This document shows, in pieces, positions 1-64,000 of a stretch of 64,000 nucleotides of DNA. Every line of letters begins with the position of its first letter. Position 1 is the first letter of the stretch. This DNA comes from Thermoproteota archaeon (GTDB lineage Archaea; Thermoproteota; Nitrososphaeria; Nitrososphaerales; Nitrososphaeraceae). The stretch covers positions 20,086-84,085 of the forward strand of contig JBKPGB010000078.1 of assembly GCA_046729135.1 (NCBI GenBank), in the 5' to 3' direction. The translations under genes were made by a program, and so were the position numbers. Below the pieces are notes generated by a model. The model did no database searches and had not been told where the DNA came from. It was given only the letters and a program-made list of their open reading frames with translations.

Positions 1-149
<149 letters not shown>

Positions 150-263
150 TTAACTGGAGAATGATTTAACCATTTAATAATTTGTTCGGAAATAAATCAA
201 GATAGTTATTTAATTGTTTTTAAGAACAAAGAGAATATTACTAAGAATTCAGAGGCCGAGAAA

Positions 264-965
264 TTAATCTCTACTAACTCCCTCATTAGCTTTTGCCAAT
301 ATTCTTAAATGATCTTTGCAAAGAACTGGCTTTATCACCTGAGTATAGATTAATTCTTCTTGCCAATGGGAATTAAACAATCTACATGGATAATTCGAAC
401 AGAATGGGTTACCATTAGTAAGAAAAAAAAAGACAGCCTGAATTGCATAACCAGTTGCTACGGGCACTAACCGAGGATCTTCCTGGCTAACATATCTATC
501 GGCAAATTCATTCTCTATCTCTTTACTATTTATTGAGAGCAGATCTTTTAGCATCTGTTTAAAATAGTATCCTTTTGGTTTGGCTGGACCTTCAACAATG
601 CCGGAAATAGATATTATACTTGGTGAACCACAAATTATTGGCCTAGCGTGATATCTCTTGTCATTTTCGTCATGAGTACATACTAAATTATCTTCAAATA
701 TGACATGCATATGGTTTAATTGCATTTCATTTTTATCTATGATTCTGGAATAGATTCTCTGAAGGTAAAAACCATCAATAAATGTAATTTTTCGGTCAAT
801 ATCGCCTAATGAATTTTGTAGCTCATGGAGGTGAGCAGTATCCAAAAATTCATGTGACCGTTCAATCATCATGTTGTCTATAATATTATTTTTCGCCTTG
901 TTCTTGCTGAAATAATAGGCAAATGATCTGCCGTCTATTTCAACAAATGAAAAAAGCTGACTCAA
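264..965 (-). CDS. Conserved thaumarchaeal protein, DUF6775-like putative metallopeptidase
   Basis: C-terminal PFC...CRLFNSHWQEELI...LC motif recalled from DUF6775/archaemetzincin-like proteins; 233 aa ORF. Confidence 0.5.
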   Translation of the reverse strand: MSQLFSFVEIDGRSFAYYFSKNKAKNNIIDNMMIERSHEFLDTAHLHELQNSLGDIDRKITFIDGFYLQRIYSRIIDKNEMQLNHMHVIFEDNLVCTHDENDKRYHARPIICGSPSIISISGIVEGPAKPKGYYFKQMLKDLLSINSKEIENEFADRYVSQEDPRLVPVATGYAIQAVFFFLTNGNPFCSNYPCRLFNSHWQEELIYTQVIKPVLCKDHLRILAKANEGVSRD

Positions 966-1052
966 ATTTTGGGAAATTTTACTTATAAGACGAGTTGTGG
1001 AGAAGGAAGAGGAGTAGAGATGTACATAAGATAATTTTATATGTAAATCACT

Positions 1053-1868
1053 TTATGCTTCTAAGTTTATTTTTAAATCTGGGTTTGGCATTTTCTTCAA
1101 TTTACTGAGAGCTACTTGTGCTGCTTTCCTACCTGATAATAACATTGATCCAAATGTAGGACCCATTCTAGGTAATCCATGTGTTTCTGTTGCTGACATT
1201 CCAGCGGCAATTAATCCAGGATAAACTTCCCCTGTATATTCAACTACTGCATCTTCTCCGGTTACTGACATTGGTTCCATTCCCTTCCACTTTACATATC
1301 CTCTATCCATTAATCTTTTTACTGCTACTGAGTCGTGCCCTGAAGCATCTATTACTATTTTTGATTCAAGCGCAACGGGGTCTACGCATGTAACATTTCT
1401 TGGTAACGCAGAAACAGGCATCCAGTTTACGACAACTCCGCCCACCCTTTCATTTTTCAGTACCAAGTCATCAAATTTGGTAAGCTGGAGGAATCTAACA
1501 CCTGAATCACATGCAGATGCAATTAGTTTTGAACACGCATGAGGTCCCCACGTCGCATACAATGAGTCTGAAATTTTTCTGTAGGGCACTCCAAGTTCAT
1601 CCCATATCTTATTTGCCGGATATCTAACTGTCACAGGATTCATCATATATCCTCCTACCCAATACCCTCCACCGACATAGTTATTTTGTTCTATTATGAG
1701 CGTTTGAATCCCATTTTTACATAATTCTCTTCCAGCCATCAATCCTGCTGGTCCAGCACCAATGATAATTACATCGCAATCGCTATATTCAATTAACGTT
1801 TCATTGAACATCTGTGCTATAGTTCTCGTGATTTCTTTTTCACTTGCCTCGGAGAAAATCTTATCCAT
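1053..1868 (-). CDS. thi4: Thiazole biosynthesis enzyme Thi4 (Cys-type)
   Basis: DVIIIGAGPAGL, GGG.W.GG, TCVDP, IDASGHD and PRMGPTFGSMLLSG motifs. Confidence 0.95.
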   Translation of the reverse strand: MDKIFSEASEKEITRTIAQMFNETLIEYSDCDVIIIGAGPAGLMAGRELCKNGIQTLIIEQNNYVGGGYWVGGYMMNPVTVRYPANKIWDELGVPYRKISDSLYATWGPHACSKLIASACDSGVRFLQLTKFDDLVLKNERVGGVVVNWMPVSALPRNVTCVDPVALESKIVIDASGHDSVAVKRLMDRGYVKWKGMEPMSVTGEDAVVEYTGEVYPGLIAAGMSATETHGLPRMGPTFGSMLLSGRKAAQVALSKLKKMPNPDLKINLEA

Positions 1869-1966
1869 AATTTAATTAACGCTCTATCTTGTATTAATAT
1901 TATGTGTATTCTAATCCCAAGCATTAATTCAAATTTTAATTAAAAGCAATACTGTGAATACTCTAA

Positions 1967-2272
1967 TTGTCAGATCCCGCTGCCAGACGACTTCTTTGGT
2001 ATTTATTTGCAGGTTCAAAGGGTGGAGAAAATAGAATCAAGATTATAAACCTACTACAAGATACTCCACTCAACATAAATCGTATGGCAGAAGCTTTAAA
2101 CCTTGATTACAAGGCAGTTCAACATCACGTTGACGTGTTGCAGAAAAATAATTTGGTTTCGCGTATGGGCGAAAAATATGGAATAATGTATTTTGTTTCG
2201 AATTATCTTGAATCTAATATGGATAGCTTTAAGGAAATTGTTAACAAAATAAACAAATCTAAATCGATCTAG
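1967..2272 (+). CDS. ArsR-type winged-helix transcription regulator
   Basis: LLWYLFAGSKGGENRIKII...LNLDYKAVQHHVDVLQKNNLV HTH pattern; TTG start; divergent from thi4. Confidence 0.8.
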   Translation: MSDPAARRLLWYLFAGSKGGENRIKIINLLQDTPLNINRMAEALNLDYKAVQHHVDVLQKNNLVSRMGEKYGIMYFVSNYLESNMDSFKEIVNKINKSKSI

Positions 2273-2326
2273 TAGAATTTAACAATAGTTCATTAGAAAA
2301 TTTGAGAAAGGTAACTCTTCTTAATC

Positions 2327-3442
2327 CTAGATTGTTCTCGATAAGGGACCGCCTCGTACTTTTTGAATAATGTCTTCGAGCAAATTGGTTAATTCTGATC
2401 TATGTGAATCAAGATATTCTTGCCCTTTATCCTTAAGTCTAATTTGATACAATCTCAAATCACGATGTTGATCAAAAAACTGCTCAATCATTGTATTACC
2501 ATGTTTCGCTGGACTTGTTAGTTGCTCAAATGAATCAATTGTCTGATCTATATCCCCGTTTTTGACAGACTCAACCGATTTATCTAATATTTCAATAATA
2601 TCTTTTATCTCCTGAATTGGTGCTGAATATTCCTTGGACTTGAAAAATCCAGATCGCTTCGTTTCTCCAAGCTTGTCTGAAATGTCTCTTGAAAGTTCGT
2701 AAGACACATCCTTCCCAAGATATGATTTCTTTTCTTTTATAGTCACCAAACCTTTCATACTTAGCCTTAAAAATGCATCCTCAACATCCTGTTTGTCCAT
2801 ACCAGTTGCCCAAACAATTTTTCCTACATAATCGTATCCTTGTCGTAAGGATTCGAGAACGACTACTTCAAATATCCTCATAAATCCTTCCTCTGCACGG
2901 GCATTTTCAAAATCCCTGTCACGTACAGCTTTTTTTGCATGGGAAATATCTATTTCAATAGCCCTTTTCAAAGCTTCCATTCCATCATCCACCTTGCCAG
3001 CTAATGTGAGATAACATGCATAATTGTACCAAACCAATCCATCACTTGGATTTGCATCCAAAGCTTTAGTACAGCATTCTATTGCCTTGGCATAGTTATT
3101 CATCTTATAATAAGCAAGTCCTTTTAAATTCCAAGCTTCATAATTATCAGGATCAATGTTCAATGCCATATCATAAGAAGAAATAGCAAAAGAATAATCT
3201 CCCATATGGAAATGAGCATACCCTTTTTTAATCCATGCTTCAACAAACTTTGGATCTAATCTTAGAGCTAATTCAAAACTACGTATCGCATCATTTAGTT
3301 TATCATTAGACATGTGATTAACACCTTTTTTATACAAATCACGCACCTGAAAGTCACGTTGGTCTTCCGTATTCTTGGCTGCTGTTGACTTGTTGGAAGA
3401 ATTATCACTCTTGTCTTTAGCTCTAAAGAATCTGCTCATCAC
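2327..3442 (-). CDS. Tetratricopeptide-repeat protein
   Basis: Several TPR motifs (AWIKKGYAHFHMGDYSFAISSYDMAL; AWNLKGLAYYKMNNYAKAIECC; WYNYACY). Confidence 0.85.
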   Translation of the reverse strand: MMSRFFRAKDKSDNSSNKSTAAKNTEDQRDFQVRDLYKKGVNHMSNDKLNDAIRSFELALRLDPKFVEAWIKKGYAHFHMGDYSFAISSYDMALNIDPDNYEAWNLKGLAYYKMNNYAKAIECCTKALDANPSDGLVWYNYACYLTLAGKVDDGMEALKRAIEIDISHAKKAVRDRDFENARAEEGFMRIFEVVVLESLRQGYDYVGKIVWATGMDKQDVEDAFLRLSMKGLVTIKEKKSYLGKDVSYELSRDISDKLGETKRSGFFKSKEYSAPIQEIKDIIEILDKSVESVKNGDIDQTIDSFEQLTSPAKHGNTMIEQFFDQHRDLRLYQIRLKDKGQEYLDSHRSELTNLLEDIIQKVRGGPLSRTI

Positions 3443-4460
3443 TATTGATTACCTTTGTCAAAATAAATAGATTTGGACAATTGAAATTTTCTTGAATCAA
3501 TTCCAATTCGGTGTAAATTCACTTCACAGGGTTGGCACTAAACAAATTATATGAATCAAAAATCATTATTAGTAATACTTACAAAATTAAGATTAGTATG
3601 GTATTTTATTGCCATCGACTTTAATCATTGAATTCATTTTATGATGAATGGTCTCATATTCAATATCATAAATTGTAACGTAAAATGATGTAATAGGAGT
3701 TTTTACCAGAAATCGTATTAAAATTAGATTAACTAATTATTGTTCAATACTTTAAACAAGTTTATGTCTAATTGTAGGGCAATTATGTGTTTTAATTATT
3801 GTTCCGAATCTACACTTGAAACAAATAAGGGCAAATTTAGTGGAATTTCATAATTTTACACTTGCATAAATATGTTAATTTTTTGATGTAATCGTCACAC
3901 TAATAATTCAAGAGATATAGGTCAGTTAATGCTACTGTTTTGATAATTAGCTTTCATAATTATGAAGAAATTGGTTATCTTAATTTCTGATAACAAATGA
4001 ATCATTCTGATTCTTTTTTACTAATGATTATTTTTGGGTATTGTTTTTCTAATGGAGTAACAAAAAAAATAATTCATTGATAATTATCTGGATTCAATGG
4101 TAATACTTTATCTTTACAGAATAAACATCTGGATAAAAAGTATGAACACCAATAAATGAAATGTATATCAAGCAAATACCAATTGATACTTTAACAGGGA
4201 TGACCTAAAAATGAGGTAAACGGTAATGAGAATGACGTGTCCACCTGACCATTTTGACTTGGATTTTATAATGAAAGTCGAAATTACATGAAAATAGTCT
4301 GCAGGCTCGACTTCAAAACATCAAAAATAGGATTTTATGATATTTACACAATATAATATAATTATGATTAATTAAGTTTATCGTAATTTTATAATAAAAT
4401 CATTAGAATTTCATCTTATATTGTTATGTTTTTTATACTTCTCTAAAATATTGGTGAATA

Positions 4461-5945
4461 ATGTTTAGGAAGAACATCAATATCTTTATGTTAGTTGGAA
4501 TTTTGACAACAATCACGGTCACATCAACTTACCTGATGAACGCTTCAGCTTACAAACCGGGCGATCCTGGTGTAGTATATCATTGCTTTGCAACTGATTC
4601 CACTGGAAAGTACAATCTAACTGCGGAAGGCGATTTGATTCCCTGTGAGATTAATCCAGGTGATAATGCATGGATGATGACAGCTTCAGCACTTGTACTT
4701 ATAATGACACCTGGTGGTTTGGCTATATTTTATTCTGGATTAACCAGACAAAAAAATGCTGTCAATACTCTTAACATGGTATTCGTGGCGACAGGTCTAA
4801 TTGCAGTACAATGGGTACTATGGGGTTACAGCTTAGCTTTTGGTCCAGACGCAGGCGGTTACGGGTTTATTGGAACACTAGACTGGGCTGGATTATATAA
4901 TGTATTTCACGACGTTCCTTCAATTGCGTATGGAGGCATAACTGGGACGACTATTCCGCACCAGACATACATGGTATTTCAGATGATGTTCGCCATCATT
5001 ACTCCTGCGTTAATTGTAGGTGCTCTTGTTGAAAGAATGAAATGGAGTGCATTTCTTGTTTTCGTACTTCTGTGGGCTACTTTTGTTTATGACTTTTGTG
5101 CGCATTGGACATGGGAAATTACAGGACCAGACAACTATGGAAAGAATCCTGGATACTGTGGCTTTGGATGGACTGGTTGCTACGGATCACTTGACTTTGC
5201 TGGTGGAACTGTAATCCATATAACATCTGGATTCTCCGGACTCGTCATAGCGTTAATGTTGGGCAGGAGAATAGGATATGGTAAAGTTCCTATGGAACCA
5301 CACAATATTTCAATGGTGGTTTTAGGTGCAGCGCTACTGTGGTTCGGGTGGTTTGGATTTAATGCCGGTTCTGCCGGGGCAGCAGCTACAAATGCAACAA
5401 GCGCATTTGTTGCAACGCAAGTAGCTACAGGCATGGCCGTAGTTACCTGGTCATTGCTCTCTTGGGCACACACAGGGCGAGCATCAGCGGTTGGAGCTGC
5501 TTCCGGTGCGGTAGCTGGACTTGTGGCCATTACGCCAGCCTCAGGGTTCGTATCGCCAATGTCAGCACTTGTTATTGGAATAGTTGCATCATGTGCTTGT
5601 TATGGAGCAATTATGTTCAAGAATAGTAGGAAGTGGGATGACGCAATAGATGCCTGGGGAGTACATGGAATTGGTGGACTTGCAGGAGCCTTAATGACAG
5701 GATTGTTCGCAGAAAAGCGATTTACGCCATGGGGTGACAACGGACTTGTGTTCGGCAATCCGCCTCAGTTGTTAGAAAACGCTGTTGGCGCTTTTGCATC
5801 TATTGCTTGGGCGATGGGTATAACCGCACTAATCGTCAAAATAATGGACAAAGTGTGGCCCGGAGGCATAAGAGTTACTCCAAAGGAAGAAGAAATTGGA
5901 TTGGACTTAACCCAACACGGAGAACGAGCTTACGTAAGCGAGTAA
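4461..5945 (+). CDS. amt: Ammonium transporter (Amt/Mep/Rh family)
   Basis: GDNAWM, FQMMFAIIT, DFAGGTVIH (His1), WFGWFGFN, DAWGVHG (His2) and EEEIGLD motifs; N-terminal signal-like segment. Confidence 0.97.
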   Translation: MFRKNINIFMLVGILTTITVTSTYLMNASAYKPGDPGVVYHCFATDSTGKYNLTAEGDLIPCEINPGDNAWMMTASALVLIMTPGGLAIFYSGLTRQKNAVNTLNMVFVATGLIAVQWVLWGYSLAFGPDAGGYGFIGTLDWAGLYNVFHDVPSIAYGGITGTTIPHQTYMVFQMMFAIITPALIVGALVERMKWSAFLVFVLLWATFVYDFCAHWTWEITGPDNYGKNPGYCGFGWTGCYGSLDFAGGTVIHITSGFSGLVIALMLGRRIGYGKVPMEPHNISMVVLGAALLWFGWFGFNAGSAGAAATNATSAFVATQVATGMAVVTWSLLSWAHTGRASAVGAASGAVAGLVAITPASGFVSPMSALVIGIVASCACYGAIMFKNSRKWDDAIDAWGVHGIGGLAGALMTGLFAEKRFTPWGDNGLVFGNPPQLLENAVGAFASIAWAMGITALIVKIMDKVWPGGIRVTPKEEEIGLDLTQHGERAYVSE

Positions 5946-5960
5946 GCGAGTAAGAACCCA

Positions 5961-5990
5961 TTTTTTCCTTTTTACATTTTTATTTTCTTT
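5961..5990 (+). terminator. Oligo-T archaeal terminator-like tract after amt
   Basis: T-rich runs (ttttttcctttttacattttta) directly after the amt stop codon. Confidence 0.45.
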
Positions 5991-6053
5991 CAAGTATCTA
6001 AAGCATTAATTTTCCATTTGTATGCTTAAATATTTTCAGATAATAGGACTAAC

Positions 6054-6740
6054 ATGGTTGACAAATTTACAATTGTTAGATTAAGTGCAGGAAATGAAAA
6101 ATTTGAAATTTTGGTGAAACCTGATCCTGCACTAGAATATAAACTGGGCAAAAAAATTGACATTTCAAATATTATGATTTCAGACGAAATTTATTCAGAT
6201 GCTAATAAGGGTACAAGAATCTCCACTGAGAAGTTAATAAAGCATTTTAAGACAACAGATCAACTGGAAATAGCAAAACAGATTATGGCTAAAGGCGATC
6301 TAAACATGAACACAGATCAGCGCAGAAAGATGATTGAAGAAAAGAAAAAACAGATTGTCCAGTATATAAACAAAAATTTCGTCGATCCCAAAACCCATAT
6401 GCCCCATCCGATATCAAGGATTAATGCAGTTCTTGATGAATCACCGGTATCAATTGATCCATTTAAGCGGTTAGAAGATCAAATTAAGAATATCATCGAT
6501 CCATTAAGAAAAATATTGCCTCTAAAGTCGGAAATATCGGAATTGACCGTAACTGTGCCCGCTCAGTTTTCAGGACAATCATTTGGCGTATTCAAAAGTA
6601 TTGGTGAGATAAAATCAGAGCAATGGCTCTCGGACGGATCATTGCAGGTGGTTCTCAATATTAACGCGGGGATGAAGAGCTCATTTCTAGATAGAATTGG
6701 AACTGCGACCAAAGGTTCAGCTCAGGTCACTGAAAAATAA
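6054..6740 (+). CDS. Ribosome maturation factor SBDS/SDO1
   Basis: KFEILVKPD, EIYSDANKG, DPKTHMPHP..RI motifs; first gene of the exosome superoperon. Confidence 0.95.
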   Translation: MVDKFTIVRLSAGNEKFEILVKPDPALEYKLGKKIDISNIMISDEIYSDANKGTRISTEKLIKHFKTTDQLEIAKQIMAKGDLNMNTDQRRKMIEEKKKQIVQYINKNFVDPKTHMPHPISRINAVLDESPVSIDPFKRLEDQIKNIIDPLRKILPLKSEISELTVTVPAQFSGQSFGVFKSIGEIKSEQWLSDGSLQVVLNINAGMKSSFLDRIGTATKGSAQVTEK

Positions 6741-6833
6741 GCACAATACATGCTATTAGCCACACTTAAAATATAAGTCTGTTCTAACTTTCCCAAAAAG
6801 GGAGAATTATGAATGGATTAATGAATTCTTGTT

Positions 6834-7652
6834 TTGGAGGATCGCACTTTGCAGGAAATTAAAAGAAAATACGTTATTCCTGGTGATATTGTGGCAGAAG
6901 GGAATTTGAGACCTTTGGTAAATGTATTTAGGATTGGAAATTCAATTGTAGCAACTAGAATTGGAATTGCAGAGTCAAATAAAGATGGGGCCAAAGTAAT
7001 TCCATTATCTGGAATTTATTTCCCGCGGGCAAATGATATTGTAATAGGTAAAATACTAGACCATTCGTCTCTTTCCTGGTCTGTAGACATCAATTCATGT
7101 TTTAATGCACATTTACCCGCTCAAGACATATTTGGAAGAGATTTTTCACCAGCACATGATGACATGGGCAGTCAGTTGTCAAAGGGGGATGTTATTGTTG
7201 CAAGAATTGCAATTTTTGATAGAACGAGGGATCCAATCCTTACAATTCAAGATAAGGACTTGGGAAAGATACCGACAGGAGAATTGATAAAAATATCTCC
7301 AACTCGGGTTCCAAGACTCATTGGAAAAAGAGGTTCCATGATCCAAATAATTGAACAGGCAAGTTCTACAAGGATAACTATAGGTCAAAATGGAATAATT
7401 GTCGTCTCCGGAAAAGACAAGGAAGGAATCAATCTTGCAATTAATGCAATTCATATAGTAGAAGTAGAAGCTCACACTTCAAACCTTACTCAAAGAATTA
7501 AGCAATTATTGAATGTGCCAGAGTCGGAGATTGAAAATGATGATACAAAAAGGAATCACGAAATCAATGACACAGAGATTAATGATGATAAAGTTATTTC
7601 AAACAAAATTGATAAAGAAATGGGAATGATGAACTCAAATGGTACAAAATAG
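6834..7652 (+). CDS. rrp4: Exosome RNA-binding protein Rrp4
   Basis: YVIPGD, S1 domain, KH domain (VPRLIGKRGSM), IGQNG.I; synteny. Confidence 0.95.
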   Translation: MEDRTLQEIKRKYVIPGDIVAEGNLRPLVNVFRIGNSIVATRIGIAESNKDGAKVIPLSGIYFPRANDIVIGKILDHSSLSWSVDINSCFNAHLPAQDIFGRDFSPAHDDMGSQLSKGDVIVARIAIFDRTRDPILTIQDKDLGKIPTGELIKISPTRVPRLIGKRGSMIQIIEQASSTRITIGQNGIIVVSGKDKEGINLAINAIHIVEVEAHTSNLTQRIKQLLNVPESEIENDDTKRNHEINDTEINDDKVISNKIDKEMGMMNSNGTK

Positions 7653-8373
7653 AAGCCTAATAGACGAAAGCGGAAAAAGAAGCGATGGAAGGATAATAGA
7701 TGAATTAAGAGAGGTAAAGATTAATGTGGGAATTATAAGGAATGCAGATGGTTCTGCTCTTATAGAATTCGGTAAAAATAAGATAATTGCAGCGGTCTAT
7801 GGTCCGCGAGAAGTTCATCCAAAACATATGGCATTATCTGATCGATGTGTTGTAAGATGCAGATATCACATGTCTCCTTTTTCAACAGATACTCGAAAAA
7901 GCCCTGCACCGTCTAGGAGAGAGACGGAAATATCGAAGGTTATCCGAGAGTCCTTAGAACCTGCACTAATGCTTGAGGATTATCCTCGTGCGGCGATTGA
8001 TATCTTTATCGAAGTATTGCAAGCAGATGGGGGTTCACGATGTGCTGGAATTACAGCTGCTTCAGTAGCACTAGCTGACGCAGGAATAAATATGCGTGAT
8101 ATGGTTTCAGCATGTGCAGCAGGAAAGGTAGATGACAAAATAGTGATTGATATTAACGACACTGAAGACAAAGAGGGAGGAGCTGACATGCCTGTAGCAT
8201 ATATGCCAAATCTTAAGAAAATAACACTCCTTCAACTTGATGGAGAGTTGAATTCAAATGAATTCAATACTTGTTTAGAAGAAGCCATACGTGGCTGCCT
8301 GAAGGTATTTGAAATACAACGTTCCTCTTTAATAGAAAAGTACTTTGGCGATGAAAAGGGTTTGAATGAATAA
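7639..8373 (+). CDS. rrp41: Exosome complex exonuclease Rrp41
   Basis: RSDGR..DELR, ADGSA, YGPRE, PSRRETEIS, LQADGGSRCA, EDKEGGADMP motifs. Confidence 0.97.
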   Translation: MVQNRSLIDESGKRSDGRIIDELREVKINVGIIRNADGSALIEFGKNKIIAAVYGPREVHPKHMALSDRCVVRCRYHMSPFSTDTRKSPAPSRRETEISKVIRESLEPALMLEDYPRAAIDIFIEVLQADGGSRCAGITAASVALADAGINMRDMVSACAAGKVDDKIVIDINDTEDKEGGADMPVAYMPNLKKITLLQLDGELNSNEFNTCLEEAIRGCLKVFEIQRSSLIEKYFGDEKGLNE

Positions 8374-9206
8374 TGAGTCTATCAAAGAAATCTACAATAA
8401 TTGTCGAAAATCTTCGCAAAAAACAAATGATGGAATCAATTTCAGCAGGCAAAAGACTAGATGAAAGAAGTTTAGATGAAACAAGACCAATTGAGATTGA
8501 ATTAGACGTAATAAAAAAGGCAAGTGGATCGGCTTGGGTAAAGTTAGGTAAGACAGAAGTTGTTGCGGGAGTAAAAGTAGAGACTGGTGAACCTTTTGAA
8601 GGACTGGAAAATAGTGGAGCTTTAATAATTACTGCTGAAGTACTCCCGATTGCATCTCCTCATATAGAACCAGGTCCACCTGATGAAGAAACGATTGAAC
8701 TCGCCAGGGTTGTTGATAGGGGTGTAAGAGAGTCAGAAATGTTAGAATTAAGCAAATTGGTCTTGGTCCCCGGAAAAATTGTGTATACCATTTTTGTAGA
8801 TTGTAGTATCATTAACGTAGATGGTAACCTTTTAGATGCGACTTCTTATGCTGTAGTAGCTGCATTAACAAGCTGCAAACTACCTGTTTTTGAAATTAAA
8901 GATGACAAAGTAGTAGATACAGGGAGAACTCAGGAACCTCCCATATCTACTATTCCTGTATCTGTTACTACCGTTAAGATTGGCGATTATCTGCTTTTGG
9001 ACCCAAATGCTGAGGAAGAAGCAAGTATGGATGCAAGACTTACAATTACTACTAATTCAAAAGGATCAATTGTTGCAATGCAAAAGGGACTAAAAGGTTA
9101 CTTTACAGTGGATGAAGTGAAGAGTATTGCAGATAAAGCAATTAGCAAGGGAGAAGAAATTAGAGCAAAACTTAAGGGGTTGATTCATCATGGTAAGAAG
9201 GAGTAA
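8373..9206 (+). CDS. rrp42: Exosome complex component Rrp42
   Basis: GKRLDER, ASGSAWVKLG.T, ELARVVDRG.RES, DGNLLDA, LLDP..EEE motifs. Confidence 0.97.
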   Translation: MSLSKKSTIIVENLRKKQMMESISAGKRLDERSLDETRPIEIELDVIKKASGSAWVKLGKTEVVAGVKVETGEPFEGLENSGALIITAEVLPIASPHIEPGPPDEETIELARVVDRGVRESEMLELSKLVLVPGKIVYTIFVDCSIINVDGNLLDATSYAVVAALTSCKLPVFEIKDDKVVDTGRTQEPPISTIPVSVTTVKIGDYLLLDPNAEEEASMDARLTITTNSKGSIVAMQKGLKGYFTVDEVKSIADKAISKGEEIRAKLKGLIHHGKKE

Positions 9207-9435
9207 ACACAAGATATCTCGCCTTAAGGGATTAGGAGTAAAATACGGAGCTACTGTCAGGAAGAGATATGGAATGATTTACAAGGTTCTGAAAAGAAAG
9301 AGAAAATGCCCTAAATGTGGATCAATAAAATTTGATAGGAAGGCACTGGGGATTTGGTGCTGTTCAAAATGCAACTATAAAGTAGCTTCAGGTACATATG
9401 ATGTAAGCTTTGAAAAGTCAAAGAGTAAATATTAG
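9190..9435 (+). CDS. rpl37ae: 50S ribosomal protein L37Ae
   Basis: G.KYGATVRKR; CPKC and GIW.C.KC zinc ribbon. Confidence 0.95.
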   Translation: MVRRSKHKISRLKGLGVKYGATVRKRYGMIYKVLKRKRKCPKCGSIKFDRKALGIWCCSKCNYKVASGTYDVSFEKSKSKY

Positions 9436-9673
9436 AATTCAAATATCTTTAGAAAACCTTCCATCAGAATTATCTTCTAAGATTGTAAATACGATAGCTA
9501 ACGCCCTACAACCGGAAACTAGATTTCTCACCTGTTCTGAAAAAATAAGAATTACTTCAAAACAAGGTGTGATTTTTATTACTATTAGTACACACGATTT
9601 ACAATCAATCCGTGCCATAGTTAACACATACATTAGATTGTTGAGCTTGTCATATTTGTCTTTAAATTTATAA
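9410..9673 (+). CDS. pcc1: KEOPS complex subunit Pcc1-like
   Basis: AL.PE and DLQSIRAIVNTYIRLL motifs; conserved position after rpl37ae. Confidence 0.75.
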   Translation: MKSQRVNIRIQISLENLPSELSSKIVNTIANALQPETRFLTCSEKIRITSKQGVIFITISTHDLQSIRAIVNTYIRLLSLSYLSLNL

Positions 9674-9713
9674 AACGCTATAGATTTATGACGGTAAAGT
9701 CAAGTAATTAGAA

Positions 9714-10103
9714 ATGAGTGAACAAGAAATTCCTCCGTGGTTAAGAGAGCAACTTACAAGGCTACAGCAGCTGCAGCAAAATTTACAAGCTATTTTGATG
9801 CAAAAACAACAACTTGAAGCAGAATCTGTCGAAATAGAAAAGGCTACCGAAGAACTTAAGAAATCAGCAGAGGATGAAGCAATCTACAAAAGTGTTGGTC
9901 CTTTGTTGATTAAAACCAAAAAGGATGATACTCTTAAGGAGCTAGACGAAAAGAAAGATCTCTCAAACACTCGCTTGGTAGTTCTAGGTAAACAAGAGAC
10001 AAGAGTAAAAGAGAATTTAAAGGAAGTTGAAAACAAGATAAATGAAATGATTCGAATGGGACAAGGACAAGCAGGTAATTTTGGTACCAAGCCAAACACT
10101 TGA
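9714..10103 (+). CDS. pfdB: Prefoldin subunit beta
   Basis: Coiled coils flanking IYKSVGPLLIK; superoperon synteny. Confidence 0.95.
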   Translation: MSEQEIPPWLREQLTRLQQLQQNLQAILMQKQQLEAESVEIEKATEELKKSAEDEAIYKSVGPLLIKTKKDDTLKELDEKKDLSNTRLVVLGKQETRVKENLKEVENKINEMIRMGQGQAGNFGTKPNT

Positions 10104-10343
10104 TGATTTTTGTTTTAGTAAATAATTCTTTAATCTAAGTGAGCATTTTAATCTCTTAATTTAGAGAACACGATTTCTGGACAGAAGCTGCTTATATCAC
10201 TTTAGTTCAATTTACGAATTAATTTACATGTTTGGCAGAATAACTTTTTAGGTCTTATTGACTCCGAAACTAATATCCTCTTAAAGGTGGTGTTCACACA
10301 ATTGGGGAAAAAATTAGAACCAAATACATATTCAAACCTATCA

Positions 10344-10811
10344 CTATTCTTTTGCCGGGATGGGAATTTCTCTCGTTGTTTTCCTCATTTCAATGAATGT
10401 CTCAGTCTTCTGTACTCCTTCGATACGACCGACTCGTTCCGATATCAACTGGTGCATTTCGTCCAAAGAGTGAGAATTCATTGTTACCAATATATCAAAT
10501 CTCCCTGTAACTTCAGAAACTTCCGTAACACCCGGAATGCTGAATAATTCACTCAAAACATTGTCTCTCAACTTTGAATCCATGTTTATACCAGTTAGTG
10601 CCTTCACATTAAACCCAAGGGCTTCATCATTCATCAATATCGTGAATTTTCTAATAATACCCCTCTTTACTAATCTCTTAATCCTGCTATAAACTACCGA
10701 TGCGTTGATGTTGATTTTCCTTGAAAGTCTGGGAACCGAAATAGATGCATCATTTGAAAGTTCCTCCAAAATTTTAAGATCTAAATCGTCAATTTTATAC
10801 ATAGAAATCAC
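10344..10811 (-). CDS. Lrp/AsnC family transcription regulator
   Basis: IDDLDLKILEEL..DA HTH plus RAM domain (EVTGRFDI). Confidence 0.93.
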   Translation of the reverse strand: MISMYKIDDLDLKILEELSNDASISVPRLSRKININASVVYSRIKRLVKRGIIRKFTILMNDEALGFNVKALTGINMDSKLRDNVLSELFSIPGVTEVSEVTGRFDILVTMNSHSLDEMHQLISERVGRIEGVQKTETFIEMRKTTREIPIPAKE

Positions 10812-10888
10812 TTATTATATCGTAAATTTTGAGGTTAATAAATGTATTAATTTCAATTTTATTTATTTTTTTTATCAATAATGCACGA

Positions 10889-11965
10889 TTAAATAATTTT
10901 TTTTGATTTAAACAGCTCAGCCAACAATATAGCACCCTTTGCAGAACCCATTTTTTCATTGTGAGTTAAGAGTACATATTTTATACCATTCTTAAACACG
11001 GTATCCTTTCGCAATCTTCCGACAACCGTCGTCATTCCATCATTAATCTCCCTATCAATTCTTGGCTGAGGTCTCGTAGGATCGTCATGAACAATAATAT
11101 AATCTTGTGGTGCAGAAGGCAATTCTCTTATTGATACAGATTTGGAAAAGTTAATCATTGATTCTTTTACCTGATCAGGTAAAGCAGTTTTCTTCAATTC
11201 AGCAAAAACCGATTCAGTATGTCCATCCATTACGGGTACTCTTGTACATGTACAGCTTACCCTTATGGAAGCATTCATGATTGAATTACCATCAAACTTT
11301 CCTAGGATCTTTTTTGTTTCGACTTGAACCTTTTCCTCTTCTTTTGGTATATACGGGATTACATTGTCCATGATATCTAATGCAATTACTCCCGGAGATC
11401 TACCAGCTCCAGAAACAGCCTGCAGTGAAGTCATAAAAACACTTTCCAATCCCATTTCATCCATTAATGGCTTGAGCGTTATGGCCATGCCCGTAGTTGT
11501 ACAGTTAGGTAATGGCGCAATAAAGCCATTCCATTTCCTATTCTTTCTCTGAATGTTTAACAATTCACAGTGTTCATCATTAAGTCCTGGAATTAATATG
11601 GGAACGTCGTCTTCGTATCTAAATGCGGCGGCCGTACTTATTACAGGTACTTCTGATGCCATTCTAGGTTCAATCACTTTCGCATCTTCTGATTCAAGAG
11701 CGGTAAATACAAGATCAACTTTATTTGGGTTTATTTCTTCAACTCTATTTAGGACCATTTCTCTTACATTTTCGGGAATATTTTCCTTATTATGCCATTT
11801 CAGTAGCGAAGTATTTGGATCCCTAAGTGCATCAATGTATCTTTTTCCCGCAGATTTCTCTGACGACGCAATTTGTACCAATTCGAACCATGGATGTTTA
11901 TTGAGTCCAATAACAAATTCTTGGCCTACAGCGCCCGTCGCACCTATTACCGCAACTTTTAACAT
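10889..11965 (-). CDS. asd: Aspartate-semialdehyde dehydrogenase
   Basis: VIGATGAVGQ, PNCTT catalytic Cys, QAVSGAG, CTRVPVMDGH motifs. Confidence 0.96.
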   Translation of the reverse strand: MLKVAVIGATGAVGQEFVIGLNKHPWFELVQIASSEKSAGKRYIDALRDPNTSLLKWHNKENIPENVREMVLNRVEEINPNKVDLVFTALESEDAKVIEPRMASEVPVISTAAAFRYEDDVPILIPGLNDEHCELLNIQRKNRKWNGFIAPLPNCTTTGMAITLKPLMDEMGLESVFMTSLQAVSGAGRSPGVIALDIMDNVIPYIPKEEEKVQVETKKILGKFDGNSIMNASIRVSCTCTRVPVMDGHTESVFAELKKTALPDQVKESMINFSKSVSIRELPSAPQDYIIVHDDPTRPQPRIDREINDGMTTVVGRLRKDTVFKNGIKYVLLTHNEKMGSAKGAILLAELFKSKKII

Positions 11966-12369
11966 AATGTGCGGTTATTCAGAACGCAACTAATATTCGT
12001 TTTCAGAAAGAACATAATCTTATCCATTTTTGTAATGCATACTACATTTATTAAGCCAAAATAATGACTGAAAGCTATAGAGATACAGCAGGACCAAGAA
12101 GGAAAAAATATTATCAGCTATTAGTGAAGTAATAGGTAAGAAATCAAGAGACTGAGAATATTTGGAATTTTATTGGCAGTAACAGTTTTTGCTGCTTCCA
12201 TATCGACTACGAACTGAGGACTATATTATGATTTATTGCACAATTTCTTGCAGGCAAAAGTAAGTGCACATGACTACTTAACCCGTTATTAGTAAGCATA
12301 AGCAAGGCAACATTAATTATTTTGCCATGGAAAAATAATTCGATAAAAAAGATATGTTATATCTGATTT

Positions 12370-13143
12370 TCATCTTGCCAGAAGGTTATCTATGTGTCCT
12401 GTGTGTGTTATCTCTCTATGCTCACATTCTGTTCCTTCAGGTGGATTTAACTCGTTGGCAGAGACGCAAGCAAAAAACAAATCTCCTACTCGGATGGGGC
12501 CAATATCAGGATTCTTGTCATAAAGGAATGGAACGAATAATGTATTGTGATCAGATTTTTTGAGCAACTTTTCTGCATCTACTGTCTTGGACTTTAATTC
12601 CCCTTTAATCATGGTAACCACTTTGAGATCCTTTACGTCTTCTTTTCTATCAGAAAGTGGTATGCCGATTCTAAGAGTTACATCCTTTACTTCCTTACCG
12701 TTGACAGTTTGGAATGACCCAGTAGACAAGGTATTCCTACTCCCTGAACCTATGTTTATTGTATTTTTTCCATTTGGTTGCTCCATATTACCCTCGACAC
12801 AAGAATAAGATTTCATTTCATTTGTAATCGCATTAAGAGCATAGGCACATACAAAATACTCATCGCGATCGCCAGCAGTAACGATGTTATTCTTCTGATT
12901 AAATCGAAATGAAACAGTAGTGCTTTTTGATTTTAGGTCATTACCTGTTACATTTTTAACTTGGGTATCACCGTTAGCAGAGGCTACAACCCTCAGTTTA
13001 CCAACATCATTTAATTTTTGTAGATTTATTTTAGCGTCAATTGAAAAATCGCCCTTTGCACTGACGGAAGGAAGCATTAATGTCAGTCCAAAAGTCACTA
13101 TAAGTATGGCTCCAATTATATTTGGCAGTTTTCTCGGAATCAT
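12370..13143 (-). CDS. Secreted hypothetical protein with two related beta-rich domains
   Basis: N-terminal signal peptide; two halves each with a Cys pair (YFVCAY...SCVEG; FFACVS...ECEHR). Confidence 0.7.
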   Translation of the reverse strand: MIPRKLPNIIGAILIVTFGLTLMLPSVSAKGDFSIDAKINLQKLNDVGKLRVVASANGDTQVKNVTGNDLKSKSTTVSFRFNQKNNIVTAGDRDEYFVCAYALNAITNEMKSYSCVEGNMEQPNGKNTINIGSGSRNTLSTGSFQTVNGKEVKDVTLRIGIPLSDRKEDVKDLKVVTMIKGELKSKTVDAEKLLKKSDHNTLFVPFLYDKNPDIGPIRVGDLFFACVSANELNPPEGTECEHREITHTGHIDNLLAR

Positions 13144-13284
13144 TCCAATTCTATGATTAAAGAATTTTTCTTTCTATTAACTTTAGTGGTATTAGATTTC
13201 AGTTCTTTATCAATTTAAGATCAATACTCGCATATCCTAAGATGGAGATGTATTCCGTTTAGGTGCCGCAAGTTAATTTATCTT

Positions 13285-13428
13285 TTAGGCAGGTGAATGT
13301 TTGATTTCCTCTGGAGTTCCTACGGGACTTTCCTTCTTAGCAAGTCTCTTAGCTCTCGATCCAAACAAGATTGCAACGAATGCAATAAAGACACCGAACA
13401 CGATGGCGTATGATATCAGTGCATCCAT
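13285..13428 (-). CDS. Small single-TM protein (47 aa), not in the ORF track
   Basis: Manual translation: MDALISYAIVFGVFIAFVAILFGSRAKRLAKKESPVGTPEEIKHSPA; hydrophobic helix followed by basic residues. Confidence 0.65.
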   Translation of the reverse strand: MDALISYAIVFGVFIAFVAILFGSRAKRLAKKESPVGTPEEIKHSPA

Positions 13429-13744
13429 AGATTTAATAATATAATACACAAAGCTTGAGATAAGTATTATAAATCAGGCAAAAAATGTTAATTAAATTAA
13501 ACTTGTCGTCCAAAAACAGAAAAAATTAGACCTTTGTGAAATGTTCGGCTTAACCGGAAGATAGAGACGAGATTTCTTTATTACTCGCTTGGTAGAATTA
13601 AATAAGACAAATGAATAATAGAATTAATTTAATTTTTGACTTTAGCTTTGCCCATTTTACTGAAAAATTTCGTCTTAGTCTTATAGAATTTAGCTTGCAA
13701 GACTTTATCCATTCATGCTATATAACACCTCATATGGAATTTGA

Positions 13745-14812
13745 ATGATCCAATATTCTTGTTCTCATGGCGGGGTCTATTCTGTAAATCCCAGCCTAGT
13801 AAAAATTGATTTCAGTTCCAGTATTAATCCATTAGGGATATCAAAGAAGGTTTTAAATGTCCTAAGAAAGAATCTACCAAAGATTTCATCAATTTATCCA
13901 GATAATGAAAATACAATTCTAAAAAAAAAAATTATAGACTATTTGGGCAGTACCTTAACTCAGGACTCAATTAACATAGGAAATGGAGCAACAGAATTAA
14001 TTTATAACTTTGTAAGAACATTTGTCAGGAAACAAGTAGTAATACCGTCCCCGACATTTTGTGAGTATGAGATGGCATCAAGAAAATTAGGCGCTAAAAT
14101 TAAGCATGTCCCGCTTAAGAATTGGAAGCTAGATATTGATAGTATTTTGGAAACATCGAAAAATTCTGAGGCAATTTTCTTGTGCAATCCGAACAATCCG
14201 ACTGGACTATTTTCATACCATTTAATAGAAAGATTAATAGAAGGAATAGACGATTCCATAAAGATTCTCATAGATGAGAGCTTTATTGAATTTGTTGATG
14301 AGAAGAAGCATGCAAGAACTTTCATTGAAAAAATTAACGAATTTAAAAATATAGTTATCTTACGTTCAATGACAAAATCTTTTGGGCTTGCAGGATTAAG
14401 ATTGGGTTACTGTGTTTCCCACCCAAGTATCGCAAGGAAAATATCGCTTAACAAAATAACATGGAATGTTAATGGACTAGCCCAACTAGCCGGTGTTACT
14501 GCGTTAGAAAATCTATCCCATTTAAGAAGGGCAAGAAAAATCATAAAATCTGAACGTGAGTTTATGCATATTAAGATAAATAATAAATTAAGCTCGTTTT
14601 CAGCAAACGAATCAGATGTAAATTATTATATGATCCATTTGCATCACGGTAACTCAACGCAAATTAGGGATTTACTACTTAAAAAAAATGGCATCCTTGT
14701 TAGAGATTGTAGTGATTTTAAGGGGATAAACGACAAGTACATTAGAGTTGCGGTGAAGACCCACAATGAAAATTTGGAGCTACTCAATTCATTGGAGGCC
14801 ATCGATAAATGA
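13745..14812 (+). CDS. cobD: L-threonine-O-3-phosphate decarboxylase (PLP-dependent, CobD)
   Basis: SHGG, DFSSSINPLG, GNGATE, CNPNNPTG, RSMTKSFGLAGLRLGY motifs; first gene of the cob operon. Confidence 0.85.
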   Translation: MIQYSCSHGGVYSVNPSLVKIDFSSSINPLGISKKVLNVLRKNLPKISSIYPDNENTILKKKIIDYLGSTLTQDSINIGNGATELIYNFVRTFVRKQVVIPSPTFCEYEMASRKLGAKIKHVPLKNWKLDIDSILETSKNSEAIFLCNPNNPTGLFSYHLIERLIEGIDDSIKILIDESFIEFVDEKKHARTFIEKINEFKNIVILRSMTKSFGLAGLRLGYCVSHPSIARKISLNKITWNVNGLAQLAGVTALENLSHLRRARKIIKSEREFMHIKINNKLSSFSANESDVNYYMIHLHHGNSTQIRDLLLKKNGILVRDCSDFKGINDKYIRVAVKTHNENLELLNSLEAIDK

Positions 14813-15672
14813 AAGCAAATATGCTGATGATACAAGGAACTTCTTCAGGGGCTGGAAAGAGTACTATGGTAGTAGCCCTGTGCAGAATATTCTCCAACAT
14901 GGGATATAAGGTATGTCCATTTAAAGCCCAAAATATGACTTCGAATTTTTATGTTCTTAAAGAAAACCACTCAGTAAAGGCAATGGCAAGAATACAAGCT
15001 GTTCAAGCCATTGCGGCTCGAGTACAACCAGACATTAGAATGAATCCAATTCTTTTGAAACCTCTCGGAAATAATATAAGTGAGATCATTTTGGGGGGGT
15101 TAAAGAATTTGTGCATGAGTGCAGAAGAATACTACACTAGTTTTGTTCTTCAAAAAGGATTTCCTAAGGTTCTACAAGATTTAGAGAGTCTTGGGAAGGA
15201 AAATGATCTAATTTTAATAGAAGGTGCAGGCTCCCCTGCAGAAATTAATTTGTCAAATTATGATATAGCAAATATGATCCTTGCCGAAAAAATTAAATCT
15301 AAAGTATTATTGGTAGCAGACATTGAACGTGGGGGATGCTTTGCGGCGATAGTTGGAACGATAAAACTATTGCCAGCTTCACAAAGAAAATTTGTAAAAG
15401 GTATAATAATTAACAAGTTTCTAGGACAAAAATCTATACTAAATAAAGCAATAATATCTGTTGAAGAAATGACAAAAAAGAAGGTCCTAGGAGTAATTCC
15501 GAAAGCAGAGTTCAATATTCCAAATGAAGATTCATTGGATCAAAAGAGATCAAAATCCTCGTTTAGTAAGAGCTACCTTGATGAGCAAATTGACAACGTT
15601 GCATCCACTTTTAAAAAAAACACTGATATGAAATATCTTTTGAATATTGTAAAAATGAATCATGATCTCTGA
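14809..15672 (+). CDS. cobQ: Cobyric acid synthase, synthase domain only
   Basis: QGTSSGAGKS, PFKAQNM, NPILLKP, EGAGSPAEINL, DIERGG; ends shortly after PNEDSL. Confidence 0.9.
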   Translation: MKANMLMIQGTSSGAGKSTMVVALCRIFSNMGYKVCPFKAQNMTSNFYVLKENHSVKAMARIQAVQAIAARVQPDIRMNPILLKPLGNNISEIILGGLKNLCMSAEEYYTSFVLQKGFPKVLQDLESLGKENDLILIEGAGSPAEINLSNYDIANMILAEKIKSKVLLVADIERGGCFAAIVGTIKLLPASQRKFVKGIIINKFLGQKSILNKAIISVEEMTKKKVLGVIPKAEFNIPNEDSLDQKRSKSSFSKSYLDEQIDNVASTFKKNTDMKYLLNIVKMNHDL

Positions 15673-16636
15673 ATTTATTTTATTAACGCTTGCTGGGGGC
15701 ATTGCACTTTCTTTCTTACTTGTCGATCCTCCAAACAGGATTCATCCTGTCGCATGGTTTGGAAAACTTGTAAGCTACTTTATACCAAAATTAAAGCACA
15801 AATCTAGTCCTAAAGAGGAAAAACTAAAGGGTATAATTTTTGCCTTGATTTTGACGTTCGGGATTTCTGTGGTGTCATATTACTTTTCAATTACCCTCTA
15901 CAAATTATTTGGAATAATTGCATTGTTGATATTCTCACTCTTAGTACTAAAATTCACAATGGCAATCCTTACTTTAGAGAAACATATAAGTGCGGTAATT
16001 TATGCATTGGAAGAAAAAAATCTGACTGATGCAAGAAAGAACCTTTCATTTATTGTAGGAAGAAAGACTGATACTCTTGATAGGGAACATATAATATCTG
16101 CTACAATAGAATCGATTGGAGAAAGTCTGGTAGATGGAATAGGATCCGTATTATTCTACTACTCGCTATTTGGTCCTCCAGGTGCAATTGCTTATCGAAT
16201 TATTAATACGCTTGATTCAATGATAGGTTATACGGATAAGTATCATTATGATATAGGGTGGATGGCAGCAAAGCTAGATACTATTTCAAACTATGTTCCG
16301 GCACGATTGTGTGGATTATTGCTAGTAATTTCTTCAAAGATAGTCGGGGCAGATTGGAAAAATTCAATATTGATTATGCGCAAAGATCACAAAAATACAC
16401 CTAGTCTTAATGGTGGATATCCAATGTCTGCGTTGGCAGGGGCCCTCAGAGTGAGGTTAGAAAAAGTTGGATATTACGAATTGGGTAAAAATATCGAGCC
16501 CCTATCTATTGAAAAATGTAAAAATGCCCTGAACATGGTAAAATTATCAGTCATCTTGTTTTTTGTTATTGTATCATTACCTATGGTTTTGTTATTGTCA
16601 TTTCTGGGATGGTGGGACATTCTGTATGGTATTTAA
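15662..16636 (+). CDS. cbiB: Adenosylcobinamide-phosphate synthase CbiB
   Basis: DPP..IHPVAW.G, ATIESIGES..DG, YRIINTLDSMIGY, D.I.NYVPARL, SLNGGYP motifs. Confidence 0.94.
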   Translation: MISEFILLTLAGGIALSFLLVDPPNRIHPVAWFGKLVSYFIPKLKHKSSPKEEKLKGIIFALILTFGISVVSYYFSITLYKLFGIIALLIFSLLVLKFTMAILTLEKHISAVIYALEEKNLTDARKNLSFIVGRKTDTLDREHIISATIESIGESLVDGIGSVLFYYSLFGPPGAIAYRIINTLDSMIGYTDKYHYDIGWMAAKLDTISNYVPARLCGLLLVISSKIVGADWKNSILIMRKDHKNTPSLNGGYPMSALAGALRVRLEKVGYYELGKNIEPLSIEKCKNALNMVKLSVILFFVIVSLPMVLLLSFLGWWDILYGI

Positions 16637-17372
16637 GTCATTTATCTCTGTTCTCTCTTTTTTGACAATCATTCCAATGCCAAAGGAGTATAATTTTGAT
16701 CTAGATATCATTGCAAGGAACATGTATTTTTTTCCACTTTGTGGAGCGATAATCGGGATAATTGTAGGTTTCGTAGCACTGTTGTCCTCTACTTACCTTC
16801 CACAATACGTCACGAGTTTAGTAGTATTGGTAACATTTGTTCTAATTACTGGTGTTCATCACATAGATGGATTAGCCGATTTTGCCGATGGGCTAATGGT
16901 TAAGGGGGATAGGGAATCTAAGCGAAAAGCAATGTCTGATCCAATAGTAGGAGCCGCAGGAGCTACTGCATTAATTATTAATTTCATAGGTCTATTTATT
17001 GCATTATTAAATTTTGAATCCTCACTTAGATTACTCTACTCCATTATTGTTTCCGAGATAATAGCAAAATATGTCATGGTAATGCAGGCATCTGTCGGAC
17101 ATTCTGCTTGGCCAGGTTTTAGTTCCTCATTTACCGTTGAGATGAAAAAAGTAAGCAAAATAATTATATCTGCTGTTATCGCTGTATTATTAGTATTCGT
17201 TATAGGAGGTATGATAGGTTTACTAACTTTAGGGATTGTAATAGTTATAGGTCTTATCATTTATGTTGTGTCTTACAAGAATTTTGGAGGAGTAAGCGGT
17301 GATACTTTCGGGGCTTCAAATGAAATTTGTCGTTTATCATCATTACTGATATTATCCACATTGACAATCTGA
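16626..17372 (+). CDS. cobS: Adenosylcobinamide-GDP ribazoletransferase (cobalamin synthase)
   Basis: SFLTIIP, TG.HHIDGLADFADG, MSDP.VGAAG, FGGVSGDTFGA; start moved to the in-frame ATG at 16626. Confidence 0.93.
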   Translation: MVFKSFISVLSFLTIIPMPKEYNFDLDIIARNMYFFPLCGAIIGIIVGFVALLSSTYLPQYVTSLVVLVTFVLITGVHHIDGLADFADGLMVKGDRESKRKAMSDPIVGAAGATALIINFIGLFIALLNFESSLRLLYSIIVSEIIAKYVMVMQASVGHSAWPGFSSSFTVEMKKVSKIIISAVIAVLLVFVIGGMIGLLTLGIVIVIGLIIYVVSYKNFGGVSGDTFGASNEICRLSSLLILSTLTI

Positions 17373-17374
17373 AA

Positions 17375-18016
17375 ATGACGCAAGATATGTTAGCGCTGAT
17401 TATGTGCGGTGGTAAAGGTGAAAGAATTAAGGATTTCTGTTCGGACAAAGCTATGCTCAAACTTAATAATGTACCATTAATTGAGCACATTCTAGTATCT
17501 TTAAAAGATTCTAAAAAATTTGATAGAATATATGCAGCTGGAAGTTGCAATAGTAAATTTACCCTGAATTTTCTAAAAAATCATCGATATTCATTTAGTA
17601 GATTTCTTGAGATTATAGAGACAAGTGGCATTGACTACTCGACTGATCTAATATTTGTTTTAGAAAAATTGAAACCTTCAACTGTTTTTGTCTTGCCTTC
17701 AGATATGCCATTAATTACTCCGGAATTGATTGAGAAAATAATTGCTACTTGGGAGGGTGACAAGCAGTGTATCTCGATAGTAATGGATAAGGAGTTCATA
17801 ACAAAATTGGGCCTGGACCCTACCATCTCAATAAAATTAGAAAACAAAGAGTACTTTCACTCCGGAATAACGATTTTTGATTCGTCCAAAATACAAAAGG
17901 GGCAGGTAATCAAAGAACAGTACATAACATTAAATGATGAAAGACTGGCATTTAACATAAATACAAAAAAAGATTACTTCTTAGTAAGTTCTAAAAAATT
18001 TAATCAAGGATACTAA
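17375..18016 (+). CDS. cobY: GTP:adenosylcobinamide-phosphate guanylyltransferase
   Basis: ALIMCGGKGERI...K, SDMPLI and NINT..D NTP-transferase motifs; cob operon context; start moved to ATG 17375. Confidence 0.85.
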   Translation: MTQDMLALIMCGGKGERIKDFCSDKAMLKLNNVPLIEHILVSLKDSKKFDRIYAAGSCNSKFTLNFLKNHRYSFSRFLEIIETSGIDYSTDLIFVLEKLKPSTVFVLPSDMPLITPELIEKIIATWEGDKQCISIVMDKEFITKLGLDPTISIKLENKEYFHSGITIFDSSKIQKGQVIKEQYITLNDERLAFNINTKKDYFLVSSKKFNQGY

Positions 18017-18197
18017 TGATTTCTCCAAGGATCGCCGATTTTCCGCCAGTTTTTTTCGCTATCGGATTTCCACATGACTTGCAATTGATGTCACTCGTTG
18101 CATGGGAAAAAATAACTTGCTTTTCCTGACAACTTGTGCATCGTACAGATAAAAAGTTGCTTCTTGGTTTTGGAATCAAAATATTTTCTTTTCTCAT
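18000..18197 (-). CDS. rps27e: 30S ribosomal protein S27e
   Basis: PKPRSNFLSVRCTSC...QVIFSH...C.SCG..IA..TGGK. Confidence 0.96.
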   Translation of the reverse strand: MRKENILIPKPRSNFLSVRCTSCQEKQVIFSHATSDINCKSCGNPIAKKTGGKSAILGEIISILD

Positions 18198-18210
18198 TGC
18201 ACGTCACAAA

Positions 18211-18489
18211 TTAAGGTTCAATCTCTAGCTTGCGCATTCGCATACCTTCCTTCATTGTTTTACGCTGACAATTTTTACAAGTATATCTAAGGGTAATTTT
18301 CTTTGTAGTTTTAGCAGTTCTTTTTAGCTCTGGAAATTTTTGCCCACCATATCCCTTTTTGTCCTCTGCATGTCGTCTTGCCCCTTGAGCTGTTTTTCTA
18401 TCTTTGCCTTTCTTATATATGGCCACTGATTGAACTGTATGTTTCTTACACTTTGGACAGAATTTTTTCAACTCTTTCTGCATTTTCAT
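18211..18489 (-). CDS. rpl44e: 50S ribosomal protein L44e
   Basis: FCPKCKKHT, GYGGQKFP, KTTKKI.L...C.NC. Confidence 0.96.
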   Translation of the reverse strand: MKMQKELKKFCPKCKKHTVQSVAIYKKGKDRKTAQGARRHAEDKKGYGGQKFPELKRTAKTTKKITLRYTCKNCQRKTMKEGMRMRKLEIEP

Positions 18490-18664
18490 ATTGTCAAATA
18501 GTCCCTAACGGGTAATTTAAGGGCAACGAAGAATCTATTATTCAACTCCTTTCTGATAATAAGAAAGAACAAGAAATTCTAGCTATAGTCTTTAAGAGAA
18601 TCTTATTTGTTCCTAATTGTTGGAGAAAATCTAATATACTGATTACTTTATACCACTGTTAATA

Positions 18665-18790
18665 ATGTTCGAAAGCATAATTCAACAAACCTTCTCTGGT
18701 GAAAGCTTCGGAGTATGGATACCCTTGGCATTCGGATTGTCAGTTGGTTTAATATATGCAATAATATCCGGACTACGACACAGAAAGTAG
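18665..18790 (+). CDS. Small single-TM protein (41 aa), not in the ORF track
   Basis: Manual translation: MFESIIQQTFSGESFGVWIPLAFGLSVGLIYAIISGLRHRK; TM helix with basic tail, followed by a T-rich tract. Confidence 0.6.
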   Translation: MFESIIQQTFSGESFGVWIPLAFGLSVGLIYAIISGLRHRK

Positions 18791-18846
18791 CATCCCCCCA
18801 GACCTTTTTCTTTTTATTATAATTACTAAAAAACAGGTCTCTCATC

Positions 18847-19260
18847 ATGGTTAAGAAAATAGTAAATGGTGCTGCGAAGGAAAGGAAAATTAGAGTAAAT
18901 GTGGGCCAGAGTACAAGTTTTTTGTGGAAAGGGGAGAACGTATTTTCAACCCCTTCTATGATTTCGGAAATGGAAGAAACCTGTAGGTTGTTGTTAAAGG
19001 AAGAATTTTTGCAAGATGAGGAATGGGATTCGGTAGGAACTCTGGTTAATATCAGGCACTTGAAAGCAACTCCCGTTGGGGCAGAAATTAAATTAAAAGC
19101 TAAAGTAGTCAGTGTCAATAACCGAAGGGTTACTTTTGAAGTAGATGCGGTGGATAAAATCGAAAAAATAGGTGAAGGAATCCATGAAAGAACAATTATT
19201 AACGTTCAAGAATTCAGAGAAAGGTTTAACACTAAATTAAAAAAATTAGATGCGATGTAA
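18847..19260 (+). CDS. Hotdog-fold thioesterase (FlK-like)
   Basis: VFSTP.MI..MEE.C, SVGT.VNIRHL.ATPVG, IGEG.HER motifs. Confidence 0.88.
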   Translation: MVKKIVNGAAKERKIRVNVGQSTSFLWKGENVFSTPSMISEMEETCRLLLKEEFLQDEEWDSVGTLVNIRHLKATPVGAEIKLKAKVVSVNNRRVTFEVDAVDKIEKIGEGIHERTIINVQEFRERFNTKLKKLDAM

Positions 19261-19360
19261 TCTAATAAGCCAACTAATTAGAGATCGATTTGCTATAATT
19301 TCACAATAGAAACTTAGGAAAATTATTTGAGCTCGGATAAGGCGAAATGATGTTAGTGAA

Positions 19361-19374
19361 TAAAAGTTTATATG
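19361..19374 (+). promoter_or_regulatory. BRE/TATA promoter of the complex III operon (probably leaderless)
   Basis: taaaagTTTATATg about 26-33 nt upstream of the ATG at 19400. Confidence 0.6.
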
Positions 19375-19399
19375 ATATATTTCGAGTCTGTAGATTTGT

Positions 19400-20011
19400 A
19401 TGGCTCAGCAGCCTTCTCCGAAAAGTGGAGGTAAGGTATCAAGACGTGATTTCATAAAACTCATGGCTGCTGCAGGTACAGTATTGACTTTTGCGCCTTT
19501 TGTTGACTGGGGAAAATTTCTTCCAAATCCAACTGGACAATCAAAAGAAAGACAAAAGGTGGAACTTCCTGACGGTTCTCAAGCTAATGTCAATAATTTT
19601 CCGGTTAACCACTCAGAGGCTGTGATATATCCTAAAACCAATGATCCAGCATTGAATAAGGAATCATTTCGTACATGGCAATTCATTAGATTGCCTGAAG
19701 AACTTGGCGGTAAAAAGAATGACGTATCTGCCTTTAGACTATACAGCATGGTGTGTCTACATCTTTGGTGTCTCTGGAAATATTGGCCACAAGAGGGAAG
19801 AAAAAGAGGTGAATGTCCATGCCACGGAAGCATGTATGATCCTCTTACTGGTAAATCATTTGCAGGTCCTGCTTCTCTGCAGGCCCCTCCTAATAATGTA
19901 TTACCTAGATTAGATTTAGAGATTGCTACCGATGGTAACATGTGGATTAAACCTCCGAATTGGAGCGTTAATGGGAATGGGATAGTAGGTTATGGGCGTT
20001 ACCTTACATAA
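19400..20011 (+). CDS. Rieske 2Fe-2S subunit of complex III
   Basis: Tat signal SRRDFIK; box I CLHLWC and box II CPCHGS. Confidence 0.96.
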   Translation: MAQQPSPKSGGKVSRRDFIKLMAAAGTVLTFAPFVDWGKFLPNPTGQSKERQKVELPDGSQANVNNFPVNHSEAVIYPKTNDPALNKESFRTWQFIRLPEELGGKKNDVSAFRLYSMVCLHLWCLWKYWPQEGRKRGECPCHGSMYDPLTGKSFAGPASLQAPPNNVLPRLDLEIATDGNMWIKPPNWSVNGNGIVGYGRYLT

Positions 20012-21602
20012 AGAAAATAGTCTGACTCGCTTCCTCAGGTGGGTTTACGCTGGGGTAGAGCGAACTATCTTCATGGGACTGAAATTTACATTCCCAAGTA
20101 GGTTTGTAAGTCCACTTGGATTTTTAGGGATGCTCACCTTTGTTCTTTTCATAATTCTAGGCATCACCGGAGCCTTACTAATGCTTTTTTATGAGCCAAT
20201 CTTAGATAGAGCTTGGAATAGTGTTAAAACAATTAATGATACTATTCCCTATGGATTTCATCTAAGGAACATTCATTATCACGCGTCAAACGCAATGGTC
20301 ATGGTAGCACTACTCCACATGTACTACCAGTATTTCAGTGGGAGATACAAGATTAGAAATGAAATACTTTGGGTTACCGGAATTATAATAGGAGTACTCA
20401 CAATATTAGAGGCCTTTACAGGATATGATATTATTTTCAGCGAAAGGGCAGAATTAGCTATTTCTATTGCAGCTTCGCTTACCAATTCAATCCCCATAAT
20501 GGGACCACAGATGAGAGATGCTTTCTTCGGATCGGGATTCCATGATTTTGTTTTGAGGTTTTATGCTTTTCATGTCTTCTTCCTACCTATAGCAATGTTG
20601 GGTCTAATGGTTGTACACTTCCCAAGATTCTTAGTATTTGATGTTCCGATGGTAATGGCAATAACAGGAGCAGTAATGATAACAGGTGGTGTATTTCCCG
20701 TAGATATGGGATTGAAATTCGATCCTAGTGTCCCACCGGGTATCACTGTACCTGAGTGGTACCTGACCGGACTGTACGCCTTCCTGCGTAGTGCATATGA
20801 TAAATTTACGACGGGTGTAGCTTGGCCAGGTTTGTTTATTTTTGTATTGCTTATAGTACCGTTTATCGATCGATACAAGAAATTTTCATGGAAAGATAGG
20901 CCAATAGTAACTGCAATAGGCATTACTAGTTTAGCTCAAATAATAGTAACTACTTACTGGGGTTTCTACATAGATCCAGATAGAACCAAATCTTTACTCG
21001 AAAGACTTATGATCGATCCTGTTTACCTTTATCTAGTCATGATTCTGCTCGTGCCATTGTCATTCGGTTTCACTTATATGATGATAAAATTGGCAAGAAA
21101 TGCAGAAGCAAATGCAAAGATTCAACCCAAAAAACCTTCAGGCAAAAGCTCAATAAACTTGTCTGAAAAATCGGTTTACGCAATATTCATTGCTCTGTTG
21201 GCATTTCAAGTTTACCTTAATATCGCTGCATATTACGCAGTACTTGGCGGAATGAAAAACTACTCTTTGTTTATTGTAGGTATCATTATGCTTGTATTTG
21301 CGGCCATGTGGCATGTATACAGACATGGAAAATCCCTGCAAAAAGCTCCACCACCAAAGCCAACCGTGCCACCAATGCCTATGAAGGCAAAGCCTACGCC
21401 ACTACCAAAAAGAGGTCCCACAACAGGTGAGGTTACTGCCGGCTCTAAAGTCCTTGAAGATACTGTAACTAAAGAAAAAGCATTGGCTCCTTCTACAAAG
21501 GGGACTACCTCTTCGTCACAGTCAGTTCAATCTGTAAATAAAGCAGAATCTACCGGACCAACGCACAGTGAACATAAAGTAGTTTCGGATGAGAAAAAAT
21601 AA
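19992..21602 (+). CDS. Cytochrome b of complex III with extended C-terminus
   Basis: Heme-ligand His pairs (HYHASN...LLHMY; FHV...VVHF), VPEWY Qo motif; Pro/Lys/Thr-rich tail. Confidence 0.95.
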   Translation: MGVTLHKENSLTRFLRWVYAGVERTIFMGLKFTFPSRFVSPLGFLGMLTFVLFIILGITGALLMLFYEPILDRAWNSVKTINDTIPYGFHLRNIHYHASNAMVMVALLHMYYQYFSGRYKIRNEILWVTGIIIGVLTILEAFTGYDIIFSERAELAISIAASLTNSIPIMGPQMRDAFFGSGFHDFVLRFYAFHVFFLPIAMLGLMVVHFPRFLVFDVPMVMAITGAVMITGGVFPVDMGLKFDPSVPPGITVPEWYLTGLYAFLRSAYDKFTTGVAWPGLFIFVLLIVPFIDRYKKFSWKDRPIVTAIGITSLAQIIVTTYWGFYIDPDRTKSLLERLMIDPVYLYLVMILLVPLSFGFTYMMIKLARNAEANAKIQPKKPSGKSSINLSEKSVYAIFIALLAFQVYLNIAAYYAVLGGMKNYSLFIVGIIMLVFAAMWHVYRHGKSLQKAPPPKPTVPPMPMKAKPTPLPKRGPTTGEVTAGSKVLEDTVTKEKALAPSTKGTTSSSQSVQSVNKAESTGPTHSEHKVVSDEKK

Positions 21603-21731
21603 TCACTTGTTGAATTCAAAATTCCAAATTAAATATTATATCGACTAATTGAATACAAAATTATGACATATTCAAACGATGATTAATCTTAATATTATAT
21701 ATATTCGTTAATTTAATTAACCAGAAGATAA

Positions 21732-22193
21732 ATGAACAATCATGCCGCAGGAATCAGTATCATTGCATTTATTATTGCCGTGACCGCCAGTATGGCTTAC
21801 TATCAATTTGTTTATACTAAAGAAGCAAATGCTAAACCACAGTTACCAAAGGAAATTCTGAATCCACCAGACACAGCCAAAGTATCTATTATAGAAGGTT
21901 CATCACAACCCTCACAGCAAAAAAACTTTGAGCCCAAGGAAATAAGGGGCACACTAGGTTTGAATAATAAGATAATTTGGACTAACGATGATACTACTGC
22001 TCATTCTGTTACTAGTGATAATCAATTCACCGATCAGATAAATGGTCCATTTAATTCAATTGATAGTATCGGTTTAGTACTTCCAAAGAAAACATATGAA
22101 TTCACGTTTACTAAAGATGGAGAGTATGCTTATCATTGTGAACCTCATCCATGGATGACAGGAAAGGTAATTATTGTAAAGAGTTTCGTCTAA
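21732..22193 (+). CDS. Membrane-anchored cupredoxin (plastocyanin/azurin-like blue copper protein)
   Basis: N-terminal TM; WTNDD..AHSVTS and YHCEPHPWMTG type-1 Cu ligands (H, C, H, M). Confidence 0.92.
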   Translation: MNNHAAGISIIAFIIAVTASMAYYQFVYTKEANAKPQLPKEILNPPDTAKVSIIEGSSQPSQQKNFEPKEIRGTLGLNNKIIWTNDDTTAHSVTSDNQFTDQINGPFNSIDSIGLVLPKKTYEFTFTKDGEYAYHCEPHPWMTGKVIIVKSFV

Positions 22194-22299
22194 CTTTTAT
22201 GATTAAATTGTAATACTCTTTACCTTTCTTCAATCTCGATTCAGGATATATCACAATCTAATCATTCTAAATACTTGCAGTTACCATTGGTATTTTGCC

Positions 22300-22659
22300 T
22301 CAGGGTACTATTCTAAGGAAGGCTACATTATCTGCAACTTCCTTATGTTCTTGAATTATAGAAGCCCTAAATTTAACGTTTGAAAGTGTATGAGGGACAT
22401 GTTCGGTTGTTACTGTAAATTTAATTTCGTTTCCCTCTTTTATATCCTGTTTTAGTATAGGCATTCTTGCATATGAATAGTCAATTTTTTTGCCATTAAG
22501 TTTTATGAAAGTAAAAATGTCACTGGTATTTTCTATTTGTGAATTTATAACAATGCTATCAAATCGGCCGGGATAAGTGATTTTTATGATTCCATTAAGT
22601 TCCTCTTTTGATTTAACTTCATTCTTGTCAAAAATTATGACAATGTCATTTTCTCCCAT
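22300..22659 (-). CDS. Hypothetical protein (beta-sandwich-like)
   Basis: 119 aa ORF with ATG and ordinary composition; no recognised motif. Confidence 0.6.
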   Translation of the reverse strand: MGENDIVIIFDKNEVKSKEELNGIIKITYPGRFDSIVINSQIENTSDIFTFIKLNGKKIDYSYARMPILKQDIKEGNEIKFTVTTEHVPHTLSNVKFRASIIQEHKEVADNVAFLRIVP

Positions 22660-22706
22660 TATCTTAGATTAAATATTACTCAATTTTAATCATCGTTAAT
22701 TAAAAA

Positions 22707-23225
22707 TTAATTGTTCTGTGTTAGATTAAGATTAATTATCGTGCCATTCTTTATTGAATGATCGTTAGTAAAGCCCGACCGAAGTTCTATTACATATAAT
22801 GAATCCACCTGGGGGGTATAAACATGACACGCCATGAATATTTTACATGGCTCCAAATTTCTTTCGGTATGAATGACTCTACTATTTGAATCCAGCCAAA
22901 TTATGTCTAATGGAATTTTCATTTCATTCATCCAAAATCCTTGCTTTGATGGTTGGTTGAACAAAAATAACATTCCTTCATTCTCATTCAACTTTTCCAA
23001 ACCTGATAGTCCTTTGATTCTTTGTTCATCTGTAGATGCTATGGCCAACAGGACTTTAAATCCATTTATTGAAACAGTAGTTTTTTTATATTGAGGATAG
23101 AAATCAGAATTATTCACCAAAGTTTTATTACTCTCCTTCAGTTCTGTCGCATAAGATTTACAAGACAATATTGAAAAAATTACAAGAGTGACAGCAGCAA
23201 GTAGAATTCTATTTTTGGTATCCAA
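22707..23225 (-). CDS. DUF192 family exported protein
   Basis: A.T.EQR.KGL, GMLF.F, FWM.EM.IPLDIIW, YVIEL..G motifs; signal peptide. Confidence 0.92.
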   Translation of the reverse strand: MDTKNRILLAAVTLVIFSILSCKSYATELKESNKTLVNNSDFYPQYKKTTVSINGFKVLLAIASTDEQRIKGLSGLEKLNENEGMLFLFNQPSKQGFWMNEMKIPLDIIWLDSNSRVIHTERNLEPCKIFMACHVYTPQVDSLYVIELRSGFTNDHSIKNGTIINLNLTQNN

Positions 23226-23430
23226 ATTAAGAAACAGTAGACCCCAATTGGATTTTAATTTTACCTATGCTATAAGCCAAAAACCCAAAAATAAATACTT
23301 TCTATTACAATATAATCTTTCCAGAATTCTTTATTTAATAGCAAAAGACTCGACATAAAAAATCTAAATAATAGCAAATTTACGTTTATCTACGAAAAGA
23401 CATTTATCTTCTGTAGCCCTTGATGAACTA

Positions 23431-24135
23431 AAAGGTGTATTTATTACAGGTACTGATACTGAAATTGGAAAAACTTCAGTGGCTTGTGGGTTAGCCTGGT
23501 TGCTTCGTAAAAATAAAATAAAAGTGGGTATCATGAAGCCACTTGCCGCTTCCTCTAAGATATATTCAAGGAACCACAAGTCCCAAGATACCGCTATATT
23601 AGCCAAAGCTGCAAATATAAAAGAAGCTGATAATATCCTAAATCCAGTATTCTTTCCAATACCTGCTTCACCTTTAATGGCAGCTGAAATATTGAATACA
23701 ACTGTAAATCTAAAAACAGTAACTAAAAAATTTAATTTTCTTAAAAAAAAATATGATTTTACTCTAGTAGAAGGAATTGGGGGTATTATGGTTCCCATCA
23801 CAGCGAGATTTTCACTACTAGATCTAATTAGGAAGATGGGTCTGCCTATTATTATTGTGTCCAGACCTCAGCTGGGTTCTATTAATCATACCATATTGAC
23901 CATAAATGCATGTAAAGAAACCAAGATCCCTATAATCGGAGTAATTTTTAATCAGATGCCAAAGCATCCCGATATTGTGGAATCATTGACCCCAAAATAT
24001 ATTGAAAGGTTAACTGAGGTTAAGACAATATCGATTATCCCGTTTATGGATAGATGTAACTTTAAGAAAATTGGATCCTACCTTGGAAGAAATCTAATTA
24101 TAAAGAATTTGATATCCAGGCTAACAGACAAATAA
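23431..24135 (+). CDS. bioD: Dethiobiotin synthase (true start unresolved)
   Basis: In-frame KGVFITGTDTEIGKT P-loop at 23431-23475 lies upstream of the called GTG; MKPLA, P.SP..AA, VEGIGG..VP, LGSINHT.LT motifs. Confidence 0.9.
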   Translation, partial: KGVFITGTDTEIGKTSVACGLAWLLRKNKIKVGIMKPLAASSKIYSRNHKSQDTAILAKAANIKEADNILNPVFFPIPASPLMAAEILNTTVNLKTVTKKFNFLKKKYDFTLVEGIGGIMVPITARFSLLDLIRKMGLPIIIVSRPQLGSINHTILTINACKETKIPIIGVIFNQMPKHPDIVESLTPKYIERLTEVKTISIIPFMDRCNFKKIGSYLGRNLIIKNLISRLTDK

Positions 24136-24154
24136 TGCATGGATTAATATCAAG

Positions 24155-25210
24155 TCACACTCTTATACTCGTAATAGCAGCTTTCTTTAGTCTATTCATT
24201 ATGGCAAAACCTGCTTTGTTATATTGAATTCCCTGGACTATTATGATGTCAATATTATGTTTGTCAGCTTCTCTAAGATTTGCAAATAAATTTCTTGCAA
24301 TCGCCTCTAAAGTCTTTCCCATGAAATGAACCTTATCTGCATTTACCTTCAATGATTTACTGGTCGTCATTATACAGACTTTCCTGCCTTGGCTCTTTAA
24401 TTTTTGAGTCAATTCAATGATTTTATTCTTTGCATTGAATTCGGTACCCTCTACTAGTATTACTTGAGCATTCGGTGAGTAATGCCTGTATTTCATTCCA
24501 GGTGATTTATTGATAGTAGTTGTGCTCCTATGCAAACCAAGAAGTGATTTATGAGAGTGGACTTTGCCAATTTCCTCCTCAATCGACTCCTTTGATATAC
24601 CACCGGGTCTCAAGATTACTGGAGTGCGTTGTGTCATATCGATTACTGTAGATTCAATTCCAATTTCAGTACTACCACCGTCCAGGATCAATTTTATTTT
24701 TCCATTAAGATCATCTTTGACATGACCGGCATTTGTAGGACTTGGCTTTCCTGAAATGTTTGCAGATGGTGCTGCAATGGGAGAGCGAGATAGTTTAATT
24801 AATTCTAGAGCAACATTATTTTTTGGCATACGAACAGCGACTGTGTTTAAACCTCCGGTAGTGATTTCAGGCAGAATCTTTGATTTCTTTAGGACAAGGG
24901 TTATCGGGCCGGGCCAAAACTTGCTGATAATTCTGCTAGCTTTAGGAGGTATCTCACTTACCAATGTGCTGAAAGTCTTCATATCTGCTATGTGGACGAT
25001 TAATGGGTTATCAGAAGGTCTGCCTTTAATTTTATATATTTTTGATACTGATGACGGGTCTAAGGCGTTAGCTCCTAATCCATATACTGTTTCTGTTGGA
25101 AATGCAATAACTTCACCTTTACGAATCAAAATTGCTGCCTTTCGAATTATAGCATAGCTCGGTTTCCTGGCATTTACTCTTATAATCTCAGTTTTGACTC
25201 GGTTCTTCAT
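24155..25210 (-). CDS. sua5: Threonylcarbamoyl-AMP synthase Sua5
   Basis: FPTETVYGLGA, KGRPSDNPLIVH, APSAN.SG.PSPT, SPGMKYRHYSP. Confidence 0.97.
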   Translation of the reverse strand: MKNRVKTEIIRVNARKPSYAIIRKAAILIRKGEVIAFPTETVYGLGANALDPSSVSKIYKIKGRPSDNPLIVHIADMKTFSTLVSEIPPKASRIISKFWPGPITLVLKKSKILPEITTGGLNTVAVRMPKNNVALELIKLSRSPIAAPSANISGKPSPTNAGHVKDDLNGKIKLILDGGSTEIGIESTVIDMTQRTPVILRPGGISKESIEEEIGKVHSHKSLLGLHRSTTTINKSPGMKYRHYSPNAQVILVEGTEFNAKNKIIELTQKLKSQGRKVCIMTTSKSLKVNADKVHFMGKTLEAIARNLFANLREADKHNIDIIIVQGIQYNKAGFAIMNRLKKAAITSIRV

Positions 25211-25415
25211 AAATGGAAGTTGTAAAAAATTATGGTTATTATTCTATAGGTTCGTTTACTGCAGTGCAGTGCGAAATTCTAGTACGAATTGAAATAACAA
25301 ACTATGCCCATAACGATAGATGTCCAATCCCAGTTTTATTTGAGATGGAACGATCGTTCCACTATGGAATTTCATGGTTCTCCTTAATTACTTTATAATC
25401 TTTTATAACAACGAA

Positions 25416-25730
25416 ATGAGCAAAACGATGTGTAAAAATGAAAATAATAGGGGAAAGATCCAGATTATGGCAGACATAGTAGATTTATGTAAAGCAGGTA
25501 TAAGAAAAACGCACATAATGTACAAGGGAAATCTAAGTTATGAGCAAATCAATAGATACTTGTACGAACTTTTAGAAAAGGAATTAATTATTCAGAATCT
25601 GGATGATGGTGTATTGACTTACCGAGCAACAGAAAAAGGTCGATCATTTCTACAGTATTACAATTTGATGGTAAGTATTTTGGACGAAAATGTAATTGAT
25701 ATGACACCTCCCATTAGCAAACTCGCCTAA
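25416..25730 (+). CDS. Winged-helix DNA-binding protein (RxxxxI..DI..KTHIMY type)
   Basis: RGKIQIMADIV...KTHIMYKGNLSYEQ...YL..L, Y..TEKG; start set at ATG 25416 behind a ctttataa TATA box. Confidence 0.85.
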   Translation: MSKTMCKNENNRGKIQIMADIVDLCKAGIRKTHIMYKGNLSYEQINRYLYELLEKELIIQNLDDGVLTYRATEKGRSFLQYYNLMVSILDENVIDMTPPISKLA

Positions 25731-25756
25731 TAGCAGAAATTATTTTTATACACATT

Positions 25757-25954
25757 TTATGGATTTTCAAATCCAGGCTTTCTTTCACGTCCATACGATC
25801 TAAAAAGAAGACCACTTACTACTAGCAGGACTGTAAGGCCAGAAGCCACAAGTGCTTGCACTATAGGAGCACCTAATATGAGACTAATGATGATTGGAAT
25901 CAATGCAGAAATGGCAGCTATAGGAAGCCATTTTTTTAAAAAAGTGAGATTCAA
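25757..25954 (-). CDS. Small two-TM membrane protein
   Basis: 65 aa with two hydrophobic helices and a charged tail; TTG start. Confidence 0.6.
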   Translation of the reverse strand: MNLTFLKKWLPIAAISALIPIIISLILGAPIVQALVASGLTVLLVVSGLLFRSYGRERKPGFENP

Positions 25955-26073
25955 GCTCGATCGTTGTTATAAGGTTCTATTTATAATCTTTTTAAATGAT
26001 TATTAATCTGTTGGTCTCTAATTCACCTTGTTTGGAAAAAATTACCACACCGCTATTATAGTTTTAACAATAT

Positions 26074-26514
26074 TCAACCACATTTAACATTAGATGTAAA
26101 GGTACCCTTGTTTCCGTTATCGGATACTAGTCTTACCGTTCCTGCTCCACAGTTACCTGAAAGGTTAATGTCAGAAGGTGTTTTGTTATTACATATATTA
26201 TCAAAAGCTTCAACTCCTTTCAAAACAAAACTATCTGATGACGTCTTTATTTTAGTAATGATTCCTCCAGCAGATCCTAATTTCTGATGATCAATATTCC
26301 ATTCCGCAAATGATGTTCCTTTATCATGAGACACAAAAAAGTTTATCCTCACACCATTGACCTCTTCGCCGCCATCACAAGAAATGGTGCCTTTTCCTAC
26401 ACTTTTTAACTCCAGTTCTTGCGCAAGTGCAATTTGATTAAAATAAATTGAATATATGAATAGACTAAATACTACTATACCTACAGCTATCTTTGTTCCT
26501 TTTGACTTTTCCAT
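26074..26514 (-). CDS. Secreted hypothetical protein
   Basis: Signal peptide; four Cys; Gly-rich beta-strand composition. Confidence 0.7.
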   Translation of the reverse strand: MEKSKGTKIAVGIVVFSLFIYSIYFNQIALAQELELKSVGKGTISCDGGEEVNGVRINFFVSHDKGTSFAEWNIDHQKLGSAGGIITKIKTSSDSFVLKGVEAFDNICNNKTPSDINLSGNCGAGTVRLVSDNGNKGTFTSNVKCG

Positions 26515-26944
26515 TGGATTTAATGCTAGGATTTTTCTTTTAAGGGTTAGGTAAGAAATATCTGAATCATGTTATGTCATCTTTTACTAATATTTGGCTG
26601 CTATTTTTTTACTTAAATATAACCAGGTATATTTTTCAGAATTCTTCTTTATTTTCTAGATAGAACGATTAACAAGTTGGAGACGGATTATTTTCTAACA
26701 ATGTCAAATTTATTTTATCAAATGTTTCATTACAAACTTGTTCGCCTTGATTGAAATGGATTAGATCAAATTTAAGAAAATTCTATAGTGGAATAGAAAT
26801 TATTTTGGCACCGTTATGGAAATAAGATTTTCTTTAAATGTGAGTATTAATATTATAAATCCTTAGATTAGTTAACAAAATATTAAATTCATAAACGACC
26901 TGCATATTTACGTCGTAGAAATTTGAAAATGATTAACACTTTTA

Positions 26945-26965
26945 TATCAAAGGATGTCTTTGATA
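26945..26965. promoter_or_regulatory. Inverted repeat (candidate operator) at the MCO promoter
   Basis: TATCAAAG-gatgt-CTTTGATA, perfect 8-bp arms, overlapping the TATA (ttttatat) and ending 4 nt before the GTG start. Confidence 0.5.
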
Positions 26966-26969
26966 AAAC

Positions 26970-28247
26970 GTGTTTAGGCAAAATGCGTATTTTTATGTAT
27001 TGGTTTTGTCAATTACTTTGATTTTTTCATCTTTTAGCTTTTCTTTCTTGAACCTGTCTATTTATGCTCAATCACCGGCAACCCACATTTCTCAACAGCA
27101 ATACGATAAAATTAAGAATTGTGCTACTGATCTGAGTAAGAAACCTACTCCCGTAGAATACCTAACGTATTTCAATTGTGGTCATGTCTCAAAGGATCAA
27201 AGCGGAAGAACCGTACGCCAATTCACACTTATTGTTCAAGAACATCAAAAAATTCCTATTTCATATGAAGGGCATATCTTTGATGCATGGACATTTAACG
27301 GTACTGTACCCGGACCGACTATTAGAGTTACAGAAGGCGATCTAGTCCGTATCAGAGTTATTAATAGCAACGAGAATGAACATCCTCATTCGCTTCATAC
27401 TCACTCTATCCATTTCGCCAAGAATGATGGCGTTTCAATGGGTGGATATCCCGGAGGTGCCATTTCACCAGGTAGAAGTTTCACTTATGAATTTATTGCA
27501 CAACCTTACGGCGTATATCCGTATCATTGTCATGTAGATCCAATAGCAGATCACATCAACAGGGGATTATATGGAATGATGATTATTGATCCAAGAGAGC
27601 CCCGGCCACAAATGACAGAGATGGCTATGCTACTTAATGGTTATGACATGGATTACGATCAAGAAGGACCTACCCATCTACCTCCAGCTGCACTATTTGA
27701 GGCAAGTCAACAAGATGGAAAAGATGCCAATGTTACTGATGGTGCCAATAGCAACGAAACTAGCGCAGATTCCAATGTGAGTGAAGGAGCCAATAGCAAC
27801 GAAACTAGCAAGGATGCCAATATGACGCACGTTTCTGCTACTCCAGCTATCAAAGAAAAAGATGCTGGCGACAGTGAGAGGGATAATGAAATTTACACAG
27901 TTAATGGAAAGGCATTTGAGTATATGATGCATCCAATAGTGTTACAAACTGGCAAACAATATCGTATTTACCTTGTAAATATGCTGGAATTTGACCTGGT
28001 CAACTCATTCCATTTGCATGGTTCCATGTTTGACTATTATACTGCTGGTACCGATGAAACATCAGATTATAATACAGACATAGTAACGCTAACACAGGGA
28101 GATAGAGGTATTATGGAATTTACATATGACTATCCTGGAACTTATATGTTCCATGCGCATCAGGCGGAGTTCACGGATCTGGGTTGGATGGGACTTTTTG
28201 ATGTACGAGGAGATCCGGTTAATCATATTGCACATAGTTCCACGTAA
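26970..28247 (+). CDS. Two-domain multicopper oxidase (type C, T1 Cu in domain 1)
   Basis: HSLHTH and YHCH...DHINRGLYG in domain 1; SFHLHG and FHAH (no Cys) in domain 2; signal peptide. Confidence 0.9.
   Translation: MFRQNAYFYVLVLSITLIFSSFSFSFLNLSIYAQSPATHISQQQYDKIKNCATDLSKKPTPVEYLTYFNCGHVSKDQSGRTVRQFTLIVQEHQKIPISYEGHIFDAWTFNGTVPGPTIRVTEGDLVRIRVINSNENEHPHSLHTHSIHFAKNDGVSMGGYPGGAISPGRSFTYEFIAQPYGVYPYHCHVDPIADHINRGLYGMMIIDPREPRPQMTEMAMLLNGYDMDYDQEGPTHLPPAALFEASQQDGKDANVTDGANSNETSADSNVSEGANSNETSKDANMTHVSATPAIKEKDAGDSERDNEIYTVNGKAFEYMMHPIVLQTGKQYRIYLVNMLEFDLVNSFHLHGSMFDYYTAGTDETSDYNTDIVTLTQGDRGIMEFTYDYPGTYMFHAHQAEFTDLGWMGLFDVRGDPVNHIAHSST
27723..27827 (+). repeat. 45-bp imperfect tandem repeat (about 2.3 copies) inside the MCO
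   Basis: DANVTDGANSNETSA / DSNVSEGANSNETSK / DANMT; shared gccaatagcaacgaaactagc. Confidence 0.85.
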
Positions 28248-28594
28248 TAAAACGTGAAATTATGCTGTCTTGGCCATATCACAATTCTATCAATTTAACA
28301 GAGTGAAATCGAATCGATTTTAAACTCGAATAAGCCAAGGCAGTCCATCGCTGTCTTTCAACACCTTGAAGCAATTAAAGGCTAAACTTTAACATGGATG
28401 TTTTTGCCAGGTATTCTGTAGGATATTGATAGTACTTTATTCAAACGTTATGAAATATCCATAGCGGATTAACGAAAAATTCCCATTTCTGACGGCGTAT
28501 TTTGAGTGTAGTTGGTCTCCATTATCCTCAGGGCAAATGAACTAAGATTTATCATTTTTGCTGAATTTACTCTGTAAACGTATGCCGATTCTAA

Positions 28595-29464
28595 TTACTG
28601 GACTATAAACGTCGTAGACTTTGTCGCTTTAATTCCTGCTTGTGAGGCACTGGCTAAGACTGAATACGTACCTGTTGTGTCTTTATCTATCCTAAAAGAA
28701 GGTGAGAGTTCCCCATCAGTATCTGTATAGTCTTTTACAACATTACCTGAAGGATCGTTGATGGTTAAACGTACAAACACGCGATCAAGGGTATTTCCTG
28801 TTTGAGGATCCGATGCGGTCGCTGTAACTTTTTGTCTATCCCCAGCTGAAATTGGATTATTTTCTACATTAACCTCGAGATTTATTTTATTCGAGTTTGA
28901 GGTATTTGTTGTATCGACTGATGCTCCTGATTGCGGAGATGGAATTTGGGTATTTGAAGCTGGAGTTTTGGTATTATTTGAAGCTGGAGTTTTAGTATTT
29001 GCAGTTGGTAACGGTAATTGTACATTAGTCGATTGATTAGAAGATGTAGTTCCAGTGACATTTATGCTATACCATTTAGTAACAGTTGGCCCGGCAGGTG
29101 GAACCAAACAAGTAATTTTTGATGTCAAGTCATTGAGCCCTGTTTGAATAAGGTGGTATTTTGAAGTATATGTGAAACTCCACTTTGAAAAATCAGCAGA
29201 TCCGTTTGAACCGGTAGGTGTGGCCAGTTGATAGGGCTTTAGGTTATTCCAATCTAAATAAACCTGACATTGTGAGGATGAATTATCAGAAGATGTTCCA
29301 GATATGGTGAGTTCGCCGACAGGAACCTGTTGATTGCCGAGGGGAGATTCTATCTTTATTGAAATAGCATAAACATTAACAGATACAATACTGATGAACA
29401 TCATTAGTGCTAGAAGTGTTCCAGAAAAACCAAATAAATGCATCCTTTCAAAATTCATACGCAC
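28595..29464 (-). CDS. Secreted two-domain Ig-like protein with Ser/Thr/Asn-rich linker
   Basis: Signal peptide; IKIESP..QQVPVGELTISGTSSD domain with a Cys pair; low-complexity linker; C-terminal beta-sandwich. Confidence 0.7.
   Translation of the reverse strand: MRMNFERMHLFGFSGTLLALMMFISIVSVNVYAISIKIESPLGNQQVPVGELTISGTSSDNSSSQCQVYLDWNNLKPYQLATPTGSNGSADFSKWSFTYTSKYHLIQTGLNDLTSKITCLVPPAGPTVTKWYSINVTGTTSSNQSTNVQLPLPTANTKTPASNNTKTPASNTQIPSPQSGASVDTTNTSNSNKINLEVNVENNPISAGDRQKVTATASDPQTGNTLDRVFVRLTINDPSGNVVKDYTDTDGELSPSFRIDKDTTGTYSVLASASQAGIKATKSTTFIVQ
28954..29001. repeat. 24-bp tandem duplication (NTKTPASN x2)
   Basis: ttgaagctggagtttt(g/a)gtatt at 28954 and 28978. Confidence 0.8.
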
Positions 29465-29566
29465 TGTAATCTATCATATTACTCTTATTTTTGTTTTTTA
29501 CATTTTTTTAGAGAAATTTAAACGACTATGGATGGTCTGCTATTGTGTAATTATCCAATCTGTGCT

Positions 29567-29980
29567 TTAAGGAAATGGAATACTTGGTAATTCAAAAGGA
29601 ACGTCATATTTTGTAGGCTTTGATTTTTCAGGACAATTGGAATTACAATCATTATCATCATTATGTTTCACGTCATTTGAATAAACGTCATTTGGATAAA
29701 TGCCTTCTCTCGTAGACAGATTAGTGCTGTTTCTGTCATTGTCGATACCTTTTACCTTGAAAGGGTCTGAATGCTGTATTTGAGATTTCAGTTCAGACAT
29801 GAGTTCCTTATTTGTGCTTTGATTATTAATTAGGCTAGCAATTGGAGAAAAACGTTGAATTTGATTGCTATTAATTTCATCCTTCCCTATGGTCAGATTC
29901 GCATAGACATGGCTATGTATAGTGCTCACTAATAATATTATACCGCTTATTGCAATTAGGGCAATGATTCTACCTACCAT
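29567..29980 (-). CDS. Secreted hypothetical protein ending in DVPFELPSIPFP
   Basis: Signal peptide, low-complexity Asn/Asp-rich body, Pro/Phe-rich C-terminus. Confidence 0.65.
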   Translation of the reverse strand: MVGRIIALIAISGIILLVSTIHSHVYANLTIGKDEINSNQIQRFSPIASLINNQSTNKELMSELKSQIQHSDPFKVKGIDNDRNSTNLSTREGIYPNDVYSNDVKHNDDNDCNSNCPEKSKPTKYDVPFELPSIPFP

Positions 29981-30367
29981 GACCTAGCCGTAATGAAATT
30001 TAGCTGAAAGCAAGTATATTTGGATTAGGTAACGAACTGCAGTATGATAGTCAAGGTAAAATCAATAGTACATAAATTAAGGTATAATTTTAGTACGAAG
30101 ATTACTATAACCAAATATACTTGATATATCTTCTAGATAATTGAGATTTCGACTATTTTATTACAACTTTTGTTTTCTTTGTTTGATATCATTTGAGATG
30201 TATATCTCATGAGTTTCTATTTAGGTTATCATTATAGGCTTCAATGCCTCAATACATCTAAACTCGCTATTTGTGGAAAATTCATCTCAAGCATTTCATT
30301 GTTCTATATCAATGGGATTAGTAAGCTATTGACTAAAGTTATGCCAGCCTATTGGTCGAGCTCTCAA

Positions 30368-31360
30368 TCACTTTGTACCAGGTGTAACGTAAAAATTGTT
30401 AATATACATCTCAGAAATCTGTTGCATTTCATCTCCATCTAGATATTTTCCATCTGATATCCGAGAAAATTTATCAATCTCCTCCAAACTTATCATTGTC
30501 GGCAACACGACCGATATTTGCTCATGAGATAGTATGAACTTAATCGCAAGCTCAGTAATATCCCACCCTTTTTTGTCGGAAATTGTCTTCATGTTTTCCA
30601 CTTTTTTTAGCGCCTCATATATCCATTCCTTCTTTCTCACACTCCTATGATCATTCTTGTCAAATATGGTGTTCTCATTGACTTTACCAGTTAATACTCC
30701 TGATGCGTCAGGGACCCTTGCCATGATACCAACATTTTTCTCTTCACCTGCCTTTAGTAGTTCATTACCCGGGTCTTGTTCCAAAATATTATAAACCGTC
30801 TGCAGGCATGTAATATTATGTTCTCTGATTGCACGTAGGCCTTCTTCTTTCCATCCGATGGCTGGACCCAACGCGACTCCGTGACTTTTAATCTTTCCTT
30901 TGGTAACGAGTATATCCAACGCATTAAATAATTCTTTATTTGTGATGACCTGCATTTTTGGGTTGTGAAGGCTATATACATCAATATAATCTGTCTGAAG
31001 TCTATCCAAACTTTGTCCTAATGCATATTGCAGATACTCAATGTTATGTTTCTGAGGTAACTCATTGTGCCCTACTTGTTCAGCATTGTACATGTCATAT
31101 CCCCATTTTGTTGAATAAACTATTTCATCTCTCATGCCTTTGAATGCTATCCCTATTAACTTCTCACTTTTTCCTTTCCCGTAAATGTCTCCAGTATCAT
31201 AGAAATTGATACCTACGTCATAAGCTCTTTTTAACATTCTAATTGCTTCATCATCTTCTATTTTCTTACCCCACCAATCCAAACCAATGCTCCATGCTCC
31301 AAACCCAATCTCACTTACTTTAATGTCACTTTTGCCAAGTCGTCTGTATCTCAATTCCAA
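30368..31360 (-). CDS. Aldo/keto reductase
   Basis: LGKSDIKVSEIGFG.W, FYDTGDIYG, YSTKWG, LQTDYID.Y.LH. Confidence 0.93.
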   Translation of the reverse strand: MELRYRRLGKSDIKVSEIGFGAWSIGLDWWGKKIEDDEAIRMLKRAYDVGINFYDTGDIYGKGKSEKLIGIAFKGMRDEIVYSTKWGYDMYNAEQVGHNELPQKHNIEYLQYALGQSLDRLQTDYIDVYSLHNPKMQVITNKELFNALDILVTKGKIKSHGVALGPAIGWKEEGLRAIREHNITCLQTVYNILEQDPGNELLKAGEEKNVGIMARVPDASGVLTGKVNENTIFDKNDHRSVRKKEWIYEALKKVENMKTISDKKGWDITELAIKFILSHEQISVVLPTMISLEEIDKFSRISDGKYLDGDEMQQISEMYINNFYVTPGTK

Positions 31361-31953
31361 ATCTCCTTAAACTTATCATAAATTTTTTGAAAATCACCAT
31401 CTTTAATAACTGGTTCACATTGATCAAGTAATTCGTCAATGCTATCATATAAATTCCCGTCCTTCTTAGTCAGCTCAATATCTATCCATGACTTACATCC
31501 AGACCAATTTGGATTTACACTTATTGAAATAGGTTCAGGCAGTTTGTAAACTCTCAATAGAAGGGCACTCACTGGTTTTTTTGGATTGTACCTCATTCTC
31601 ATGTTAACGTATTTTTCATTCCATATATGATACTTCTCTAACTTGGATAATTTCGTTTGATCATGGAACTCCTGCATTGCCTCAATTCTTGCTAAACTCC
31701 TTATGATATTGGATTTGTCTTGGACAACTGATTCATTTTCTTGGAAAAATGAATCGAATTCTTGTAAATAATTTGGTCGCAAATATTCTTCTGATTGGTG
31801 TTCTAGTGTGGGATACAAGAGGAAAATTTTTTGACTAATCTCAAAACCCTTCTTGTATTCTAATATCCCACCCTTTCGTAGCAATATTGATTGTTTGGCT
31901 TCCTCCAAGGCTCTACAAACAATAGACCATTCCTTCAGGGCTAACATAGTCAT
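31351..31953 (-). CDS. DUF1802 family protein
   Basis: ALKEW..VC.AL..A.Q..LLRKGGI.E, FLLYPT.EHQ, GCKSWI. Confidence 0.92.
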   Translation of the reverse strand: MTMLALKEWSIVCRALEEAKQSILLRKGGILEYKKGFEISQKIFLLYPTLEHQSEEYLRPNYLQEFDSFFQENESVVQDKSNIIRSLARIEAMQEFHDQTKLSKLEKYHIWNEKYVNMRMRYNPKKPVSALLLRVYKLPEPISISVNPNWSGCKSWIDIELTKKDGNLYDSIDELLDQCEPVIKDGDFQKIYDKFKEIWN

Positions 31954-32678
31954 CCTAAACTCTTAATTATATCAAAAATTTTTTTATAAACACAAACTAT
32001 CATAGGTGTATCTCTCACAACATATCTGTTTACCTGCGTTTCACGAAGTTTCATGATCAAGTCTTGAAAATCCATCAAATTGTCCGTCTCAAAAGCCAAC
32101 ATAAAATCTTGATCTCCCATACCAAAAGAATAAGAAGTATTCAATCTTATCTGTGGAAATTTCTTACCAACATTAATGTGCTCTTTCATCATTTCACTTC
32201 TTTTTGCAAATGGAAGAAGATACCATTCTCTTGACTTTACAAATGGATAAACGATATTGTATTTTAAAGGTTTGTCATCTTCCATGAAACTTGGAGTAAT
32301 TTTATTCGAATAAATTGATGGACGTGATGCCGACAAGTAAACTTCAGATGTGTCAATGTATTTTCCAAGTACAGTTGTGTAAACCTTTGAACTTAGCACT
32401 TGAATTTTTTCTACAGAGTCAGAAATGCTCCATAACATAAAGTCAGATTCCTTTCTCATACCAATTGTCGAATATGTCATCACCTTCATCTTTGTATTGG
32501 CAATATCTATTAGTGATGAAAACTCCTTAGCAGCTTCATCCTTTCCTATATCATTCAACCATCTCCATTTAGGATCTACTTTATAGAAGGAAAAATTGAG
32601 ATATAAAGTAGGTAAGTTAGTATCATCTTTTTTATCCTTAATCTCCTTTTGATTAATTTTTGATTTATCAAAACTCAT
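31950..32678 (-). CDS. Chlorite dismutase-like / coproheme decarboxylase (ChdC)-like protein
   Basis: VYPFVK.REWY.LP...R..MM.EH...G and SFG..DQDF..AFE motifs. Confidence 0.88.
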   Translation of the reverse strand: MSFDKSKINQKEIKDKKDDTNLPTLYLNFSFYKVDPKWRWLNDIGKDEAAKEFSSLIDIANTKMKVMTYSTIGMRKESDFMLWSISDSVEKIQVLSSKVYTTVLGKYIDTSEVYLSASRPSIYSNKITPSFMEDDKPLKYNIVYPFVKSREWYLLPFAKRSEMMKEHINVGKKFPQIRLNTSYSFGMGDQDFMLAFETDNLMDFQDLIMKLRETQVNRYVVRDTPMIVCVYKKIFDIIKSLG

Positions 32679-32815
32679 GATAATACAGAAATATTCTGAA
32701 TATTTAAATTAAATTTAGAAAGTAAGTGTTCCTCTAAAGTGTTAGAGTGTCAGACTTTAAAGGAAAACAGATAAAATTTAGCATAATATTGTTAAAGTTA
32801 GGATAATAAAAAAAG

Positions 32816-33766
32816 TTAATATTTTATTTGTTTGAGGTCTTTAACCATTCCTTCAATATATTTTCTGTAATTCTTGTCCACTTCCTGAGCAGCAATCAAT
32901 ATTTTGCTCTTAATTTCCGAAGACTCTAAGAACATTCTTGTATCCTTTGGAATACAATGACCTCCAATTCCGTCTCTAGGTTCCAGAATGTTTACATTCC
33001 ATTTTGTATTTACCGCATCTCTTAATTCTGCAAACGAAATACGATTTGCTTTACAAAACATATAGAGATCTTCTGCGAAAGCAATCTGCAAGTATCTGTC
33101 TGCATTCTCGACTATTTTACTCAATTCTGCTAGTTCTACCGTCGAAACAGAATACATGGGAATGTGAAGACTTCTATATGATTTGGTACCGCTATAATAT
33201 TCCAAATCTGACCTTTCTTCATGTTCAACTCCGTTATAAAATCTAATGCCTGTTCGAAGACAACAGTCGCAGACGCCACCTATTACCCTTAGCTGATTGA
33301 CACCATGAACATCTTCTTCAAGAGCATACCACCTATGTGGAGCATGAACGACATGGAATCGATGCTCAAGAATTTCGAACATTTTCCTAGTTGTACCTCT
33401 TGGTACCGTACTTTCGATGGAAACGAGCTTTCCATTTGTAGCCTCTTTAGCTATCTTTCTCGTAATTGCCATTAATCCGTCAACCTGTGGAGAGGAAATA
33501 TCATCTTCTCTATGTGTGGATATGCATATCATAAAGACATCAACGTCTCTGAAATTCTCTATTTTCTTTATGCCATGATGCTTTTCAGCATTATCCATGG
33601 TGAGCTGATTGTTGTCATAACCATAAACATCAAATCCCTTTTCTTTAACATATTTCGCGACTGGAAGACCTAATTGACCCAAGCCTATAACTAGAATTTT
33701 ATCGAACGAGATTTCGTCTTTTAAATGATTAATCATCTTTTCAGCCTCCAAATAATTTTCAAACAA
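32816..33766 (-). CDS. Nucleotide-sugar dehydrogenase family protein lacking the C-terminal domain
   Basis: IGLGQLGLP, IESTVPRGTT, AELSKIVENA.R...IAFA, GIGGHCIPKD; only 316 aa. Confidence 0.85.
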   Translation of the reverse strand: MFENYLEAEKMINHLKDEISFDKILVIGLGQLGLPVAKYVKEKGFDVYGYDNNQLTMDNAEKHHGIKKIENFRDVDVFMICISTHREDDISSPQVDGLMAITRKIAKEATNGKLVSIESTVPRGTTRKMFEILEHRFHVVHAPHRWYALEEDVHGVNQLRVIGGVCDCCLRTGIRFYNGVEHEERSDLEYYSGTKSYRSLHIPMYSVSTVELAELSKIVENADRYLQIAFAEDLYMFCKANRISFAELRDAVNTKWNVNILEPRDGIGGHCIPKDTRMFLESSEIKSKILIAAQEVDKNYRKYIEGMVKDLKQIKY

Positions 33767-34028
33767 ATGCTATTGTATTAATATTTATCTATTGTCGTGA
33801 GAACTAACATACGCATAGAACATATGTCTATTCAAAATATTGTAAATATGTAATAGAAGAAATAACCATAAATTTTAACACTGTAAATCTATTACCATAT
33901 AAACGAATCGAATTTAGCATGAATAAACACTAATTTTACGCTTATTTTTCACTGATGTTGCATTTTTTATTTTTTTATCATTACGAGAAAATTGAACGAT
34001 TTATTAGTCATATCTGGGAAGTATTTAC

Positions 34029-34577
34029 ATGGCAAAAACATTGTCGAGTCAAACACTAAAAAAAAATGATAATGCTCCCTCATTCAGATTAATGGGAACA
34101 GATAACAAATTCTATTCCCTTGAGGATTTCAAAAGTAAGTGCCTGTTGATAGTTTTTATTTGCAATCATTGTCCTTACGTTAAAGCTCGTATAGGTGATT
34201 TAGTTACTCTTCAGAGAAACTTTCCAAAGTCAGAATTACAAATTGTCGGGATAAATAGTAATGACCCATCTTATCAGGATGAAGGCTTTGAGAACATGAT
34301 CAAATTTTTCAAAGAAAATAACTTGAACTTTCCATACGTTATCGATGATGCACAACAAATTGCAAGATCATATGGAGCTGTCTGTACACCAGATCCATTT
34401 TTGTTTGATCAAAACAGAAGGCTTGTGTTTCATGGAAAAATAAATGATGCAATGGAACCAGAGATGACTCCACAAGTGAATGTTATGGAAAATAATATCA
34501 GAAAAATATTGAACGGAGAAATAATAGAAAAAGATTTTGATCCATCTATCGGCTGTTCAATTAAGTGGAAATCGTAA
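34029..34577 (+). CDS. Thioredoxin-like AhpC/TSA (redoxin) family protein
   Basis: FICNHCPYVK, D..Q.IARSYGAVCTPD.FLFD, SIGCSIKWK. Confidence 0.93.
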   Translation: MAKTLSSQTLKKNDNAPSFRLMGTDNKFYSLEDFKSKCLLIVFICNHCPYVKARIGDLVTLQRNFPKSELQIVGINSNDPSYQDEGFENMIKFFKENNLNFPYVIDDAQQIARSYGAVCTPDPFLFDQNRRLVFHGKINDAMEPEMTPQVNVMENNIRKILNGEIIEKDFDPSIGCSIKWKS

Positions 34578-34582
34578 ATTAT

Positions 34583-36448
34583 TTAACCGTACCTGTAGAT
34601 GATTCCTTTTTCACCTTTTGGATGTCTCCATCTAGTTCCAATAGAACAAGTCCCACATTCGACGCAACCTTCATGTTGTAGCACTACATCTTTTCCTTCA
34701 AGACTATAGCACTTGGTAGGACATAGTAGAATTAGTTTTTTCATGAATTCACTTCTTTTATCCTCCACAGTGATATGTGATTCGGTATCATCATTGTATT
34801 GCAATTTAGCAATTCTTTCTGATAAAGTCGGAATTACTGGTGCGTACGAAGAATTGACAATACTTCCTAGTCTGTTTGCCAAAAGGATTGGCACCTGAAC
34901 ATATGTCTTTTCTGATTCTATAATTGGTAAAACTTTATCATATCCCAAAAAATTTACCAGTCGAAGGGCAATTCCCCTCAATCTTTTATTTTTCATAAGA
35001 CTAAGACCAAAACCAGATAAAGGATCAAGAGAATCCATGGAAATGTTTCTTGCTACGTTAAGAAACAAAGTTATATAGTCTTCATCGATTCTATTCATTT
35101 CTCTGGTATATGGACTCTCATTAATAAGGGATTCATAGTAATTTCCCATGTAACCTGAATCAAAATTATTTTTTTCTATAGATCGCGAAATTGCAATAGA
35201 GGCCCTTACTGCATCATCGATACCAACATTGAGTCCTTCAATTTTTGGACCGATGAATATTCCACGACCAGCAGCATCTCCGATAAATAAAATATTTTTA
35301 TAATAGGGCTTTTTCATCATGCATCTTTTACCATCAGGGATTAGCTTTGCGCTATATTCAAGCTCTACATAATTATTAACAAATTGTACCCCATACTTTT
35401 CAATTAGGTCTTTTTTAATATTATCAATTTTTGATTTAATATCTTCTATATTTCTGAACTTTCCAGACTCTACCAATTCTACATCATTTTTGGAAAAATA
35501 TTTGTATCTTAATTCATCGTATGTTTTTATTAGTTTACTAAGGCTAAGCTGCATTTTGAGTTGTTCTTCTTTTGAAAGATCATTGTTATCCTTTCTTAAT
35601 GGGACTTCATCTTTAATATATTCACTAATTAGAGGATTTTTGATTAATTCATCTATGAGCTGTGCTGGAGTAACCGGATTTGAGAGAAGCGAATCATAGT
35701 GATAGACCGCTCCAAGTGATAATGTTTGGCGATTTGTATAAAGAAATCCACCACCAATATGATTCAACGTGATATCACCTGCAAAAAGATGCGCTGAACC
35801 TTCTGAAGAATTCAGATGAAACCTTTCTTCAATAATATTTTCAGGTAATTTTATGATGACTTTAACACCAAAGTAAACTTCTTCTGGTTTGAATTTCTCC
35901 CTAGCTGCCGTAGTTTCGGCAACTTCTGAATTTACTCCGTCAGCAGCAATTATTGAATTTACTTGGAATTCTTCTAATTCATTCGTCCTTATAATTGTCT
36001 TGTCGCCCATCCACTGAATATCAGAAACGTGGACTCCAGTGATAATTCCACCACCTTGTTTTTCAGCTGACTCAGAAGCTCGCTCTGCAAGCCAAGGGTT
36101 TAATTTATTTAAAAGAACGGAGAACCCAAAATTTGTTTTGTATTCATGAAGTGGAGTGAGATCCATTGTAAAAATTTTATTCTTGGAAGTAGCGTGCAGT
36201 AAATACTTCTTTATTAACCTCTCTACTGGTGCGTTGGACACAAAATCTGCACCAAAAACATCCTCAACGTTGTATATCCTTCCATGAGGGTCTTGTTTAG
36301 AATACAAAATACCACCAGAGACATTTTTGGTGCCTATCCGATTACCTGCTTCAATTAATATCGCGCTTCTATTAAGATCAGATAATTTTTTTAATGCTGA
36401 TAGTCCAGCTGACCCGCCCCCAATTATCGCCACATCATATTCTTCCAA
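34583..36448 (-). CDS. fixC: FixC/EtfC-type FAD oxidoreductase fused to FixX/EtfX ferredoxin
   Basis: IIGGGSAG, GTKNVSGG, AADGVNS, GDAAG; C-terminal CPTKCY...GCVECGTC...WRHPKG.KG..Y.YG FixX signature. Confidence 0.88.
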   Translation of the reverse strand: MEEYDVAIIGGGSAGLSALKKLSDLNRSAILIEAGNRIGTKNVSGGILYSKQDPHGRIYNVEDVFGADFVSNAPVERLIKKYLLHATSKNKIFTMDLTPLHEYKTNFGFSVLLNKLNPWLAERASESAEKQGGGIITGVHVSDIQWMGDKTIIRTNELEEFQVNSIIAADGVNSEVAETTAAREKFKPEEVYFGVKVIIKLPENIIEERFHLNSSEGSAHLFAGDITLNHIGGGFLYTNRQTLSLGAVYHYDSLLSNPVTPAQLIDELIKNPLISEYIKDEVPLRKDNNDLSKEEQLKMQLSLSKLIKTYDELRYKYFSKNDVELVESGKFRNIEDIKSKIDNIKKDLIEKYGVQFVNNYVELEYSAKLIPDGKRCMMKKPYYKNILFIGDAAGRGIFIGPKIEGLNVGIDDAVRASIAISRSIEKNNFDSGYMGNYYESLINESPYTREMNRIDEDYITLFLNVARNISMDSLDPLSGFGLSLMKNKRLRGIALRLVNFLGYDKVLPIIESEKTYVQVPILLANRLGSIVNSSYAPVIPTLSERIAKLQYNDDTESHITVEDKRSEFMKKLILLCPTKCYSLEGKDVVLQHEGCVECGTCSIGTRWRHPKGEKGIIYRYG

Positions 36449-36450
36449 GT

Positions 36451-37674
36451 CTATTGACTCCGTATAGTTATAGATGACATTTGCTTTTTTATCTGGTCAA
36501 TCAGTATCGGAATAACCTGTTCCATTCTTCCTTTTATAAAAATATCCGATTCGTCTACAATGGGAGATTTTTCATCAGTATTTATGGAGATAACCATTTC
36601 AGAATCTTTCATTCCAGCAACATGTTGTATGGCTCCGCTTAATCCCACAGCTACATAAAGAGTTGGTGTAACGTTGCTCCCACTAGTGCCAATGACCCTA
36701 TCTGGAATCATATATTTTGAATCCAGATTCTGACTCAATTGATATGGTTTTTTTGATAATGGTAATGTTATTCCTATTTCTGCATCAAGTAGTTCTGCGA
36801 ATTCTTCAACTAGTTTGATATTTTGTTCCGGATTATCTTTAATTCCACGTCCAAAGCTCACTACTATCTTGCAAGTTTCGTAATCGATTGTTCTCTCAAT
36901 CACCCTTCTACTCAATATCTTAATTTTTGGATCTTGGTCTATTATAGGGGAATATTCTACAATTGTCCCTTTCCTTAGATTATCCCTTTCTATTGGCTTA
37001 AATGCGCCTGGTATTATGCTGCATCCCTGTGGATGATATTCCCTAAGAATTTCTGGGTTTTTGTTATCTAGACATAGTATTGTTGTCCATAAAAAACCAG
37101 AAAAATCTGGACGATACATTTCTAGAATTTTTTTGTATTTCACAGACTGGCCTTTTGTTTTGTGCTCATGTCTAATATCGAGATCACTTATGACTAGCTT
37201 ATTTATATCAGATGCTAAACCTGAATCAAGCTCTGCCAGTACCGTAGAAGACAAGTGTCTCCCAATATTGTCCGCAGCAAAGAACATGTATCTTGGTTTT
37301 ACAAATGTGTTTTTGTATTCAGGCGATATTTCCTTCAAGATTTCCGCATCTTTTGCAATCTGAACTATTACTCTAGTATCGATATCATTTCGAGGATATC
37401 TTAGTTCCTCATGATTAGCATATATTACTGAATCTGCTCCATATGTTACTAATTCATCACATAATCTTCTAACATTACTACCAAGTAATACTGCTACGAC
37501 CTTTTCTGATGAATTGTATTTTTGATTAAAATCATCCATCAACCTTCTCGCTTCGCCTAGCATTTCCAAACTTACAGGCACTACCTGGCCTTCAAAATGC
37601 TCGATTATTACATAAATATGTCTATATTTTTCATCGGTGTCTGATCTATTTTCTCGACCTAATGATTTTGACAT
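36451..37674 (-). CDS. fixB: Electron transfer flavoprotein subunit alpha
   Basis: VSLEMLGEAR.L, VSFGRG, LYVAVGLSGAIQHVAGM, SINTD..SPI...SD. Confidence 0.92.
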   Translation of the reverse strand: MSKSLGRENRSDTDEKYRHIYVIIEHFEGQVVPVSLEMLGEARRLMDDFNQKYNSSEKVVAVLLGSNVRRLCDELVTYGADSVIYANHEELRYPRNDIDTRVIVQIAKDAEILKEISPEYKNTFVKPRYMFFAADNIGRHLSSTVLAELDSGLASDINKLVISDLDIRHEHKTKGQSVKYKKILEMYRPDFSGFLWTTILCLDNKNPEILREYHPQGCSIIPGAFKPIERDNLRKGTIVEYSPIIDQDPKIKILSRRVIERTIDYETCKIVVSFGRGIKDNPEQNIKLVEEFAELLDAEIGITLPLSKKPYQLSQNLDSKYMIPDRVIGTSGSNVTPTLYVAVGLSGAIQHVAGMKDSEMVISINTDEKSPIVDESDIFIKGRMEQVIPILIDQIKKQMSSITIRSQ

Positions 37675-37677
37675 TTT

Positions 37678-38547
37678 TTACTTGCCTCTTAGGATTTGGA
37701 TTATTTTTGTTGTTATTGGTGTTAAATTATTTGGATTAGTTGGATCTATGAACTCTGTTTTACGGTTTGTTTTTGCCCTAGGAATTCTTTCTACTCTATA
37801 TACTATAGTTGGAGAACCCGGCAGTCCTACGAGTTTCGGGTCTAGATTTAATTTTTTACTATCAAATATTCTTAAAATATGAGTATACTCTTCTGAATGT
37901 TTTCTCCCTTCTTTGCTAAACTTGTTTGATGTTAATCTTTGCGATACAGTATTGAAAATAGATCTATAAGAAGGATCAATAGTTATAAAGACGGGTAGTG
38001 GAGATTCTATTTCTTCAATAATTGTATCCATTCCTTGAAGAGAAATCAATCTTTTTGCAATTACCACTTTTCTCCCTAAATCAATATCAAAATCAATGAC
38101 ATTACCAAGAAAAGTATATCCCAACTTCCATGCGGTCTGTGGACCTGTCTGTCCTGTCTCCCCATCGGACGCTCGATGTCCAGAAAAGACGATATCAATC
38201 TTATTACCTCCAAACATATTTTCTACTCCGTTCCTGAGTACTTCTGCAGTTGCAAGGGTATCTGCACCTGCAAACAGTCTATCACTGTATAAATTGAGTT
38301 CTTCAGCATCAGTCAACACTTGAGCCTGCTTGAGGGCAGATTCTGCAATGGGTGGGCCCATTGTACCGATAGAAATATGTGCGCTGTATTTCACCTTGCA
38401 GTAAAATGCAGCATTACATGCTATTGCACTGTGTGGACCCAAAATATTTTTTGTTTCAGCCCTATTTAGTGTTCCATCTGAATTATAACTTACATTACCT
38501 TCAGAAAAATCAGGTTCTAGTTTTATAATAACACCAACATTTAACAA
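37678..38547 (-). CDS. fixA: Electron transfer flavoprotein subunit beta
   Basis: GTLNR, TMGPP.A, SDR.FAGADTLATA..L, G.RASDGETGQTGP, GLPGSPT.V. Confidence 0.92.
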   Translation of the reverse strand: MLNVGVIIKLEPDFSEGNVSYNSDGTLNRAETKNILGPHSAIACNAAFYCKVKYSAHISIGTMGPPIAESALKQAQVLTDAEELNLYSDRLFAGADTLATAEVLRNGVENMFGGNKIDIVFSGHRASDGETGQTGPQTAWKLGYTFLGNVIDFDIDLGRKVVIAKRLISLQGMDTIIEEIESPLPVFITIDPSYRSIFNTVSQRLTSNKFSKEGRKHSEEYTHILRIFDSKKLNLDPKLVGLPGSPTIVYRVERIPRAKTNRKTEFIDPTNPNNLTPITTKIIQILRGK

Positions 38548-38749
38548 ATCTTGGTTCTTTATAGATCATCTTAATATAATTCTTGATTTTCCGGTATTTC
38601 TTATCATTTTTGATCTTCCTATTACCGACTTATTTTTTGCAAAATATGATATCAAGCCGTTACTCAAGAATGAATCCTTCAAAAATAGGTCTTTCTTTCT
38701 ATGACCTTACTTACAATACCTTTAATTATCATAAGTATTATGTGAAGAT

Positions 38750-39718
38750 ATGGTAGACCTGGTTTATGGACGCGGCATAACCGATCTAATACGTGAATTT
38801 CCTTTTTATTTAACTTTTTTTCGTAACATTATTGATATCAAATTATTTCATAAGAAAAGGACATTGTATGGTTCGGCAGACATAATCAATGTATGCAACC
38901 TACATTGTTCTCATTGTTATTGGTGGCTTAATCGGGAAGATGAAAATAATGAGCTCTCTCCAGAGGTTTGGAGATCGATAATAAGGAATACCTTCAAGAA
39001 ACAACATCTTCTTGGTGTAACGTTGGTGGGTGGCGAGCCAACCATGCGGCCCGAAGTTATTGATGTTTTCTGCCAAGAAATGCCTGGCAAGGTTTGTGTA
39101 GTAACAAACGGAACTTTTCCATTAAAACGGTTCGAGAATCTATATTTTTACTGGATATCACTAGACGGGACCGAAAAGGTACATGATAGTATAAGAGGTC
39201 AAGGTTCATATCAAAAGACGCGTAATACCATTTTGGAGTATATTTCCGGACCCCCACGAAAAGGAAAGCCAGTTTGGAAAGATATCTGGATAACAATGAC
39301 TATTAATTCTTTGAATTATCATACAGTCACGAATTTAGCCGAAGAATGGAAGGATAAAATCAATAAGATTGGCTTTCAGTTTCATACTCCATTCGTAAAA
39401 GGTGATCCATTATGGTTACCATTTGGAGAAACAAGAAGTGAAGTAGTAGATCGTATAATCTCCCTAAGGAAAAAATATCCAAATTATATCGTAAACACTG
39501 AGAAACAAATTGCATTAATGAAAGGAAACTGGGGAGGCAATGGAACGATACCAATCCAGTGTCCTTCTTGGGCAATACTTTCTTTGGATCATAAGGGCAG
39601 GATCAAGCAACCATGTTGTATTGGAAGTTCTGACGCAAAAGGACTAAAACCAATTTGCGAACAATGTGGACTTGGATGTTATTCCGTACTTGTTGCCCAG
39701 GGCATTAAGGGATTCTGA
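38750..39718 (+). CDS. Radical SAM protein with C-terminal Cys-rich (SPASM/twitch-like) region
   Basis: CNLHCSHC (CxxxCxxC), VGGEP, VVTNGT, ISLDG...HD.IRG; further Cys in CPSW...PCC...CEQCGLGC. Confidence 0.9.
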   Translation: MVDLVYGRGITDLIREFPFYLTFFRNIIDIKLFHKKRTLYGSADIINVCNLHCSHCYWWLNREDENNELSPEVWRSIIRNTFKKQHLLGVTLVGGEPTMRPEVIDVFCQEMPGKVCVVTNGTFPLKRFENLYFYWISLDGTEKVHDSIRGQGSYQKTRNTILEYISGPPRKGKPVWKDIWITMTINSLNYHTVTNLAEEWKDKINKIGFQFHTPFVKGDPLWLPFGETRSEVVDRIISLRKKYPNYIVNTEKQIALMKGNWGGNGTIPIQCPSWAILSLDHKGRIKQPCCIGSSDAKGLKPICEQCGLGCYSVLVAQGIKGF

Positions 39719-39868
39719 TCATCGTAACAACTCATCTGTTATGCGTTAACCTTGCAGAGCTGACTTTTTGAATAAATTCGAAGTGATTTCTGATGTGTTA
39801 TTAGTTTAAATAAGTATTCTTTTATGAACAATTAACGGTTGCCATTGGTCAGAGTATCCAGAAGAATT

Positions 39869-40033
39869 ATGCGCTTTAATTTGTCACATGACTATAAGGA
39901 TAACCATGAATCAATCGACATTAACAAGTTTGTGTATGGCAGAAAAATTAAGTATAGTTGCGAAAAATGCAACTCTTCATTTACGACATGGAAAGCTTTG
40001 CATGAACACAAAGTCGAAAATCATTCATACTAA
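39869..40033 (+). CDS. Small C2H2 zinc-finger protein
   Basis: YSCEKCNSSFTTWKALHEHKVENH (C-x2-C-x12-H-x4-H); start moved to ATG 39869. Confidence 0.8.
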   Translation: MRFNLSHDYKDNHESIDINKFVYGRKIKYSCEKCNSSFTTWKALHEHKVENHSY

Positions 40034-40047
40034 TGCAACAAAATTAA

Positions 40048-40386
40048 TTATTTAGTCAGAATCTTCGTTGTAGGGGGGTTCACGATTGAAGATTCAATTT
40101 CCTTTAACCTATCAAGGAATCCCTCGTTAGTACGAATCTCTTCATATGTGGAATCTGAGCGAAGTTTTTCTACTATTGCAACAATATCATCGTTCGTTAC
40201 TCCGTGTTTTTTATCGTATTCAATATATCGTAAAATCTTTACTATTCCTCCGTATTTATAATGCATCTTTTTTTGATATCTTGTCGCATCCGGAGATAGT
40301 CCCTTAACATGCTTTATGACTGTGTTTTCCATATGTTTAATATGCCAATCTTTCATCGGAAAATTATTTCGAGTCAAAAGGATCAA
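40048..40386 (-). CDS. Conserved hypothetical protein
   Basis: 112 aa ORF (MKDWHIKH...KYGG..KIL) convergent with the zinc-finger gene; start may be the internal Met. Confidence 0.65.
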   Translation of the reverse strand: MILLTRNNFPMKDWHIKHMENTVIKHVKGLSPDATRYQKKMHYKYGGIVKILRYIEYDKKHGVTNDDIVAIVEKLRSDSTYEEIRTNEGFLDRLKEIESSIVNPPTTKILTK

Positions 40387-40781
40387 TAATATTTGTATTA
40401 AGGGTTATATAATATATTATTATTTTCTGTATGCAAACCTGAATAAGCAGTGCTAATTATGCAATTATTATTCATAATTAGGTGAGCAAATTGTTTAGAG
40501 GACTGGTTTGAAATTTAAGACTACATCTACATCTGCAAAAAAGGGATGAATAATCTTATTACTAATAGGGATAACATTAAACATTTAAAACGTTTCATTG
40601 GTGACCATTTGCGTTACAGCCCAAGATGTAAAGGAACTCCACACAATATTGTACTTGATGATAATCATTATTTTCAATAAAAAACTATTATTGACGGCTT
40701 TTAGAAAGCTTATTCAAGAATACTAATTCATAATGGAGATAATGACCAAAACTAAAAAAAATTACTCATTCTTTTGTATAG

Positions 40782-41510
40782 TTGAGAAGACGTACATTTA
40801 ATATTCATTCATTTGCAAATAATTATGAAATATTGAGTACGAATGGTCACTTGCTTGCAAGACAATTTTTTTCTTCCAAGAACGCATCAAGCTATGACAA
40901 GATTGTCAAATTTACAACATTCTATAAAGACTCATTATGGAAGAAGGAGATGGTAGGATTTATAGACGGAAGAAATAAATTAATTCTTGATTTAGCATGT
41001 GGTACTGGTATACTTTCTTCATTCATTCGATATGAATCTACCCACTCTAGAATTGTTGGAACTGATCTTACATTTGAATATCTAAAACTTGCAAGAAATA
41101 GACAAAGCTATCTGCTTCTGACCAATTCCTTGGCAGAATTTCTTCCGTATAAAGACGATAGTTTTGATGTTATAATATCATCATATCTAGCTAAATACAC
41201 GGAGATATCCACTATGGTAAGGGAATATTGGCGCGTTTTAAAAAAGGGTGGAATCGTAATAATCCATGACTTTACATATCCAGAAAGTAGATTGATGAGA
41301 GTATTGTGGCATACTTATTTTCAAATCTTAAACCAGCTGGGAAGAGTAATAACCTCCTGGACAGATGTGTTTTCCAATCTAGACAAATTAATACAACTAA
41401 ATCCTTGGGTAAACAATCTCGTTAGTGAACTCGATGGGATTGGATTTAGATCTATATCAAAAAAGTACTACACTTGTGGCACCGCTGCGATTGTATGGGC
41501 GATAAAGTAA
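40782..41510 (+). CDS. UbiE/MenG-like class I SAM methyltransferase
   Basis: SYD......F..D..WK, ILDLACGTG, AE.LPY.D.SFD, RVLKKGG. Confidence 0.85.
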   Translation: MRRRTFNIHSFANNYEILSTNGHLLARQFFSSKNASSYDKIVKFTTFYKDSLWKKEMVGFIDGRNKLILDLACGTGILSSFIRYESTHSRIVGTDLTFEYLKLARNRQSYLLLTNSLAEFLPYKDDSFDVIISSYLAKYTEISTMVREYWRVLKKGGIVIIHDFTYPESRLMRVLWHTYFQILNQLGRVITSWTDVFSNLDKLIQLNPWVNNLVSELDGIGFRSISKKYYTCGTAAIVWAIK

Positions 41511-42220
41511 TGAAAGAACAAGTAACTAGGATTAATGAATGGTTTGTTCCACAGTTTGGTCCAATAAAATTTAGAATTTTAGTTGGCATGATGTTTCTTC
41601 CATATACCGGAATGAGTATTTCATTTTCAATAATAGGATCTTTGCTTGCGCCAACTATTGCATGGGATAGGCTTATTGCAATTATCATAATCTACTTTAG
41701 TGCTCTAGGTATTTCTGCGCACGCTGCAGACAGTATGGGTTCGAAAAAAAATAAACCGTGGGGAGATTATTTTTCGAATGTCGAATTATTGATAATGCTC
41801 ATATCTGGTTTGGTTACAGCCTACACGATTGGTACATATTACATAATATTTTTCGTACCATTATTACTACCAATAGCAATTTTGGAGGGTTTCTTCCTAT
41901 TTGCATATAACTACGAATTATGGAATGGTTTTTTTCATAATAATATGTGGTTTGCGATATCTTGGGGCAGCATGCCACTGTTGGCAGGTTATATCATGCA
42001 GACAAATTCGCTAACCTATGTTCCCTTATTGTTAGCTCTGGTCGCTTTTGCAGTCTCATATCTTGAGATAAAACTTTCGCGAAAATATAAAAAGTTCAAA
42101 CAAACCAATGACATGAGTAGATCTAAAGAGCTAGAATTCAGATTAAAGATAATAAGCATAAGCACCATTTTATTCTCAGTTACGTTCTTGCTTTTTCGCG
42201 CGCTCCAGATCACTTTTTAA
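41510..42220 (+). CDS. UbiA/MenA-superfamily-like polytopic membrane protein
   Basis: About 7-8 TM helices; AHAAD at the NDxxD-equivalent position; FAISWG..P.LAGY.MQ resembles MenA; TAATG stop/start coupling with the methyltransferase. Confidence 0.55.
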   Translation: MKEQVTRINEWFVPQFGPIKFRILVGMMFLPYTGMSISFSIIGSLLAPTIAWDRLIAIIIIYFSALGISAHAADSMGSKKNKPWGDYFSNVELLIMLISGLVTAYTIGTYYIIFFVPLLLPIAILEGFFLFAYNYELWNGFFHNNMWFAISWGSMPLLAGYIMQTNSLTYVPLLLALVAFAVSYLEIKLSRKYKKFKQTNDMSRSKELEFRLKIISISTILFSVTFLLFRALQITF

Positions 42221-42244
42221 TTTTCAACTTCGTTATCAACTACA

Positions 42245-42742
42245 ATGCATAGAGTCTACAGTGTCAAAAATCATCATCCTTTAACAATTAATGATATATC
42301 CAAGCTAGAAGCAATTTCAAATAAAAAATTTGATCTTTCTCAAAAATTACTCTTGATTGATTTAGGAAATACTCAACATCTTTTAGAGGTAATGAATAAC
42401 ACAGAAACAAAAATAAGAGTCTTAGAGCAGTTTGAAGAAAAAAAAATAATTAAGCGCAAGTCGTGTATAATTTCTTCAACAAATAATATTTTGGCTTATG
42501 CAAATTCAAAAATATATTGTAAAAAAATGCCACTTCAGGTATTGGATGAAATACGAGAACGTAGAAATGGTATTGGCAAAATACTGCTTTACCATAGATT
42601 GGAGATATTTAAGAAAATCACCGAGATAGGATATGTTTCAGAGTTACATATTTTTAAAAACTACTCACTATATCATAAGGAACATCTAATTTGTAGGATA
42701 AATGAAATCTTTCCTATGAAGGTAAATAAAACTATTACTTAA
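42245..42742 (+). CDS. Chorismate pyruvate-lyase-like (UbiC/DUF98 fold) protein
   Basis: G.T..LLE, KIRVL.Q, GIGKIL...RLE, I.EIFP pattern. Confidence 0.6.
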   Translation: MHRVYSVKNHHPLTINDISKLEAISNKKFDLSQKLLLIDLGNTQHLLEVMNNTETKIRVLEQFEEKKIIKRKSCIISSTNNILAYANSKIYCKKMPLQVLDEIRERRNGIGKILLYHRLEIFKKITEIGYVSELHIFKNYSLYHKEHLICRINEIFPMKVNKTIT

Positions 42743-43007
42743 CGGATTGTATTCGGTTTTACGATAACTGATCATTTGGCGCCAGAGAATGTATCCAATT
42801 TTCATATTTTGTAGTTAAAAAGCCTTATATCTGCCCGTCATGATGGGACAACTTATTGTCATTCAATAAATTTTTTTATTTTTTTTACTTACCAATTTTT
42901 AATAACAATTTCTTCCTGTTATCAAAAACTTTTTGCATGAAAAAATAGGATCCACAAATGGTAAAAACTATTTTCAAATCATAAATACAAATGTGTTGTA
43001 ATAAGAA

Positions 43008-44411
43008 TTGGTAGAGTCTAATTCATTGAAATCAAAAAAAATCAGAAAATTTGATCTTATAGTCGTCGGGAGTGGTGCTGGTTTGGAGGTTGCCAGCGCA
43101 GCGGCGCAAAGTGGTATGAAAGTTGCAATTGTTGAAAAGAGCAGAATGGGTGGAACATGCCTAAATAGGGGATGTATCCCTTCCAAACTTCTAATACACA
43201 GTGCAGATGTAGCTGAGATATTAAAGACAGCAGACCTTTTCGGTATTCATGTTGAAAAGTTTTCTATTGATTTTCAAAATATAGTAGATAGAGTAAACGG
43301 TATAATCGATTCAGATTCAGACGATATAAGAAAGGCCTTTAGTAATTCAGAAAATCCGAAACTGTTCCTGTCAGAGTGCAAGTTTGTTGATGAAAAAACG
43401 CTGTTGGTAGGTGGAGAGACAATAACCTCCAATCTTATCCTAATTGCTGCTGGTTCTAGACCTGCAATACCTAAAATGGACGGATTGGAAATAACCAACT
43501 ATGTTACAAGTGATGAAGCTCTTCGCCTTGATAGACAACCTCGAGTATTAACAATTATCGGTGGAGGATATATCGCAGCTGAGCTTGGTCATTTTTTCGG
43601 ATCACTTGGAACAAAGATCAACATAATTCAGAAGCACAAATATCTGATACCTAGTGAAGATCGTGAAATCTCAAATAAATTCACAGAAATTTTCTCTAGA
43701 AAATACAATGTGTACTTGCAATGTATCCCGGAACTAGTAACAAAGAAAAATGGCAATTTTGTGGTTTCTGCAAAGAGATCTGGGGCCACCAAATATTTGG
43801 AAATTGAATCTGATCAAGTTTTATTAGCAACTGGACGTGTTCCAAATTCTGATACCCTTAATTTATCAAAGACAGGAGTTGAGGTGGATGAAGATGGATA
43901 CATCAAGGTAGATAAAACTCTTGAAACCAGTGTTGAAGGCATCTTTGCATTAGGCGATATAATTGGTCGCTATGAGTTCAGACACAGTGCAAATTTGGAA
44001 GCTCAGTATGCATTTTACAACTTACTAAATCACAAGAAAAAAATTCCAGTAGATTACAGTGCAATGCCTCATGCAATTTTTAGTTCCCCTCAGGTCGCAG
44101 GAGTCGGATATACAGAACAGGAATTAAAAAGGAGAAGTAAAAAGGAATACGTCAAATCAATTTACCGCTATATCGATACTGCAATGGGGAAAGCATTAGA
44201 AGATAGAGAGGGCTTTGTGAAATTATTAGTTAGCAAAGAAAACAGAAAAATTCTTGGGTGTCATATTATTGGAAGTCAAGCATCTGTACTTATTCATGAA
44301 GTTCTTGTGGCAATCAAAAGCGGAGATGGAACTATTGACAACATTGCAAAGACGGTCCATGTTCATCCAGCACTTTCAGAAGTGATTGTAAGAGCAGCAG
44401 TTACAATGTGA
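43008..44411 (+). CDS. Pyridine nucleotide-disulfide oxidoreductase (dihydrolipoamide dehydrogenase / mycothione reductase-like)
   Basis: GSGAG, GGTCLNRGCIPSK redox disulfide, GGGYIAAE, ATGRVPN, HVHPALSE. Confidence 0.9.
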   Translation: MVESNSLKSKKIRKFDLIVVGSGAGLEVASAAAQSGMKVAIVEKSRMGGTCLNRGCIPSKLLIHSADVAEILKTADLFGIHVEKFSIDFQNIVDRVNGIIDSDSDDIRKAFSNSENPKLFLSECKFVDEKTLLVGGETITSNLILIAAGSRPAIPKMDGLEITNYVTSDEALRLDRQPRVLTIIGGGYIAAELGHFFGSLGTKINIIQKHKYLIPSEDREISNKFTEIFSRKYNVYLQCIPELVTKKNGNFVVSAKRSGATKYLEIESDQVLLATGRVPNSDTLNLSKTGVEVDEDGYIKVDKTLETSVEGIFALGDIIGRYEFRHSANLEAQYAFYNLLNHKKKIPVDYSAMPHAIFSSPQVAGVGYTEQELKRRSKKEYVKSIYRYIDTAMGKALEDREGFVKLLVSKENRKILGCHIIGSQASVLIHEVLVAIKSGDGTIDNIAKTVHVHPALSEVIVRAAVTM

Positions 44412-44654
44412 AGCGATGCCGGACAAGTTCAACCAATTGCTAGGTTTTAAAAATTTGAAATTGATATAACAGTAAAAAGCTGAAAGTACTGCTTTTAGTG
44501 CAGCGTTACTTTATTTTTAAACGATCACTCATTTTCAATATCATTATGATTCCTATAGAAGTACGGTAGGTGACTTATTCAAATCATAATTTAAATTGCC
44601 AATGTGGATAGAATTTGGAAAAATACTTTTTAATTTGTACTCTAAAGTAGACAT

Positions 44655-44830
44655 GTGATAGAAAAATTCAAAAAAACCAAAGAAATATGTTTCAAAGGTT
44701 CAGAAAAACTAAAGTATGTCGCTGTTGGTGGAGCAAACGCTGTAGCAATGACTATATTTTATTCCATGCTGCTATTGTAAGTGTTCCATATTTTTTATAT
44801 CCCTAGTTGGAGGCGCTTTGTTACTTACTA
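44655..44830 (+). pseudogene. Possible GtrA-like remnant
   Basis: Frame from GTG 44655 reads ...KLKYVAVGGANAVAMTIFYSMLLL*VFHIFYIPS, resembling the first TM of GtrA proteins; in-frame TAA at 44778-44780. Confidence 0.3.
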
Positions 44831-44909
44831 CCTAATCATACTAAAAATAATTGTATATTTATTGCTATATCTTGGAAACATTATTAATATATCTCTCCGT
44901 TACATAAAT

Positions 44910-45098
44910 GTGACAAAGCAAATTAAGCTCAGGAGACGTCAAACCCAAAATGATGAAGGCAGCGCCAAGAAAAATCAAAATGGAACAGCTGGTATGAACT
45001 CGCTTGATGAGGAATCTGAGTTATTAAAAAGAAAGTTGGAAGAGGAGAAGGCACGAAAAAGGACAAGGGGACCATATAGGAAAAGTCATATGAATTAG
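44910..45098 (+). CDS. Small basic protein ending RKRTRGPYRKSH
   Basis: In-frame GTG at 44910 preferred over 44781; charged helix and basic RGPYRK tail. Confidence 0.6.
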   Translation: MTKQIKLRRRQTQNDEGSAKKNQNGTAGMNSLDEESELLKRKLEEEKARKRTRGPYRKSHMN

Positions 45099-45226
45099 TA
45101 TGTAATTTAATACATTTTGATTTATGCATTTTTATTTAGTGAAGTTCTTTAAAAATAGATCCACCATTAAGATTTATACTAGATCAATTAATGGAATAAT
45201 AACTTAGTAACGTACGTTATATCATG

Positions 45227-45646
45227 TCAGAAAGTATTTTTTTTCTTTATTGGCTTTGCGAATGAGAGCAGGTATCCATCTGGGTCACGTATGTGGAAAT
45301 ACCTCTCGCCCCATGAAGCATTTGATGGTTCATTTTCGAAAAATATTATTTGTGAAATGACTTGATTGTTCTTAAAATAAGAATATAATTTGTCAACGTC
45401 CTCTGTGTGAAGAATTATTTTTCCAATATTTTTTGTTTCACCCTCTGGGCTATTTGTGGATGTTTTAAACAATTCCAGGTTAAAATAGACAGATGTATTA
45501 TCGCCAATTTCGTATGAAGTAAAGGGATCAGGAGGAGATCCGCCATAGACCAGATTAAAACCTGGTATTTTAGAATAAAAATTACAAGATTTTTCCATAT
45601 CTTTGATTAATAATGTTACTGCAGAGATTTTATACACTTTCATCAT
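45227..45646 (-). CDS. VOC/glyoxalase family protein
   Basis: VTL.IKDMEKS..FY, L.TEDVD..Y, P....WGERYFHIRDPDGY.L.F. Confidence 0.92.
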   Translation of the reverse strand: MMKVYKISAVTLLIKDMEKSCNFYSKIPGFNLVYGGSPPDPFTSYEIGDNTSVYFNLELFKTSTNSPEGETKNIGKIILHTEDVDKLYSYFKNNQVISQIIFFENEPSNASWGERYFHIRDPDGYLLSFAKPIKKKNTF

Positions 45647-45857
45647 ATTAACAGATCATTCTAAGCATCAATTTGTCATTATTAAGAATTTCTTTTCATG
45701 GTAACAAAAAAGATTTAATAATGCAAAGTTCCGATGCAAGGAAAGATTTGCTTTTGCAAGATTATACTAACATTGGCTCGCTCATGGTTTCTGTTAATGA
45801 TATTCGGGCCTTCACAGATATACCTTCGGAGAAACATTTGTCTATTAGGAGTCCACA

Positions 45858-47006
45858 TCAAGCTGATGAGGGTGCTATTGAAGAATTCATCCTCTTACCA
45901 GAATTCTTAAACAAGTATAATTTGCTATATTTTATGCCCATTATGGCTTCTTTCCCAATAATTAGATTATCTATTCTGGAGGCTACATTAGATATTTTTA
46001 GCGAGTTTTGACCTAGTTTTACTTCTGCTATTGAGTCATCACCAAGCAGTTCGATAAATGTTACCTCTCCCTTTACCTTAAAACCATCGAATTCTTCATC
46101 CTTTCTCAACACAGTGATGTCTTTCGGTCTTATGCCTAGGATAATGGTTTCGTCCCAAGTATTGGATATACTTGCTGACAGTACGTCGGGAACTTTTATC
46201 ATGAATTTATTGTCATGTTCGTGAGTACTGCCAGTTACTAGTTTGAGAAACATAGATTTATCTCTAACTATCTCGAATTCCAAGAAATTCATAGGAGGAA
46301 TGCCTATAAAACCCGCTACAAATTGATTGGCAGGCTCATTGTATACTTTTTGTGGAGTATCAAGCTGAAGTAGTTTTCCGGCATCCATGATCCCAATATT
46401 GTCGGCCATGCTCATTGCTTCAATCTGGTCATGCGTGATGTATAGCGTAGTGATCCCTACTTTTTTCTGCAACTTCTTTATCTCAACTCTCATATCTGTA
46501 CGTAATTTGGCATCAAGGTTGCTTAGAGGTTCGTCCATCAAAAAGATTTTTGGTTCCCGGACGAGGGCCCTACCTAGTGCCACTCTCTGCATTTGACCTC
46601 CGCTAATCTCCTTAGGCTTCCTATTGAGTAGATTACTTATATTAAGAAGATTTGCAATGTTTTGGACTCTTTCTTTTATCTGATTTCTTTCAGTCTTTCT
46701 CATCTTTAATGGAAAAGCAATATTTTCATAGACGTTCATATGGGGATAAAGAGAATAATTTTGAAATACCATGGCTACATCACGATCTTTTGGTGGAAGT
46801 TTATTCACTAATTCATCTCCGATATAGATCTCTCCACTAGTGATGCCGGTCAGACCAGCAATACATCTTAATACCGTAGTCTTTCCACACCCAGAAGGAC
46901 CAAGAAGTACCATAAACTGACCTGAGTGAATTTCTAAGGAAAAATTTTCTAATGCAGTTAAATTTCCATATCTCTTAGTTAGATTTCTTATGCTGAGTGT
47001 TGTCAA
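45858..47006 (-). CDS. Carbohydrate ABC transporter ATP-binding protein (MalK-like)
   Basis: GPSGCGKT, VFQNY.LYPHM, ISGGQ.QRVA, DEPLSNLD, YITHDQ.EAM; TOBE C-terminus. Confidence 0.95.
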   Translation of the reverse strand: MTTLSIRNLTKRYGNLTALENFSLEIHSGQFMVLLGPSGCGKTTVLRCIAGLTGITSGEIYIGDELVNKLPPKDRDVAMVFQNYSLYPHMNVYENIAFPLKMRKTERNQIKERVQNIANLLNISNLLNRKPKEISGGQMQRVALGRALVREPKIFLMDEPLSNLDAKLRTDMRVEIKKLQKKVGITTLYITHDQIEAMSMADNIGIMDAGKLLQLDTPQKVYNEPANQFVAGFIGIPPMNFLEFEIVRDKSMFLKLVTGSTHEHDNKFMIKVPDVLSASISNTWDETIILGIRPKDITVLRKDEEFDGFKVKGEVTFIELLGDDSIAEVKLGQNSLKISNVASRIDNLIIGKEAIMGIKYSKLYLFKNSGKRMNSSIAPSSA

Positions 47007-47291
47007 AATAATCCGCTTCTACTTGAATTGTTTTCATTTTCATATCATATTAATTTTAATTTCTCATACTTTAACTCATAATTGATATTGGTTTGGTTGC
47101 AATATCCTGAAATTAAATATGAATCACTGAATAACAATCGATCATTGTGGTGACTGCATGTATTCATTGTAATGATTCTTCAAGCTTTTAGAAGTTTTAT
47201 ATTAACAGTGTGGTAAGATATAGGATTCAATAACAAGTGAGGCTACACAAATTGGCCAATACTTAAAAGCATTACATTCTAAATATGAACA

Positions 47292-48695
47292 ATGAGCAAT
47301 TCTAATTCTCTCGGAGACTATCCTCGTGTTACAAAGAAGGAATCTTCCACAATTACGCCTCACGAATACATCTTTAAGGATTTTAAACTCATCTTCATAA
47401 TTGCTTTAGTATCTCTTGTTTTGATTGCGCCGAGCTTGACACCATTTACAATGGTGCAAGCGCAACAACCTAAACAGGTTACACTAACAGCTATAGTGGC
47501 AGAGCCAAAGGAAAGGTGGGATAGTTTGTTTGCTGATGCGTTAACAAAACTACGAGAAAGACATCCAGATATGAGGATAGATATTGACTATCGGGTGTTA
47601 CCATACGCGGATACAAGAAAACAGATTCTGACTGCAATGGCAGGAAGAACCCCAGTTGATCTTATTTCAGTTGATCAGATATGGCTTGGTGAATTTGCTG
47701 AAGGAAAGTTTCTTTCAGATCTATCAAATTTGACACAGTCGTGGAACAGATCCTCTGAATGGTTCAAAACTAATTGGGATGGAGGTATCTATAATGGTAA
47801 AGTATATGGAATTTGGGCATGGACTGATGTAAGGGCTATGTGGTATTGGAAGGATTTATTAAATAAAAGTGGTGTGAGCCCTGACTCTCTGAGAACATGG
47901 AATGGCTACATTGAAGCTGCTAAGAAGATAGAAAATTCGACTAAAGATAAGGGAGTTCAAGCAATGCACCTTGTCGGTGCTAGCCACTCTCCGGATATGT
48001 GGTACCCCTATCTATGGATGCTTGGTGGTGAAATAGTCAAACAAAAAAGCGGACATCCACAGAAGGGAACCTACTGGTTTCCTGCTTACAACAGTACACA
48101 AGGTGTGCAAGCTCTTGAGTTTTTGAGGGATCAAGTAAAGGCGGGTATAAAACCCCAGATAAATCACTTCTGGGGTAAGGAGTTTGCAGACAAGAAATTT
48201 GCAGTGATGTTGGAAGGTTCTTGGTTACTAGGACATTTTCCCCGTAATGAATCGAAGAATTTTGATAAGAGTGTTGGTATGATTCCCATGTTTCCAGTTC
48301 CAAAAGAAGGTGACACTAGTGCCACAATGATGGGCGGATGGATGCTCAGTATTCCTGAAACTTCTACAAATAAAGCTCTTTCTTGGGAATTGCTCACGAT
48401 AATGCTACAGCCAGATGTGCTTGCACCCATGTTAGCGAATTATGCATATCTTCCTACTCAAAAACCAATAGCCGAAGGGACATATTCGACTCAGCTTAAT
48501 TCTACAATACCATATTATAAAGAGCTCATATCCATGCTAGCTATTGGGCATAGTAGACCGAGCATTGCAGAATACCCACAGCTAGCCGACAACATCAGAC
48601 AGGCCATTGATGAAGTTTATCTCGGTACGAAGGAACCAAAACAAGCACTAGACGATGCTGCTAAAAAATCTGCAGAAGTACTTGGTTGGTCTTAG
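47292..48695 (+). CDS. Carbohydrate ABC transporter substrate-binding protein (family 1)
   Basis: TM anchor; PVDLISVDQIWL.EFA, YG......D...MWY.KD, GGW.LSI, RP....YPQ. Confidence 0.88.
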   Translation: MSNSNSLGDYPRVTKKESSTITPHEYIFKDFKLIFIIALVSLVLIAPSLTPFTMVQAQQPKQVTLTAIVAEPKERWDSLFADALTKLRERHPDMRIDIDYRVLPYADTRKQILTAMAGRTPVDLISVDQIWLGEFAEGKFLSDLSNLTQSWNRSSEWFKTNWDGGIYNGKVYGIWAWTDVRAMWYWKDLLNKSGVSPDSLRTWNGYIEAAKKIENSTKDKGVQAMHLVGASHSPDMWYPYLWMLGGEIVKQKSGHPQKGTYWFPAYNSTQGVQALEFLRDQVKAGIKPQINHFWGKEFADKKFAVMLEGSWLLGHFPRNESKNFDKSVGMIPMFPVPKEGDTSATMMGGWMLSIPETSTNKALSWELLTIMLQPDVLAPMLANYAYLPTQKPIAEGTYSTQLNSTIPYYKELISMLAIGHSRPSIAEYPQLADNIRQAIDEVYLGTKEPKQALDDAAKKSAEVLGWS

Positions 48696-48742
48696 CTGCC
48701 AACTTCAAGTACAAGATCTTTTTATTCTAACCTCTTAATCGA

Positions 48743-58513: not shown

Positions 58514-59287
58514 CTAAGTAATGATAGGTACTTTTTGTCCCAGTATATTTCCTGAATAAGCAAATTCGTTATTCAGTATCGCATCTGTGTAAGACGAGAA
58601 CATAGTAGCATCTACACACGATCCATGCATAGGGAATGTAATTTTTGGCTCAAGTTTTACAAGTCTTCTGGTTGTTTGTCTGACCGGTTCTTCACTGCCA
58701 AATATTCCCACTGTCCTATACAGCTGAATCATTTGGTCTGAAAGATCCCCTGATAATATTGGTTTATTATCTCCGGGTTGAATGAACAAATCTGATGTAA
58801 AGAGAGATTTAGTTGTCTCTTCAAAGATCATCATGCTATCCCAATGGTGAACATGGGGAGTCATGATAAATCTAAAAGTACGTTTACCAGTTTTGAGAAC
58901 TTCATTATCCCAAAAGGAAATATGATCGGTAGGTACGTTGAACCATCCAGTTAGGTTTAGTTTGGAACTCAAATCGCTACATACCAGCTTTACTCGAGGT
59001 GACTTTAGAAATTCCATCCCACCCCATTCATCACTTTCAAAGTGTAAGAATGCAACGTAGGCTAATTTTTCAAGATTAATAACTTCCCTTACTTTCTCCT
59101 CTATTCTTCTGTACATCCCGATCGGTCCCGTATGAATTAGTATTGGATTTTCATCTTGAATTAGAAACTGATTAAACGTAATACCGTACGTTTCCACAAA
59201 TCCGGCAATCCGATATATACCATCTATAACTTCGGAAATTGAGACTTCGACATCATTTGAGTGAAAAGTCTTGCTAACTTCTGGCAT
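58514..59287 (-). CDS. Metallo-beta-lactamase-fold di-iron protein (FprA N-domain / ODP-like)
   Basis: TFNQFLI, HFESDE, TPHVHHWD, LFTSDLF, PMHG metal-ligand motifs; no flavodoxin domain. Confidence 0.8.
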   Translation of the reverse strand: MPEVSKTFHSNDVEVSISEVIDGIYRIAGFVETYGITFNQFLIQDENPILIHTGPIGMYRRIEEKVREVINLEKLAYVAFLHFESDEWGGMEFLKSPRVKLVCSDLSSKLNLTGWFNVPTDHISFWDNEVLKTGKRTFRFIMTPHVHHWDSMMIFEETTKSLFTSDLFIQPGDNKPILSGDLSDQMIQLYRTVGIFGSEEPVRQTTRRLVKLEPKITFPMHGSCVDATMFSSYTDAILNNEFAYSGNILGQKVPIIT

Positions 59288-59577
59288 TATGGTAGATAGA
59301 AGAATTAGGCAATAATAACTTTAGACTGGAAAAATCAGAATTTTTACTTTAGTTCCGATTAAAATTCAGTCATATCCATTTCGTGCCTCTACCAACATAT
59401 ATTGTTACCTTGTTTTAAACTATATTTTCTAAATGTTTTTGCATGTTCTGTCAAAAATAGTTCCGTTCAAGAATAATCATAATAGCATATTCAAATATTC
59501 AAATTGGTTTTGAAAGAATGAAAATGCGATCTTGGCTATGATCATTCAACCCAAGAAACAGTAGAACTATCTGTAAT

Positions 59578-59745
59578 TCATGATGTGCAACAAATATCTT
59601 TATTTTCACATTTGCAATTTACTGGTTTTTTTAGGCATATCGGACAAATTATAGCCCCGCAGCCTACGCATGCATTATCTGCCTTATTACAAGCCCAATG
59701 ACTGCATGTGATAGTATTCGATTTTAACTTATATTATTCTAACAT
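59578..59745 (-). pseudogene. Cys-rich B-box-like zinc-finger ORF with an in-frame stop at codon 4
   Basis: Manual translation: MLE*YKLKSNTITCSHWACNKADNACVGCGAIICPICLKKPVNCKCENKDICCTS*; 10 Cys in the last 42 residues. Confidence 0.6.
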
Positions 59746-59821
59746 ATTATATAAAATTCTTGATCGAATTCTGGAACCTACAATATGTAGCGGATAAATA
59801 ACTTGTTACGCATAAAATAGT

Positions 59822-60223
59822 ATGAGTAAGACGAGCAGGAGTAAGACGAGCAGGAGTAAGACGAGCAGGAGTAAGACGAGCAGGAGTAAGACGAGCAGGG
59901 GTAAGACGAGCAGGGGTAAGACGAGCAGGGGTAAGACGAGCAGGAGTGCGAAAGGGGAAAAATCTCATCGTGGTTCAGGTAAAATAAAGGCGGGTGCTGA
60001 AATAGGACTGGACAAATCTGATCGTGGTTCAGGTAAAATAAAAGGAGGTACTGCGATAGGAGTGGAAAAAGGTGACCGTACTTTAGGAGAAGTAAAGGTC
60101 GGTGCTGAAGTGAAAAGCGATTCTTTAAATGAGATAAAGGATGCAGCCGACAATACTTTAGATAATATAAAGTCAGGATTTAAGGCGGCTAGAAAAAAAA
60201 TCTCAAATCTTTATGACAAGTAG
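59822..60223 (+). CDS. Small hydrophilic protein with a basic (S/G)KTSR x8 N-terminus and a helical C-terminus
   Basis: In-frame 15-bp and 54-bp repeats; intact ORF from ATG to TAG. Confidence 0.75.
   Translation: MSKTSRSKTSRSKTSRSKTSRSKTSRGKTSRGKTSRGKTSRSAKGEKSHRGSGKIKAGAEIGLDKSDRGSGKIKGGTAIGVEKGDRTLGEVKVGAEVKSDSLNEIKDAADNTLDNIKSGFKAARKKISNLYDK
59825..59944 (+). repeat. 15-bp tandem repeat x8
   Basis: agtaagacgagcagg x5 followed by ggtaagacgagcagg x3. Confidence 0.98.
59963..60112 (+). repeat. 54-bp imperfect repeat (about 2.7 copies)
   Basis: Units start at 59963, 60017 and 60071: SHRGSGKIKAGAEIGLDK / SDRGSGKIKGGTAIGVEK / GDRTLGEVKVGAEV. Confidence 0.8.
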
Positions 60224-60372
60224 GAATCCACGCTTAGTCACTAGGTGTTGTTGGTTGTCTACGCTCTGACCAGTAGCATTATCTCCTGTTGGAATTTCTA
60301 TTTGTGTTGCGTTTCAACATTGTCATATCCCGATGGGTCCGTACCGGCGATGACAGGTGATTTAAATCAGAA

Positions 60373-60400
60373 ATACGTCACTTTTTTGTATATGACGTAT
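60373..60400. promoter_or_regulatory. Inverted repeat upstream of cbiA (operator or terminator candidate)
   Basis: ATACGTCA-N12-TGACGTAT, perfect 8-bp arms with a T-rich loop. Confidence 0.35.
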
Positions 60401-60514
60401 CCGTGATTAGAATATTTCTTAAAAAATTTGATTTCTATAAATTAACCAATTTTTCAAGCAGCTAAACGATATGATAAATATCAGCTAAATTTTAGTTAAT
60501 TAATCGATTAAGTA

Positions 60515-61900
60515 ATGATGAGACCACCAACACTTATTATTGCAGGTACAACTAGCGGTGTTGGTAAAACAACTATTTCGCTTGCTATAATGTATGCGTT
60601 AAAATACAAAAAAGGATTTTCAGTTCAACCATTTAAGATAGGCCCAGATTTCATAGATCATAGTTATCATAAGATAATTACAGGCAGGGAATCGCATACT
60701 TTAGATGCATGGATGATGGGAAAAAACGGGATTATTTCAACTCTTCAAAATACTGCAAAAGATGTCGATGTAGCGATAATTGAAGGAGTCATGGGCTTAT
60801 TTGATGGATTATCTGGAAAGAACGATTTTGCCAGTACCGCATATGTTGCTAAAATTCTAAACATTCCAGTCATCTTGGTAATAGACGCAGGAAAGGCCGC
60901 TCGCTCAATTGCAGCTATGGTGTTTGGTTATCTGCATTTTGACAGGAGATTGAAAATATCAGGAATAATTCTTAACAATGTTTCAGGTCCAAAACACGCA
61001 AGATATATAGCTGAAGCTTGCAAAAGCAAAATTAAAGTTCCTATATTGGGTATCGTACATAGAGACAATGAATTAAGGATGGATGAACGTCATCTTGGAT
61101 TAATTCCAACAGACGAGCTAGACTATACTAAAAAATCCAAAATAATGAAAGTAGCTAAAAAAGTATCAGAAGAGATCTATTATGATAAGATTGTTTCAAT
61201 ATTTAAATTAAAAAAATCAAAATACACAGAAATTGTAAAGAAATCTGAACCTAGTATTTCAAAACTTAAAATAGGCGTGGCACTTGACAATTCCTTCAAC
61301 TTTTACTATAATGAGAACCTAAATAGCTTAAGAAATCTAAGTGCTGAGATAACTTTTTTTAGTCCCTTAAATGATAGCCATATCCCTAATGATGTGTCAG
61401 GATTAATGTTAGGTGGAGGGTTTCCTGAAGTGATGGCAGACAAACTACATTCAAACCAATCTATGAGAAGATCAATAAAAATAGCGGTAGAGCAGGGAAT
61501 GCCAATTTACGGAGAATGTGGTGGATTAATGTACTTGACCAAATCAATAGCAGGATACAGAGATTTTAAAAAGCCATTTAAAATGGTTGGAGTAATAGAG
61601 GCCAACACAATAATGACAGGTAGATTGACGCTGAACTATACTCAGGCTGATATGACGTCCAATCTTTTTGGTAATATTCAAAACATACGAGGACATGAAT
61701 TTCATTACTCAAAGATAGAAAATATTCCAAAAGACTCAAAGTATGTGTATAAATTGAAACGTGGAAGCGGAATTGATGGCGGTAAGCATGACGGAGTCTT
61801 GATATACAACTCTATTGCGTCATACATGCATCTTCATTTTTATGATACCAGATTTCCTAATAAGTGGATAAAGTTCTGCATTGACTTTGAAAGGAGATAA
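60515..61900 (+). CDS. cbiA: Cobyrinate a,c-diamide synthase
   Basis: AGTTSGVGKTT, PFKIGPDFID, EGVMGLFDG, ERHLGL, GGGFPE, GECGG, GHEFHYS, SYMHLHF. Confidence 0.96.
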   Translation: MMRPPTLIIAGTTSGVGKTTISLAIMYALKYKKGFSVQPFKIGPDFIDHSYHKIITGRESHTLDAWMMGKNGIISTLQNTAKDVDVAIIEGVMGLFDGLSGKNDFASTAYVAKILNIPVILVIDAGKAARSIAAMVFGYLHFDRRLKISGIILNNVSGPKHARYIAEACKSKIKVPILGIVHRDNELRMDERHLGLIPTDELDYTKKSKIMKVAKKVSEEIYYDKIVSIFKLKKSKYTEIVKKSEPSISKLKIGVALDNSFNFYYNENLNSLRNLSAEITFFSPLNDSHIPNDVSGLMLGGGFPEVMADKLHSNQSMRRSIKIAVEQGMPIYGECGGLMYLTKSIAGYRDFKKPFKMVGVIEANTIMTGRLTLNYTQADMTSNLFGNIQNIRGHEFHYSKIENIPKDSKYVYKLKRGSGIDGGKHDGVLIYNSIASYMHLHFYDTRFPNKWIKFCIDFERR

Positions 61901-62002
61901 GGATGGTTGTAATAGAACCTTTATGGATTTAGGCTTTAAAATCGAATCTATCTCATTCTAAGAACATTTAATAAACATATAATTTATTCTTTTCAAAAGT
62001 TA

Positions 62003-63379
62003 TTACAATTTATTTGTTCCTTGTCCTATTGTAAGGAGTTTAATCTCTTTAGCTAAACTTTTATCTAATATACCACGACCATCGTATACAGGAATATTTC
62101 CAAAAAATGTCTTATCAAGTTTTTCATATTCTTGATGATCTGTTGCCAAAATTATCAAATTGCTATTTTTTACTGCTTTCTTCAGGTCCGACGTTAAATC
62201 AACGTTATCTTGATTGGATAAACTTGGATCACTACTGACAAGTGGATCGTGGACTCTAATTTCCTTAACTCCAAACCTTTGTAACTCTTTTATTATTGAA
62301 TAAGTAGGAGAATAACGTGTATCTGACACATCCCCTCTGAACGCTAGTCCCAATATAGTTATTGTGGATTTAGCAAGATTTGCAAAATCTAGTAGTTTTA
62401 TGGCTTGTCTTACACAATATGATGGCATTCCACCATTTATAGCTCTACTTATGTTTGTTACTTCACAAAGAACATTCATTTTATTAGCAACATCTAGTAT
62501 AAACTGTGGGTAGACAGGTATACAAGCGCCTCCAACTCCAATTCCAGGCTTATGTATATGACAATATGGTTGAGAATTTGCGGCATCTCTTGCTTGCCAG
62601 AAATCAATTCCCGCAGCTTCACAAAATTTTGCCATTTCGTTAGCTAGGGCTATATTCACATCTCTATATACACCCTCGAACAATTTTTCTGCCTCAGCTG
62701 TTCTAATACTGTCTAATAGTAACACACCTTTCTTAAAAATGAGTGAATAAAGGGTAAATGCAAGTTGCGAGCTGTTCGGTCCGACGGTTGATAGTATGGC
62801 TGGATAGTTTTCCTCTATATCTTTAATAGCACGACCTTCATAAATCCTTTCAGGATTATATATCATACAAAAATCATCTTTTACACTCAGGCCACTTTCT
62901 TTCTCAATGATAGGAATTACAATATCTTCAGTAGTTCCTGGAGGAACACTTGGATTGAGAGATACTACATCATTCTTTTTCAGTCCCTTTCCTATCATCG
63001 TGGCAACTTCAGACACTGCAGTAAGATCGGCGGAAAGTTCTTGGGCTTGTGACAATACAGGAACACAGATCATCTTAAAATAAGAGTCTCTTGAGGCTTT
63101 TATTGGATCATCATATAATTTGAATCGTCCAGACCGGATACCTTCGTTATAGGCTTCACTTACGTTTGGTTCAGGGATCATAGTCTTTCCATCTTTTGCT
63201 TCAGATAAAACCTTCCTGGATTTATCCACACCTATCAAATAGGCACCGGCCCTCAGCCAGACAGCAGCAAGAGGGGCTCCAACGTGACCTAGACCATAAA
63301 TCGCAATCCTGAGCTCTCCATTCCTTATTTTTTTTACTACCTCCACATCCTGGCGTAAACTGGAAGAGTTATGCATCAT
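62003..63379 (-). CDS. Nucleotide-sugar dehydrogenase (UDP-ManNAc/GlcNAc dehydrogenase family)
   Basis: YGLGHVG.P, PERIYEG, AEAEKLFEGVYRDVNIALANE, GVGGACIP, GLAFRGDVSD.R.SP. Confidence 0.92.
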   Translation of the reverse strand: MMHNSSSLRQDVEVVKKIRNGELRIAIYGLGHVGAPLAAVWLRAGAYLIGVDKSRKVLSEAKDGKTMIPEPNVSEAYNEGIRSGRFKLYDDPIKASRDSYFKMICVPVLSQAQELSADLTAVSEVATMIGKGLKKNDVVSLNPSVPPGTTEDIVIPIIEKESGLSVKDDFCMIYNPERIYEGRAIKDIEENYPAILSTVGPNSSQLAFTLYSLIFKKGVLLLDSIRTAEAEKLFEGVYRDVNIALANEMAKFCEAAGIDFWQARDAANSQPYCHIHKPGIGVGGACIPVYPQFILDVANKMNVLCEVTNISRAINGGMPSYCVRQAIKLLDFANLAKSTITILGLAFRGDVSDTRYSPTYSIIKELQRFGVKEIRVHDPLVSSDPSLSNQDNVDLTSDLKKAVKNSNLIILATDHQEYEKLDKTFFGNIPVYDGRGILDKSLAKEIKLLTIGQGTNKL

Positions 63380-63528
63380 AAGGTACCTTTACCGTTCCTT
63401 AATATGTACATATTGAATTTGATCTCAATAAAAAATAATTATAACGTTCTTGAAACAAATACAGTTTTGCTATTTGGAAATTAAACATGACAAAAATCAA
63501 ATTGAGGCCCATAGTGCAACGCTAGAAC

Positions 63529-63915
63529 TTATGATTCTAATTTTTTTATCGTTTTTGCAATTCTTTCAACTACATGAAAGAATTGAGGATCGAATTCTAG
63601 TTTGTCTTCTCTTTTCCATTTAGTGTACACCCTAACTCTATCTTTTTGCGGGTCAATGCTAATTTCACCTTCCTCAATCATAAACGGCTTTAACATTTCA
63701 GTAAGCTCTTTATCTGATGCCAAAGTTTGAGCCAACCTGCCTCCAATCCATTGTATGTCAATAAATCTTTTATTACCAAAATGTCCTTGGGTTTTTGCTC
63801 TGCACTTAGCCATATACGACGAAGGATTAGATATCTTGACTGGTTCAATTAAATAGTGTATCTGAAAATAAGGTAATGCTCCATAAGGGAGAGGATTTGG
63901 ATCTTGTTTTGCCAT
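63529..63915 (-). CDS. Hypothetical protein
   Basis: 128 aa ORF with ATG and ordinary composition; no recognised motif. Confidence 0.6.
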   Translation of the reverse strand: MAKQDPNPLPYGALPYFQIHYLIEPVKISNPSSYMAKCRAKTQGHFGNKRFIDIQWIGGRLAQTLASDKELTEMLKPFMIEEGEISIDPQKDRVRVYTKWKREDKLEFDPQFFHVVERIAKTIKKLES

Positions 63916-64000
63916 TGATTGATCTACGAGTTTTTGGATTCAAGCATATATCAACGTAGTGCAAGTCAATGCCATTATATTGAAGACTAATTTAGTCTGG

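Follow-up and report, generated by a model that had tools for sequence, protein, structure and literature searches.

A conserved EtfAB-FixCX operon with a bifurcating-type electron transfer flavoprotein in ammonia-oxidising archaea

Background

The closest described counterparts of the locus are the EtfABCX complexes of Thermotoga maritima (7KOE) and Pyrobaculum aerophilum, in which a two-FAD electron transfer flavoprotein (ETF), a FixC quinone reductase and a ferredoxin-like X protein occur with no link to nitrogen fixation, and the nif-linked FixABCX systems of A. vinelandii and rhizobia, which have a group 2 ETF. The motifs GxxSPTxV and RxGV are conserved in most group 2 small subunits, and T. 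maritima variants at these positions partly retain bifurcation. The Arg of the RPxFGG motif, which is present outside group 2 too, adjoins the bifurcating flavin (T. maritima R140; R. palustris R165, in RPTF), and the T94,97A variant of the R. palustris ETF carries one FAD. A further Arg stabilises the semiquinone of the electron-transfer (ET) flavin (human alphaR249, M. methylotrophus R237, R. palustris R273). In R. palustris, the R273A and R273H exchanges bring E(OX/ASQ) down by 60-76 mV and let the ET flavin accept two electrons, and in the view of the authors quinone and ferredoxin reduction could thereby become uncoupled; R273K behaves like the wild type. In A. vinelandii FixX, cluster II, with an adjacent Tyr, is the only cluster on the path from ET-FAD to QR-FAD. 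The same four modules are found in E. coli FixABCX/YdiQRST, where FixX has just 4-5 Cys, and porcine ETF-QO (2GMH) holds FAD, a [4Fe-4S] domain and a quinone site in one chain.

Thaumarchaeal fixABCX clusters have been in print since 2002/2012 (soil fosmids 29i4 and 02j05, N. viennensis, N. gargensis and Atacama MAGs), so the presence of the operon is not new; these papers noted the cluster and left its function open. Homologues were not found in marine Thaumarchaeota by Bartossek et al. 2012, and a survey of bifurcating enzymes recorded homologues in only three of the four archaeal phyla of its database, Thaumarchaeota not being among those named nor mentioned anywhere in its text. The published clusters are the same three-gene cluster as described here, and uvrABC accompanies it on fosmid 02j05 as it does in the 64,000-nt window (the whole stretch of DNA analysed). 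New here are the bifurcating-type placement, the distribution over four families, the age of the C-X fusion, an insert in FixC, a one-cluster FixX, a Leu at the ET site and independence from acyl-CoA dehydrogenase. Ammonia-oxidising archaea (AOA) need a route from a high-potential donor to NAD(P)H and reduced ferredoxin with a complex I that lacks the NADH module, and a conserved enzyme coupling NADH, quinone and ferredoxin could, in terrestrial lineages at least, provide part of that route, a proposal both concrete and open to test.

Operon structure and genomic context

The operon consists of three minus-strand ORFs separated by gaps of 3 and 2 nt, encoding in order EtfB/FixA, EtfA/FixB and a FixC-FixX fusion (Table 1). 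Pfam and NCBIfam models identified the first ORF as ETF, the second as ETF plus ETF_alpha, and the third as FixC-like at residues 4-280 and over a second stretch and FixX-like at 552-621. The tight packing and the C-terminal fusion of FixX to FixC were thus as first read from the sequence. The etfB start codon is preceded, at a distance of ~25-30 nt, by a candidate TATA-like element.

Table 1. Coordinates of the operon and its features in the window
Feature	Position	Strand	Details
etfB/fixA, small ETF subunit	37678..38547	-	289 aa, TTG start; PF01012 E 4e-21
etfA/fixB, large ETF subunit	36451..37674	-	407 aa; PF01012 + PF00766
fixCX, FixC quinone-reductase flavoprotein + FixX-like ferredoxin domain	34583..36448	-	621 aa, TTG start
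Candidate TATA-like element ATTATATTAA	38571..38580	-	Inferred by sequence reading
Putative second-FAD (Bf-FAD) motifs TMGPP, AGADTLAT (T97/T100), SDGETGQTGP; EtfB 62-136	38140..38364	-	Alignment
GLPGSPTIV, group-2 GxxSPTxV loop; EtfB 241-249	37801..37827	-	GSPTIV in 85/85 loci
RPDFSG with Bf-site Arg188 between two AOA-specific inserts; EtfA 159-214	37033..37200	-	Alignment
ET-flavin site, EtfA 302-332	36679..36771	-	phmmer, MAFFT, hhalign, AF2; 94-95 loci
AOA-specific charged insert, FixCX 279-361	35366..35614	-	Conserved, with invariant positions
FixX-like domain, FixCX 553-621	34586..34792	-	Five invariant Cys + Tyr581

The suspected ammonia oxidiser was identified as such by an archaeal amoA in the host genome, which has a single ETF pair, that of the operon. 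No acyl-CoA dehydrogenase is encoded within ~5 kb of the operon, as first noted from the sequence, but a full-length, single-copy gene with three ACAD domains is present on another contig (C209). Neither NuoF nor flavodoxin was found in the host genome, which does encode a 2-oxoacid:ferredoxin oxidoreductase along with small Fer4 proteins. The GC content of the operon does not deviate. It is also covered, gene junctions included, by contigs assembled from RNA in four studies (four libraries, soil or sediment; 92-99% identity), which is evidence of operon presence only.

The bifurcating-flavin site

Both subunits belong to the ETF superfamily, with PF01012 in each and PF00766 in the large one scoring 76.0, 53.3 and 76.3 bits (gathering cut-offs 26.7 and 27 bits). 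In phmmer searches of the PDB, EtfB matched bifurcating ETFs only (7KOE_A, 5OL2_B, 4KPU_B, 6FAH_B and 7QH2_B) and no canonical ETF. EtfA aligned over its full length to bifurcating ETFs only (E 1e-41 to 5e-29), its alignment to canonical ETFs being confined to the C-terminal domain.

In the alignment, the EtfB motifs at the putative second-FAD site recur in nif-linked FixA and in neither canonical ETFs nor E. coli FixA/YdiQ. They are kept in 68-72 AOA loci; both Thr of ADTLAT, equivalent to T94/T97 in R. palustris numbering, are kept in 72 of 72. The second-FAD loop reads DGET where group 2 has DGDT and AMP-type ETFs have DDD. The two motifs singled out in the original prediction, RASDGETGQTG (EtfB 125-135) and DRVIGTSG (EtfA 325-332), are both present and are kept in 70-95 AOA loci. 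Of the two small-subunit motifs of group 2, GxxSPTxV stands as GLPGSPTIV in 85 of 85 loci and RxGV reads R-A-E-T, only the Arg being retained, a point against the bifurcating reading. In EtfA, YRPDFSG, including Arg188, is invariant in 90 AOA loci and is flanked by AOA-specific inserts of ~20 aa (a predicted extended beta-hairpin) and ~10 aa; strands 159-168 and 177-190 have a pLDDT of 84-93 in the AF2 model (82.5 overall). Taken as a set, the Bf-FAD determinants (ADTLAT Thr, DGET, MGPP, GSPTIV and Arg188) persist in about 70-90 AOA loci.

The electron-transfer flavin site

At the ET-flavin site T-L-P replaces S-R-A/P, placing Leu304 in the Arg column; the invariant Ser307-Lys308 then begins a 9-12 aa insert, and DRVIGTSG follows instead of QVGQTG. 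The column holds Leu in 94 of 94 AOA loci, with Arg in none of them, and Arg in all non-AOA ETFs aligned here. Three of four alignments (MAFFT, phmmer against 7KOE_B and hhalign) put Leu304 in this column, and phmmer against 6FAH_A places Lys308 there instead.

The FixCX fusion protein

FixCX has an N-terminal GxGxxG Rossmann motif, a GDAAG motif and a FixC fold, and falls within FixC proteins in the FixC tree; the FixC model NF007542 scores 171 bits (E 3e-50), below the NCBI equivalog-style cut-off of 610. The AF2 model (pLDDT 87, pTM 0.89) found its best structure match (VIA) in T. maritima EtfC, 7KOE_C (Z 37.2, rmsd 2.2 A, 382 residues). In the sequence alignment, FixCX 3-278 pairs with 7KOE_C 4-274 and FixCX 362-452 with 281-368, leaving FixCX 279-361 unmatched, and hence an insert of ~83 residues, in agreement with the original estimate of a charged insertion of ~80-90 aa: K/R/D/E make up 40% of it and 24% of the rest of the protein. 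It is predicted to form a strand, a 25-residue helix, a short helix, a 19-residue helix and a strand (pLDDT 78-95). None of the non-AOA FixC proteins compared, fused or unfused, has it, and the predicted helical insert is on this comparison AOA-specific.

The FixX domain (553-621) aligns to T. maritima EtfX 15-92. Its invariant Cys (576, 580, 595, 598 and 601) are enough for one [4Fe-4S] cluster, and a 6-residue deletion takes out the last Cys of a two-cluster FixX; the T. maritima-type FixX from Nitrososphaeria outside the AOA contains nine Cys. The CP...CY...CxxCxxC set is kept, with C576, C595, C598, C601 and Y581 invariant. When aligned to rhizobial FixX and read together with what is described for A. 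vinelandii FixX, the single cluster is apparently the on-pathway one, cluster II.

Phylogeny and distribution

Maximum likelihood (ML) trees of the ETF subunits were built on a small reference set of 19-21 sequences (published set: 1,314). The AOA EtfA and EtfB each form a clade (100/100) that nests with nif-linked Bradyrhizobium and Sinorhizobium FixAB (95/94 for EtfA, 99/98 for EtfB), and E. coli FixAB/YdiQR and canonical ETFs fall apart from it in both trees. The E. coli proteins are presumably of the type known as ETF 'group 4'. The proposed placement of the AOA ETF with bifurcating-type FixAB is therefore upheld within the scope of this small reference set. In the FixC tree the AOA are likewise monophyletic (100/100), with sub-clades that follow families; the nearest relatives are fused FixCX forms, including one non-AOA Nitrososphaeria family, and the C-X fusion predates AOA.

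The distribution across AOA, which it had been suggested to map, covers four families with the same three-gene order. The operon is present in 70 of 77 sampled Nitrososphaeraceae, in all sampled genomes of two smaller families, f3 and f5 (10/10 and 4/4), and in about a fifth (45/224) of a further family (f2, probably Nitrosopumilaceae), whereas Bartossek et al. 2012 had found none in marine Thaumarchaeota. Since most marine AOA are without it, the operon cannot be the AOA core route to NADH or ferredoxin. Flanking genes differ between the families.

Comparison with described systems

For each of the three proteins the closest counterpart in sequence and in structure is that of T. maritima EtfABCX, and the modules correspond to those of T. 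maritima and P. aerophilum, again without a nitrogen-fixation link. Unlike in these, C and X form one chain, X has Cys for one cluster instead of two, C carries the 83-residue predicted helical insert and EtfA domain I two inserts, the ET-site Arg is a Leu, and RxGV is reduced to R only. With the A. vinelandii and rhizobial systems the AOA proteins share the EtfA/EtfB clade, the Bf-FAD motifs and the cluster II Cys set, but they have no nitrogenase context, are ~27-28% identical, bear the fusion and the inserts, and cannot fully ligate the off-pathway cluster I. The E. coli systems, with the same modules, belong to another ETF clade and lack the MGPP, ADTLAT, DGDT and GSPT motifs. Porcine ETF-QO resembles FixCX in layout and is a whole-length structural match (2GMH_A, Z 28.1, 440 residues, rmsd 2.9 A), yet FixCX has no PF05187 (Fer4_ETF_QO) match and no phmmer hit to 2GMH; because the AOA fusion arose within the FixC clade, the likeness in layout is convergent.

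Proposed function

Sequence and phylogeny support an ETF of the two-FAD, bifurcating type. The possibility that the complex serves an acyl-CoA dehydrogenase encoded elsewhere was checked in five single-contig, 99%-complete AOA genomes bearing the operon, none of which contains a PF00441 acyl-CoA dehydrogenase, and NADH is therefore the likely donor. Counts by genus also differ between the ACAD orthologue and the operon (9/84 and 0/84 in g14, 18/32 and 31/32 in g26, 9/15 and 2/15 in g2), the two being distributed independently. Given the two-FAD type and this independence, a role in NADH/quinone/ferredoxin coupling is the best reading. These two parts of the original proposal hold, bifurcation itself being suggested by the sequences; that EtfAB-FixCX is an AOA-specific bifurcating complex appears somewhat favoured.

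The complex would be membrane-associated and of the FixABCX/EtfABCX kind. EtfB and EtfA domain I would hold a second, NADH-reactive (bifurcating) FAD and EtfA domain II the ET-FAD, from which electrons would pass one per step to the single [4Fe-4S] of the fused FixX, the FixC FAD and the membrane quinone, the other electron of the bifurcating FAD going to a low-potential ferredoxin; in reverse, quinol and reduced ferredoxin would yield NADH. With a host complex I lacking the NADH-binding module, EtfAB-FixCX would connect three pools, those of NAD(H), ferredoxin and quinone. In this scheme the cofactors, NADH as donor, the coupling to ferredoxin, what the insert does and which way the reaction runs in vivo are inferred, whereas gene structure, family placement, the retained motifs, the distribution and the independence from acyl-CoA dehydrogenase come directly from the analysis.

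A more specific version is offered tentatively and is rather unlikely to hold in full: in soil and many other AOA, EtfAB-FixCX and the NuoEFG-less complex I may form a reversible quinol/ferredoxin/NAD(H) link, marked by a single on-pathway cluster, an additional helical module of a new kind and an ET site devoid of Arg, which in the reverse (confurcation) direction would make NADH from ammonia-derived quinol and reduced ferredoxin. If so, EtfAB-FixCX would be part of the path of AOA autotrophs to reductant, and the Arg-less site would amount to a natural experiment in gating a flavin semiquinone. In the enzymology of flavin bifurcation, the AOA complex can serve as a naturally occurring minimal variant, lacking the off-pathway FixX cluster of A. 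vinelandii and exchanging the ET-site Arg shown by mutagenesis to set the semiquinone potential.

Alternative explanations

By analogy with R. palustris R273A, which could uncouple the two reductions, the Arg-to-Leu change could count against bifurcation. The main rival, somewhat unlikely on balance, is accordingly a non-bifurcating NADH:quinone oxidoreductase with two FADs, in which, the ET-site Arg being lost, both electrons of NADH take the path through ET-FAD, [4Fe-4S] and FixC-FAD to quinone. Leu304 in all 94 loci, the lowered potential and two-electron reduction in R273A/R273H, the loss of the off-pathway FixX cluster and the lack of a detected NuoF in the host all fit such an enzyme; AOA without NuoEFG would gain simple NADH respiration, for example from storage polymers, and the finding would be an ordinary one. 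Against it, the invariant Lys308, four residues past Leu304 and in the Arg column in the 6FAH_A alignment, could supply the charge, R273K being like the wild type in R. palustris, and all Bf-site determinants are strongly conserved with the gating domain architecture intact. A conventional ETF and ETF-QO-like pair, which without NADH or bifurcation would relay electrons to quinone from some flavoprotein dehydrogenase whose gene lies elsewhere, could draw on the host acyl-CoA dehydrogenase on C209 and on the one-chain, one-FAD, one-cluster layout shared with 2GMH_A. It is improbable in view of the five complete genomes without PF00441, the separate distributions in g14, g26 and g2, EtfB motifs of FAD rather than AMP type, an EtfB phmmer search that reaches no canonical ETF, and the missing PF05187 match.

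FixC is a member of the geranylgeranyl (GG)-reductase superfamily, and a GGR-like structure, Ta0516, is the second-best structural match to FixCX (Z 29.5). That FixCX is an ETF-fed lipid reductase with its own ferredoxin domain is nonetheless scarcely credible: it scores 34-43 bits on TIGR02032 (cut-off 158.8), on which three other host genes reach 132-168 bits, and both its FixC subfamily score of 171 bits and its place in the FixC tree set it with FixC. As for origin, the original prediction envisaged horizontal acquisition, and a recently gained accessory cassette of the soil lineage would agree with the patchy occurrence in f2 and the varying flanking genes. Recent transfer is not borne out and is very unlikely, given the identical gene order in four families and near-complete presence in three, 100/100 support for AOA monophyly in each of the three protein trees, with sub-clades along family lines, and fused FixCX as nearest forms, some of them from non-AOA Nitrososphaeria. 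Inheritance of the operon looks vertical, and its GC content is ordinary.

Gene structure of the fix operon

The fix operon comprises three ORFs on the minus strand of the window (table), separated by spacers of 3 nt (etfB-etfA) and 2 nt (etfA-fixCX), in agreement with the original prediction of three close-packed genes with gaps of 2–3 nt; the motifs quoted there for FixA (RASDGETGQTG) and FixB (DRVIGTSG) were found in the ORF translations. FixCX was matched by NCBIfam FixC-like models at residues 4–280 and over a later stretch, and by a FixX-like model at 552–621. Alignment to the solved Thermotoga maritima EtfABCX paired residues 3–278 and 362–452 with EtfC 4–274 and 281–368, and residues 553–621 with EtfX 15–92. 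These alignments identify FixCX as a FixC-FixX fusion carrying an insert of ~83 residues (279–361), 40% charged vs 24% elsewhere in the protein. Both the predicted attachment of FixX to the FixC C-terminus and the predicted charged insert of 80–90 aa were confirmed, as was every other observed feature of the original prediction. The host genome (2.43 Mb, 95.6% complete) carries archaeal amoA and a single ETF pair. Its FixCX was 96% identical to the nearest named record among the matches listed, a soil 'Nitrososphaerales archaeon TH703'.

Coordinates of the fix operon genes, their surroundings and the acyl-CoA dehydrogenase (ACAD) gene of the host genome (window positions unless stated)
Feature	Coordinates	Strand	Description
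etfB	38547..37678	minus	ORF 289 aa, TTG start; Pfam ETF domain
etfA	37674..36451	minus	ORF 407 aa; Pfam ETF and ETF_alpha
fixCX	36448..34583	minus	ORF 621 aa, TTG start; NCBIfam FixC-like and FixX-like
AhpC/TSA peroxiredoxin	34029-34577	plus	convergent with fixCX, 5 nt from fixCX stop
radical SAM gene	38750-39718	plus	divergent from etfB over 202-nt spacer
chlorite-dismutase-family protein (242 aa), DUF1802 protein (200 aa), aldo/keto reductase (330 aa)	30368-32678	minus	gene ends overlap or abut
uvrA/uvrB-size genes	52343-57280		named by size; ~14 kb from fix operon
ACAD gene	host genome contig C209, L016:793-2061		422 aa, the genome's only one; adjoins class-III aminotransferase

Classification of the ETF

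In phmmer searches against the PDB, EtfB matched only five bifurcating ETFs (7KOE, 5OL2, 4KPU, 6FAH, 7QH2), and EtfA aligned over its full length only with these same five; matches of EtfA to the canonical human, Paracoccus and Methylophilus ETFs were limited to the C-terminal FAD domain. Structure was tried as a discriminator of bifurcating from canonical ETFs and gave no separation, the EtfA model scoring Z 27–29 vs bifurcating and 22–27 vs canonical proteins.

ETF subunits were placed by phylogeny, as had been proposed, against a small reference set of our own, made up of annotated nif-linked FixABCX of Bradyrhizobium and Sinorhizobium, the ACAD-linked Ilyobacter ETF, E. coli FixABCX and YdiQRST, canonical Novosphingobium and Fuscovulum ETFs, and haloarchaeal, Paenibacillus and non-AOA Nitrososphaeria ETFs (AOA, ammonia-oxidising archaea). 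'Group 1' and 'group 4', as applied to reference ETFs, are taken to follow the Garcia Costas 2017 classification. In the Ilyobacter polytropus plasmid pILYOP01, the etfB preceding the annotated etfA gives a reading frame of only 180 aa, is missing from the gene table used, and may be frameshifted. In maximum likelihood trees the AOA EtfA and EtfB each formed a 100/100 clade, nested in a larger one (95/94 for EtfA, 99/98 for EtfB) that also held nif-linked Fix proteins, the Ilyobacter ETF and sequences of two non-AOA Nitrososphaeria lineages; E. coli and canonical ETFs branched apart from those of AOA in both trees. Nif-linked Fix ETFs belong to group 2, the two-FAD, bifurcating type, in the cited literature.

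The pattern of motifs across the ETFs was consistent with the trees: TMGPP, AGADTLAT, (S/V)DGETGQTGP and GL(P/A)GSPTIV of AOA EtfB are common to Fix proteins and absent from canonical and E. coli ETFs. Rhodopseudomonas palustris numbering fits Bradyrhizobium FixAB exactly, with T94/T97 in ADTLAT and R165 in RPTF, and the equivalent of R165 in AOA EtfA is Arg188 in RPDFSG. The R. palustris T94,97A variant holds a single FAD (PMC8958531). Motifs of the site for the second (bifurcating) FAD were nearly invariant over 70–95 AOA loci, and judged by these residues the AOA ETF very probably binds a second FAD in place of AMP.

FixCX quinone reductase and its ferredoxin domain

The AF2 model of FixCX (pLDDT 87, pTM 0.89) had T. 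maritima EtfC as its best structural match (Z 37.2, rmsd 2.2 Å, 382 residues). The model also aligned with porcine ETF-QO along the entire chain, Fe-S domain included (Z 28.1, 440 residues), but FixCX does not belong to ETF-QO by sequence, and its ETF-QO-like layout is therefore convergent. FixCX is very probably not the geranylgeranyl (lipid) reductase, because separate geranylgeranyl reductases are present in the genome. The insert, modelled as a strand, a 25-residue helix, a short helix, a 19-residue helix and a strand, has positions invariant across AOA families.

The AOA FixX domain has five invariant Cys, a 6-residue deletion having removed the last Cys of the two-cluster FixX; by comparison, nine Cys occur in T. 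maritima-type FixX from non-AOA Nitrososphaeria, six in rhizobial FixX and four or five in E. coli FixX. In the 2026 structure from Azotobacter vinelandii, cluster II alone lies between the electron-transfer flavin (ET-FAD) and the FixC FAD, and one cysteine of that cluster is hydrogen-bonded to a Tyr; cluster I is off-pathway, has a very low potential and is without an assigned role (PMC13761266). We infer that CP...CY...CxxCxxC, which the AOA domain retains, corresponds to cluster II and its Tyr; the single cluster of AOA FixCX is presumably the on-pathway one.

Departures of the AOA ETF from other ETFs

Only the Arg of the group-2 RxGV motif is retained in AOA EtfB. Domain I of EtfA carries an insert of ~20 residues upstream of RPDFSG, modelled as an extended beta-hairpin (pLDDT 84–93), and a second of ~10 residues after it, and QVGQTG is replaced by RV(I/V)G(T/S)SG in AOA. 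The ET-flavin site is (S/T)-R-(A/P) in every non-AOA ETF of the set and (S/T)-L-P-x-S-K followed by a 9–12 residue insert in 94/94 AOA loci. Leu304 was placed in the Arg column by MAFFT, by phmmer against 7KOE_B and by profile-profile hhalign, whereas phmmer against 6FAH_A placed the invariant Lys308 there instead; the EtfA model, with a strand at 299–302 and a helix from 304, fits the former alignment.

Electron donor and function

The orthologue of the one ACAD in the host genome and the operon are distributed independently across AOA, and PF00441 had no match in five single-contig, 99%-complete AOA genomes carrying the operon; a fatty-acyl donor is therefore not the general partner, which leads to NADH as the economical reading of the donor. 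To our knowledge, every group-2 ETF characterised so far takes its electrons from NADH. The ACAD orthologue is patchy across AOA, occurring in 31/32, 10/24 and 0/84 genomes of genera g26, g13 and g14 and in 51/77 Nitrososphaeraceae.

A coupled NADH/quinone/ferredoxin enzyme is the reading to which we incline by a little over even chances. NuoF and flavodoxin were not found in the host genome, and a 2-oxoacid:ferredoxin oxidoreductase and small ferredoxin-like ORFs are present. The rival reading, an uncoupled NADH:quinone reductase, is improbable but deserves weight. E(OX/ASQ) of the ET flavin is raised by the Arg above it (R273 in R. palustris, alphaR249 in human ETF). In the R273A variant E(OX/ASQ) is 76 mV lower and the flavin can take up two electrons, which according to the authors might decouple the reduction of quinone from that of ferredoxin; R273K is wild-type-like (PMC8958531). 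Lys308 may therefore compensate for the lost Arg, the point on which the choice between the coupled enzyme and its rival chiefly turns. Other readings share the remaining probability. Contigs from four RNA libraries (four studies; soil and freshwater sediment) matched the operon at 92–99% identity and bridged both gene junctions, which is compatible with in situ expression of close relatives; they show presence rather than transcription, transcript level, strand or ends, and DNA carry-over is possible.

Distribution and origin

The mapping across AOA that had been proposed was done with the full-length fused protein on 400 sampled Nitrososphaeria genomes. FixCX was found in 70/77 genomes of AOA family f1 (Nitrososphaeraceae by the names of listed relatives), 45/224 of f2, 10/10 of f3 and 4/4 of f5, and the remaining Nitrososphaeria families gave only FixC-like matches of ~430 residues. 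Five unpublished genomes are counted in these tallies (G365 in f1; in f2, genus g26, G132, G231, G283 and G327); leaving them out gives 69/76 for f1 and 41/220 for f2 and affects none of the claims. In 185,579 species genomes a pattern scan gave 312 relatives; among the matches listed 80/80 were Nitrososphaerales, including Nitrosopolaris, Nitrososphaera, Nitrosotenuis and Nitrosopumilus sp. MAGs. The full architecture occurred in only two 50% clusters among 1.84 billion representatives.

Fused forms without the insert were 558 and 567 residues long, and a phylum-wide search for relatives of two such proteins (P0129 and P0188) gave only 38–44% relatives. Fused frames of 568–574 residues without the insert were present in the non-AOA Nitrososphaeria family f12 and in two other Thermoproteota families; other lineages have separate FixC and nine-Cys FixX. 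All fused forms made one clade in the FixC tree, the AOA (100/100) being joined by P0129 (100/99) and then by f12 and P0188 (94/90), and f12 was joined to AOA in the EtfB tree at 96/94, with a long-branch warning. Gene order etfB-etfA-fixCX was identical in six genomes of four families, with differing flanks. Recent horizontal acquisition, suggested earlier, is not supported by this single clade of fused forms and the shared gene order in four AOA families. Vertical descent within Nitrososphaeria is the simplest history, in which the fusion came first, the AOA stem then gained the insert and lost a cluster, and losses followed later, chiefly among marine lineages.

Two non-AOA loci had features of their own. 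The f12 locus L112 (genome G001) encodes a 568-aa fused FixCX lacking the AOA insert and with a long insert within the FixX domain. Its EtfB has an extra segment of ~18 residues just before DGET, and in its EtfA the loop that follows the GRG motif is longer. The f9 locus L110 (genome G383) has another gene order, with fixX-etfB-etfA and fixC on opposite strands, and its FixX is of the nine-Cys, two-cluster type.

Earlier reports and operon surroundings

A three-gene fixABCX cluster was reported from soil group I.1b thaumarchaea in fosmid 29i4 (2002), fosmid 02j05, N. viennensis and N. gargensis, its function being left open and homologues not being reported in marine Thaumarchaeota (PMC3379541). 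An Atacama preprint mentions thaumarchaeal fixABCX genes again, and in a survey of bifurcating enzymes three of four archaeal phyla had homologues and Thaumarchaeota go unmentioned (PMC6085437). Our literature searches found no paper that classifies the AOA ETF, calls the AOA fix cluster bifurcating, or describes the insert, the reduction to one cluster or the loss of the Arg. The FixABCX-type module is real, strongly conserved and already on record from soil AOA; the AOA-specific anatomy (the older C-X fusion, helical insert, single and presumably on-pathway cluster, EtfA inserts and Arg-less ET site) is not described in the literature found, and the group-2 placement, the occurrence in some genomes of f2 (probably Nitrosopumilaceae) and the independence from ACAD are also new.

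No conserved neighbour of the operon was common to different AOA families. The radical SAM gene was not adjacent to it in the other families examined. The peroxiredoxin-fixCX arrangement recurs in one complete genome of the same family (L018, G184) and not in other families. Soil fosmid 02j05 carries its fixABCX cluster together with uvrABC, as the window carries the fix operon with uvrA/uvrB-size genes.
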